Assembly (NCBI GenBank): GCA_001949185.1
Contig: BDGG01000002.1
Span: 4,268,448-4,332,447, forward strand
Direction of reading: 5' to 3'
Origin: Ramazzottius varieornatus
Taxonomy: Eukaryota; Animalia; Tardigrada
DNA: 64,000 nucleotides
A program made the position numbers and the translations under genes. Under the pieces are notes generated by a model that worked only from the letters and a program-made list of their open reading frames with translations, searched no databases and was not told the origin of the DNA. This document shows, piece after piece, positions 1-64,000 of the stretch. How positions within the stretch are numbered: position 1 is the stretch's first letter; every line of letters begins with the position of its first letter.

Positions 1-170
1 TAATACACCAGGTACTAGGCGTTCATTTTTCTTATCGTTTGTTTTTCTTTCCAGGTTAGTCCAGACATTCAAAAACACCGTCGGTGGACGAACTCGCGTT
101 ACCGGCGCACTTTGTGTGGTTGGACTCATCTGACCGACCACCGGTCTTCCCGAAAGGACACCCGCCAAGA

Positions 171-2884
171 ATGGTTCTTGTCTGGATTCTCTATGCGCTC
201 GTGTTGCTAGCAGGATACTTCATTTTGTGAGTGGTCGATCTGGCTCTAGGAGACAATGCTGAAAAGCATGGTGTTAATAATTTTTTCGCAAAATATTGGG
301 GACAGCTCGTCATGACTTAACATTGCGTACCAGTGCGCATGCGGCGTTTGTGTCGACAGCATCGCGGGACTGCAACGTAGAAGTTTTCTTTTCGTAGCGA
401 CGCACTGTGGAAATTTCAATATTGGAAGAAAAGAGGAATCTCTGGACCGCGCCCACTTCCACTTGTCTACTTCGTTCCGCATATCGCCAAAGTAAGCAAA
501 CTCATTACCGTTGTGACACTCCAGGAGTCCTAAAAGTGATTCGTAGAATCTACCTACAGGGCATCGGAGAGTTCGACATTCGGAATATCAAGAAATACGG
601 ACCTTTATACGGTTACTACGATGGCGGAGTGCAAGTTTTGGTTACTTCTGATCCAGGTCAGATGCTCATCCCAAATCATGCACATGTTTATACCGGTCCG
701 TCATTTTTGTGTTATGGTTAGACATGCTGAGGAGCGTAATGGTCAAGGACTTTTCCCATTTTGTGAACCGACGGGTAAGGTACCACATTTTTGTCCGATC
801 GGTGATCTCGTTCTGCAGGCATCACCTGACTGTAGCATGCGGACTTCAATGGACCTTTCTTTGAGCGGGCTGTGTCTGAGCTTCGCGACCAGCGATGGAA
901 GGACGTGCGGAGTGCTTTAGTGCCGGCGTTCACATCCGGAAGGATGCGACAGGTAAGGCAAAACAATATCATATAACAAGCACCCCCAAATCTATCTTCT
1001 CCGTCTATAAATTCTCGAGCGTGTATATTACGTAACAGATGGACGAGTTGATGAACGAATGCTGCGCAACACTTGAGAGAAACCTCGCAACGATGAGCGA
1101 TCAGAAAACCGAGTTTGATTTGAAGGAGTAAGTGCGATGCCGTCCGGACGAAACGTACAAGATCGTTGTCTGAAGTGGCGCACGTTTGCAGTCACTAAAA
1201 ATGAAAAGGTGCGTCTATTGAGAGACTCTCAATATCGTTTTCCCAATGGCGCACACTTTCAGCCAACGACAATGAGAAGGGCGCCACTTGAGTTGGCGGT
1301 CTTGTAATCTTCGTTCGTCGGCCTCCCTAATTTTTCCAGCTGTTTTTCTTTTTGGGGTATGCGTACACTTCTAGATGGGCTTCTCGTCATATTGCAGGTT
1401 TTTTCAGGGAGTGACAATGGATGTCATTGCTTCGACGTTTTTCGGAACGAGGATTGACTCCCAGAACGACCCAGACAACGTATTCGTCAAGAAGGCAAAA
1501 TCCGCGTTTGAGGGCGGGTTCTTCTCCCTTGCAACGTTAATTTACTGTAAGAGCCGCCATCCTCTTTTAGTTCTGAAACCCGTTTCAGGAAACTGAATGG
1601 GTTTACTGTTTTAGTTCTGTTTCCACGGGTATGGCCGATTGCAAAAAAGCTGGGTCTGCAAGCTATACCGAAGACTACCGTGGACTTCTTTGTTGACAAC
1701 ACTTTCGAAATCATTCGAATGCGAAGAGCCACAAATTTAGTGGGTGAAGTTTATTCCTTCCTCACGCTAACCCTACCTAGAACAAATACCACGGCTCTCA
1801 TTAGACTGGTAAGTCATAGCTTTTGTGCTTCAGAACCGCCGGGACTTCTTGCAGTTGATGCTGAAGTCCGTGGAAGCGGCTGAAAATGGTAAAGTTCGTC
1901 TCCAGTCCAACGGCTCCTCCACGGGCTTTAGTCGCTCCGACAGCCCTTCGGAAATGATGAACGGGGATCTGAACGACGTCGTTCCTCATGAGTTGACAAA
2001 CGGCCACGTCCAGATCAAAGCACATGGGCACCTGACGCCGCAGTTAACCATTGAGGTAAACATTGCGAGTACTATCATTTCATATTTGATAGGGCAATAT
2101 CTCCGCTAATTACTTTATGATCCTACGGTCTTGACACGTATGCCATTTCTATCTACGGGGAGAATGCTAGTTTCATCAGTCTGATTTCCATAACTAATCA
2201 AATTTTCATTACATTAGGACATTACGGCGCAAGCCGTCATTTTCTTCCTTGCTGGCTTCGAAACAACGTCGACCGCTCTTTCGTTTCTCACGTACGCTCT
2301 GACCATGCAACAAGATATCCAAGACAAACTTCGCGAGGAAATCCAGACTGTTATGGAAGGCCATGAGGTTCCCACCTACGAGCTGGTTTCGCAGATGACC
2401 TACCTCGACCAATGCGTCAACGAGGCTTTACGCCTTTACCCGCCTGTCACAAGAAACGAACGCGTCTGCAACGAAGAATGGGAGTACAACGGCATGACCA
2501 TAGAACGAGGAACCGTCATCGGGATACCCATTTTCGCCTTACACCGCGACCCTCGCTTCTGGAATAACCCCGACAAATTCGACCCTGACCGGTATGAAAT
2601 ATCCGTTCTCAAAAGGACAGAATACTGATCGTTCTTATTGCAGATTTTCCAAGGAAAATAAGCACAAGATAAACCAATATACGTTCCAGACCTTCGGACA
2701 AGGACCAAGAAACTGCATCGGTATGCGCTTCGCCTACTATGAGATGAAGCTGGTGATGGCTCACATACTGCCGCGCTTTCGCTTCGTACCCTGCTCAAAG
2801 ACGGACGACCCTCTCCCGCTCAAAGATGTCGGATTCTTGTCGCCCAGGAACGGCGTTTGGGTTTCCGCAGAAAGCCTATCATGA
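171..2884 (+). CDS. Cytochrome P450, CYP3 clan (CYP3A-like), multi-exon
   Basis: Spliced translation: N-terminal anchor MVLVWILYALVLLAG, GPRPLP, C-helix WKDVR, I-helix AGFETT, K-helix EALR, PDKFDPDRF, heme motif FGQGPRNCIGMRFA; GT-AG introns. Confidence 0.93.
1147..1319. repeat. Family A palindrome, tandem pair, in CYP intron
   Basis: AAGTGGCGCAC-N25-GTGCGTCTATT and CAATGGCGCAC-N24-GGGCGCCACTTG. Confidence 0.8.
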
Positions 2885-3378
2885 GACAGACCTTGCTTAA
2901 GCACAACTTGCCTCTTAAACACAGTTAAAGCGCTACAAACCCACTAGCTTCCTGTTTATTATAAAGTCCGGAGTGCATTGTAAATTCTTGGATATTTATT
3001 TCTATCGAATCAAATAAATATTAAATTTTCATCTTCAAGAAAAACGACGGTGATAGGTTGCGACAATTAAAAACCGTAACACCGGGGTCGACTGTGTGGC
3101 AGAAAGAAAAAGTAATCAGAAGAGGCCACACGAGTCAAAACATTAAATAAACCCATATTCTTCTAGCAGACGGTAGCTTAACGATGGAGACGAGAGCCGC
3201 GCTGTTTGCGGGCTGTTAGTTAAGAAAGATCAAGAGCATGTCCTGGTGCAACGTAGGCACCAGCAAAAACGTTAACAAGATGTATGTGCGGACTGCATAC
3301 TTCCAAAAGATAAAATTTCAACATAGTACAGCAGCCCACAAACGACTATGAGACAATTATCGCTGAAAGTTCTGCCTT

Positions 3379-6300
3379 TCAGCTTGGAATACTGCTGATG
3401 TCCACGGTCACAAATGGGTGATTCAATAGCTTGTCGGCCTTCCATCGAGATTCGGCCTTATTCTGGAAGCAACGATCCAGGAAATCGTTTGCATCTGCAC
3501 TGAGATGCTCTGGAATCTTAGGACGGCCGCCCCCACCAACCTGTGCACACCGATCAGTCAGACTCCGATACAGATATACATGGAATGAATTATAATGCTT
3601 CAATGTTGGATCGTACATGAAACATGATGGCGAAGTCGTTTTCTTCCTTGTCGAACTTTGGAGTTTTTCCTGAAGGTAACAAATACAACGTTCATCATTG
3701 ATGTACTAGAATATCTTCCCGTCATTACGGCAACAGGCAAGTAGTTCTTACACTACACCGAGCATCTACACTCGCATAATCATTGCACTACTCTCGTCAC
3801 TCCTATCCAAGTTGAATTACGGCTGCTTTACCTGTGATCATCTCCACCACAACACATCCCAAGCTCCATATGTCGGTAGCTCGTCCGATGGCGGTGTCAC
3901 CTCGAATCATTTCCGGCGACATGTAGCGGGGCGTTCCCGTGTTGGGCGTGATCTCGTTGGTGGCAGTGTTGTTTGGATCTTCCAGCTTGACCATCTCGCT
4001 GAAGTCTCCCAGCTTGACTTGTCCAGCGGAAGTCAGAAAGACATTCTGGCCCTTGATGTCCAAGTGGCAGATGCCATTCTCATGCAGATACGAAATACCC
4101 AGAAGTAGCTGCTTGGTATACACGCGAACCTGCAAGCACAAACTCAGTTAGATTCAATGGCCGCAAGTATGCAGGTACTTGAAGTGACGTACCATGATCA
4201 TGTCCAGACCTTGTCTTGCCACCTCGCTCAGAGTACCACCTGAAATATAACACCATTACAACACACAAAAAAGGAACAATCTGAAAAGTTCACTGGTTCA
4301 ATCGTTTACCATCACAGTATTCCATGAAGAGCATCAGTTCATCGCGATGAATTTCCACACCGAAGTATTGCACCACATTTTGGTGCTGAAGTCCAGCCAA
4401 CCATTCGATTTCGGTGGCCAGCTTCGTTACTCGTTCCGCGTAGTTTGTCTGATTTACTTCGAACTTCTTGACAGCCATCAGGCTCGAGGTCTCGAGATTT
4501 ATTACCTTGTAAACATCTGCATGGCGACCTGAGCCCAGCTTACCGCACAGCCGCCACTTGAACGGCACCTTTCTCGCTTTGAGATGATTCAGCGTCTTTG
4601 TGCTCTCCGTAGCCACCACACGACCCACGGCCTTCTTCTCGATTAGTTTCTGGTTGAGCCTGTTATCCAGCTTCTCCGTTGCCTGCAAATACAAACACTA
4701 AAGGCATCAATAATAGTTAACTTCAAGCCCCCGCATACAAATGAGTATTGAATTTCAGTGAGCTGGTGTACGCAGGTGCATGAGAAGTCCATCACAGTAT
4801 TATTTACATTTTTGAATATTCGGTGAATTTTCATGTTTTACCTCTTCTATACGATGGTGTGGATCGTATGATTCCGAGTCGTCTTCTTCAGAAGACTCAC
4901 AAGAGACCGTGTCGCTCTTGGAGGACATGCGCGAAGGTACGCTGAGCAGGGCGGAATCGGTGAAAGACAGGGAATGGCGGTGCAAAGATAGGCTACTCTG
5001 AGGGGGACTGAGATAGAACGTAGACGAGTTGGGGCTTTCTGTGGGAGACTTGACACCTGGCGCTGGCGTGTCACCAATGACATGTGTGACACAGGTGTCA
5101 ATCTGGTTCTTTAAGGAAAGGAAGTCCTCGTCGGAAAGGTATCGAGTGTAGTTGGGCTTGACGGCCAATGTCAGGTAGTCCAGACCGGGAGTGGACCATC
5201 GTGGCCTGCAAAAACAACTTCCATGACAGATCTATATTCCATTTCTTGAGGGAGACACGTCCTGACCGGGTGCCGGTTCCGCGTTCGCATTTTTGGATGA
5301 CAAAGTCCATCCATTGACGGGCCAGAAAGGTTAGCTGTCTAGCTAGCATTTCTTCTTCGCTGAAATTCAACCGGGCTAGCTCTCTATGATACTCCATGCA
5401 GAAATTATAGGTCTGATGCAGAAGTTCTCGGGAAGTCTTGACAAGAAGACTGCGCTCCGACTCTGCGATCTCGGGAAACTGTTCCACCCCAATCTCATCC
5501 TGAACACGGAGAATCACCGTGCAGATCTTCCGCCCCAGCTCAAGCGATTCTTCCTGCAAATGCAAAACATCCACAAAAGTCTAGTCGAAATATAGTCAGC
5601 GTAAACACGTGAGCAAACTCGCCAAGATTGTATTCCCAAGTGGCGCACGCTGTCAGTGTTAATAGCTGGACACGTGAGCCACTAGGAAATAACGATCCTG
5701 TTGAGTTTACTCGCCTGAGTAACTTATTATTTTCGATGAAAACAGTACCAACCTTGATGTTCTCTAAATCTTGGGAAATGCCTTGATGGCACGTGGTCTG
5801 CGGAATAGCACTTTTGACGCTATCTCTTGGTAGTTTCTTCTCGAAAGCCTTCGTCTGCGCGCCCAAAGCCACGCTCTTCAAAACCACGATCATGATATGC
5901 CCAATATCCAGCTCTAAATGACTATGTCTGATCGCGCCTGTCGCATCCGCGTCCAGCTTAACCGTCTTTCCATGCCAAGCATCTGGACAGTCAGGCCCAA
6001 TGACTAGGTATCCATCAATATCCCCATCGGTCTCCCGCGTCCCCATCGTGGCGTTCAGCAACCGACGAGCGGCGGATGCGGTCACAGTTGATGGGACGAA
6101 GAAGCGAAACTTGCGATCAACGAGCGAGGGGCCACTGTCCACACAGAACACTACTTCGTGATGACCGGAGTTGGCAAGTAAGTCAAGGAACTCGTCCCAC
6201 TTGCAGGTGACGTCGAACCTGCAAAGCCAAGTAAACTAACTTGAGCGACCAATTGTACGCCGGTGTTTCGAGCAAAACTGCTAATTACGTCGCAGCGATC

Positions 6301-9300
6301 TCCAGGTCCTTGTGCAAAAGCTTGGTGAACTCAAGAAGTTTGAAACAACGCTCACGAGCTTCCAGAAAGACTGCTTTACAATCACGGAAGAACTGACGGA
6401 ACATGTCTTTGGACGGAGACAACCCATTTGCTCCTTCTTCGCTACCTGCAGGAAACAGAAAAAACGTCAAGTTAATCAGAGCAAAAGCTTCGACAAATAG
6501 CTACGTCCTTGCCGCACCCAATAAGAACCGATTTGCTGTATGCAGAATCATGAAAGATCCCTACAAGTCTTGAGAAACCGTAAAAAGAAGTGGAATCGTG
6601 AACCGTGCACGCGCCTGCATACACCTATCGCATTATACAATCGCGACTTAAGGTATGTAAGTGCGCGAAAGCTAAGCTCGCCAAAGCAAAAAGGACCAAG
6701 ACCAAGAGTCTCACTGCGGAGGATCCTTACGATAGAGAGAGGTAATGAAATCGTCCAAGCCAGAATCCAACAAGCCGCCAATGCCGGTCAAGAGTCCTTG
6801 TACGATAGCACAAAAGACTTTAGGCATTTCCACTTCGGCATCGTCGATGCCTCCACACAAGACGGTCATGGTCTTCCACTCATCCTCCAGGATGGTCTTT
6901 TGTAGGCGGCTAGCTTTCGGGTCCTTCTGCAACGTGACTATCCACAGGTGAAGGTACTCTAGATACAGCATCAACAGTTTCTTCATCAAGTCATCCAATC
7001 CTTTCAAGTTCGAGGCTAGAACATTGTGGTGTTGCAGGCATGAACCCAGTTCGATGTAGTCGTTGCGTATGTTGATGGCCAAAATTAGGGTATCCTTGCA
7101 CTCGTGGATCAACTGGTTCAGCGTGGCAATGTCCGATTCAGCTTCCGGTTTCTGCTCCAAACGGAGAACGATGCCTTCTTTTAGGATCTGCATGGGCAGA
7201 CGCAGCATGTAGGCGAAGACTCGGTCCAGACAGGGCAGGTTCGAGTCACGGTGAAGATCGCACCATAATTTGACGATATCCACGCTTTTCTCTGCAAACG
7301 ACACAATATTCGTCACGTTCGGAAACTCGCTTGTTGAAGCTTTTAGTAGAATAAAAGAGAAATACTATATCTATCAAAAGGAAACCTTGGCAAAGAAATC
7401 CGATAAGATCGTTTTTCAAGCGCCGCACTCTATCACCTAATAGCAATGCAAACGTGCGTCACATCAAAAACCAGTCTTTTCGGGTATGTGCACTAAGCTC
7501 CCAAATATCATGAATTATTTGCGTCGGTTCGGTAGAAACCAATAACAAGCGTTCTGTTTTACCTGAAGTTCCAGGTTCCGGAGCGGATGTCTGTCGGTTG
7601 AGAAGCGACCCAGAAACCGGCTGGATCAGGTTCTTCAAGATGTGTCTCAGTGTAGGGAAGATCAGTCCCTTGATCTGCTGTATAGTCTTCTCCAGCCCTC
7701 TCATTCGCATACTCTTCTCCAAGAAGTTCCTAATGGCACCCTGCAGCGCCTGATCTCCCCCACCATTGTCGCGGTTAGTTAGTGCTTCCAAGTCATGAAA
7801 GCTGCTGGCTCTTGAGGAGAACCCCGAGCGCCCACTGTCTATCTCCAGCCCACCTATCCCATCGACCACATCCCCCGTAGCCTCCATATCCAGTTCTTCG
7901 AGAAAAGGACTGGAAAGCGAGACAGGTAAGACCGGAAAGACATCGTTATGCTTGCGACCACAGATGATGCCCGAGACGGCTTGTAACCGGAAGCTCAGCT
8001 GGTTGTAAAAGTTTGTCCACATGATCAGGGCTTTCACCTTGTCCTGGAACTGTGTGCGATCATACATGGCATGCGACAGACCTATCTTCTTTGTAGATGG
8101 GTAGAGATGCTCGACCTCCTCCAGCTGACGCAGAACCTTGCCCACTTCTCGGTAGGCTAGCTGCAGGCAGCGAACATACGAACCGTCGATCTCGTCTTGG
8201 ATGGAGCAAACCAGTGAACAAGGCGCAGCGATATCGGGATCTTCTATTTTAAAGCGCCATATCTGGAAGAGGACCACATTGATCTTCTCACGCTCATTCA
8301 TCAGGAACACGTCGTAGTTATGCATATCCTGGTTATGCATCCATGCCTGGAAATAAAACCCGTCAGAGTTTGGTTGGAAACTTGACACAGGAACTCGATT
8401 AGATCGTTTTCCCAAGAACCCTACACTTTCGTTCTTAATGTTTGAAGGCGTGCGTCACTTGAAAAGACGATCTTGTCGAGTCTCTTCGCTCAGGTCCTAT
8501 TCTGTGATATGTTCTCATAAGTAGATGAACTTGAAGGTAAATCATCCTCGTACGAGCCATACCTGTAGCTCCAGCCAGAGGACGTCGTTCAGCTCGTTTC
8601 TCCACGCTTCCGGTCCGGGCCCCGAGCCATTCTTCCGCAGCTGCTCTTCCCGCTTTCTCTTGGCTTTTGAACCAAGCTCGATCAGCACGGAGAAATACTC
8701 GTAAAATTTAACCCGCTCTCGTGGACAGTTCGGCCATTTAGAAGCTGACCGCGACAAGCTCTGACGACGGAACGTGAAACTCCTCTCGACGTCTGATTTA
8801 GGCTCTTCCTTCTCGAACTTCTCCACAGGACGAGAAGCCAAACTCAGAAAACGGCTGCTTGTTTCCACTTCATACGCCGGTTTCGAGTAGCCTAAATCTT
8901 GCATTGCAACCGCGTGGATCCCTTTGTCGTAAGATTCTGCAGAAAGGAGAGGTTCAAGTTACAATCACACCACTTGCTGTCAAGACAGCACGAGCCGTAA
9001 CTCTGACCACTAGGCCTTGATTCTCTTGTTTCGACCACAAGACGATCTCACCCAGCATGAATCCAACAGTCCAACACACGTGATACTGTAATGCTTCTTG
9101 AATCTCACGCATCTACGTCAAACCACGTGCGCACCATGTAAGTCACTATACCCGTAAAAATGGCGCGCATTATGACGTCAAAGCGTGAGTTCCAAGAAGC
9201 ATTACAGTACTGAAGTAACCAAACAACCAGGAACAAAACAAGCAGCATTCGCGAGACGGACTGTACTGTTTTCAAGTTGAATTCAGAATTTCAGATCTCA

Positions 9301-9819
9301 GATTAGTTTCAGATTAGTACCTGCTCCCAGAAGTTTGAGGTCCCTATCGTAAGATCGATCCTTCTTTCGTTTCTTCGTTTTGCGATTCCGATGGTTGGTT
9401 TGGGTGAGAGGAGGCCCCGTTTTTCCCACAGGGGCTCCTAAAGGTGTCGGAGTGAAAGGGATGGCTCCTGTGCTCACACTGCTCTGGAAGGTGAATGGAT
9501 TCTCCGCTGGCACATTCGATTCGGGACTGGTCATCTTGGAAGAGTTCCCACTGGTACTGGCCTGTCTATTGCGAGCATACTTGGATGGTGTCCTTGCAGT
9601 TTTCCCGTAAGCATCTTTGGCGACGCGATTTGTCCTCTTATTATCTCTTCGCTCGAGATCAAGGTGCACGTCGTCGGATAACTCATCGTGCAGATGGCTC
9701 TTATCCCATGGAAGTCTTTGGGCCTTCTGCGATGCCGAGATGCTGGTGGATCGCTTTACTTCAATAGCCGGGATGTCGTCAGAAGAATCGGAAGCGCTGT
9801 CGCGTTTGTTCCCAGCCAT
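3379..9819 (-). CDS. MAP3K4: Mitogen-activated protein kinase kinase kinase 4 (MEKK4/Ssk2-like), multi-exon
   Basis: Long helical N-terminal region (LWLELQAW) and C-terminal STE11-type kinase domain: PFKW..GKLGSG, MAVKK, HQNVVQYFGVEIHRDELMLFMEYC, GTPRYMSPE, DIWSLGCVVVEM, LLNHPFV. Confidence 0.88.
4128..4176. repeat. Family C palindrome overlapping a MAP3K4 splice acceptor
   Basis: ACCTGCAAGC-N29-GTATGCAGGT. Confidence 0.55.
4729..4777. repeat. Family C palindrome in MAP3K4 intron
   Basis: CCCCGCATAC-N29-GTACGCAGGT. Confidence 0.55.
5622..5700. repeat. Family A palindrome in MAP3K4 intron
   Basis: CAAGTGGCGCAC-N25-GTGAGCCACTAG. Confidence 0.8.
6613..6662. repeat. Family C palindrome in MAP3K4 intron
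   Basis: GCCTGCATAC-N30-GTATGTAAGT. Confidence 0.5.
7401..7482. repeat. Family A palindrome (degenerate) in MAP3K4 intron
   Basis: AAGATCGTTTTTCAAGCGCCGCAC-N25-GTGCGTCAC. Confidence 0.7.
8394..8480. repeat. Family A palindrome (degenerate) in MAP3K4 intron
   Basis: AGATCGTTTTCCCAAG...GTGCGTCACTTGAAAAGACGATCT. Confidence 0.7.
9084..9209. mobile_element. TA-flanked MITE (family B) in MAP3K4 intron
   Basis: 27-bp TIRs TACTGTAATGCTTCTTGAATCTCACGC / GCGTGAGTTCCAAGAAGCATTACAGTA (25 of 27 match). Confidence 0.75.
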
Positions 9820-12162
9820 AATAAAAGACGACGGCAGATTTCAATACATATTTCAATTCGACATCATCCTGCCGATGCTCCCGCTCGTCTGCCGGGCACT
9901 AGGTCCATCCTGGTCGTCCTTGACTATACTCATTGGGTAATCGGATGGCTCTGGATATAGGAACAAAGGTTAGTAATTTTACTGGTGCTAGAAGGAATCA
10001 GCTCTTCTCTTCACTTTTCAGTTTCGAGTTTTGAGTTTTGACTTTTGAAAATTGAAACAGCTGTGGCGATACGAAGCGCGGCGGTACCGTACATAATCTA
10101 CATGGCTTGGACGAGGCGGAGTTTAACATCCGCTTCATTGTGGAACCTGCGGTACGGTCCGATCGTCGGAGGGCAGCACCAGTCACGCTGCTTTGTATAT
10201 CTTCAAAGTTGAAAGTTTGGCTTTTGTCACTTTTGTGTCCCTCGGTCCATCCGATTGATCCGAACGTTGCAGCATTCCGCACGTCGTAATGTAGAGCCCC
10301 TTCTCGGTCACAGGCCGCAAGTAAACTGTGATAGGCGACTGCCACGGGCCAGATGAGTGGGCGGACCACGAGGTGACCGTCAATTTTAACACAGTTTCTC
10401 GACTTTCTTTTGACGCCGTTTGTTTTTAGCCTGGACCACTTATTTTTTTATAGGTTTATCTGACATCCAGCGTTTGTTCTTCATCTCTCCCTCTTCTTCA
10501 CGTCTACATCCGTGAGCCTTCTACTGTCAATCTTCCGCACCGCGCACCCAATTTCAGATTCTTCAGTTCTGCCTGTTACGATGCTACGTCACGATGCTCG
10601 AGCTGCGTGATATCGATCATGTTTTTCCCCGAAAATAATGACCGTGTCATGAAACGTTAGTCTGGTGAACATAATATTCTACGGCGAACCTTCAAATAAA
10701 GTGCCGTGTGCCAAACGGCTGAACCACATCTCTGCGCAGTACATCTGTAATCTGTCTGCTGTAAATATTGACCCAACCGATCACACAGTTGCTCTGCTTT
10801 AGCCTTCAGGACCACTCGCGACGTCTGGTGTTAGTTCCAGTACAGTAGAATAACCGTAGTACGGATTCGAATCGGTCCGGGCGGGACCTTGTCACTACGA
10901 GTTTGCAGCGGGGAAAACCATACAATATGTGGGTACCATCCCTTTTATTACAAATTGATCGTTCGATGGGACATTCATATGTAGCTCTTAAGGCAAATTC
11001 GCCGCTGGACGGGTACTCGAGAGAGGTTTTCGGAAAGGACAATAGTAATAATACATCAACCTTTCTACTACATGATACAAGAATTTGCAGTTCAATATCA
11101 CCGCTCAGTAATAAACCATGACTGTTTTGATGTGGTCCTCCAAATCAAGTATTTTGCATCTTTTCGTAAAGCCATGTTCAGCTGCCGCCTGCCTAACACT
11201 TGTCCTGAACAATGCACTGTTTCGGGGCACATGGTTTATTTTGAAGTTGTAACCATATTGAATCTTTTTCTAAGTCGGCCAGTCGATAAAAGAATGTCTG
11301 AGGTAGAATCTGCTAGAAGCGATTGAGAATTACATGGCTCCGTTGTCTAGTTATGGTCCTTTGAGGTTGTTTGTGGACATGTTTTAGACTTTACAGTGTA
11401 GCTCTTCCGATGAAGCTCAAAAAATTTGATAAAATAACAGATTCTTTGTGTGGACGAGATTCACATATTTTGTGCTTGGTGGCTCCTCGTAGGACCCACC
11501 GGTCTGGATGAACCTTGGCACAACGAATCCGTGTTTTCGCCAACCCAGCGGCCTGTGCAGTACAACCATTGTGACCAACGCGACAGCCTGTATTGTGTAG
11601 TTTCCATCATCCTCCGTAACCCTACACTACGAGGGAAAGGTTGTTGAGGTAGCCGCACCTCATTGCCAGTACATCTTTCGCCGACCTCCTCCCGTTAGCT
11701 GCTGGCTAACTCAATAACTCCGCCACAGGCCGGCTAACTCGTTTGAAAGTTGCAAGCGCATAAAGCGAAGTTAATCTACTCCCGAGATGCCCGGGTTTTC
11801 GGCTACCCTGGCCTTAGGACTCAACTTGTACAGGACGTGTACCGCTGGGAATATATCATGTTCGCGGGTCTCCAAAGCACGTATTAAGTACGTAACACCA
11901 AGGACTAAAGTGCACTCCACCGTCTTCCCCGCTCCCCTTTTTTTGTATTAAGTATTCTAAACACGATACACTTCCGGTCCCTGACACCGCAAATTCCCGA
12001 GCCTCGGGTATAATATCGTCTGTTTACTCAGCCTCATAGACAGACTCCCTAGCCATTCGTCTCGAGTATAATCACCTGCTTTTAGGACTACGAACTAGCG
12101 AAGATGTGTCCACAGAAGTGGGATCGTTAGTGATAACAATAAATGGATCTGTTAGCGAAAGG

Positions 12163-15100
12163 ATGTTGAAGATGTCGCCCAATTTGACCGACCGCCCAGT
12201 TCCTTCTCGATCGGCAGTATACGGTCCTTTTGTCGCGATCGACAATCACTCGGAGATTTTGGACTTCGAATCGCAACTCGGACCAGTGGGGGATTACTGC
12301 GTGGCAGCGTATCTCATAATTATATGTTGGTGCTTTGGTTCTCATTAATTTGATAAAAATGTGTCCGGATGCGTCTCCGGCGGATTTAAATTTTTTCTTT
12401 TCACTTCGTAGGGGTCCTGTCGATATACGCCAATGGAGTGGTCATTATCGGCCTATGTCGTCAAAAGCAGAAACAGTTTGCTCTGGACGTACTCATGGGA
12501 AACCTGGCCTGTTCAAATGGACTACTTGCTTTGCTGACCTATCCTTTCATGGTAATCTCCCTGCTCAAGCACCGCTGGCTCTTTCACCAAATCGGTAAGG
12601 AAATTCGGGCGAAAATACTGTACTAGTGTGTGATACTGACCAGGTACTAACGACGCACGAAGAGTATCACGTTCCCCAGTGAAATCTGACCATTGCTATT
12701 TCGAGATGGGCTGTCCTCGCGCCTCTGATGTGAACACCACACCCTAGGTACCGGAAACACCGTGATTAGTTTGGAACGCGCTCATATATCGCAGCTGAAG
12801 AGAAAACTTTTCGACGACCTCATGCTCAATAATCTCAATTAAAAGCCTAGCATAGTTAGGAACAGGGCCTAAATTTCGTGTGGGTTTTCCCGCTTCCTGC
12901 ATATGCGAGAAGTTGTCGAGGTCTCATGCTAATTGCGCGCACTTCTAACAAGGGAACGGAGGTGACCATGAGAGTATGAACTTCTTCCAACTTTTTCTGT
13001 CGAAAGTACTCGGTCATAGCTACCGTTCAAGTTTACTCTCAGTTGCCACCGAACACCTTTTGGCCAGGGAGAAAATTACGAATGCGTGGAACCCTCTCAA
13101 AACCACCGTGGGACCTCTGACTTCTCGACGTCTACTGGTTCTCGAATCGTCCGAAACATAACGTCTCCAGCAACAAAAATGCATTAGATGAACTGGTNNN
13201 NNNNNNNNNNNNNNNNCACACTCTCATGGTCACCTCCGTTCCCTTGTAAGTTGCACGGTGCCAGAAATCAAGCGATACCGACGAAACCAGACAGTGTAGG
13301 TTTCCTATAGCTCCGAGCTCTCACACGACAAGAATACGGACTGGACAAACCAGCAGATGCACTTCCGGCACTTTGTTGTTTACGGAGGCAACATGATCAC
13401 TTTATTTATCCCCAATTATCTCCGTTGGAGTTCGCTGCATCCGTTGCACATCTTTGTATGGTTCGTTGAATTCGCCTAAATGGATGATGTACAGAAACAG
13501 ACAATATGCAACAAGCGCAAAAACTGCGAGCTTATAAAGCAGAAGCGGATGTGCTAATCAAGGCGGGAATTCTTATAAGAGAAACCATTTCCGCATGAAG
13601 GCAGGAATGTATCCCGAATCAATTAAGACGGATGGACATGGATGAATTCTATATGGGAGCTACGCAAATAACGCCGTAGAAGATGGTTATCTTCAGTGGC
13701 GCACACTCACAGCCAGCAATAACGAAGCGTGCGCCACTTGCAACGGCCATCTTGTACCTTTTGCTTGCCCAGCTCCCATATACTCCACTTTAGCTATTCT
13801 TATGTTTGATCTTCTTTCACAGGTTGTCAGATGTACAGCTTTGTCACGATGTTTTTCGGACTGGTGTCCATCTGGACGCTCCTTGGAATCGCCGGTATTT
13901 TAAGCTATACGATAACAAGCAAGAAAGCTAAAGGTATACTTTGCAATCTCTAAAGATAATTCGCGGGTAAAATCGCTCTTCGGGGACGATGTAATCCCGA
14001 GATCCGACTGAAGATTTCAATGAAAAATCTCGCGGCATCATCAAAACATCCATTAGTCGATGAATTAGGTCTCTAGGGTATCTCAGTCACATCTGTATAC
14101 TGTCCGTAATCCTCACGCGGACAAACTGTATTTTTAGCGGCGAAAGTTCTGCAGCAGCGTCAGCAACGCCATTGGTGTGCCCGCTTCCTCATTATAATCC
14201 ACCTCATTGCCGCCTTTTTCTGCATCCTTCCGCTGTTTGACATCGGCCGGTACGGACCTGGAAAGCATGGGACCAGCTGTACCATCGCATGGAAGCACAA
14301 CGACACGACATCCACCATCTACATTACCTTTCTCATGGCGGCGGGGTTCTTCACGCCCCTTCTTGGCACAGCCTTGTTCTACTACCGGATTACGCACGTG
14401 TTGTTCTCTGTGACGAAATCCGGGGACGTCTCTGCTCAACGTGCTAGGGCGCGAAGGTGGATGGCGGTGAAGCGAAAGAACTTGATGGTATTAAGCTTCT
14501 TAGAAAGATATATATGACGAGGCGTGCTTGTAAGCATGAATAACTAACTTCATAAGACGAACTTACGTCACGAACGTTTACCGCTTCGTTCGATCAGAAA
14601 CGTCTGCTTTGTTCCAGATGAGTACCGCCGTGTGCGTCTGCATGCTGGTATGCTGGACTCCATACTCCGTTGTCGCGATGTGGGAGGTAAAAAAGTATTA
14701 ATTGGGACGTCAGCAGACGACTGGAACAAGAACGTTTCCCTAAGTGACGCACACTTTCAGCCAACCACATTAAAAACCTCCGCCACCGAAAGATAACGTC
14801 CATGTTCAGTTCATTTGCTGACACCCCAATTGGTTTACAATTTTAGCCGATGATAATTTCGATATATCGGATTTACTCTTTTACAGACGTACGGGGATGC
14901 TGCCGCCCTTCCGATGGAAATGGAAGCAGCGTCTGCGCTCCTGGCCAAAAGCTCCACAGCCCTTACTCCTCTGGTCCATCTGTGGTTCGCCAAGAAGTTT
15001 CGGCGCTGGTTGCGGGTCTTCATCTGCTACTCATGCACAGAAATGAGGCATGTGGAACCGGAAGATCTCGAGCAATCTTCGCTTATGCTGAAACCGCGCT

Positions 15101-15249
15101 TGTCCACAAACGACATCGACCGACCGCGATTATTTTCTAAACGCTTACTCAGGGTGAATTCTGTAGCCTCAGGTGTCTTTCACAAACGCACCTTTCTCAC
15201 TTTTGTTGATATTGTGGTGAACGAACCAGTAGTCGCTAATAGTGTTTAA
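12163..15249 (+). CDS. Atypical group-4 opsin (neuropsin/Opn5-like), about 412 aa; exons 12163-12325, 12412-12594, 13823-13933, 14138-14487, 14618-14686, 14887-15249
   Basis: Manual splicing gives an open 7TM frame: DFESQLGPVGDYCVAAYLIIIWVLSIYANG, NLACSN, HRWLFHQIGCQMY, GRYGPGKHGTSCTIAW, CWTPYSVVAMW, LLAKSS (K296 equivalent at 14947-14949). The exon 3 donor could alternatively be about 13894. Confidence 0.85.
12949..13246. mobile_element. Non-autonomous DNA transposon with CAAGGG termini and 3-bp TSD (TAA), spanning an N gap, in opsin intron
   Basis: TIR CAAGGGAACGGAGGTGACCATGAGAGT at 12949 and its reverse complement ending at 13246; TAA at 12946-48 and 13247-49. Confidence 0.85.
13198..13216. 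other. Assembly gap (N run)
   Basis: Run of n. Confidence 0.99.
13678..13756. repeat. Family A palindrome in opsin intron
   Basis: AGTGGCGCAC-N24-GTGCGCCACT. Confidence 0.85.
14724..14806. repeat. Family A palindrome (degenerate) in opsin intron
   Basis: AAGTGACGCAC-N25-CTCCGCCAC. Confidence 0.65.
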
Positions 15250-15400
15250 TTATTTTCTGTTTGTTTTGCACGCTGACCCTGAGTATCGTACTGTAACATT
15301 AAGACACCGTCATGCCAATAGTTCCTCTGTGGACAATGACTGTTTGGCAGCCAGAAAAGACCGAGAACACCAACAAAGCTTTTCGTGTATCGTATTAGAG

Positions 15401-16954
15401 TTAAAGATGAGGTACGGTATCGTTCGCCACTATTTCCATCAGGTGGCCTGTTGCATTCTCTTTATGGCGGCTGTGCTCCATGAGCTCCCCACAACTTTCC
15501 ACCTTTGCGTCCAAGCCTAGATTCAACTGGAGCTGGAACACCAGAATCTGGTGGGTGATATATGCTGAAATGAGCTGTAAAAGCACAAAAAGGTTACATT
15601 CTCCCGGCGTAAAATAACGATAACACGAGGTGATCTGGCACTACGACGTCGACAAAATGAAACACCGTATGGATGGGTCCATGGAAAATTTGTCCGGAAG
15701 TGGAAGATGCGTGGTACTGCTGGGTGTGTGTTTGACGATAAAAGAACGAACCCCCAGGACCGCTTCATTCGTGATGGTGAACATCTTCCATGCTGTAAAC
15801 CCAATGCTGTTGCAGGTCAACCTATTGAGGAAGGTTTGAATCTGGAGTTCCTTAGAAAGCGTCAGCCTGCTTTGGTCGATCTTGTGTATGTGCGGCAACA
15901 CGCCATGAGCCTGAAAAAAGATGAAAAGTAAAAAGTTCCTTTGTGCTTGATGCACGAATGCTTCAACGATGAAAGAAGCTTACGGTCTCATACAGGCGAC
16001 TCCCCGCATAAAGTACTACCAACGTTTGGACAGAGTAGGTGAGGAACCAAAAAAGCTGCGACAAGGAAGTGATAATAGTCCACTGTAATCCTATGGAGTA
16101 AGCCACAAACACCGAGATAAGTAACTGGATTATGCTTCCTCCGAGGACCAGGAAGATCCACGGAGAGAACACGTACTCGGCTAATTCCACCAGTTCACAC
16201 AAAGAGACATGGCGGATACTCTTCTTGTACATGACTCTTCAACTGCTCTGGCCAGGTCATTGGTAAGATGGCAAAACTCGATCACTAGAGCTTCGGAGAC
16301 CAGCCCGAAGTAATAACAGGGCGCAATATAAACGACCGAACTAAGGACACCACCGCAGTAATTTAGGATTTGCATAGCGGTGTCATAATAGTCGAAGCCT
16401 TCCATCAGGCGCTGGTTGAGTTGGGCGTATGCGGGAACGTTTATGAAGAATGGGCCTGATATGGAAATGATCTGGGCGGCTAGGTGGACGAAAGCGATGC
16501 AGACGATAACGTTTCGACACGTACGAAAGAAGTAAGAGAAGTTGGGACAGTTTCCGAAAGCACAAACGAAGCGAAGCCGATTCCAGCTAAGAAAGAACTT
16601 GAACATGCCAGCGTCGTAAGAGACAAAGCATCCGCGGACAAAGAGGAACTGGATGACCAGAAGCTAAAGTATCCACATAGCGTAGGTGATGTGAGTAAAG
16701 ATGGCGCCAAGGTCTGACACGTCAGAGCGCAATTTCCGCAGGCCGTAGACGGCAGAGTACAGCGACTTGGCGGAGTACCCAACGAGGATAAGAGAAACCA
16801 GTTGGCACCATACTCGCGAAGATTCCTCAATTATCCGCCTCAGACTGAGCCTTTTACTTTTCCGTCCCGGAGACGTAGTGCGGCTCACTTCCATCAAAGT
16901 AACAGATACCGGTTGTACTTTCCGACCCTCTTCGACAGATTGCGGATGAATCTA
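15401..16954 (-). pseudogene. Gustatory-receptor-like (7TM chemoreceptor) pseudogene
   Basis: Several hydrophobic helices; C-terminal exons with IGFTAWKMFTIT and ITHQILVFQL (variant of the GR TYxxxxxQF motif); in-frame TAG at 16664-16666 and a frameshift near 16232; 5' end uncertain. Confidence 0.75.
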
Positions 16955-17620
16955 GGACGAAGAAGGAGGGAAATGGACGACACTTGTTTACAGCGCATTT
17001 GAGATACCGGTGAAGTGCTAATTAATACAAATGGGTTACTTACAAAAACATCCCGCCAAGGCGCATCAGCCAGATTAGAGGTCGACATAGATGATAAAGC
17101 GGGGTGCTATCCAGTGAGTTCTCCGAGCTGTGCTGACCCTCCGACGACGAATACTTGTGGTCTTTCGTGTCCGGTGTCTTTGTGGCTAATTTTGTACCTG
17201 TAATGAAGACAAAACTTAGTTCCTAGTACCTGCTGAATGACAACCATAGGCATATGTGCGAGAGATTTGTAACAACGCATAGATCCGAGCACTTGGAAAG
17301 TCGAAGAGCTCGCGTTCATGCAGCTTGTACATTCCTCAGTATCTGCATTAAGGAGCCTACGGAGGCGAAAATGAAAGTTGAGTTTCAAACGAGAAATAAT
17401 TCAACAACTACTCGCAGGCTTTTATAAGCGAGCGCGACAAAATAAGTGCACACTTCTCCAAGGTCTGTCTTACTCACCGCACCGCTGACATTGACGAGCG
17501 GAAGGATCAAGGATGATAACATAAAGTCGGTCATATTGCAAAAAGTCTTCATCGTATCATCATCTCATTTCTGCTGACACTGAAAGCTGTCAACAATACA
17601 GTACACGTCGGAGTACCACC

Positions 17621-17953
17621 ATGGTTGCCCTCCCGTGTTTCTTCCCTTTGTCATCGGGCCACACAGACCCACACTTCACGCCAGGCAGGTTGCTAGAACA
17701 TCCGGATCGCTGTCACATGATGCGCCAGGTGATCCCATCGTATTGCCTGACTGTCAGGACTCTGGCTCATGCACAGGACGCCCTGTCCGATCGAAACCAG
17801 TCTGACAGTCTTTATGGAGTTCCATATGGGCCACATGACTGGTTTCCTGTAAGCCCTGCTTTCGAGTATTTAACCGCATCAGCACCTCCTAATCCCGCTG
17901 GGACAAATTCTGATACGTGCAATGCGGTTGAAAATCATAAGGCAGCTGACTAG
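17621..17953 (+). CDS. Possible orphan small ORF (110 aa)
   Basis: ATG in CCACCATGG context and an open frame; no recognisable domain. Confidence 0.15.
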   Translation: MVALPCFFPLSSGHTDPHFTPGRLLEHPDRCHMMRQVIPSYCLTVRTLAHAQDALSDRNQSDSLYGVPYGPHDWFPVSPAFEYLTASAPPNPAGTNSDTCNAVENHKAAD

Positions 17954-18161
17954 AAAAAGAAGACAAGTACTGTACATCGATCACCCAGATAAAAGATAAA
18001 GGACGGTTGAAACAGGGCTGATTGAAACCAGCTACGAAAGGATACTTCTTACGCTAAGAAACACTATCATCCATTATGTGCAAGGCGAAGTACGAAAAAA
18101 AACCTTGGAATTTCAGGAAAATCCTTCGGTAGAAAGACTGAAAGAGTATCGCATCCGCTTA

Positions 18162-18882
18162 CTAACCCCATGCGAAATCGGCTCCGGGAAGGTCATAGGT
18201 CCGCAAGAGCTGCTTGGCCTCTCTGGAGACGGACACCACCAGAAAGTTGTCCGGCTGAAGGATCCACACTGCTCCCAAAATGGCCACCGCGATTAGCACC
18301 CCAGTGAGCATACTACCGACGAGGCGGACAAAGACAATAAGAAACGTTAGGAACATTCTGAGGCCCTGCATCAGCCAGGAGAAAGGACGGTTCGTGGAAG
18401 CCATAGATGCAGCCTTCTTTTCCGCTATGTCTAACGCAGCTTCGATCACTGCCTGCATCATGGAATCCCGTTTGCGCCTATCCCCGACTGGTGTCTTGAC
18501 TGCCTTCTGTTCTGGGGTAGCTTCCGTAAGTGGAGGAGAATCCACTTCCATCGCTTCAGATATGCTGCCTATGAAGTGACTGTTGTTATAAGACGGAAGT
18601 GACACGGTGGTACCTAACGCGTAACCTACCAAGAGACACGCAAGTGTTGCCAGTGAGGGGTGTCGCCGCAGGTTTTGCTGCCAGGAAGGTACCAAGATCC
18701 AGTGAAGCACGTGGGGTACTGTAAACGCATTCACCGTCCACGTCGGACAACCGAGAACGGGACGATGCATCGAAGAAGCTGGAGTCGGACAGAGCGCCGC
18801 GCTTTGCAGTTTTGGTAACGAAGGCTGGCATCCTCAGCGTAGCCGAGTCCAGAGAGTACTTTCCGGGTGTTCGAGACGGCAT
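18162..18882 (-). CDS. Uncharacterised protein of about 220 aa, Ser-rich N-terminus and long C-terminal hydrophobic segment; two exons (about 18882-18630 and 18569-18162)
   Basis: Two ORFs joined in frame by a GTAGGT...CATAG intron; hydrophobic run MFLTFLIVFVRLVGSMLTGVLIAVAILGAVWIL; head-to-head with USP8. Confidence 0.5.
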
Positions 18883-19546
18883 AGTTCGCTATCGATGATC
18901 CGGCAGGAGAATTCGCGGATACAAGGGTGGGAGATAGCAGTTCTGTCAGGAATGGCGGCCGGAAGCAGAAAAATCTTTCTCAAATACAGTTTTTCCAAGT
19001 CGAAACCCCGCCCGGAAGGCAGGGTTGACGCTACCAACATCCATAACCGTTTGCGCATCTCAATCTCCGGTGGATACGATGGATTGAAGGATTATCGAAT
19101 AACAATGTAATCAACCGAACACAATCAACCAACACAAAACCAACATAACGTCAGATGCCACCACCCTATGAGTCATCGGTGAAGTGCATTAATCCCTTCA
19201 TTAATCATCCATAAAGTTTTTGTATTTCTCGACGACGAAGAGGCGATCTCATAAGCCAGTTCTCTGGTCTGTTTTCAAGTAACATGTGTGAATTATGTTT
19301 GGGACGATACTATGACTAGAGGGAGCTGACACTACCTTGAAAGGGGACGGAGGGAATCGTCTATGTCCTGGAGTGGAGTTTACGGTGGTCGCGCGCTTAC
19401 CACCGTTATTACCCGACTTTTGGACACACTGAATGCTCATCTGAACTCTGGAGATGCTTCTTGACAAATTTGAAATTTTATCATCACCACTGTTGCAAGT
19501 TTTGCGACTTCTGGCACTTGACAGTAACCGCCGTTAAAGGGTGATC

Positions 19547-22500
19547 ATGCCTGATGCGGTAAAATCTTCCCCGAAGCTGCGATTCTCGTCTTTGGAGGCT
19601 CTGGAACAGGCAGCGGAAGTCGATAAGAAGAAGCCCCAGACATCTGACGTCAAACAGTACGTACCCGTAGATAGATAGATTTATTGAGCCTCGACAATCT
19701 AGTCGACGGCTTCCTCGATCGTCAGAGGATAACGAAACATAAAAATACAGTACTTACAGTATCATAGGGATATATTATGCAGAATACGATGGACAAGATT
19801 TAATGTACTATAGAACGGTTGAAGGAAGTTGACAGCAAGGGAAATTGGACACTTTATAACTGTGTGTGGGTTGTAAACTTTGTACAACGTTCCTTACGTG
19901 TTATCTTCTAATGTTCTTGCAGGTTGGAGAAAGTTTTACCCAAGTTGGATCTGTTGCTCAAAGATGCTCGGCTGAAAGGAGACGACGAGACGACTTACAT
20001 TGTGGCTAGTCGTTATTTTGATGTCTTCAGAACCATCCACAGATCGAAGAACAAGAACGACACTGTAAGACTGGCGTCTTCATCAAGTTGATGTTCTTCA
20101 TGATGCTATTACACGAGTCGCGTCTGCCGAATACGCTTATGGAAATATCTGGTGTTTCAGGCCTGGTACAGCAGGTATACACATCCAAAAGAAGCGTTGC
20201 AGCTACTGGAAAGCTTGAAAGAAAGTTTGGCGCTAAGGTAATCGAACTGTCAGAACTGTTGTATGATTTGAGAATTAACCACTGTATAGTCATCTCGCTA
20301 CGATCGAATTGTACCGCCAGTCGCATTGCAACTTCTTTTCATTCTTAGATATAAAGCAAATAGTCAGACGAATGGGTTTAGAACTCCCACGGAAAGAGGG
20401 GAGAGTCCGGTTCAACCGAACGGTTACACCGTCTATCAGTCGAACAGCGTCACTACCGAAAAGAAGCATAAAGATTTACCAGCGAAGGACACGAAAGATC
20501 CGTCGGAAATAACAGCCAAAGATCTGAACAAGCTGCTCAAGACCAACGAAGCTTCCGTCTTGCTGCTCGACCTTCGGAGTGAGGAGGAGTTTGAGAAGAG
20601 CCATATTACCTGCAAGAACATCATCAACCTTCCTCAAGACAAAATCGAAGGGTACGCGTTACTTATCCAGTCGGTACTGGCAGGAATGCAGATCGCCATC
20701 CCTTACCATAACTTTATCTTTAGGAAGCTGACAGCTACCATGATCGAAAACATGATTGATACACCCTACAAAGCCGCCTGGCGAACCAGACAGGTCTTCG
20801 ACAAAGTCGTCATCATGGATGGAGGTAACACCAGACTGTTCGAGTCAGCGGCAGTCAAGAACCTGACCGCAGTCCTGATCGAGGTTTGTGTTCTTCCATT
20901 CTCGTATACTTTGTTTAGCGGAAATTGTTGTAGTCGTGCGTCATTAGGGACGGATTTGGGTGGTAGGCAGACGTCCTGTGGTCGTTTCATACACCTGCAT
21001 GCATATTAGATCCTGCTTGCAACCGAGCCTTGTGTATGCAGGTGAGGGAGGGGAGTGTCCAGTATTATTATCATGGAGTTTCAGCGTCACGAACCTGCAT
21101 GCTTATAGCAGTCTTGTAACCGTAAACAAGTGTACATGCGTGAGAAAAGTTGACTAGCATTTTCGGATAACTACCCTAATCGATGTATAATTTCAGTTTT
21201 CATCGGAGCCCATCAAGTCACGTCCGCTGTTGCTGACCGGTGGCTTTTACGGCTTTAACACCAGCTTTCCTCACCTAACATCCGACCCGCACTACAGAGC
21301 TCCTCGTCAAGAAAACACCAGGCTGCGAAACCTGGCAAATATTCGTTTTCCAACGATGAAGCTCTTCTCCGATGCTTTTGGTGACTATCCAGCAACAGTC
21401 TCCCCCAAGCCCTTCCGCCCGAGTGCTCAACGCTTCGAAAAGCCTACCGATGACTTCCTTCCGGACAAGGACGGCCCTGTCTACATCAAAGACATCTTAG
21501 GTGACGTCCTTCCGAAGATCCAGCACCCAAACAACTCAAGAAGGAGTCCAACACCCGAACTGATTCCACAGCGCAGGTCGGAAGTAATCACCGAAATCCC
21601 GGCAGTTGATAGAGGGTTGAAGCCAAGACAGTCAAACCCGTCCGTTCCTTCCGACACTTCCTTGTCGAGTAACAAGTCTGACAATGGACATGACGCTTTC
21701 ATGGCCAGTAACCACTCGAACAACGGCTATGACGAGGTGGTGAATAGTTCGTACGTGAACCATACGAGAGGATCCGATGAAGATCTGGGAGATTTCTCGA
21801 GTTATGATGACGGTAGAAGTCAAACGTTACCTACAGTCAAGCGAAGCGCTTCAACAATGCCCTCGGTTTCAAGAAATAGCAAGCCTGAATCGACGCAGTC
21901 GAACTCGCGCAATTTTCCGACCAGTAGTGAAGAAAGTTCTTCCCGTCCTGCCTCTATGGATAAGCTACATGAGCGCTCCATCAACGAACAGGGTAAAAAT
22001 ATGCGAATACTAGTCGAAATCACAACATTGTTGAGAATGATTTCTTCTTATTTCAGGCAATTTGGAGGTGCGGAATGTCGATGCGAAGTCATCGACACTC
22101 CCACCGGGTGGAAAGCTTTCGAAAGTTGCGAAAGACGAGTTCTTCGATCCCTCGGTAAAAGTCAGAAATATCCCCATCATCATGGAAAATTCGCCGGACG
22201 TTTCGAAAGCCCCAGCGCAGCCTCCGCAGCCACAACGAGCCCTCAAACCTTTGGATACGAACAGAAGGGTCAGCTTCACCCTACCTGACTATCCGTCGCC
22301 CAGCCAATGGTATCCTTGTCTGGAAAAGCCAACTGTGCGTATCTAAAGTTTCTAGGTGTCAACAGCATTACTCGGTACGATTTGTGGACGATCTGGTTCT
22401 GTTTTACAGGAACCCGGAAGGACGGGTTTGGCGAACTTGGGTAACACCTGCTACATGAGCGGAGTTCTTCAGTGTCTTTCACATACAAAGCTTATACGAA

Positions 22501-23928
22501 GTTTCTACCTGAGGAATGCACAAGGCGAGAAGATGTACAGGCAGAAGGTAAACCCCAACAACAACCGCGGTACGAAGGGTCTGATTTCGGTGTACATGGA
22601 CCTGCTTATGGAACTTCTCTGGAGCGGCAGATACCGGTGGATATCGCCCGTCTTCATGAAAGACGCACTGACCCATTACAAGCGTGAAGACTTTTACGGG
22701 TAAGTATGACACTTTGAGCAAGTTCTCTGATTTTTGCCTTGACGTCTGAACCATGCTGATTTTCCAGACGTGAGCAACAGGACGCCTTTTCTGCTTTGTC
22801 CGCTATCCTGGGCTTGCTTCATCAAGATACAAACCAGGCAAAGATGGTGGGAGCGTCGAGTCAAGAGAGACGACTGGCTTTAGCGGAGATGGAAGACTCT
22901 GATCAACAGAGTACCACTGTACTGGTCAACGACGCTCAGAAAAAGCATAAGCTGATAACGGACTCGTATATCGACCGTCTTCTGATGTTTCTCAAAGAGA
23001 ACGTGGTCGAATGCCAGAATTGTGGATACCAGTCGAGAACTTTCACTTGTGACCAAATGCTAAACTTGTGGTTTCCCCCGGTCCAAGACGGATACCGTCC
23101 TCCCGACAGATCAGAACTTTCGGTAAGCATTTGGACAGAGTGTTGTCGAAATTTACAGTTAGATAATTACCCCAAAAACATGACGGAAAAGCAGATGGAA
23201 GGTCGCTGCAGTAAAATTGCGTTTGGCCGTTACGCACCTGAAAACATTGAGATCTGTGTTTTGCACTGTAGGCCTGTATGTAGGTGTGTGAAAATGGTTG
23301 TACATATTGGATCTTGCTTGCCGGCCTATCAGTCGATGTATTTTTCATTGCATATCGCCGCTGGATCGTCAATGAAGCAGTGTGATGAAAGTTTTGACTT
23401 TAGGATCTGCTGAACGCCGAAATGTGTCCTTCGGAGCCGATCGAATACAAGTGCAAAAAATGCCAGCGTACCGGAAATGCCGTCCAGAGACACTACTTCC
23501 ACAGCGATCCTGACATACTCATAGTACAGTTCAAGCGGTTCGGCGACAGTAGCTCAGCCGATGAAGACGACAGATTCCATAAAGACACTCGCTTCGTCAA
23601 TTTCAGTCACAGTTTGTCGCTTGCAAAGTTTTACAAGAACCCCACGGGAAGAAAGTCCGAGTATAAGCTCTACGCCGTCCTCGACCACTTCGGGACGCTG
23701 AGTTCTGGCCACTGTAAGTCCTCGAAAGCCTGATCGAGACTCCCTAACGTTCCATTGTTGTATAACTTCGAATATTTGTATTTTGTAGATATTGCCAACT
23801 GCTTGCATTCGGATACAGGCAAGTGGCTCAAGTTTGACGATCAGACTGTGACGGAACTAAGCGGTTCTACGCCAAGAGATTTGATTTCTCAACACGCTTA
23901 TATCCTATTCTATGAACGCTTATCGTAG
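19547..23928 (+). CDS. USP8: Ubiquitin carboxyl-terminal hydrolase 8 (N-terminal MIT-like, rhodanese-like and USP domains)
   Basis: Rhodanese-like LLLDLRSEEEFEKSHI; Cys box GLANLGNTCYM; EQQDA; His box HFGTLSSGHY; WLKFDD; AYILFYER. Confidence 0.9.
20993..21043. repeat. Family C palindrome in USP8 intron
   Basis: ACCTGCATGC-N31-GTATGCAGGT. Confidence 0.6.
23236..23285. repeat. Family C palindrome in USP8 intron
   Basis: ACCTGAAAAC-N30-GTATGTAGGT. Confidence 0.5.
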
Positions 23929-24287
23929 AAGAGCAGAAGCTGAAGTTCCAGTCTATCCAGAGTTTTCCTATATCACATGTTCCTTGTATACGAGGAACCA
24001 CGATCAGCTTTACCGCAGATGTTTTATGGTTTGATCTTTTTCTCCAGATGTGATTTTCATATATATCTTTGATCGCTTCTTTTTGAAACATTTTCGTCTT
24101 CGTCAGCAGAAACTTTCCGCTTGATGTGCGGGAAGAGGGCTTGCACAGAGTCCTCACAAGAACTATACGGTGTGGCTACAATCGAGTTCGTGAAATTAAT
24201 CAACTCAATAATACAGTACGTCATACTGCATTGCGCAATCAAAAAGTACCGTAAAACACAAAGCGGGAATGGCGAAACCGTTTTTGG

Positions 24288-25116
24288 TTAATCTGTATCC
24301 ATGGGAGGAAGATTTCGGCCTTTGAGAAAGTCCGCATGACTGCCAGGAAACCGTCGGAATGTGAGGATCTTTCGGCGGATCTGTTTGGGTGTTTCTTGGT
24401 AGTAATTGTTTGCATCTCGAGCCATTGCCTAGACAGGACGTATGATATTCAGAACAACCATCCTGTTCCACGACGTGCAAGCACTCCTTACAGTTGCTGA
24501 TAACAACGTACCTTGTAGTCATCTCCGTATTTTTCCAGCATCGTCATGCAGAACTGAGCTTCTGGTTCGGATAAGCGCATTGTGGACTCTTTGGGTTTCG
24601 AAGCTTCGTACTCCAACAGGTCAGCAACTTTCGCCTCGGACATCTCGACATCCCTCGATGGGTCCTTTGGCGTCTTCCTATCTGGCCTTAGACTGTCCTA
24701 AAACAGAAGCCATAATGAACGAACCGTCAGAAAACCGAGTTCATAAATCGAAACGGAACGGGAGATATCCTCGGTGCTGAGCCAATACAATCTATCTCCA
24801 ACCTTTGTGTCGTCGATCTTGAAGGCATCGTCCAGATGAAGTGTTAGTCCCATAGCGCTCATATTGGCATCGATACTTTTTCCTTTCTTCCACGCCGCTT
24901 TGATTTCCGTACTACAAATATCAGCAGAGAGCACGTTATCACATAGTCCAGAAGTACATAAGGATACTCCACCGTATGAGCAACGTATGTATCTCGTCGA
25001 CGTATTTCTTACCATTTGATCGTGGGCATCTGTTTGGACTTCTTCCACATCCGCTTCCGATCTACGTTATGTCGGTACACTTTCGTACGCTTGACTTTTC
25101 CACGTGCCTTTCCCAT
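24288..25116 (-). CDS. NOP16: Nucleolar protein 16, four exons (mostly missed by the ORF track)
   Basis: Spliced translation MGKARGKVKRTK...MPTIKC/STEIKAAWKKGKSIDANMSAMGL.../...LSEPEAQFCMTMLEKYGDDYK/AMARDANNYYQETPKQIRRKI matches Nop16 family motifs. Confidence 0.9.
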
Positions 25117-26936
25117 CTCGGAAGAGTTCTACAGGATAACGGAGATGGAAGATGCAGTCACCGGAAGTCGCTAGATTAGTTCCAACGGGAAGGCTCCTTG
25201 GCTGGCTTCTGTAACAAACGTCCCCCCAGTCTAACCAGCGATAGGAGTATTCCGGAATCCCGGAACAGCCTAAGAATATCTCGGCAGAAAAAAACCCGTC
25301 GGCGAAAAAAGACAAACTGAAACGCCGAGATGTTGGAAAATCAAAGTCGACATTGCCCAACAACGTAATTAGTATGTCATATGACGTAGTAACTAGTAAG
25401 TCACTCAGTGTGTGGTGATGTGTCGGTCGCGCATTACGTCATAGCGATCTGCGACGTCACCGCAAACCGCGATTTGAAGCCGATTTCCGACAACGACAAC
25501 TATCTCTGGAGCGCTAGCTAAGTGATGGATAACTGAAGACAAGATCCAAGCATCTGAAAGCTAATCATGATCAAGAGATAAGGTCGGATTCTCAGCATTT
25601 GTCTCACCACCGATTGATTTATAACGGCTTCAATGAGCAATGACAGGCAGCATTACGTAGCAAAGCCCAATTAACGCGTCCGCAGAGATCTCTCAATATT
25701 ACTGCACGCCCCTTGATAGCTAAAAAGACACCATAAAAGGTTCTCATAGCTCGATTATCAGACACCTTAGTTTTGCTAATCTCACATTATGTTGCGTTCG
25801 ACTTCTTGCTTTGGGGTCCACGGAACTGACAAAGGACACTGACGACTGAAGAGAAGTCTTCTGCTTCCGGGTTGTCAAGTTTTAGTCCAGCAGCTCCACT
25901 CTGTTCTCAGGGCGTAAGACAGTAAGATGACGTGAAATGTGTTTGGCCCGAGGCCCCGAACCATGGGCCATGCAGGCTTACTCTGAGGAGACTATAGCGA
26001 TATGGACCGTATCGTGGTCAGTCAGTCGAACCTGCTTGCTAAAACTCCACCCGGTATGAAATCCGAGAACGTGATTTCTTGTTGGTGGCAATCTGCATGC
26101 TGACTTAGCAGTGCGCGTTCATTATGAGGCTTGAGATCGGACGGTCGTTTAAGCAAGTGAGTAGAAAGGACCCAACAGTTTTATGTGGTCATCAGTATCG
26201 TTTTAACACATGTAATTATAATGGACGTTAATCATCTGGAATCTATCAGGTGAACATGTACTACGCTGTGTGGGCGTGTGCGTGCAGCTCTTCTTGAGAT
26301 CTCTCTTGGCGCAGTCCGCGCAAGTATGCCGAACCAAGGCTAATTTTGCACCGGTCTAAGGCTGGAAATGTTCGCACATTATTCATGATGTCTTTGTTAT
26401 GTGGACACCTACTCAACATCATTGTGCTATTTCAATATAGGCAGTTCCAGCACCAGCAAGACGCCGAGGCTGTTAATTTACCAGTAACTTGTTCGACATG
26501 ATTAACGACCCAGCTCTACTTCTGCTCTGTTTGTATAGAGAGCAACTGACCAAGAAAACCTTTTTTCTGTCATTTCTTGCACATTCCTCAATTGGTTCTT
26601 AATATTAAGCCGCGGTACTTAACCCTATCAGCGAGCTCTAGAAAACTCTAAAGTGATACCTTCACTGCCTCACTCGCTAAAGATTTACCGCATGATCGAG
26701 GTAGTGATACAACTGCACGCATCAGCATTTTTCTTGTATTGTTTTCTTATTGTGCAAATGCGCGAAGCCGTTGTTTACCCAAAGACTAATCTATGTACTA
26801 ACGTACGGGCGCGACAGTTTATATTTCATAGCATCACCGTATCAGCCGACGTAACCAGTGCGAACCACTTTCCGGTCAGTTAGCCAACGTTGCCGCTGCA
26901 CGCCGTGCATGTTTGCCTTTTCCTTGCCCGCGGTAA

Positions 26937-27767
26937 ATGTGCTGTTTCGAATTTCTCATCCTGCTCCAGCAAATGAATAGCAAACCGCCCATAAGGGGAC
27001 ATCATCCTCGACCTCCTCTTCCATCCTACGAACAAGCCTTAAAGCGGCGACCCATTATACAGCACCTGTGCCCAGCCGCACACCCTCGCGCCTCCATCAC
27101 CGATCTGGTTACATGCGCGAGAGAATGTATTTACCCGGAACATCGCGTCGACACTTCCTTCCTGGATAATTACGACCAACCTTCGAGAATACAAGTGGGT
27201 CAAGACCTCTACGCGCAGCCAGTCAAGGTACGGCGAATGCTCAGCACTGCCTCAAAGAACCCATCCAACCTTCCTCCAAAAAGCCCGCCAGCTAAATTAC
27301 CAAAAAACTTGGAAAATGTGGAGTACTTACCACAGGAAACCTTGACTGAAAAACCGCTCATCTGTGATAGTGAGAAACGGTATGTGAAAGAATCCGTTCC
27401 TGTGAGAAGAGTGCGATGGAGCCATGCGAATATCTATGCTCCGGTGGAGCCGTTCTGCATTCGACCGGAACAACCTCCACCAAAGCCTCCAAGGAAGTTC
27501 CCACCTACGTCCAGAAGCTTCGGTTCAAGTCAAAGCCTTGTGTACTTCAAAAGCGATGAAGGATACCACAGCAAGTCCTCCTCGTCTGATTGCTCTTCTC
27601 TATCCGAAATATCGACATCGAACTCGACTACACCGGTAAAATCTCTTGTGAGTTCTTCGAGCTTACATTGTTTAGCACACAGCTCTGAATCTATGAGTGT
27701 TCTTCATAAGCAGCCCTCCTCTTCCTTTGTGAGGTCTACCTGGAAAGGTAATACATTAGTTCTTTGA
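26937..27767 (+). CDS. Pro/Ser-rich, probably disordered orphan protein (276 aa, or starting at 26973)
   Basis: 831-nt open frame with a downstream AATAAA near 27912; short linear motifs LPSY, RVRW, DEGYHS; no globular domain recognised. Confidence 0.55.
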   Translation: MCCFEFLILLQQMNSKPPIRGHHPRPPLPSYEQALKRRPIIQHLCPAAHPRASITDLVTCARECIYPEHRVDTSFLDNYDQPSRIQVGQDLYAQPVKVRRMLSTASKNPSNLPPKSPPAKLPKNLENVEYLPQETLTEKPLICDSEKRYVKESVPVRRVRWSHANIYAPVEPFCIRPEQPPPKPPRKFPPTSRSFGSSQSLVYFKSDEGYHSKSSSSDCSSLSEISTSNSTTPVKSLVSSSSLHCLAHSSESMSVLHKQPSSSFVRSTWKGNTLVL

Positions 27768-28091
27768 AGCTCTCTGACTGCGCGAAGATTTCATCGCTTC
27801 CTTGAGAGGACGCACATGAAAACCCGCTGAATTTACTGCCGGTTGATGTTACTTGAACCATGCCAAGAATACGCGTGACTATCGTCTTTTGAGTGATAAA
27901 ACTTGAAAGGAAATAAAATAATGGAATTATCTAGGTAGCTGCCGCTATGAAAGGGAAATTGTCTCAACGGGGTAAAAGTTTATCTGTTCGATATTACGAC
28001 CTTTCGCTACTCGCCGGCCCTTATCACAAGCCATTCAGATTTTATTGCGCTTTATGATTTCATCGGAGTTACGACCTTCAGCGTTTTCTGC

Positions 28092-28939
28092 TCATGAGAA
28101 GCCATCCATGTCCGCGTTGGTCATCATGGCCCCGGTTGTACGACGAACACGTACGCGTCTCCTGGTCGAGGTTCCGGAGAGGCGTCGGAAGCCCTGTTCT
28201 TGGTTCCTGGAAAAGGAGAACGAGGACGATTGGGCGGACATCGACGGCGACGAATCTTGCCAGTTGTTTGATGCCGGTGTGTCGAAGAGCTTCGCGCCGT
28301 TTTGCAGATACAAGCGGCTATTGGCGTAGTTGTAATAGTTCTTTGCTCTACAAAACGCATCGTAAATTCAACGAGGAGCCAAACCAGAGGTAGTATTTTG
28401 TATCGCACTGACAACACCAAACAATAGGCGTGGGTGTGAGAGAGACACTTACTGATCACAGCTCGGCACGTTGTACCACCAATCGCATACTAGAGTGATC
28501 TGGTTGAACAATGTTCCATTCGTACAGAGGAAACTCGACATGACGCCACGCAGATCACATCGCCTGAAGAGACAGCAAGAGCGGAAGTTAGTGGAGCAGT
28601 AAATTTATTTAATGTCTTCTGCGGCATGCAAAAAACAGTTCGAACAAGGTCGTGGGAACACTACTCGTACCGAAAAACTTGACAGCCGGTCTCCACGTCC
28701 GCAAAGTAACCTTGTCCGACGTCGTTGCACGAGAAGGAAGTTATCGGGATCTCGGAGAGCGTAGGGAAGGTTTGTCCGGGGACCGCGCTGCGCAGCATGT
28801 CGGCCATCTTGTCAGCGGTCATCATCGGCTTGTTTTGCGATAACAGTTCAAAAACATCCGGGCTTTGGATCGAGTTCGACTGAGCGCATGCAACGCCAAC
28901 AAGACCTGCAAAGCATAACAATGACGTAAACTTACTCAT
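28092..28939 (-). CDS. Secreted single chitin-binding type-2 (peritrophin-A, CPAP1-like) protein, three exons
   Basis: Signal peptide; IPITSFSC...GYFADVETGCQVFRRC...SFLCTNGTLFNQITLVCDWWYNVPSC (six-Cys ChtBD2). Confidence 0.88.
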
Positions 28940-29819
28940 TTTTGCGCAAAGATCACGGTGCGAACTATGGTCAGACCTAAGGACGTTTTGTCAAAAATTA
29001 TCGACGAAGATCCGAATGCTTGTGCTCGGAGTTCTATTCGGTCTTATACGTCGACAGAAAGCTTCCATTAATGCGTTGCGTTAATTTATCTCCGTATTCA
29101 GTTTATTATTCAAATTAGGGTTTATGTTTGAATACACCTGAGAAGCGATCATTCGCTATATGAGGATGGCTGAAACAGTCGAGGATCGCTGGCCAGGGGT
29201 CGCAAACCTACTTTTCCTCAGTTACTCCAGTCCGAAGGAAACGTCGTAAAGCTTTTATGCGAATGTCATCGTTCACTTCTGCGGGTTGTAAAAGAGAAAG
29301 TCGGATGTATTCATGCACAATATTATTGTTTTAGTTTCTGTCACAGAACTCGTTCGACGCTTGTTTATGGAAAAGTTCGTTCGGCATATACCGCCAGTCC
29401 GTCGCTGTCTTCAGCTGCCAGTCATCCTTGTACGGTTCCGCAAGAGCAGACCAAACCTCCGCATTATAACCTTTCTGCCTCTCCGGTCGTCATTACCCAA
29501 AATGTGGATAATGAAAGCAGAGAGCAGTTACACCCAGTAGGAGCCCGTGTACTGCTCGCCATCCTCTGAACAAATCCTGCAAGAGTGTCGTGTCATGTCA
29601 TGTTGCATGTCATGCCTTGATATCAGACTAGACATTACCTTACGCCTATTAACAAATCACTCACATCCGAAATTTGGCTACTTCCGTCCCGATTCCCAAC
29701 TTCTGATCCTACAAAACGCGTACGGGTGTCACGTTCTCTCTCCTGGTGGAGTGCGATAGAGGGTACCAAACAGGGATTTTGGCAGCTGATCACCGCTGAC
29801 CTTCTCTGCTTACGGGATC

Positions 29820-31430
29820 ATGTTCCTCACGCTCAGCCCGTTCGTAGCCTCGTCCATAACAGCGCTGCTTCACGAAAACGTCCTGGACTTCTCATCACCA
29901 CTGTATCCGATATTTGGAACAGCGTCTTTTCTCGCTCTTGGTGGATATTTCTGGAGACGACATGACCAGTCCATAATCCTGAAGGCGTTAAAAGAAGAAG
30001 CGATTGGGAATGTGAAGGCCAGGCGGAAAACACTTCAGTTGCTACCAATCAACATATCCGAGGTAAGATGACTTCCGCGTGAATACGTAGAATTCCATTA
30101 TCAGTTGATCTGGAAATGCAACAACGGCCCGTTCACAAAAAAATGAGTGCTAAATTGCTGATTTAAAAGAAGTTCAAATGACTTAGTGGGAAATGAATTG
30201 TTTCTGGACTAGCGCGCTCTTCGAAACACCGGCGCATTCACGGTGTGGCACATTGTTCACTGTGTAGGGCACCACGCAAGAGCGAGGTATGAGTTTTGGT
30301 GAGCCGCACCGTGCAACTTCGTCCACTGTTTCGTGGTGAGCAAAATGGGTGGTCGTTGGTCAGCAGCTGTATTTCGCTTGTATGTTGAAGTTTTCCTTGT
30401 TCGCTGTGAACGCTATGTCAAGGGCAATCATTTTCGATCACTCGGCTGTATATTCAGACTGATATCGTGCTTTCCTAATAGGTGAACCCCGATGAGCGGA
30501 AGCGGAACGTGGTTGTAGTGGGTCTGACAGGAGCCGGAAAGACCTCTTTCCTCAATGCATTTCTCCATCCCGACACTTCCTTCTCCGCACGTAAGGAACC
30601 TCTCCCGACGGTAATTGAGCTTGTCGCTGTAGATTTTGCCAAAGGACTTCGCAGTTGTCGCTTTTGGTATGGTACTGTTTAACAGCTAACGCAGTGGGTT
30701 GGTTCGCTAGATGGGCGTGAAAATGACCATTGCGGATCTTCACGGCTTGAAACAGACCTACTATGAAGGTATGCCGTCTTCCTGTGATACGCCTACCTCT
30801 TCATACTATGCATACTTATAATGCGCTCTCCTGATTTTGAATGGCTGTACTGAGTATCCTGATAAATTTGATTGTTACAGTTGGGGGCAACGACAACACT
30901 CTCATGTTTATCAAAGAGTTCGTCCACATGGCCCATTTAGTGATATTTGTTGTTGACGCTGCTGCTGAAGATGACGACCTGGCCAAGGCTAGAGAATTAT
31001 ATCAACTGATTGCGAAAGAGCGCCATTTCGTGGGACCTGTTGTGGTTCTTGCGGGAAAACAGGTACCAGTGTACTTGTACACAGGCTACGGTGCAAGTGC
31101 GAGGCTGAGATTTCCATAGCCAAGTCGAGTCCGTGTAACGTGGTTTCACAAAATGCAGGCGAATATGGAACCTTTTGTGAGATCAGGATGTCGTTCACCG
31201 ATTATATTTCACAGGACCTTCCGGGTGCGAAATCAGTTGTGGAAATCTATCATATTCTTGAGATAGCCGAAACGGACGACGCATATGTACTTCCGGCCTC
31301 GTTCGTTAGCTCCAGCTATGATCAAGATGAGTTCGCTCTTGAGAGTCAAGCCACGATAACGGCGACCAAGAACATTTATCGAAATATCCATACTACAGTG
31401 GGGAACCTTTTGTACCGCACCATTTTATAA
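29820..31430 (+). CDS. ARF-like small GTPase with N-terminal hydrophobic anchor (ARL9/ARL10-like)
   Basis: G1 GLTGAGKT, G2 PTMG, G3 EVGG, VIFVVDA, G4-like AGKQD; N-terminal hydrophobic segment instead of the MG myristoylation start. Confidence 0.75.
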
Positions 31431-31841
31431 CCGTGTTGTTATTTTGAGCTTTAACGTACATTTTGCGTCTCGTCCTTTCGTTTCGTCCTCACCTTTACTT
31501 GCAAATGCTTCTGTCTTTGACTCTTTATGCTTATTCGAAGCTTGCAGATAATTCTGAAACTCCGCAAAATACGACACACTACCAGACGTCAAAATAATCT
31601 GTGATCGTCAGTGCCTTCCTCTTTCGCTAACAAACAATATAAAAACACTACTTTTCGTTCAACAAAGTCGAGAACACAATCATCAGGATGAGTTATCATC
31701 TAGCAAAAATTCATGGTAAAGAAGGAGAATCGCGTCTAGTAGATCCGTTTCTAATTCATTCACGGCAAAAGACTAATTCTAGTAATAAATACGAAAAAAA
31801 GTCAAGAAGTCATCACATAGTACTGTAAGCACCCTGTAAAA

Positions 31842-32320
31842 TTATTTGGCCGCTTGACCGGCATACGCGACACCAAGAACAAGCGCAAGTATGGTCAATC
31901 CTTGGGAGGTAACTCGCGCTCTCATCATGTTCTGCGACATTTTCGTGTTTCCTTTCCTCATTTGCCATAAGCCAAAACCAAGGATCAGCGTGGTGGCTCC
32001 AACTCCTGTAATTAACGAAACACCGACATAGAACGATCGACACTTGATACACGCAACAGCGAGAATACGTGAACATGGACAAGAGCCAGCATGAAAGGGA
32101 TCGTTAAGCTTCATTTACTGGCGCAGTCATGAGGGGTCTCGGGCTTACCAATTGGCACCATGGGGTTCGCCTTCGTCTTCCTCCTTACTTTCTCTCCGAA
32201 GCTTTCTGGAGGACGATAGGTTTGGTATTCCCGTTCATCTTGCTCAGTAGGTTTGCGAATCCAGCGTAGCTCAGCGTCTGAAGACTGCACGGCGGGCTTT
32301 TGCGGAACTGGAGACGACAT
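31842..32320 (-). CDS. HIGD2A: HIG1 domain family member (HIGD2A-like), two exons
   Basis: ESFGEKVRRKTKANPMVPIG...GLWQMRKGNTKMSQNMMRARVTSQGLT. Confidence 0.85.
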
Positions 32321-32918
32321 ATCCGTATATTTCGCTCCAAATCTTCCTTGCAGTTGCAGCGATACGCCACGGAAAGCTGAGGAAAACTGATCTAGAAGAG
32401 GGGAAGACAGCAGCAACTTCCGCTGTACAGCTGACTGGCTTTTCCATTCAAACCTTTCAAGCTTCACAACAAACTCGCACGGTTCGGCCCGCCATTTAAC
32501 AATTCAAACGATGACCATCATCAATCAATCGAGAACAATTCTATTTGACCTGACATTAACACACGATGATATAACTTTCTCCTACGCTGCAGGCCGTAAC
32601 GTGTGGACCAAAAGCAAAACGCAAACTACGCACTTCAGTAAACACCGTGACTGACGTCACGAAGCTCATAGAGTTTACGGGTATGATAACGCGGACAGCA
32701 CATGCTGTAATGACGTATTGGCGAAGTTCAAGAAGCATTTTAGCAAACCTAATTCAGTCCGTTTACTTTCCGAAGTTTTGTGACTGTTGTCCTCGGAGTT
32801 CGTGAAGATCAGAGTATCTGAGATCCTTTTGTTTCTTACTTTATACGTCGTATATTAGGATTCGAAGGAAAGCATGCAGTAGTGTCAACAGCAAGGAGTC
32901 GCGTGAACGACGGGCGAA

Positions 32919-34280
32919 ATGGATACCACTTCTATCATTCTCGCTTTGGGATTCGCCGTGTTCGCCTGTTTCGCATACTTTCTATCTCGCAAACAGAAAG
33001 CCAAAGTTACCTCAGGACAGACAGATAACGCAGATGAAGCTGAAGGTAACGAAGATCGTACGAGAATGCTATTCGCTACGAAGAGTTGTGATGTCGCTTG
33101 TGAACATGATTACTTACCGTGATACTGTAAATCAAAGCGTTGACGGCGCGTCAATTTTATGTTGTTTACAGTGGCAAGAAGAGTGAGGCAGCTGCCTGAT
33201 ATCGACCACGAAAACCGAGTGGCGGGTGGGAGACGGATAGTGAGGAATCGTCAGCGCCCGAGGCGACCTGCGGCTGAAGAAGGTGCGAGCTGGGCACGGG
33301 ATACTGATGAAAAAGAGTGTTATTCAGCTATCTGTCCATAGTTTATTCGCAATCGATCTGACGTGTGTCGTCGATAGGTTCTGGATCGGATTTTGACGTG
33401 GAGGACGAAGACGAGCTTCCCGATGCCGCGCTGGGTGAAAATATTGGTGCTAAGAAAAGGCGGAAGCTTGAAATGAAAGCTGAAAAGCGAGCTCAGCGAC
33501 AGGCCGAGCTAGCAGAACGGGAGGAAAAGAAGGAGCGACAAGCTCGACTGGATGAAGAAAGGAAACAAAAGGAAGCTGTTGAGAAAATGAACGAGGAAGA
33601 ACGGGTCAGTCCTGTATACTGTGTAGCTTGTGCTAGACTCCTATTAGCATGTAAAGGATCCTCTTGGAGAAATTACTCCTGTATTTAATTGCGAGTAACC
33701 AAAGTCTGTTTCAGCTGGAAGAAGAAAGAAAAGAACAGGAGGAAAAGGAGCGGAGAGAACACGAAGAGTACATGAAACTCAAAGCAACTTTCGAGATCGA
33801 GGCCGAAGGTGAGGAACCACCGGAAGAAGGAGAGAACCTTCTACAGCAGTTCGTCGACTTCATCAAAGCCACGAAGGTCGTACTCCTTGAAGAGCTAGCT
33901 GCCCACTTCAAGCTTCGTACCCAGGTAAGATTTGTCCATAAAAATTTCGCGTAATTTTTGTTTTGGGTGAAAACGATTAATTTTAGTTTATTTGCTTTTA
34001 TCTGAGTCTTCAGTGTTGCAAAATAATTTCTTTAACTTTATGAAATACGCTTCATCGGTTTTCTCTGTGACAGGAATGCATCGATCGCGTACAGAAGCTG
34101 CAAAGCGAGGGATTACTGACCGGAGTCATCGATGACAGAGGCAAGTTTATTTATATATCCATGGATGAACTGGAAGCTGTAGCGAAGTTCGTCAAGCAGC
34201 GAGGGAGAGTAACCATTGCCGAGCTTGCAGAATCGAGTAATCAGCTAATCCGCCTACAGACGACCGAGGTAAAAGTCTAA
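32919..34280 (+). CDS. DDRGK1: DDRGK domain-containing protein 1 (UFBP1)
   Basis: N-terminal [65 protein letters not shown]. Confidence 0.95.
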
Positions 34281-34590
34281 TGAGATAAGTACCAATGTAG
34301 TATTTTTTCTCGGGCAATTTTGTACATTGTGATATTTCTGACGTTTCCGATACGTCCGACTAGTGATTTATCTAGAGCAGATGCACTCGCTCAACCATGC
34401 AGACCAGATCGCTGTCATTTGTTAAGCGTAACGCGGCGCGCTGCTGCTGCTTCCACATGGAGCGTCTGTGGTTGGACGCGAAACACAAAGAAAATTCGAA
34501 CATGTGTTTTGCTTGCTCGGTCCAAAGTTGAGCCATGCGAAATCAAAACAACCAGTTTTATTCCCCAGCTGGGACGTAGGCACATGAACT

Positions 34591-34668
34591 GAACATGATC
34601 GTTTTCACCAGTGACGCATTTTCCGCCAATAGCTACGAAACGCGCTGCTCGAGTTAACGATCACATCC
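34591..34668. repeat. Family A palindrome (degenerate), intergenic
   Basis: GATCGTTTTCACCAGTGACGCAT...GCCAATAGC...AACGATC. Confidence 0.6.
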
Positions 34669-36944
34669 AGTTTGTATGCCGACGTCGCAGTTCTGCTGTA
34701 ATATAAGCAGGTTGCTGAGGTTGAAGCGAAGTACTCACAGTCATCAGGGGCACTGGATCAGCGTCGTAGCACTGATGAAGTTAACACTGGGAGTCTGGGA
34801 CCCTCGCAAAACAGTGCTAGTTGAAAGAACCACACCTCTTTCCATTACCATCGGCTTCGAGGCTTCAGGCGTCATTTACTGACGAGCCTTCGGCAGATGA
34901 TTTTCACGCTGACAAAGATTAGCCTTCCTGAAGATCCCTTTGAAGAACCGCTAAGGCCCAGCTAGAGGAAAACAGTGGTTTTGATACCGTTGAAAATTGT
35001 CTTTGTAACTGAGAGCTCCAGTTCAATCCGAAGAACCTCTCGTGTCACCGGAATTAGGCACAGCTCACAAGATGATCTTAGTTCGAGTCAAGTTGAGGTG
35101 ACTACCATAAGGTCCATAATCATTACACGCCGGTCTTCGATTCTATTCTCCACAGGTACAGAAGATATTTTGTGATGTTTCCTGTCGAAGTCTTTGATTA
35201 TAATTATTATCTGACTAAGTTTTTCTTTGTGGCGGATGGATAATTTAGCGGAACAACAGAGGTACCCAGCCCACTTCCGTCTCTTGTCAATATGTATAAG
35301 CGTCTCTATTCGGAAGGCCACCGCACATATCGCTCGTCGTCGTTTCACTGCGTGAACTTGTTGGTCGACGTCGGCGTTGATCGTGCTCTGCAAATATAAA
35401 GACTTCGGCCCATACCGGTATGTATGATTGCATAAGCTGACACCGCGCTTATTCCACCGATTGATTAACTCACAAGTGCGGCTGGGCTTCATGCATACTC
35501 GTCGAGCGTATCGCTTCATAGTGTTGTGCTTTCTGCGGGCTCGAGAGCTGTTCGGTGGGTAGACCAGCTGACTCCTCTCACAATCGTCTTCTCGCGTACA
35601 TGCTGACTCCATACAGCACCAGAAATTATGCAGTGATGTCCGTCCTTTCCATTGCAGGCTACTCGTAGTCACCGAAGCCGAATCAAGCCTGATATCCTTC
35701 ATTGAGGCTGCATCAGGCTCCCTGGAGAGAAAGAGAGGTCAGTTTTGATATTTTAATATCCGGCTCCCATCGAATTTGGTACTGTCTTGTACAGATAAGA
35801 GAATTACGTAGGACGACGACTACGATTTTGTCATACGAACAACTACAGTACGGCCTCGAGCTTTTGTAACTTGGTGAGAACAATCAGATTTTGGAGGGTA
35901 CGAGAACATATTTCTGATAACCCATTTTTCTGCTGTAGCCAATATTAACGTAAGCTCGGCAGAATATTCTTGTATGTGCGGCTATTTGATCTACATTGTT
36001 ACTGTTGCTGCACATTCCAAAACTCAAAATGAAGCCTGCTACGCTCTGGTACGAACGCCCAGGTAGCGAAGACCATTGACAAGAATTACAATTAAATAAC
36101 AAATTAGAAACTGTACGGAAACCATACTGTGGGAAGGAGGGAGTAAGGTAGGTTAACGCTTTCGGGGCATTTCCTCAAAATATTATGCTAATAAAGTGCT
36201 CATCAGCAGCGTCAGCAAAAACAAGACTTTGACTTGCCAGCTGTTTCAATTTTACCAGAACGGAAGGAAGCGGTATTTTAGCTGAGATTAGTATTCACTG
36301 CAAAGCCGAGTTTCGATTTGAGCACTGAACTTCTAATACTTGATAGTTCCTATTATTATTCAGGAGAATGGTGAAACTCACAGGCATATAATATGGGAGG
36401 CACTCCAAAAGGTCCTTGCAACCGAAGTTCTTCCCACTTGGCCCCACGAGGGGACCCAACAGTGGACCAGCATTGTCAGGCAACCAACATTCTTCAATCA
36501 ACGCAAAGTCACGGGAAGGTCGAGCCAAGGTTCTTGGATTTGAATTCTATGGCCGACACATGGTCGCGAGGTGTTTTCTTAAGTGGTAACGGTAGCAGTT
36601 TTGGTAGCAGCAGCAGCAGCGATGAGGCCGAGGCTTCGGACTGCTTCTGGAAACACAGCCACACGATGAATCAAGTATTTCCATCAGACTTCTCCCGCAT
36701 ACATCCACAAAATACTCGATACACTATACTACTAACTATCCTGGCATACCCAGAACAACTTCATCAAAGGTGCGAGAAACAGAGAAGAAGATAAGCATAA
36801 ACAAAAACTTTCGTGGAAATTAAAAACTGTCCCGACTCTGACTGATGCACCCTCATGTTTCATTTCTGAAAAGTCTCCTCTTTCTTTCAACTTTACAATC
36901 TGCAACGGAAAACAATACCAAGACTAGATAGAGAGGTATGAAAT

Positions 36945-37862
36945 TTACTTTACTCCATCGACTAGTTGGATGTCGCCATCTTGGAAAGCCGTCATCGTTC
37001 CTCGATCGCTCGGCTCCCCGTTCGACGAAGTTCCTCGGCCTCCAACTTCCTTCTCCAGCATTCGTAGCCGCCGTTCCAAATCTGCTTTCTCTTGTTCGAC
37101 TTCCAGGACGTGGCTGATTAGACGCTGCTTGGAAAAATTTTCCAGGTTGACGGAAAGAACCCTTGCCCATTCTTGGGCATATCCACGATCCAACGCCACG
37201 TTATCGACTCCCTCCATATCTGCCAGAGAACTGTCCTCCGAAGACCCGCCACCTTCCATCTCCTCCACCTGGTGATCGCTCTTGTGGTCCGCCATCAGAA
37301 ACTGGCTAGAGTTGAAAGGGGCCGCGGGATAACCGAGAGCCGTAGGTTGGTTGCGACGAAGTTCACTGCGGATCCGTTCCTTCTCCTCCAGCTCCTTCTT
37401 CTCCTGCCATGTCAGCTGATGATACGGCTTCCACTTGTTTCGTTCCCTGCGACGTAGCATACGCTTCTGCCTACCAGAACTAGCATGGTCATGACCTGCG
37501 CACTTAGCAGGACTGACGCTGACTTGTGCTACTTGATCGTTCGATTCTGAGCCATCTGATGGTAAATGGCGACGGGTACGATCAGCCTTAGCGTGTTGGT
37601 GGTACCTTCCTGCACTGTTTTTGTTAAGAAATTTGTTACCTTCGTCCCTGGCCAGGCTACTCTGTCCACCGCGACGTCCTCCGGGCATCCTCCGGTTGCG
37701 CAGACTTGGACCAGTGGTCATTGTTGCTGGGGTAGTGGCTGCTACAGTGGTCTCCGCTACTGGGCTGGTGGTGCTGACGCCGCCACCTACGTCACGGTCA
37801 CGTCCCTCCTCCTGCGGATGGCTTCGGGTGTCAGCCACCACTATCGTTGAATCGTCTCCCAT
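36945..37862 (-). CDS. HEXIM: HEXIM (P-TEFb inhibitor)
   Basis: Basic RRRERNKWKPYHQLTWQEKK, APFNSSQFLMADH, acidic region, C-terminal coiled coil LENFSKQRLISHVLEVE; an acceptor just upstream of ATG 37862; a short intron at about 36948-36900 may change the last residues. Confidence 0.88.
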   Translation of the reverse strand: MGDDSTIVVADTRSHPQEEGRDRDVGGGVSTTSPVAETTVAATTPATMTTGPSLRNRRMPGGRRGGQSSLARDEGNKFLNKNSAGRYHQHAKADRTRRHLPSDGSESNDQVAQVSVSPAKCAGHDHASSGRQKRMLRRRERNKWKPYHQLTWQEKKELEEKERIRSELRRNQPTALGYPAAPFNSSQFLMADHKSDHQVEEMEGGGSSEDSSLADMEGVDNVALDRGYAQEWARVLSVNLENFSKQRLISHVLEVEQEKADLERRLRMLEKEVGGRGTSSNGEPSDRGTMTAFQDGDIQLVDGVK

Positions 37863-38305
37863 CAGATTTTCCTGAACGAAACGTTGTGGAGTTTTCGTGG
37901 TCCCACGAAAAATACGTTGTGCTTCGCTGACAGGTCGAAACCTCACCAAAAGGTCACTTCAGAAGACTCTTACAAAACAAAGCCTCTAGTCAGCTGACTG
38001 CGGAGCAAAGTGGTGTTGGCTGTTCACGAGCTTGAAAATTTCCGACTGAAAGATCGACGGAAAAGTTTTCCGGTTTATAACCAGGTCCGGTTGTACAACT
38101 GGTAAAGACCGCCCTCCCCGTGCCGGATTCGGTTGCTAACCAAGGAGCGGGTGCGGCCCCGATCAACTGCGAAGGGCAACCAGACGCTTTCGCTGCGATC
38201 AAACAGCGCACCTCCGGTATGGAAACTATGAAGCTGATTGCGACCTGACCTGGGCTTTTGGTGGCCAATGGTGCTATTACATGCTTTTGGGGAAAGCATC
38301 CAGTC

Positions 38306-38482
38306 AGAGTCTGGCTGAGACAGGCTCCGCCCAACGTTTTCTGACGTCACGTGATAAAAATCTCAAGTTGATTGTTCATTTTTATATGAGTCATTCGACA
38401 TGCCATTGCAGTCGGTGAATTGATCAGAATGAATTTCTGGTGCCGTCAAAACGTTGGGTGGAGCCTGTCTCGGTCAGGCTTT
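38306..38482. mobile_element. MULE-like MITE with 35-bp TIRs and 10-bp TSD
   Basis: TIRs match at 30 of 35 positions; GCATCCAGTC directly repeated at 38296-38305 and 38483-38492. Confidence 0.8.
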
Positions 38483-39098
38483 GCATCCAGTCATTGGCTA
38501 CAAGGTGCCCAGGCAAGACCACCAGGGGCCTCCATTTTCTAAACATCAGTCACGCGTTGTTTGATCGAACCGTAAGCATCTCGCCAGTTGATCACCGATG
38601 AGTCATAAATGATGACAGGCCTGTGGTACATCGATACTTCGTTAATCAAGTAGAGTAATCAACCGCAGTCTCCCGTATGATTGCAAGTTCTCGGCTCGTG
38701 TACACACCACACACACACTGCACCGAACTCGTAGTCTCGTAGATGTGTTGGAGATTTCCGGATCGGGAAGAACGGTCTGACTGTCGAGGGAATATCAGCA
38801 GATCCAGCTGGATGAACCTTTCTCGGTCGAAATTTTTTCCTGGAGATTGGTGGTTGAACGTCCATCTTTAGCCCCTGGCTCTTTGCGCACAACGGCCTTG
38901 GAGTGGACTTCTCATACTTGGCTTAGTTGCACCTTGCTGGTTTCAGTTAGTGAACTAGGGAGACCTGCACGTATAAAGTTGGACTGCCAGGCACCTCTTC
39001 ACGATATCTCTCGCAGATTCTACGGTTGAGCAGACGACGAATACCTGCAAGAGAAGCTCCGAGGGGCAGTTGTGCGTCACTAAGCCTACAGCCTCGAT

Positions 39099-40494
39099 AT
39101 GGCCGACCAAGCTGACGAGTCATCTCCACGCAGCAGTTCTCCTCCCAATGCTGGATCCACCACAAGAACTTCCACCGGAACCGCGGTAATGGTTAAGCTA
39201 GTCTATTGTAATCGGATGTAACGCGAAGCTAAGCTCTCATTATACTGCATCGAAGCTTACGAGGTGTACATATACATATCTACCAGCTGCTTTAATGAAA
39301 ACTTTTCCTCGTTTAGAATTTCCTGTCGGAGCGCCGCACTGATTTGATCCTCAACGTTGTCCGGCTGCTGGTCGTCGTTTTCTTTCTCGGATATGTGACT
39401 GGTCTCGGGTAGGCATGGTAGCTATCAAGCTAGCTTATTCCTTGAGCTTCGGAGCAGCACGGCCTACGTGTTATCTTGTTCCAGGGGAAAAGGAGCGTTC
39501 TACAAGGCCTTAATAGCCATGGCGGCTGCGAGGTACGTTCTGCCATAATCAGCTGCATCTGCACAAGGAAAGGCATCAAGCTGAAAAGAGCTGTGAAGAC
39601 TGTAGGCGGCGTTGGTTCTAACCGGAAATTGTCTTGCAGTGCACTTCGGTTGTATCAGCGAACGAGAGAAGCTCCCGGAAACCGTGCAGATCGAACATGG
39701 GCGGTGGTCGCAACCACAGTCCTGGCCGAGGACAGCTGTCATCACCTTATGTACTGCATCCTGTTCCTGATCGGCTCACCGGTCACCTGTAAGCAGGATC
39801 ACTCCACACGTTTCTATAGAGTGACAGAGTATGATATCATAGTAGTGCTTCGAGTACTGTTGCTTATGTTTCCGGTTATGACTTTTGTAGTTGTGCTGGT
39901 TCCCATCACGTTGTTCGCTTTTCTCCATTCCATGGCCTTTTTCGTCAAGCTGGGAAACGTTCGTATATGACAAACATAACTGTTTTCATAGTTTTCGTCA
40001 GCGTGATTGTCGCGTTGGTCGTTAACTTAGTGCAAGAGTATTTTGCAAAGAGACTGAATCGGTATTAGGTGCTTATTACTCTCGCTTTACAGGAGATGAA
40101 TGTGGCTAGCGGAGTTGTTCGACCTATCGGACGACTCATCGAGGCCGAGCAGCAGCGAATGCTGATGATGGCCGCCATGGTTGAAATCATGCTGATGCCG
40201 TTGACAATCGGCATGGTGGCGACAGGGAAGATCATGCTGGTAGCTCCTTTCATGTACTACCGTTTCCTCCAGCTGCGATACCGGTCCCGAAGGAACCCAT
40301 ATTGCAGGTAAGCGATCCCCGGTCAGGGAGATAGTATTTGACGATGCCATAATGTTAATCTTTTTAGATTGATGTTTACTCAGCTACGCATGGCCGCGGA
40401 ACGCTTGGCGCAGCGTAGTCCTCCGGCTATCGGCAACGTTATCAGTAAGGGTATCGGACTAGTATCGCGTCTCGCACCTCCAGTGGCCGTCTGA
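39099..40494 (+). CDS. TMEM33: Transmembrane protein 33 (Pom33/Kr-h2 family)
   Basis: ALRLYQR, LAEDSCHHLMYCILF, PFMYYRFLQLRYRSRRNPYCR, VSRLAPP. Confidence 0.92.
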
Positions 40495-40840
40495 TTTCAA
40501 CAAAAACGTTCTCTCTATAATTATAACCATACGTAATTTATAACTTCTCATATATGCGACATCACCCTTGGTCCGTTTTCTACCAAAGTATGACAGCATT
40601 CAAACTTGTTTTCATCATGTACCGAACCTTTACTTATCATGACGTAGCAGCTTCGTAGCAGTCGATCGATGAGGGCTCTTCTCACATTCTTGTACCACAA
40701 GAGCACAACCGTCCCTACGTTCAACGCATCGCTCAGTTTCGCCATTGTTTACTCATCGCTGGGTTTACCTTATGGTTTCGCACTTGCGGCTTACTGTGAA
40801 TCGAAAGTTTAAATCGTCTCCTCGTTGTTCTAGACGTTGA

Positions 40841-40916
40841 GCCAGATCAGCATCTCAGGTAATGCTCGTTTCAATTAATTATCTGGAAGTATGCGCCACC
40901 CGGGAGAACAATTTGG
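40841..40916. repeat. Family A palindrome (highly degenerate), intergenic
   Basis: CAGATCAGCATCTCAGGTAATGCTC...TGCGCCACCCGGGAGAACAATTTG. Confidence 0.45.
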
Positions 40917-41066
40917 TTCGAACCATTTGGCCACGTTCCGTTTTACGAATTTGACTTCACGAGGGTAAAAAACAATGTTCATGTCAGTCTGGAAGCACAG
41001 TCAACACACAAATCTAGAAAAAGGGAAATGAAAAATGAGAAACAAATGCTGTACACGGGAGTGGCA

Positions 41067-43592
41067 TTACGCGGTGTATCTATTGGGTCTCCGCACCGGA
41101 GCGTAGGCCACTTTATCCTGATTAAAATACTCATTGACAACGATTCTAATTAGAAAGACGTGAAATAAAGCCACCAACAAACCAATACCGACCCAAAACA
41201 GAATAGGCAACCCACCCAAATCATGTCCGTGTTTATGTTCAGCCAGGATATGATGCGGATGCGGATCTGCGTCATGGATATTCTGAAGATGCAGCGTGTG
41301 TTTCAGTTCTTCCATGTGCTGTTTATCTTTCGTTATGTACAGAATGGCCGTTAAGGGTTCTGTTAACTTGACAGGGAACTCCTGCATCTCGGAGGTTAGC
41401 TGGACAGGAGGATCGAGACAGCCGGCATCACAGGCGTAAAAGGTCTTGTCGGACCTGTCCACTGCTACGAATAGGACCGGCTTGTTGTCGGTCTCTTCAC
41501 CGACACGCACGGAGATATTGAGGTGGACGTCGTTACCGTAAGCTACTCGCCGGAAGTCGTAGTTACGGTGGAGTTCCCGAGGATGGACTACCATCTCCAA
41601 GTGGTCGTAGTTGCTGTAGCGGAAGGCACCGAGGCTAAGGACGAAGGCTTGCAAGAAACCTTGAGCTCCCAATGCCAGGAAACTGCAAAATATAAACAGA
41701 ACACCCTGAGAACGAATAAACACCGCAGCCATTTGATTACACAAAAAAAAGGCAAAACGAACATACTGATGTGGAAACCGGAATCTGAGACCCAATCGGA
41801 AAGGCACATGACAGTCTCATCAAGTGGCGCACGCTGCCAACAAATAACAAACAAAAGACAACAATGGTAACGTGCGCCACTTCAGAAAACGATCTTAGAC
41901 GTTTCGTTTGCCGACCTGCTAATTCTTTTCTGATTTTTCGCAAATTTACAGTCGCTTCTGTGGGTAATTTCGAGCAAGTGAAACGTGAAAGAAGGTCGCA
42001 CCTTCCACAGCCTTTCTTTTGGAGCGTTAGTTTCCACAAGCCCGCCACTCTGACGATCTCTTCGACGGACCGGAAGTCGGACCAAAGAGTGGCCGCTTGA
42101 AGCGTGCTATGCCCCGAATAGCAGTGTCCTGGACTTTGTGGGGCTTCCACGATGTCCTTCATAGTCAACTGGTCACCACTCGCTTTGATCTCTTGATTGA
42201 GGAATCGCTCGAAGCAGAGGCTGTAGTACGCCGTTGCGTTGATCTTGTCGCCATTATAGGCATCCTTGGCTCGTGAATGACTGATAGCGAAACCTGTGGT
42301 CCATATATTGGCCCAAACCATCGCATGGCCTTTCAGGAGTGTATCCACTGTGTGTTGCTGGAGAGACTTGTAAATCTCGCGAACTTCTTCGGTCAGTTTG
42401 TTCTTGGTTGCCGTGTAGTCGGGACTGCTAGGCGGAAGTCCGTAGTAGCTGATGACAGTGAGGAGCTGAATCTGATGCCGCGCTCCCGTCTTCAAAATAA
42501 TTCTAAAATGGAATCGTAATGTTAGTAAAACGATGCAGATATGCGTATAGGAGCTTTTTATACTTGTTCGAGTTGGTGAGTGTCGGACGGATAACGACAA
42601 CGAGGGTCCGTTCGGAGGATGTTCTTGATTCGGAGATACCAGTGATGACTTCGCTGTCTTTCATTCCGCCGTCTAGTATCACAGTTTCTCTGAACTCGCC
42701 GAAATTCTTTTGGAGGCTGAAGCGGAGTTCCACGTCTTCGGCTAGAGCGTTGTAGAGGTCGAGCGTCTCGATGAGCAGGTTCGGTATTCTTCGGTGCGCC
42801 GCGATCTTCCGGTCGATCTGCAGACACCGCGAATCGCCCTCCATTGCGAATGACTGTAGGAGATGGACGATGCCGGATCTGAAGTCCATAACCGTGGCCG
42901 CCGTGTCTTTCTGCAACCGATGACCGGAGTATACATATCTCATAAGCGAATATCCCTCGATGGGAGCCAGGCAAGCAAACTCGACAAGTTTGATTTTCCA
43001 AGTGGCGCACGGTTCCGAGCAGCAACACTGGAAACGTGCGCCACTTCGACAAGCAGTCTTGTCAAGTGTGTTTGCCGAGCTCCCCAATAGTTTCGAACAA
43101 GAAACCCTCCACAGTTTAGCGCAAAAACCTACGCACCATTCTTTGCGGCTGAACGACTTCGACATCGACCATCGGGAAATAAGAAACAGCTTCGAACGAA
43201 CGTCCCTGTCGTATGAGCAGCCGAGAAGAGACTTCCGCCACGCCGAGCGCGATGTATCCATTCCCCGTTAAGGGAAAGTAATTGCTTTCGACTTCGTCAT
43301 AATGCAACGAAGAGTCAAATGAGTACACGGAGCTCTTGAATGTGTCCAGACGTTCCTGAAGGCAGCCCGTAGGCCATGGGAAGTATAGTGGACGCACGCC
43401 GCGCAGCTTCCGGAACATAAATGGGAAGATATACAGAACGGCGCTGAGCCCCAGGAGGAGGAAGAATATGCGACGGTAGTTGAGTTGTATCCGCATGTCT
43501 ACAAATGTATTGGCACTTTGCAGGCTTCGTGAGAAGTAGGGCCACATCCTAAAGAGCCAGTCTTTGGTCCAAACCTTCCAGTGCCAGCTCAT
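41067..43592 (-). CDS. KIAA2013: KIAA2013-like (DUF2152) membrane protein; the start may be 43496
   Basis: [67 protein letters not shown]...[13 protein letters not shown]. Confidence 0.9.
41806..41910. repeat. Family A palindrome in KIAA2013 intron (expanded 39-nt spacer)
   Basis: AAGTGGCGCAC-N39-GTGCGCCACTT. Confidence 0.85.
42981..43064. repeat. Family A palindrome in KIAA2013 intron
   Basis: AAGTGGCGCAC-N25-GTGCGCCACTT. Confidence 0.85.
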
Positions 43593-44083
43593 CGTTCTTC
43601 ACACCATCCAAGCTTGTCCTTCAGGTGAACGCGTGGCCACAGCGGATTGACGTGCCCAGCAAGACCGCTTACAAAACGTGTCTCCACAGTCGCGTCGAGC
43701 GCATGGTCGGCAGTCAGGTTGATGGCATGATGAAGGGAATCTTCCTGCGACTTTTTTGCAAACTCCCAAATGCGAGGAACAATAATTTGCCAAATAATTG
43801 CCAAAATTGAAAACTCTAATCAACATCACTGGAGTGCTGCTAAACAGAGCAGACACTTGCAATTTGCCTCCCATGAATTTTTTTTCCAGTCATGATATTG
43901 GCCCGTCTCCGGGCATGAACCACGCAACTTCAATTCCGCCCCAACGGCCTTTTTGTTTTCTGCCAAGCTGGATGGGACATAAAAAGCCAGCCATTGAGCT
44001 CCTGATTACCTGTTTTGTCAAACAAAATATTGTATCAAGCTTTCTATAACCCGACGAAAAAGAAGACGGCAGATCTAAGCTGG

Positions 44084-44864
44084 CAAGGGATTTACGCCAG
44101 TCTGTCCATTCTGATCTTCAAACAAATACGACAGAAAGATAGAGGAGTGTTTGCTCCACACACTGAGACAGACTGAATCGGCAGAATAAAATACTGGAAG
44201 ACACCGCAGGAAGCGGAAGTAACGTCAAATTCAGGGCGGATCATTAGTGTGATAGTAAATCAACCGATTTGACTGCCTACTGGCTGGTTTCGTATTGATT
44301 GATCCCGCTGTACTTGGACTCTCCGCTCAGCTGAGCGCAACCCGTTTGTTGTACCTGTTCCTTCTTTGCTCTTACCTTCTTCGTTCCGTTACTGAATAAT
44401 CTCCACACGCGGCTGCTCTGGACTCCGTCAATCCATTGAATGTTCTGAAGCTTCTGGAAGACGACTAAAAGCAGTTCTTCCAACTGGACGATCAACCGAG
44501 CGAGGCTGACAAGCAGCTGGAGACACTGGTCAAAGGTATCATTGCCGTTAACAATACAAAACATTGCAGTGAGATACTCCAGCAGCTTCTGTTCTTACTC
44601 CAGAGTTAAAGGATATCAAAATCAACCAAGCTGGAGTGCAGAGGGATCAATCAATATGAAATCAACCAGTAGGCAATCAAATCGGTTAATTTACTATCAC
44701 ACTGATGATCCACCCTGAATTTGACGTCTTTTCCGCTTCCTGCGGTGTCTTCCAGGATTTTATTCCGCCGATTCAGTCTGTCTCAGTGTGTGGAGCAAAC
44801 ACTCTCTATCTTTCTGTCGTATCTGTTTAAAGATCAGAATGGACAGACTGGCGCAAATCCCTTG
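44084..44864. mobile_element. Non-autonomous foldback DNA transposon with about 230-bp TIRs, CAAGGG termini and 3-bp TSD (TGG)
   Basis: 44084 to about 44315 is the near-perfect reverse complement of about 44636-44864; TGG at 44081-83 and 44865-67. Confidence 0.88.
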
Positions 44865-45076
44865 TGGGTTTTCTAAGCGGAACTACCAGCAGACGAGTCG
44901 TCGCGCACCCCATCCACTTCTCCTGTGGACGTATTCAATCAAGAAATTGATTGCGGGCGTCTGCTCCCAGTATTGCTCGGGTTAGCAACACATCAGTGGT
45001 TAATGCTGTTGTTTAGTGTACACAAAGGGACCGGAAGTTACTGCGAAAGTTGATCCTTACTCTCATCCCGAGAATC

Positions 45077-46075
45077 ATGGGAATGTCTACGCTGTTAAAG
45101 AAAAGAAGACGCCTTTCGGTCAGCGATGAGGAATGCTGCGATACGGAGGGAGAAGGTAAGAGTTATTGGATTCGCGGCGTTGGGAGTTCTGCAGTAGTGT
45201 CAGGTGTGTTTCTGTCTTTCAGGGAAGGCTTTTCGAACATGTGCAACCTCTTGGCATATGGAAGACTCGTGGCTGTTAGATGCTGCGATCCTGTACCGTA
45301 GTGAGTGGATGACGAACGAGAGCGAGAACAACAGCAGCGAGATTGAGACGGCCGAGGCCGACTTCCGCTTCTCCCACGGGATGATGGATAGCCTTGCGGA
45401 CATGCTGCTGCTGGAAATATTCAGGTACCTGAGCGCTCCAGACCTTCGGAACCCTATTTCCGGGTAAGGCATTGCTGTATGTGGTTATGGAATAGGTACT
45501 CGGGGTAGATGTATGGCTTTATAGTAGTGGGGGTTGATTGCAGAGTCTGCAAGCGGTGGAGATTCCTTTGTAAGAGTCGAACTGCGCTGAGGGCTGTCTT
45601 TATCGACAGTACGGTTCTTCCCGTCCTTCCGCCAACCAGGCGTAGCATGCAGTATGGGGACATATGCAAATCCTGGGAAGAGTTCTTGTCAGATGACACG
45701 ATACGACTTTGCGTCAAGATTCCTCTCAGTTTGACAAAGCCCGCAGTGGCGTATGGAACTGTAGACGACAGGATAGTTCTACCTTTGTTCACTCGAAGAA
45801 AGAAACGGCTGTGCTTTGCTGTATTGTGGGACTTCATGGTGTCCCCAGACGTCGAAACGTTCTGGAAGACGGAAGCTGTGGCGGAGAAAGAAGTGGTGCT
45901 TAATGAGAAAGATATGGCTTTCGATCATTTGGCTTGTCTGACTGGACACCGAGTCTTAATCAAGATGGAGACAGTGCAGACGGTCTTTGCGCATATCCGA
46001 ATGAAGGTTTCCGACGAAGGCCTGTTTCTGTTGTACACTGGCCCTGCAAAGTTTGTCCTAGATCAGTCCGAGTGA
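45077..46075 (+). CDS. F-box protein with unrecognised C-terminal domain, three exons
   Basis: Spliced F-box MDSLADMLLLEIFRYLSAPDLRNPISG/VCKRWRFL; NLS-like KKRRR. Confidence 0.72.
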
Positions 46076-49000
46076 ACGAATGGCCTTTTGATTAACAGTC
46101 ACTCGGTTTTTTGGTTCCGTAACCTGGCTGCCAAGTCTGAAATTTGAAAGTTTGAAAGCGCAGGTAGAGTGATACACGTGCAGAATGTACTAAAATTCTG
46201 ATGGACTATCACGAGGAGAGTTGGATGACGTAGGATTTCTCCACTGGGATTGGATAATGTAACTCCGCCCAAATAGAGGTAAAGGTGACGTATAGGTCAC
46301 GTGCTTTAGTCGCGTATGTTGCACACGTGACTTTTGACGTCATACGCAGCATCGGTGGGTAACAGCACTTGCATGTGTGAAAGTGACAAGATTGAAAAGG
46401 AAACCTGTCCGAATAGATGTCTGATTGGTTTGGTGGAAGTATGCCATATCAGACAGTGTGTGTAGGATCGTGGTCTTAAGTGTTATTCGAGTACAGTTTG
46501 TAACACGCAATTAACTTTACTACTGTATTAATTATTCTACCGGCTTGCAGTGGCCGCACGTGTTTTTTCCTTTGAGCAAAAAGATAGCCCTCAAAATCTA
46601 ACATTTAAACGGAACAACGGATCCGGCAGAAAGTTGCTTGACAGAGTGGGAAGAAAAGTCAAAGCTGCGTTAGTTCACTGAGAGCAATGCTGAACACTAG
46701 CCAGAACAAACTTGCTGCTTTCTCCACTGGTAAAAGAACCCCATAGCCTGCCAAACCCGACTCTCCGCGTGATTGTGCCATGCTATCCAATGCTATAAAG
46801 CCTGGCATGGCAAACAGCTTCGGCACGTGTATCACTCTGGCGCAGGTGAATAACAGTTCAAGCTCCTTGTTTTGATTTTGCTAGCTGGATATTCGCCCTA
46901 CAAGTTTTCATCTTCCCGACCTGTCTGGCATTTCGAAGCAGATACAAGCGGATACCATCGCACCGAGCAACCTGAAAGTGCTGACAGCGGGGAGACGGAT
47001 GATTGTTAGAGTATCGCTGTGACTTCCACGATATTGTGACTTCTTCCTTGATGGATCTCGGCTTCGCGCTGCTGAACGTTCCGCCAAGTTGTGCGCTTGT
47101 GTTCAGGCATTAGGCTGATGCTTGTAGCTTCCGTAAAAGCCAAGATCGAGTTATCTTCTTATCATGTCAAAGGAGTAGGCAGTGATATCTTGCGTGACTT
47201 CCTCCGGGTGACCTCATGATCACACGAGGCGTAAACGATCGTCGGGCCCACCCGCGACTATGGCGTGCTTCCCGGAATTCAAGTTTAATGGCCACGTTGA
47301 CGAGATAATTGCCGGCTTGAATGCGACGGAAGAGTGACAAGTAACGGTCTCGTCGACATAATTTACGTCTACCGCTGGACTTCGCTTCACTTCCGTCTCC
47401 GCAGCTTCGGCTTCCACTGTCCCTCATCTGCCCACTTTCCTGGCCATAAATCTCTAGCAATAATTATACGAGCTTAAAACTTATAACTGGCTGTATTCGC
47501 GCCGCTGTTCTTCCGGGTTGCCCCTTTATGCGCATTCACACGTGTATCCTTATACTATACCTCGTACTCCTACAGTATAGGCGCTGGTTTTGGGCTCAGT
47601 TTTTGACTGGCTGTTCAAAACGTGACGTATCAGCAAGCTTGATGCCTGTGTTGAATGACGTAGGAAAGCTCGTGACAGATCGTTGGATCGCTCTGACTTA
47701 TACATGCTCGCAATGTTTGGACTGGTGTCTGGAAGAGCTTTCCATACTGCCGCAAACTGCTGACTCACACAGTAGTCTGGCAGACTCTCCCGGCATCTTC
47801 TCTCAGTGAACTTGCCTGAATTGTTGGCAACGTTGTCTCTTCGCAAGCCTTGCTGGCACAGAAACGTACGCCGTCGTACAGCACTGGTCTGATACGGACC
47901 ATATACATGCAATCGCGGCGGGCACGGCGGCGTTTTGAATTATTAAAAGTGGTTATATTCTACAGGAAAACGAAGCGGCGGGTTTTGTTTCACATCTCTA
48001 GATCTGGTTTCCGGCGCCGGTTTCCAGCCCAGCTCAGCGACTCGCGATGACATCAGAGGACCCGCTACGAAGGCCTTTGCGTGCTACCTAGGCTTCACGC
48101 CAGGTAAAAATACGTTCAGACTAGGAAGAATAACTCTAAATGGTGAAACGCTGATTAGATTGTTGCGTGTTACTTCAAGATGAAGGATCGGGCAAAAGTT
48201 TGAGGGTTCATAAGGAGTGATTTGTTTTCAATGGGAGCAGGGTTCGTACCCTGGTCCGCGTATCTTCGGCAGTAGTCTCGCTGTACATACGTACGCGAAG
48301 TGAGCGCTGCATGAGAGTGTTGGTGGAAAGAGAACCGGAGGCGTGATTCGTGAGCATCTGTCGTGGGCGCTGCCAACATCACCAACCCACACAAGTATTG
48401 CAGCCAGATTGCCTGGATGGCACATGTTCCAACCCGTAATACTTTGTTTTGCGGCGAGAAAGTGGTCGAACCGTCGGAAATGGTTAGCCCATTAAATGAT
48501 CCAGCCTCCCTTCCATTTGACAAATGCTTTCGTGCGCTCCGTGTGAATTCCTCCCTGGATCGATATAACTTGTTTCTTACCCATTAACTAGCAACTGTCG
48601 TTTATCTCGACCCAGACGATCGGTCATTCGTCTTTCTTGGCATTTTCCAAAAATTATGGCGCAATTGGCGCAGCCCCATTGTTCCGTATCCAAATTTCCA
48701 TAATTCCATAATTACTGGTCGAAACATTAATTTTCTTCTGAAATTTCCGTGGGCTTTAGTTCCCAGTTCGCAACTTCGCGCTTTGGGTCTTCACAGTTCT
48801 CGGAGATTGCGCGGTGTGTTCGTGTAATCAGATTGGAATATCGGGAGGACAGGACTAAAGTGAAACAGCAGGTGAGGAACATTAACATTTTTGGGCGGAA
48901 ATGGATATGGTGGATAGCTTACAGAGGACGCTCATGTTTATAAAACATGGCGCGATCGAGCATGTCGTTACGATATCAAGCGGGTCGCCGTGTGTTTATG

Positions 49001-51507
49001 CGAAACTGTGCGGTCATAATGTGTCAAAATGGGCCGATATTCTGCGTCATTCTTCATGCAAAAGTATATTTGCGTATCGGTTTGGCTTAGTGCCCTAATT
49101 TTCTGCAACGTATCGTTGACGCTGGAGTGTCTTCTCGGATGGAAGACGCTCAAATGCTACAAAGTGCCAGTCCAAAGTAAATTGAATGTTGTAAACGAAC
49201 ACTTTGCTTGTAAATGGATACACTGAACATCGGTCCTGTCCAAATGCCAATATGAATGTCATATCGCTGGCTTGAGGACAGTTGAACACTAGTCATTCGT
49301 CTGATCGGCGATCGTGGCGCAGTTGTTGAGCTCGATCGGTGTCAAAAAGCAGGAAAAACGTCACTGCGGATACGTGTGAGTAATGTGACATGCATAAGTG
49401 ACCCGTAGCTGTGGCTGTGGCTGTGTGTGGTGCTGCTCCAGAGATACTTCCGCTTGGCCGAGCTCATTTGCCAGATCCCGCGCTTGATCCCTTTGGAGTG
49501 CGCGAGTGAGTGTGGAGAGCCGCAGATTGCACCATATGTCAGCCGTGTTGGCCCTACTCTGTCACGCAAAGCGGCGCAAAGTAACCTACTGAATAAATTA
49601 CCATGTCAAACAGGACTTGTCAAACCTCGCCCGCCATGAAGCGTAAATCGATCAGCCTAAAAAAATGCCGCCGTTCGTCCCCATGTTTACCCGCCAAACA
49701 GAACGTTCAGGGATTGCTGCATTAGCACCAGAGGATTTCTGGATCAAAAGGTGCAGCTGCTCCTCCATAATTCATCTGTTCCAATTCCTCACAGCGCAAC
49801 CCGAGGACCCACATTCAGGGTACTGTATAGGCTCGGAAGTCGACAGTTGCATGACTTTCACTTCGACAACAGTTCATTATGGCTATTGAGAATTGTGGCT
49901 ATTCATTACGCTATTGAGAACTACGTATAACGACCTGCGGGGAAGGTCGCTCATGAATGAGGGTGGTTTGAGAACCGCGAGCGAAGATTGTGGGAATTCT
50001 TCGTAGTGTTTTTCCAACTAGCAACCTCCGCGCCTCGGTTACGAAAGACTTACACGAGGAAAAGTTGCATATCTTGTCACATGAACTTCATTTGAAACTG
50101 ATGGGTTAATTCCTGGTTCGTTCTCCAACCAGCGGATATGATACGATTAAAAAGCCATACATGTATGTCTGTAGCGTGATTGAATTGTCGGTCAATCGTA
50201 TACGTGAGACTGTAGACCTTATTCCTTGTTTCTCACGATGTTATGAACCTCTTCATTTGATCAGCACAGATCGATGTAAGAATTCAGAAGACACAAAGAC
50301 CTACGAGTACTAAGAATGTCGACATTGTTTTCGGTGTCGATATCCATCGATTTTGTCGTATCTGTGGATTATTGCAAGCTCTTAACATATTACGACCGGC
50401 TGGCATGCTGGGGTGCACAGCAGGACAAGAAGGAAGATTTTCTGTTGGCTGGTAAGGCATATTAAAGTTTAATATTGAATTGCGGAAATGACTGGCTGGA
50501 GACATCAGAGAGCTCAGTTCAACCGTACTGAACGTCCTTCCCGGCAGTGGGGAACCCAGTCTCTGGAAAGAGTCAAGACAGAAGTCCTTCAAGCATTAGC
50601 ATAGTAAACAGAGTAAACACCACAGAACAGAAGAATGGGTTATTTGTCAAATGAGAAAGGGATTCTTCGTAAATTTTCCATTCTTGCTGTTTCGTCAAGG
50701 TGTTGCAGGGAATATTCAGGGCTCTCGAACAGTACCAACTGTCACAAAATGACATGATTAATTTTGGAGATGAATTACGAAAGTTTTATACCAGCGCGGG
50801 ATTTTAGTAATTTTAGTTATTATTTTACAATGGGCAATTCCGCTTACCTTGTACGGCTTTGTAAGATTCACGCGTTACGGCATCGGACGCGTGAAACTGA
50901 ACCCCGGTGCAGAGATCTACTACCTACTCCCTAGGGCATGCTCGCGTAAATAATATTGCAGTGCGTGAGATGCTTGAGGCACTACAGCACCGGACCTCTG
51001 TCTTCTTCTTTAGGCTTCCATAGGATTTCAACCAGTTCTCCGGTGCAAAATATTTTTATATGGCTGTTCGACAGTCCATTAAAATCCTCGCAAGAACTGC
51101 TTCTAGTCTTGTACTCTCAATACACCACATTGATGTAAAAACGAAAACGTCGTCTCCTGAACAATTTGAAAAACTTTCTCATGTGACAAAATCCAAATGA
51201 AGCGGGAAAAATAGCCCTAGGAGAAATTAACTATTTTGACAGTCGTTTCCAGATGTAATCCAAACACTTGTGGATCAATTCGAGCATTTGTTCAATCGAC
51301 GGACTGTCATACAGTCTTAGATCGCCTTCTGCTGTTTCGATTAACCCCAACGCAAGCTTTACACGACGTACTATTTAATTACGAGACAATATACTGAACA
51401 ACGAAGTTGTTAGGTTTTCGAATGTTTCTCTCGATTCTCGAACGTATGGATATGATGCAAGCTCGTTCCTGTTTTGATTAGATAATATGGACAATGGGCA
51501 AACAACG

Positions 51508-51600
51508 TGTACAAGACTTTCATGTCCAGTGGCGCTCTCCACTGCGCAGCAGCAGTGAAACCTTGCGCCACCTGAAATAACAATTTTGTATGTTTCGTTT
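51508..51600. repeat. Family A palindrome upstream of the NPF receptor
   Basis: AGTGGCGCTC-N25-TTGCGCCACCTG. Confidence 0.7.
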
Positions 51601-51655
51601 ACCCAGCTCGCTCAATATGGCGAAGCAGGAAGTGGAACACAACTAAGGGCATATG

Positions 51656-52111
51656 TACTGTATTCTCTCCAGTAATTTCCCTACGTCACAGGCGATACTT
51701 TTGTTGAAGAGTTTGCGAAGCGAATAGGCAGCTTTCGCTCCAAGTCAGTTTACTACGTCATTTTAAACAAAAATTTGCACAGCAAAAACGAAACAATCAC
51801 AATGAAACACAAGTTTTAAGAGGTAAAATCAACACTACACTGCAGTATCTACAACACATTGTCATCGGAACGAAAAGTACAATGCGAATCGGCGGATATG
51901 AATTGTCTGAGGGATACGAAGAAGCCTTCTGTTGAACATCTGATTAATCTTTGTTTGAAACTAAATACACGCTTGCGATTGATTGCATGTCCTTGACTGA
52001 GTCTAACGACGACACGGTTTTGCCACTGTGGCAGATACCGCAATTTCACTCTTGCATTATTTGTCAAAACCGTTCGAGTGACGTAGGGAAATCACCGGAG
52101 AGAATACAGTA
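51656..52111. mobile_element. TA-flanked MITE with 34-bp TIRs
   Basis: TACTGTATTCTCTCCAGTAATTTCCCTACGTCAC / GTGACGTAGGGAAATCACCGGAGAGAATACAGTA (32 of 34 match). Confidence 0.85.
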
Positions 52112-52121
52112 GTGGTTTGTG

Positions 52122-52762
52122 TATGGGCGGCCATCGCCGCCATAAGTCGTTTTCTAGTTTGACAGGTATCTCTGTCAAGTTCCAACATTTGCTTGATATG
52201 GTGTCACGCATTGTATGATATGGGGGCTCGCAGAGTCAAGTTCGGTGGCAGCTAGATTTACCGCGTTCCCCACATTTGTATGATATGGTGCCCACGATAT
52301 CGAACAAATCTTTAAACTCGCCCAAAGTACGTGTCATGATATGTATACACTTTGGGAAAAGTCTGGGCTGCAAGCAATTTGGTAATGTACTACCTTTCCC
52401 AAATTNNNNNNNNNNNNNNNNNNNNNNNNNNNNNNNNNNNNNNNNNNNNNNNNNNNNNNNNNNNNNNNNNNNNNNNNNNNNNNNNNNNNNNNNNNNNNNN
52501 NNNNNNNNNNNNNNNNNNNNNNNNNNNNNNNNNNNNNNNNNNNNNNNNNNNNNNNNNNNNNNNNNNNNNNNNNNNNNNNNNNNNNNNNNNNNNNNNNNNN
52601 NNNNNNNNNNNNNNNNNNNNNNNNNNNNNNNNNNNNNNNNNNNNNNNNNNNNNNNNNNNNNNNNNNNNNNNNNNNNNNNNNNNNNNNNNNNNNNNNNNNN
52701 NNNNNNNNNNNNNNNNNNNNNNNNNNNNNNNNNNNNNNNNNNNNNNNNNATGGCCGCCCATA
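52122..52762. mobile_element. IS3EU-like DNA transposon (TATGG...CCATA termini, 6-bp TSD) spanning an N gap
   Basis: TATGGGCGGCCAT / ATGGCCGCCCATA; TTTGTG at 52116-21 and 52763-68. Confidence 0.75.
52406..52749. other. Assembly gap (N run)
   Basis: Run of n. Confidence 0.99.
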
Positions 52763-53227
52763 TTTGTGCGTGACGTCAGTGCGAGTTTGTGGCTTTACGT
52801 GCTCCGTCATTAAACAAACCAGGGTGCAATTCGGCGGATTTATCACAAATCTATCAGCGGAGTAGGTATATTACGCAAGAATGTTCTACAGCCCACACAA
52901 AAGAGCGCGATCAGAAGGGCCGTCCTGTTGTATATGTAACCTAATGTGTTTGCCTTCCTTCTGCCCAGGAATACTAATTTGTCATCATTCTCTTCCATCT
53001 TCCGCGTTAAGCGCAGAGAGCTTTCCAACACGGCGGAATGTGTGCGACCGTATCCTAATTCTTTGACCAGCTGCTTATTTGCATAATAATTACGGTACGT
53101 CGGGTTATTATAATATTCCAGGAACCCCGACCCTTTTTCCATCCGCACACAACAGACGGCGCTCTTTGTAAGAAATTTTCTGATTGGAAAGCCGTCATCC
53201 ACTCTAGAGAGGAACCGAGAGCTGGGC

Positions 53228-53310
53228 AAACGAAATGAACGAAATGTGTTATCTCAAGTGGCGCATGTGTCCTGTTGCCACCGAATAGCACTGTGCGGCA
53301 CTCAATCTTG
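53228..53310. repeat. Family A palindrome upstream of the NPF receptor
   Basis: CAAGTGGCGCAT-N26-GTGCGGCACT. Confidence 0.7.
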
Positions 53311-54191
53311 TGCATTCGTTTGTCCAGCACCGAATTGCCTTTTTTATTTCCGTCGTCAATCTTTTAGGACTCTGTTGGTGAGGTTAGACTGCTACTGACT
53401 AAAGTCGTAGGTCTGTGGCCTTGCTGACAACACACATAACCTGGCACCGGGAGTGCGAAATTATATTGTCGGTGAGCTACTCGTGAATACCGAGGATCGA
53501 GCCTGAATGCTTCGCGTTTAGCACATCGTGCAGACAGAGACTCGTCCTTCACCAGGATGTGGAGTAAACTCTTCTGACAGAAAGATGGATGTGTGTTGAT
53601 TTTTCCTAAAAGCAAAATTTCACACCATCTGGAAAAAATGTGAGTATAATATTCGTATGCGATTTTCAGAGGCGTAAGTCTGGGTTAAGTATCGTGACGC
53701 ACGGATAGCCGGAAGGACCAGGTTCACTTCCGTATCGATGGATGTTCTTCTTCCCGTCTTCCTCCATTTTTCATGGGTCAGCTGCACGTCTTTAATAGCA
53801 TCATTTTCATTCAGGTTTCTGGAGTCAAAGCGGTTCTAAGAGATACACGCGTGTCTGTGCAAATAAGGCCTATCAATTTTCACCGGCGCAGATTCACACC
53901 TTAGAAACAAGCGCGTCATCGAGAATATCAGATGCGTGACTATCGTGGATACTTCCTTCCTTCCTTCACGGCAAACGGAAAAATCATTACGGGGTGATGG
54001 GATGAGATTACAGCATTATGACCTATATAGGCTAGTAGGCAGGAACCGCGCTTGAAAATGTGGATCGAATAAGATGACCGAGCGTGAGATTCAATTAGTA
54101 ACGATTGATAGGAAAGATGCACAGCGGTTATAAGTGCAAGGTTCCTATGCAGCCAAAAGAAAGAAAATGAGACGTCGGGAAATGAATTTCT

Positions 54192-54262
54192 CCAGATCGT
54201 TTTTCTAAGTGGTGCACGCCTTCTGCCAATAGCGATGAAACGTGCGCCACTTGCGGTATGGA
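54192..54262. repeat. Family A palindrome upstream of the NPF receptor
   Basis: AAGTGGTGCAC-N24-GTGCGCCACTT. Confidence 0.85.
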
Positions 54263-55756
54263 TTGGATGAAATCCTTTGCCGACGTTCCGTATACAAGTT
54301 CTAAACAAGATAACTTCCTAGCTGACAACTTACGTCTTATCGTTTCGAACCACATGACAAAAAGTGGATTGATATGTCAGTTTGATATAGATCGAAGATA
54401 AAGTCCGCGGTCTTTGGGTGTCGATCAGCCGCGCTGCCGAAGAACATTAATGGCTCCTCATCGGATCCAGGACGAACGGGTCAAAATTTTTCCGGTGCGT
54501 ACGTTGGCCAGTTCTTTTCGCGTTTTGACCATAAGCGAAAATTCGTCCAAAAAATTAGAATCGGAGACATTTCGAAGTTCCTCGCGAGGGTTAGACAGGC
54601 TTCCTTCAGTTCACCGAAGAGGAACACACCTTGGTGCGGGCGTTGGCTCACCGGAAGCGGAATGCGTGCGCTTCCCGTAGTTCGAGCTTATCTTCACTTG
54701 CTAATTGTGACGCTGCACGGCTTCATCCTTGCGATACGCTCACGTGCCGAGCTTCCTGCCTGCCCGGGTTACGTCCCAGGAAATAGCAGGGACACCTCTC
54801 GCCATACGGCTGCATGCGTGCAGACGCTCGGTATCAGGGTCCATAACTTGGGTATTGTATCTGTTCGAACTGTTAGTGCATCGCAAGGATCATCGGATGA
54901 AACTTGCCACGAGGTGCAGAGTTTTGAGGTCTTCACTTGAGAAAGTGAATTTGTGACCTTTGAAGCGACTTTGTGTAAGCGGGATTATCTTATCGTATCA
55001 TCGATCTGCGAGTCCAAGCAACGTTACTCTTTTTTGTGGTGGTTTCCGTGAACCCCGCGGGCTCGAACCTTGCTGCGTTATATTTGTGTTCGTACTGGCA
55101 ATTATTCTGCACGACTGTCAAATGTCGCTTTATAGTGTCAAAGGAGAATAGCGCAACACTGGGCCCAACCTCTTCCGGTAGACTTCGACAAAATTTCTTA
55201 CAGGCGGACTCTTTCATATGTGGCGGTAAATTTGGGGAGCACGTTTTTCAGCGGGAACTTGACTGCGATGGTTAGCCAGTCGTAGGGCTGGTTCGAGTCA
55301 TGCAGTAAACAGGTTGGTCGAAGCGATCACATCATCATCTCGTTGAGGAATTATGGCAATGGTAGCTCAAGTTGAAAGTGCCCTTATGCCAGCTACTGTA
55401 TTACGACCTAGCTTCGCAGTATCGACCAGGCTATTGAAACCTCCCGAGAGAGTCACTTCCGCATTGCTGGGTTTTCCTTTATTGGACCTGCTAACATCCC
55501 AGTTGTACAAAGCAGCACCGTTTATGATTCAAAATGGCACCGCACAAAAGCCATACCAACCGCTTAATTCCGTCCTGTAAACAGTCGGCTACTGAAAGCG
55601 CAAGTGTTTTGCCAGTAAACCTCTGAACAGTAGCGAATCTCTCTTATTGTTACAGACCCGGAAGTTCTACGGAAGGGAAAACCCATACTCAAAGGTCAAA
55701 GCACTGTGTCGACCACTTTGTTTCGAATCCATCTCGAAGCTTTCGGCACCAGGAAG

Positions 55757-58032
55757 ATGTCGTCGAAACTGGATCGTTATGTACCACTGGACAGTACGTC
55801 TCTAGAGCGGGCTGGCGACATGATGGAACTTACAGAAGACGGTCTCCATGTGCGAATCCAAGGACTGGTAAGGTCCACACGTGACCAAAGCATTTCGACC
55901 TAAGTACCTTGGCAAGCAACTCGGCAAGATCATTTTACTAAGTGGCGTACGCTTCTGGCCAATAACTTCGATAGTGTGCGCCACTTGGGAAATAATCGTG
56001 TCACGTCGTCTATTTAAGCGGCGCATGCTGCCATCCAGTAACGTGGCGAACACGCGCCACTTGAGAAAGCAACCTCGTCCAGCTTGTGTGAGACTCGCAC
56101 AGTGTGAGCACCTGGTTCACACATGCAGTTTTTTGTTGCCGTTCGAATTTTATCTATATGATTCTTCGTTAGATGGACTGGTGAAGTTTAATGAACTTGA
56201 TCATATTGATTATTTTGTTTGGATTGTAGAATGGGACATACGCTGTCGAGGACCTGATACCCAGTGCTCAAGGACTACACGAGTCCCTCGGAGAAAGTCA
56301 AGTCGTTGTGGTGGTAGTGTTTTACATCTTTGTATCCGTCATTGGCGCTCTCGGCAATGGCCTGGTCCTGTTCACCGTCCTTTCGCGTCCAAAGATGCGC
56401 ATGATGCGCCATGTCTTCATCTCAAACCTCGCCGTTTCTGACTTTATCCTGTGTGCCATCACGACGCCTTTTACTTTGGTAGGTGACGACGGTTCATTTA
56501 TGCTAGGCCAACTTGGGCTCGTGTTGAGAGGTGTCACGCCCGAAAGAGCTGCTTTGCCCAGAGTTCTTTGGCTAATCCCCGCTTCTGGCATGTGCTCAAA
56601 ACGACAAGGGAAGCTTGACAAGCCTGGAAATGAATGATTCACTTAAGCAAAAAATGTCCTGTTAATCGCTTTAGTGCACTCAATATTTGTTGGCCTGAAG
56701 GTCAATCAAGCGGCCTTCGGGGTTGGGCATCGATCCACAACAAAACCTGACATGACAGAAACACATCCATCTAACTTGATTAATTATTTTGAGGATAACT
56801 TTCTGAGCGCCTCGTTGTGACGCGTCAAGTTTTTTTAGCTTGTCATTTGAGGATCATCAAAAATTTCTATAGTCATTATGAGCAGCGACAGGCATAAATA
56901 AAGTGGGATCGTCATTAGGGTCGGCTGGGCAAGAACAAATTTATTTCTCCATAAATGGGACGTCGGCGAATGAAGTGCACATGGCCAATTATCTCTAGTG
57001 GCGCACTTTTCCATGTTACTGGCCATAAGTCTGCGCCACTTGGGATAACGGTTGTGCTCAAGTCATTTGGCGACGTCCCAAATGCTGATCACGCTCAGTA
57101 CTCCATATGATACATGTTTTGTACTTTTGCAGTTGGAGGTTCTCGGAAGTCCCATTGGAACTCTTGGCATCATGTGCCAGATTATACCAGCACTTCAAGC
57201 CACCAGCGTGTACGTCTCCACCCTCAGCATCACCGCCATCGCGCTCGAACGCTACAAAGTCATCGTTTACTCCGTCAACTCCACGTCCAGCCGCAAACTG
57301 CTGATGGGATTGCTGGTGGGGTTCATCTGGTTCTTGTCGTTGGCTCTGTCCATGCCGTTCATCGTCTTTCGAACTCGAGTGGCTTTCGGCATTCCCAAGA
57401 TCCGCCTGACGTACAAGTGCACGGAAGTGTGGCCCGTTCCCTATGGCCGCGCCCTCTACAGCATCTTCTGCATGGTTTTTCAATACTGTATGCCCAGTTT
57501 CATCATTGGTGCCGCCCATATTCGCATCGTTCTGAAGCTCCAGCGAAGATACATGAACCGGGAAGAACAGACGCAGGGACCTCACAGCAGCAACGGTCAT
57601 AGTTCTCATGTCGACGAGTCAGAAGTGATGGAAGTGCTCAGAGGGCGAAGGAAGAAGCAACGACGCCGCCAAGCTCGCACTAACCAACTCCTGCTGCTCA
57701 TCTCAATCATTTTCGCCTTGTGTTGGTTACCGCTGAATGTAATCAATATTGTGGCGGACTTCAGCACGGACTCGTACACGGAGCATCGAACCCTATTCGA
57801 TGTCCTCTTCGTGGGTTCCCATCTCTTCGCCATGAGTTCGGCAGTGGCGAACCCGATTTTGTATGGATTCCTGAATGAGAATTTCAGAAGAGAATTCAAG
57901 GTGATTTTTCTGTACTGGCTACGCTGCATTTTCTGCGGGAAGACGTTTGGATTCGATAAGCCATCCGAGGTGAAAAGAGGACCGCAAACGCTAGCCAGTT
58001 CGCGCCATCATGCAGAGCTCACAGTTTTGTGA
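55757..58032 (+). CDS. Neuropeptide F / NPY-like class A GPCR; exons about 55757-55867, 56230-56478, 57133-58032
   Basis: GNGLV, NLAVSD, TPFTL, ATSVYVSTLSITAIALERY, CTEVWP, FALCWLPLN, HLFAMSSAVANPILYGFLNENFRREF. Confidence 0.88.
55922..56080. repeat. Family A palindrome, tandem pair, in NPF receptor intron
   Basis: AAGTGGCGTAC-N25-GTGCGCCACTT and AAGCGGCGCAT-N25-ACGCGCCACTT. Confidence 0.85.
56983..57052. repeat. Family A palindrome in NPF receptor intron
   Basis: AGTGGCGCAC-N24-CTGCGCCACT. Confidence 0.8.
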
Positions 58033-58699
58033 AACTGCGGAGAAGGACTCAGGCTTCGACAATGCCTCTAACAGTTTTTTGTAACCCTCACTAGGCCTGC
58101 GGCTCCTTTAGCCAGTAGTTTCTAGCACATTTGACGACTCTTTACCTGATTTTTAGCTCACTGAATGCTTTTCCGTTCCTGTGTATCAGCAGTTACTCTG
58201 ACTAACATATACACGGCGCAAAATACTTTTCGAATTTTTACTGTAGCAATGATGGCTGTTCAACTTCCCGGCAGACTATTTAATTGTGTGCTCACTTTCG
58301 CTAGCGCAGATAGAGTGAGAACGATGACAGTAGGTTGCGATCGCGAGAAAACACAACAATTGTGATTATGTAACTTCAAGTGATGACCATGATTATGGTA
58401 TCAGTATCACGGTCCAAATTTCGTTCTGAACGATAGACTGTAAATTCAAAGTCATAGCGATAGCCTTCACAATGGGTTTCCGTGTCGGGCCAAAGTCTTA
58501 CTCCACCGATGCAATACCACGCAATTCACTGGAATAAAGGTACAGTACGCGGATAGTTCGTAAGAATATTTTTTCGATTTGTGTAGCTCGATGAATGCTG
58601 CGAGCTTCTGTGGCTGTTGGGAGTTTCCCTTCTGACATGATTGGCTTCTTGACGGAAAAAGCTAAGGAGCATTAATATTTCACAGAACAGCAGAAGTTA

Positions 58700-59620
58700 T
58701 GGCTCATCTATTCCAGCTACCTCTGCTGGGATGTCTTCTTTTCGTGCGTTTAAACGGAATCCACCACAGCTTTCCGACTGGGCCAAGAAATCTGGTAGAA
58801 TGAAATCTGGCAGAATCAGTGCTGCATTACACCGCAATTAAGCTTGGACTCTCACAAGCGACGTACATTTGCTGCAACTAAGAAGCCTTCCACAAGCCAA
58901 CTTGAAGTGTTCCATCTGGAATACACACCCAATGCAAAGAGTAAAACGGGACGTGAGCAGGTCGTGGCTCCGCCATTTCCTATACTTTAACACTATCTAT
59001 CGGAGCTGCAAAAGGCTGGGAATTTTCATTTGGTGTTCAGAGCAATGCGAAGAAGGCGAACCCGGGAACCACATCACCAACTTCCTCGCCGCGTATCACG
59101 ATCGTCAGAAGTAACAATGGGGTACCTTGTCCGATGTCTTCTCTGCGGGATTCATGACTATACTGCTTCTACTTTACGCTGGGTAATCATTGAGCAAGCC
59201 AATTAGAAGAATTGGCAAACGACTCGTAATACGTGGGTCGTCGGGAATATGCAGCGCATCCACCACGATCCAGCCAATTTTCCAAATGCCGACCAGTTTC
59301 GGCCCGAGCGCTTCCTCAATGCGGACCATTCTCGAATCGTCAACACGGAATGTCTCGTGCCGTTCTCGATAGGTTAACAAGAGAAATATGACGCTCAGTT
59401 AGTGGTGGCTCTCCAACGTCGATGTTTTCAGGAAGACGCAGCTGTCCAGGGGAAGCGTTGGCCAAGATGGAGTCCTTTCCTCTCTTTGCAGGACTGTTGC
59501 TGAAGTTTCGCTTCCAGTTCGCTCCCGAAACGACGGCTGATCCGCAACAGCGAGGTGGAATCACTGTAGATAACCCAACCATATCTAGTTTCTGCCAATT
59601 TTCGCCACGCATAAACGCTA
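58700..59620 (+). pseudogene. Decayed unprocessed CYP2-clan cytochrome P450 pseudogene
   Basis: Fragments LPLLG..., SDWAKKSG, WLRHF, DVFSAGF...STLRW, HHDPANFPNADQFRPERFL, PFSI/GRRSCPGEALAKME (heme motif split by a phase-1 intron); stops, frameshifts and large deletions. Confidence 0.8.
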
Positions 59621-62600
59621 TAGTGGTTCGAGTTCGTACCCAAAAGCCTCTAAAGATTACTGTACGGGCTGTATCATGGTTCCAGTCTTTCCTAATGCAA
59701 TTTTTATAAAAGTTTTATCTTTCGCTGTTCGTATTACTACAACAGATTCATGTACAGAAAGGTGATAGCGTTTAGACGAAACTGAAAGAATCCATCAGCT
59801 TCGTAGCTAGGTATGCCAATTCAAAGTTTTGATATCACAACTCAAGCTTGCATAAACGTGAGTGCCGCCAGCTGCCGAAGAACCCGCAAGGCGCCACCTA
59901 TTGAACGCAGAAGGCTGTATCAGATGGCGCCATCTACTGTGCTTGTTGAGAACTGCTTTGCCGTTCTCACGATTGCCGGCATGTAGGCGAACTTCCAAAC
60001 ACAGCTAAAAATACTCTGGCGCTTGCACGGCTTGTAACCATGGTCAGGAGTAGTTGTCTTCCATAGCACGGTACCAAATTACGGCAGCTCAGCCTTCCTT
60101 GACAGTCATACCGGGTAAGGGTTCCGCTGCGTGCGTCTGAAACGTTCCAACCAGCGCGATGTCATGGAGGCGTGCCTTAACTTGGTGCGCCTACCAAAGC
60201 GACCACTTGCGAAGTGTGCAAACGCCATAACTGGACAAAGACCACGTGGGTCACCCATGCTTAAATGCGCACATTTGTAGCCAGTCACATGGTACATTCA
60301 ACTCCCTGGTACTCCCTGCTACTCGCTGGAGTCTATACGCTTAACTTGATGTAGAATGCAGATGATCATCCCGCGTGTATCACGTCGGTAACATACAATG
60401 CTCCGGACCAAGTGACTGCGCCATGTCATCATAACATAACGTGGCATTGTTATGATGTAGGGGGTTGTACACGTACGTACAGCCTGCACCGATTAGTACT
60501 GCTGCTGCAGCCCGGTAATCGGATCCACACAGCAGCCGTGTCCTTCTTAGTGTTGTGGTCGACATTTGTAGCGTAAAGTCACTACAGTCATTCGGAAGGA
60601 AAAAGTCAAACTGTTAGACTTTGAAAAGTTTCATGTTCCTTTGATGGTCTTCACGAGCAACTATGCGTCCCCAGCCTCCACCAGAAGATCCACGGATACT
60701 TGAAAACCGTTCAACGCGACGTTTACCTGCGCCACGATAAATACTTGTCCAGGTTTGTTACCCTCTTTTTCAAATGCCAATGGACACGTTGGTAACGTTT
60801 TGCTTTTCAGGTGGATTTCGGGATCAGGCACACACCCTTTGGAATTATTGCACTGAACTTTGGCAGCTTTGCAATATTTACCAATGGAATATACGAAATT
60901 TTGGCTTTGCCTTCTTTGCGCAGGTAAATTTTGTCCAGTATGTTGTCTATATGAAAACCTGTTTTGCGGCATATTTTAGAAGGGGTACGACTGTGACAGG
61001 AAGCAGTGGGCGGTGTGCACCAGCTTTAGGGACGATTAAGGAGGCAGCTGCGGGGAAAGTTGATGAATGTGAAGCGCTCCTGCTGCGGTTGTAATGATTT
61101 TTTTATCAATTGGCTATACGGTTCAGCGAGTTTCCAGTCAAGAATTTGCTGGCTAATTTTAGTGAGAAGAGCAATCTTTGGAAAGCAAGAGCCAAGTTTT
61201 TCCCCAAGTTTTATGATACGGATGATGAGTGAGTCATCAGGGTCGAGATGGATCGCTCTTCTCGGCATAATTCCATCACCATGATGTGACTGAGCACATT
61301 CTGACAAATTACCAGCTGCCATTACGTGATTAACTCAAGTTGTGCCGTCACTATTCATGTCAGCTGAGAGCTTTTTCCGATAGAAGCAGCAGAAAAATGT
61401 CTTTGACAAAATGGGGAAGTTTAAGCTCGAGCAGGGAAAAGTGTAGCGAGTGGCCCAGTTTGAAATGCATTCAGTCATAATTAATAAAGATGGGCGGTGG
61501 TGGGGTGTGGGGTGTTTCACCGTAACGACACCCTGAATAATTACTGGGCTTTGCAAACCTTCAAATTAACACCGCGGAGGATCATACGTCAGCCGTTGTT
61601 GAATTTTACGTATGACCAACGGCTACCCGTTGTTTCAATGACGTATGGTAGGCCGTGCGGCCAGAAAGGTGTGATGGTCAATGTGCATGGTGGGTCCTAT
61701 GGTTCAAGATGATCGAATGGCTGGCCCGCTGAATGGGTGGGTTTTCCTGTGTTTCCTGGTGAATGGGCTGTTTCCCAAATGAGTTTTGATAGTAGGCCAA
61801 AAGGCAAAGGTACGTAGGTTTATCCATTGATATTGTAGTTTGTTGCGTTTTGTTTCAAATTGTCCATTAAATCTGGTGGAACGCGTTCAGCCACGAAAAC
61901 ACGGTACTAAACCTGAAGAATCGGTTTACACAGATGGACTGTCCATTTCTTTTTCATTTTGTATTGGCATCACTTTTGCACGCTGTTGAAGAGATCGTTT
62001 AAGTGAAAAATTGTGACTCACATTACCACGAAATGAAAAATCAAAGTGTGCATGGTCGCTGAATGAGTGTGACTTGCGGATTGTGCAGACCGTTTCGGCG
62101 CGCTCGGCCCGCCGTGCTTGATTGGTTGGCTGGCTGGGTGTCGACCAATCAGGTGTGTCAAATGGCCGAGTTAGCCATTGAACTGCCGCTGCGCAAACAC
62201 GGGTCATTTTCATTGTGCACCTGCCAACAGATGTACCCTGTACCGTCCCATGGTTCCACCGTTCTATTATCCAACGACCAGTTTGCTTCACCAGACACTC
62301 TCTGCTTCAGCAAAATGTAGAGAAAACATCAGAGAATATCGCAATGGTCGTTTTGCCTGAAATTTAACGTTTGATTGATCAGTTCCACAGTGATTGACTT
62401 GACCGTTGGCTATTCATTCGATCAGGTGATGGAAGGGGAAAATTGATTGAATGGTTCGTTCCACGTGGTTTTTCTGCCAGTTGAGAGACGAGATTGGCCA
62501 CATGGCACGAATAGTGTGGACTGGTATTGAACAAGTGTTCGGGCACGGCCTGACTGCGACCTCGGTGTGGGCGTGGCACGCCCGTATGTCTAGTTTTTTA

Positions 62601-62889
62601 CTGGACGGCGTTCGCTGTGGGCTGCGGGCCCACTGCAAGTGACGCACGGATGCTCTTACGCAGCGAACGCTGATGCGCGTATCGTCCAGCTGCGATATGG
62701 ATTATCGGAAAAGCAGTTTGCAGCGCACGTGATGATTGCCTGAATAGCAGGCGAAAGAGTGTAGTAGAGTCTTTTTGGACTTGTTCAAACGTTTCTCTGA
62801 TTGATTTTTCTCCCTCAAGGAGGCCTGGATGATACTCGTCGGCTTCCTCCTGACTCGAATTCTTTGATCGTTGAAGAATAAGCTGAAAG

Positions 62890-63909
62890 ATGGGGACGTT
62901 AACAGTGATGTGTCTCATTTCAGTGGCGCAACTGATGCTTCTCGTGTCGTTGGCCAATGGACTAACCTGCGACTCTTATGAGGAAGGAGTATGCAAGAAT
63001 CGGGATCCGGAAGATGTCAACGATTCGTCCTGTCGCGTGGTCAGCAAGTACTGCGATCCACTGCAGGGAACAGCGCGATGCTTTGCCATGTATTCGAATC
63101 GTTCCAAGGTAAGGAGTTTGGCTGTCGTATGTCTGGATATTGTGCAAATGTGTGGCTGTTGTGTTGCAGGGAATCGTGCTGCAGTCGGCTGATTGTTGGT
63201 ACAGTCATCCCAACTGCGAACGTGATAGCTGCATCTCTTCCAAGGCGTTCCCTAACAGGAAAGGCGACGCGGAGTTTATGTCGCATTTCTGCTGCTGTAA
63301 TGGCAATAACTGCAACAGGTAAACTAGGGAAAATCTGTATACTCTGATGTACAACTTGAAAGACGTAAAGCTGAAACAAACATGATGATTTCGATGTTGC
63401 TGATCCACCGTCGGTCTCTTCTGACTCTAGTAAATTATGGTTTACTCTGAACGAAACGCGCTCCGAGATTATTCTCGGCCACAAAGCACAGCCGGATGTG
63501 GACGATCCTCCGCCACCACCTCCTGTCGCAACCAGCACACTTCCCCCTCCTCCTCTTCCTCCGCTTGTTTCTACTGCATCTTCCGCGAAGGGGTCCCAGC
63601 AAAAGCAGAAAGAGGACGAAGGTTCGGCTTAAAAATGACAGGGATGTCTGAATGTGGAACAGAGAGACTGGTGCTGTGGATTCTTCCTCCCGGCAAAGGC
63701 CTCTTGTCATTCTGCGCGAGTGATAAACACTGAGCTCGTCATTGCAGGTCCTTCCGACAGCAGCGCTTACGTGCTGATCTCCGTTGTGGTGGTGGTCTGC
63801 ATCGCCTTCGTCACAGTTTCCTTGTTGGTGATTTACCGTTGCTTCAACCAGGCAACGCCAGACCTGAAGAAGCACGCACATGAGGACCCGGAAAGCGCGC
63901 TGATGATGG
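62890..63909 (+). CDS. TGF-beta family type II receptor (activin receptor type II / punt-like), 5' partial
   Basis: Signal peptide, Cys-rich ectodomain ending FCCCNGNNCN, Pro-rich stalk and TM exon; the kinase domain would lie beyond the window. Confidence 0.72.
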
Positions 63910-63956
63910 TGGGTAAAATATTGTGGTTCTGCTTTATAGAACTGGATATTTCGAAC

Positions 63957-64000
63957 CTACAAGATGTTTTTTTAAAGTGGCGCACGCTGTCATCTGTTCA
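63957..64000. repeat. Family A palindrome left arm (cut by the window end) in type II receptor intron
   Basis: TACAAGATGTTTTTTTAAAGTGGCGCACGCTGTCA. Confidence 0.7.

Follow-up and report, generated by a model that had tools for sequence, protein, structure and literature searches.

A neuropsin-clade opsin of Ramazzottius varieornatus with the retinal lysine kept and the counterion and class A activation residues replaced

The window analysed here, a stretch of 64,000 nucleotides from contig BDGG01000002.1 of the tardigrade Ramazzottius varieornatus, carries an opsin gene at 12163-15249 (+), with six exons, a coding sequence of 1239 nt and a product of 412 aa. Its spliced translation has zero internal stops and GT-AG sites at 5/5 introns, and is identical to GenBank QYF06551.1 at 412/412 residues, which bears out the six-exon open frame proposed in the initial annotation. 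A genome search located all six exons in the R. varieornatus genome itself, where the public annotation divides this one opsin gene into two models, RvY_04875-1 and RvY_04876. The features of the locus are given below, with residues in bovine rhodopsin numbering, as called from a HMMER alignment and a residue table.

12163..12325, +: exon 1, with the start codon, an extracellular N-terminus bearing NxT/NxS sites and the beginning of TM1
12412..12594, +: exon 2, TM1-TM2-ECL1 (Pfam 7tm_1, 7.9e-09)
12516-12518, +: codon of N83 in exon 2, followed by T90 and Y91 (HMMER alignment, residue table)
12595..13822, +: intron 2, containing an assembly gap and a 34-nt inverted repeat
12945-12978 and 13217-13250: arms of the 34-nt inverted repeat, in intron 2
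13198-13216: assembly gap (N run) inside intron 2, adjoining the right arm of the repeat
13823..13933, +: exon 3, TM3 with C110, Y113, G121 and W126
13897-13908, +: DRY-equivalent I-L-S-Y in exon 3, without Arg
14138..14487, +: exon 4, TM4, ECL2 hairpin and TM5 (Pfam 7tm_1, 2.2e-10)
14260-14271, +: codons of G181-K182-H183-G184 in exon 4, then S186 and C187
14618..14686, +: exon 5, TM6 with the CWTPY motif (W265, P267, Y268)
14887..15249, +: exon 6, ECL3, TM7, helix 8 and C-tail, with the stop codon at 15247-15249
14923-14925, +: conserved Glu at K296 minus 8, in exon 6
14947-14949, +: K296, in exon 6
14965-14979, +: TPLVH, in exon 6

The assembly gap falls within the gene span, where the annotation also has its two models, and could suggest that our model has a missing or wrong exon, or joins two genes. 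Such an artefact is extremely improbable, since the gap is intronic and leaves the reading frame unaffected, the introns hold no further opsin-like exon, and the model matches, residue for residue, a 412-aa record deposited separately (possibly itself a gene model). The exon 2/3 junction is supported by this identity across the junction, by the gap-free alignment of orthologues over it, and by an intron at the same position in a paralogue on contig C3. An alternative exon restoring the DRY motif was also considered and rejected, as no exon carrying [DE]R[YFW] is found in any + frame of introns 1-3.

The best PDB sequence matches of the protein are squid rhodopsin (3e-22), jumping-spider rhodopsin and bovine rhodopsin. 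The AlphaFold2 model (pLDDT 81.4) has seven transmembrane helices, helix 8 and an ECL2 beta-hairpin, and its top Foldseek matches are squid rhodopsin and jumping-spider Rh1; as modelled, the protein has an opsin-type class A 7TM fold. Two characters of an animal (type II) opsin are present, namely this fold with helix 8 and the ECL2 hairpin, and a lysine at 296.

The gene represents R. varieornatus in the published eutardigrade 'neuropsin' clade and is probably a group-4 opsin related to Opn5. Three published phylogenies put its orthologues in neuropsin (PMC4202329, PMC8350360, bioRxiv 10.64898/2026.04.15.718617). In our tree, which contained no sequences of RGR, retinochrome, Go-opsins or vertebrate peropsins, the tardigrade clade (support 100/100, on a long stem branch of 1.2) is joined to sequences named Opn5, to the exclusion of chelicerate peropsins, with moderate support (81/82). 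In the ESM Atlas, the closest clusters are opsin-5-like, and the initial description of the gene as intact and neuropsin-like is supported by the published orthologues, the tree and these clusters. Homologue searches gave 2 matches with QYF06551.1 as query and 4 with an alignment as query, while the matches of a third search were nearly all vertebrate Opn5-like proteins. The R. varieornatus genome contains three loci of the clade, with paralogues ~38% identical.

Compared with bovine rhodopsin, the protein keeps K296 (K313 of the protein), C110/C187, W265, P267 and Y268, and retains an opsin-like pocket (G121, W126, S186, F212, W265 and Y268). The changes are D83N, E113Y, E181G and D190A, the replacement of NPxxY by TPLVH (T302-P-L-V-H306), and a DRY site without Arg. 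The remaining positions read from the alignment are T90, Y91, M94, Y113, K182, H183, T188, A190, W191 and A292, and there is no carboxylate at 94, 113, 181 or 292. The E181-P182 pair is G181-K182 in this opsin, which places a lysine next to the former counterion site. Features of the Opn5 group are absent, both Glu181 (G181 here, and G/A/T in ten clade sequences) and D2.50, E/DRY and NPxxY (N83, I-L-S-Y and TPLVH).

The HMMER alignment bears out the residue calls made from the sequence at the outset (K296, C110/C187, Y113, W265, P267 and Y268 kept; 83, 181, 190 and NPxxY changed), and confirms that the lysine is kept while the counterion and activation motifs are lost, a combination that extends to the whole clade. 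Two of the calls depend on how the residues are aligned. The DRY site had been read as L-S-Y, which is obtained only when one TM3 residue is gapped; in the ungapped alignment, with G121 and W126 in register, it is I-L-S, and Arg is absent either way. The reported change of W161 to His holds in an ungapped count from P171, whereas the HMMER alignment has Leu at this position. The two Glu noted before TM7 are present (protein residues 303 and 305), although the relatives share just the latter, which lies at K296 minus 8.

N83, the lack of R135, [G/A/T]181-K182-H183, the Glu at minus 8 and xPLVH recur in relatives from Hypsibius and Paramacrobiotus and in environmental fragments. In the residue table, N83, T90/Y91 and the absence of R135 are common to 4/4 full-length clade proteins, and the ECL2 signature [GAT]181-K182-H183 occurs in ten clade sequences. 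The Glu is present in 6/6 sequences with a readable TM7, and xPLVH in 5/6. K296 is invariant in the clade, as are W265, Y268 and the disulfide across genera, and position 292 is A or S. The non-tardigrade sequences of the table have E/D at 181 in all but one case (S181-E182).

Conservation within the clade is uneven along the protein. The clade alignment has 41% invariant positions in the extracellular half and 27% in the cytoplasmic half, with 0% in ICL2 and ICL3 and 75% in the cytoplasmic half of TM7; helix 8 is also well conserved. Conservation peaks in the retinal pocket and ECL2 and is lowest in the G-protein-contact segments. When identity in these contact segments is divided by that on the extracellular side, tardigrade pairs give 0.49-0.69 and similarly divergent pairs of vertebrate Opn5-like sequences give 0.86-1.08, in a comparison of few and non-independent pairs; chelicerate peropsin pairs have values as low as the tardigrade ones (0.61-0.64), which means that the measure is not specific.

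This pattern argues for function rather than decay as the origin of the derived residues, since the changes are shared by relatives across the clade. A decaying or unexpressed gene with an accidentally open frame would be in line with the divided public annotation, the premature stops found in many H. exemplaris neuropsin transcripts (bioRxiv 10.64898/2026.04.15.718617) and the low published expression of tardigrade opsins. A Ramazzottius neuropsin is reported as low-expressed (PMC8350360, a paper citing egg, juvenile and adult RNA-seq of BioProject PRJNA369262), a value that is not assignable to one locus because the genome has three. Decay is nevertheless very unlikely, as 412 codons are open over five GT-AG introns, the derived motifs are kept between genera at ~46% overall identity, conservation is regionally patterned and not uniform, and the R. 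varieornatus terminal branch is short (0.4).

Opsin biochemistry presumes that a carboxylate at 94, 113 or 181 serves as counterion and that the class A activation switches are present. The sole characterised wild-type exception that we found in the literature is the coral ASO-II group, with a chloride counterion (PMC12401545). From its residues, we consider that the R. varieornatus opsin may be a pigment that binds retinal with its Schiff base unprotonated, absorbs in the UV/violet and has a non-canonical output, either photoisomerase-like or through atypical signalling, our preferred reading, to which we give a probability of about one half. Without a carboxylate at the four sites, and with the new lysine at 182 beside the old counterion position, the Schiff base would most likely be unprotonated, which would give a UV/violet-absorbing pigment. 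Opn5m is UV-sensitive (PMC10432815), and the coral opsin Antho2e is UV-sensitive through a positive charge (R113) near the Schiff base (PMC12401545).

With regard to the output, D2.50, R3.50, W4.50, N7.49 and Y7.53 are all replaced throughout the clade, and canonical G-protein activation is probably absent given these replacements and the poor conservation of the contact segments. The protein would more likely act as a retinal photoisomerase, as a retinoid-handling protein or by signalling via another partner, and such a partner could be served by the cytoplasmic half of TM7 (PLVH), which is highly conserved. RGR and retinochrome, which are held to be photoisomerases, also have derived NPxxY motifs (PMC9368030). 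However, the analogy is only partial, because retinochrome, the model photoisomerase, has the E181 counterion that the R. varieornatus protein lacks. Moreover, GPCRs with a non-standard NPxxY can signal (PMC9368030), and the suggestion that the protein is non-signalling has to be tempered, because ASO-II opsins with similar losses, of E(D)RY and of three counterion sites, still give light-dependent Ca2+ responses (PMC12401545).

These coral opsins also make it possible, though somewhat doubtful, that the tardigrade protein is a G-protein-coupled photoreceptor with an unconventional counterion, either an anion such as chloride at K182/H183 or the Glu at minus 8, by which a protonated Schiff base would be stabilised in one or both photostates. 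ASO-II opsins without Glu/Asp at 94/113/181 use Cl- (PMC12401545), human red/green cone pigments bind Cl- in the same loop via His181 and Lys184 (PMC9923458), and the recurrence of K182-H183 and of the Glu in the tardigrade sequences, together with the conserved helix 8 and cytoplasmic TM7 half, is consistent with such a role. Nevertheless, ASO-II opsins depend on a Glu at 292, where the tardigrade clade has Ala or Ser, the tardigrade Lys/His are at 182/183 and not 181/184, and the conserved Glu would lie two turns from K296 by helix geometry. The loss of D2.50, N7.49 and Y7.53 and the variable G-protein-contact segments also speak against conventional coupling. A light-independent role (chemosensory, thermosensory, structural or as a chaperone), with the lysine kept for non-photochemical reasons, would agree with the loss of switches and counterion and with the report of He-neuropsin in midgut and storage cells (bioRxiv 10.64898/2026.04.15.718617), and such opsin functions have been discussed (PMC9368030). 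It is unlikely, because the conservation is highest in the pocket and ECL2, with K296, W265, Y268 and the disulfide unchanged between genera, which is the pattern expected from chromophore binding.

Returning to the retinal-binding pigment with a non-canonical output, its interest lies in the combination found in this clade, where the counterion and every canonical switch residue are gone and the retinal pocket is conserved. If these proteins bind retinal, they would form a naturally UV-only pigment, supply a second, independent example of a counterion other than a carboxylate, or make up a new lineage of photoisomerases. With any of these outcomes, the reported '100+ opsins' of tardigrades would have to be reread as retinoid handling or atypical signalling rather than as a large set of photoreceptors. 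Hypsibius is said to have a greatly expanded set of these genes, with expression in gut and storage cells; the R. varieornatus gene, from a three-member family and with its full coding sequence now defined, is a convenient test case. More speculatively, and with rather low confidence, this may be a bilaterian opsin clade in which the E181 site became a Lys-His site, with an anion counterion or none (the latter UV-only in both photostates), and in which light is transduced via PLVH/helix 8 without canonical G-protein activation; if true, the Opn5 family would include a novel mode of photochemistry and signalling.

The clade, the gene, and the loss of NPxxY with K296 kept in tardigrade neuropsins were already known. 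He-neuropsins keep K296, lack NPxxY and have T90/Y91, and they are reported to be expressed in the brain and also in midgut and storage cells, with internal membrane stacks as a possible location (bioRxiv 10.64898/2026.04.15.718617). In the tardigrade opsin papers that could be searched, E181, DRY, D83 and W161 are nowhere described as lost, nor is the signature of K182/H183 and the Glu at minus 8 noted. The named tardigrade neuropsins (Hypsibius exemplaris Hd/He-neuropsin-a/b, Paramacrobiotus neuropsin and 'Ramazzottius neuropsin') share K296, T90/Y91 and the absent NPxxY with the gene described here, and the H. exemplaris 'putative Opsin-5' proteins and P. metropolitanus XP_055337649 are 45-46% identical to its product. 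The R. varieornatus gene has six coding exons, whereas five are reported for the He-neuropsin genes (bioRxiv 10.64898/2026.04.15.718617), and the three loci of its genome contrast with a claim of at least 72 homologues for H. exemplaris.

Beyond tardigrades, the nearest named relatives by the tree and the ESM Atlas are the neuropsins (Opn5), UV-sensitive bistable group-4 opsins coupling to Gi or Gq. The R. varieornatus opsin resembles them in Y113 and in H183-G184 ahead of the ECL2 cysteine, as in invertebrate Opn5-like sequences, but canonical Opn5-like sequences retain D83, E181, W161 and NPxxY, none of which it has. Its likeness to RGR and retinochrome, taken from published descriptions, is the retained lysine with a derived NPxxY (PMC9368030). 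The substitutions differ, being NAxxY, VPxxY or YPxxY in RGR/retinochrome (PMC9368030) and TPxxH in the R. varieornatus opsin, as does the residue at 181, the Glu counterion in retinochrome and Gly here; RGR is found on internal membranes, a location speculated for He-neuropsin (bioRxiv 10.64898/2026.04.15.718617). The coral ASO-II opsins share the lack of Glu/Asp at 94, 113 and 181 and of E(D)RY (PMC12401545), which corresponds to M94, Y113, G181 and no Arg135 in R. varieornatus. In ASO-II, however, Glu/Asp292 lies one turn from K296, whereas the R. varieornatus opsin has A292, and the two belong to distant lineages, anthozoan (cnidarian) and tardigrade. ASO-II opsins have been shown to signal through Ca2+ (PMC12401545).

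The opsin gene at 12163-15249 (+) was read from the DNA and spliced locally, which gave six exons, GT-AG sites at all introns, and a coding sequence of 1239 nt that encodes 412 residues with no internal stops. Searches were run per exon, and full-length searches used the GenBank record QYF06551.1, which matches the spliced translation at 412/412 residues. The intact six-exon frame with GT-AG sites described in the initial annotation is thus borne out.

12163-12325, + strand: exon 1 of the spliced model
12412-12594, + strand: exon 2 of the spliced model, with 7tm_1 (Pfam)
12595-13822, + strand: intron 2, holding an N run at 13198-13216
13823-13933, + strand: exon 3 of the spliced model
14138-14487, + strand: exon 4 of the spliced model, with 7tm_1 (Pfam)
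14618-14686, + strand: exon 5 of the spliced model
14887-15249, + strand: exon 6 of the spliced model

Orthologue alignments cross the exon 2/3 junction without gaps, and in a paralogue on contig C3 an intron falls in the same place as intron 2, just ahead of the C110 codon. With five relatives as tblastn queries, the six known exons are the sole matches at the locus, and no [DE]R[YFW] triplet occurs in any + frame of introns 1-3, so that neither search gave other exons restoring DRY, an outcome that would have counted against the initial annotation. The N run, an assembly gap, falls inside intron 2 and has no bearing on the reading frame. An inverted repeat of 34 nt (arms 12945-12978 and 13217-13250, complementary at 94%) has its right arm directly beside the gap, and two more nested inverted repeats are found at 13650-13782.

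The genome's own annotation is wrong at this gene, for which it holds two models, RvY_04875-1 (125 aa) and RvY_04876 (194 aa), both identical to parts of the opsin. The former continues beyond the splice donor of exon 2 into the intron, the latter takes a Met inside exon 4 as its start, and exon 3, with C110 and the DRY equivalent, is missing from both. In addition, GenBank lists QYF06551.1 as 'ciliary opsin [Milnesium sp.]' despite its full identity to a R. varieornatus neuropsin-clade gene. Species and opsin class in this label are probably a mix-up or contamination, which could touch the published claim that Milnesium has c-opsins and no neuropsin.

The upstream neighbour (~4300-8400, −) is a MEKK4 (MAP3K4) N-terminal-domain gene and the downstream one (20326-21009, +) an ORF with a rhodanese-like domain; no retinoid-metabolism gene is found among these adjacent neighbours. 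Further along, at 56236-58000 (+), another class A GPCR, unrelated to the opsin, looks by its sequence like a neuropeptide receptor and not an opsin: its NLAVSD, CWLPL and NPILY motifs are canonical, and Met stands where opsins have the lysine.

Residues (bovine rhodopsin numbering) were called from a HMMER alignment to bovine rhodopsin and from a 34-sequence alignment, and all the calls made earlier by eye hold. The opsin has N83, T90, Y91, M94, C110 and Y113 in TM2/TM3; G181, K182, H183, G184, S186, C187, T188, A190 and W191 in the ECL2 region; and W265, P267, Y268, A292, K296 and T302-P303-L-V-H306 in TM6/TM7. The DRY equivalent is L-S-Y with a one-residue gap in TM3, or I-L-S in the ungapped alignment, which holds G121 and W126 in register, and Arg is present in neither. 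The W161 counterpart is H counting from P171 and L in the HMMER alignment. Among sequences of solved structure, the protein matches squid rhodopsin best (3e-22), followed by jumping-spider rhodopsin-1 (7e-15) and bovine rhodopsin (~4e-14), with peptide and amine receptors slightly behind. An AlphaFold2 model built on the 34-sequence alignment (mean pLDDT 81.4, helices >90) has seven TM helices, helix 8 and an ECL2 hairpin, and among solved folds it comes closest to squid rhodopsin and jumping-spider Rh1. A short helix predicted at residues 395-407 of QYF06551.1 (window ~15203-15241) may act as a signal for trafficking or for binding a partner.

When exon 4 was run by HMMER against 1.8 billion representatives, only eight proteins came in at <1e-10. 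Three named relatives are full-length: a pair from H. exemplaris, annotated 'putative Opsin-5' (393 and 405 aa), and one from Paramacrobiotus metropolitanus (377 aa), automatically named peropsin by NCBI; each has 45-46% identity to the window protein. The next matches are canonical group-4 opsins, among them peropsin 1 of Limulus and the Opn5-like proteins from vertebrates, a barnacle and a hemichordate. In a maximum-likelihood tree of 27 sequences, drawn from a set without RGR, retinochrome and Go-opsins, the tardigrade clade has support of 100/100 and a long stem (1.2), is nested in the group-4 set (80/88), and groups with Opn5-named sequences apart from chelicerate peropsins (81/82). This placement is tentative with that set. 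It and that of the ESM Atlas, where the closest named clusters are opsin-5-like, are in line with the published trees, three of which assign the orthologues to the neuropsins (PMC4202329; PMC8350360; bioRxiv 10.64898/2026.04.15.718617), and the term 'neuropsin-like' is supported.

We compared ten clade sequences, of which four are full-length proteins, five are fragments and one is the C3 paralogue. Each of them has [G/A/T]181-K182-H183 in ECL2, and the five with readable TM7 (the four full-length proteins and the paralogue) share Glu eight residues before K296, Glu(-8), and [T/V/A]-P-L-V-H. Between the two Glu before TM7 (MEMEAAS) noticed initially, the second is conserved in the clade and the first is not. 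The four full-length proteins also have N83 and T90/Y91, with a hydrophobic residue or His at the R135 position. Position 181 is Glu/Asp in every non-tardigrade sequence of the residue table, with the exception of one annelid (S181-E182), and because it is [G/A/T] followed by K182 in the clade, the aligned sequences indicate that an ancestral E181-P182 is replaced there by a neutral residue and Lys. H183-G184 is common to the clade and invertebrate Opn5-like sequences. The R. varieornatus genome (G000; 55.8 Mb, 200 contigs) has only three clade loci. Beside the gene in the window (G000:C2:4268448-4332447), the other two are:

G000:C3:4077172-4078223, + strand: C3 paralogue (L002/L006), ~35-47% identity to the window gene
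G000:C2:2948152-2949506, − strand: third, more divergent locus (L003/L007)

The C3 paralogue has fewer introns than the window gene and carries N83, G181-K182-H183-G184, CWTPY, Glu(-8), K296 and TPLVH. The third locus keeps K296, E181-R182 and Glu(-8), with CRAPS replacing CWxPY and TPVAQ replacing NPxxY.

Among the four full-length tardigrade proteins, 41% of positions are invariant in the extracellular/pocket half versus 27% in the cytoplasmic half. No position is invariant in ICL2 or ICL3, against 10-28% where TM3, TM5 and TM6 end on the cytoplasmic side and 75% in the cytoplasmic half of TM7, the most conserved segment. Dividing identity in G-protein-contact segments by identity on the extracellular side gives 0.49-0.69 for tardigrade pairs and 0.86-1.08 for Opn5-like pairs from vertebrates with comparable overall identity; two chelicerate peropsin pairs give 0.61-0.64. 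With so few pairs, which are moreover not independent, the ratio is supportive only. The open 412-codon frame, the motifs kept between genera at ~46% identity and the region-specific conservation argue against a decaying gene.

The window gene was already in GenBank and the clade has been published since 2014; Hypsibius exemplaris neuropsins were reported to retain K296, to have T90/Y91 and to be without NPxxY (2026 preprint, bioRxiv 10.64898/2026.04.15.718617). In two tardigrade opsin papers searched by term, neither 'counterion' nor 'E181' nor the DRY motif comes up, and a search of the available literature found no paper linking counterion, opsin and tardigrade. On this evidence, the new part is the clade-wide loss of E181, DRY, D83 and W161, along with the signature of K182/H183 and Glu(-8).

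Retinal binding is suggested by the lysine, the disulfide and the pocket residues, all of which are retained. The established counterion sites are 94, 113 and 181 (PMC12401545), and the opsin has no acidic residue at these or at 292, while the new K182 adjoins position 181. A positive charge at 113 was proposed to give coral Antho2e its UV sensitivity (PMC12401545), and Opn5m is a UV sensor (PMC10432815). On these grounds the Schiff base would be unprotonated, with UV/violet absorption. D2.50, R3.50, W4.50, N7.49 and Y7.53 are all lost, and together with the relaxed conservation in G-protein-contact segments this makes canonical G-protein activation improbable. RGR and retinochrome, with a derived NPxxY, are regarded as photoisomerases or as regulators of retinoids that sit on internal membranes (PMC9368030), and H. 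exemplaris neuropsin has been reported from midgut and storage cells, where internal membrane stacks may carry it (bioRxiv 10.64898/2026.04.15.718617). Based on these likenesses, the favoured reading is that the opsin has a photoisomerase or retinoid-handling role, or signals via another partner, with a probability of about 0.5.

Alternatively, an anion may be held by K182/H183. We consider this less likely, and still a live rival, because the loop concerned is also where red and green cone pigments bind chloride, via His181 and Lys184 (PMC9923458). The ASO-II coral opsins, like the window opsin, are without E(D)RY and the 94/113/181 counterions, yet they use chloride and still signal (PMC12401545); they do so, however, with E292, where the window opsin has A292. 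The photoisomerase reading also has its limit among known systems, as retinochrome needs E181, whereas the window opsin has G181.
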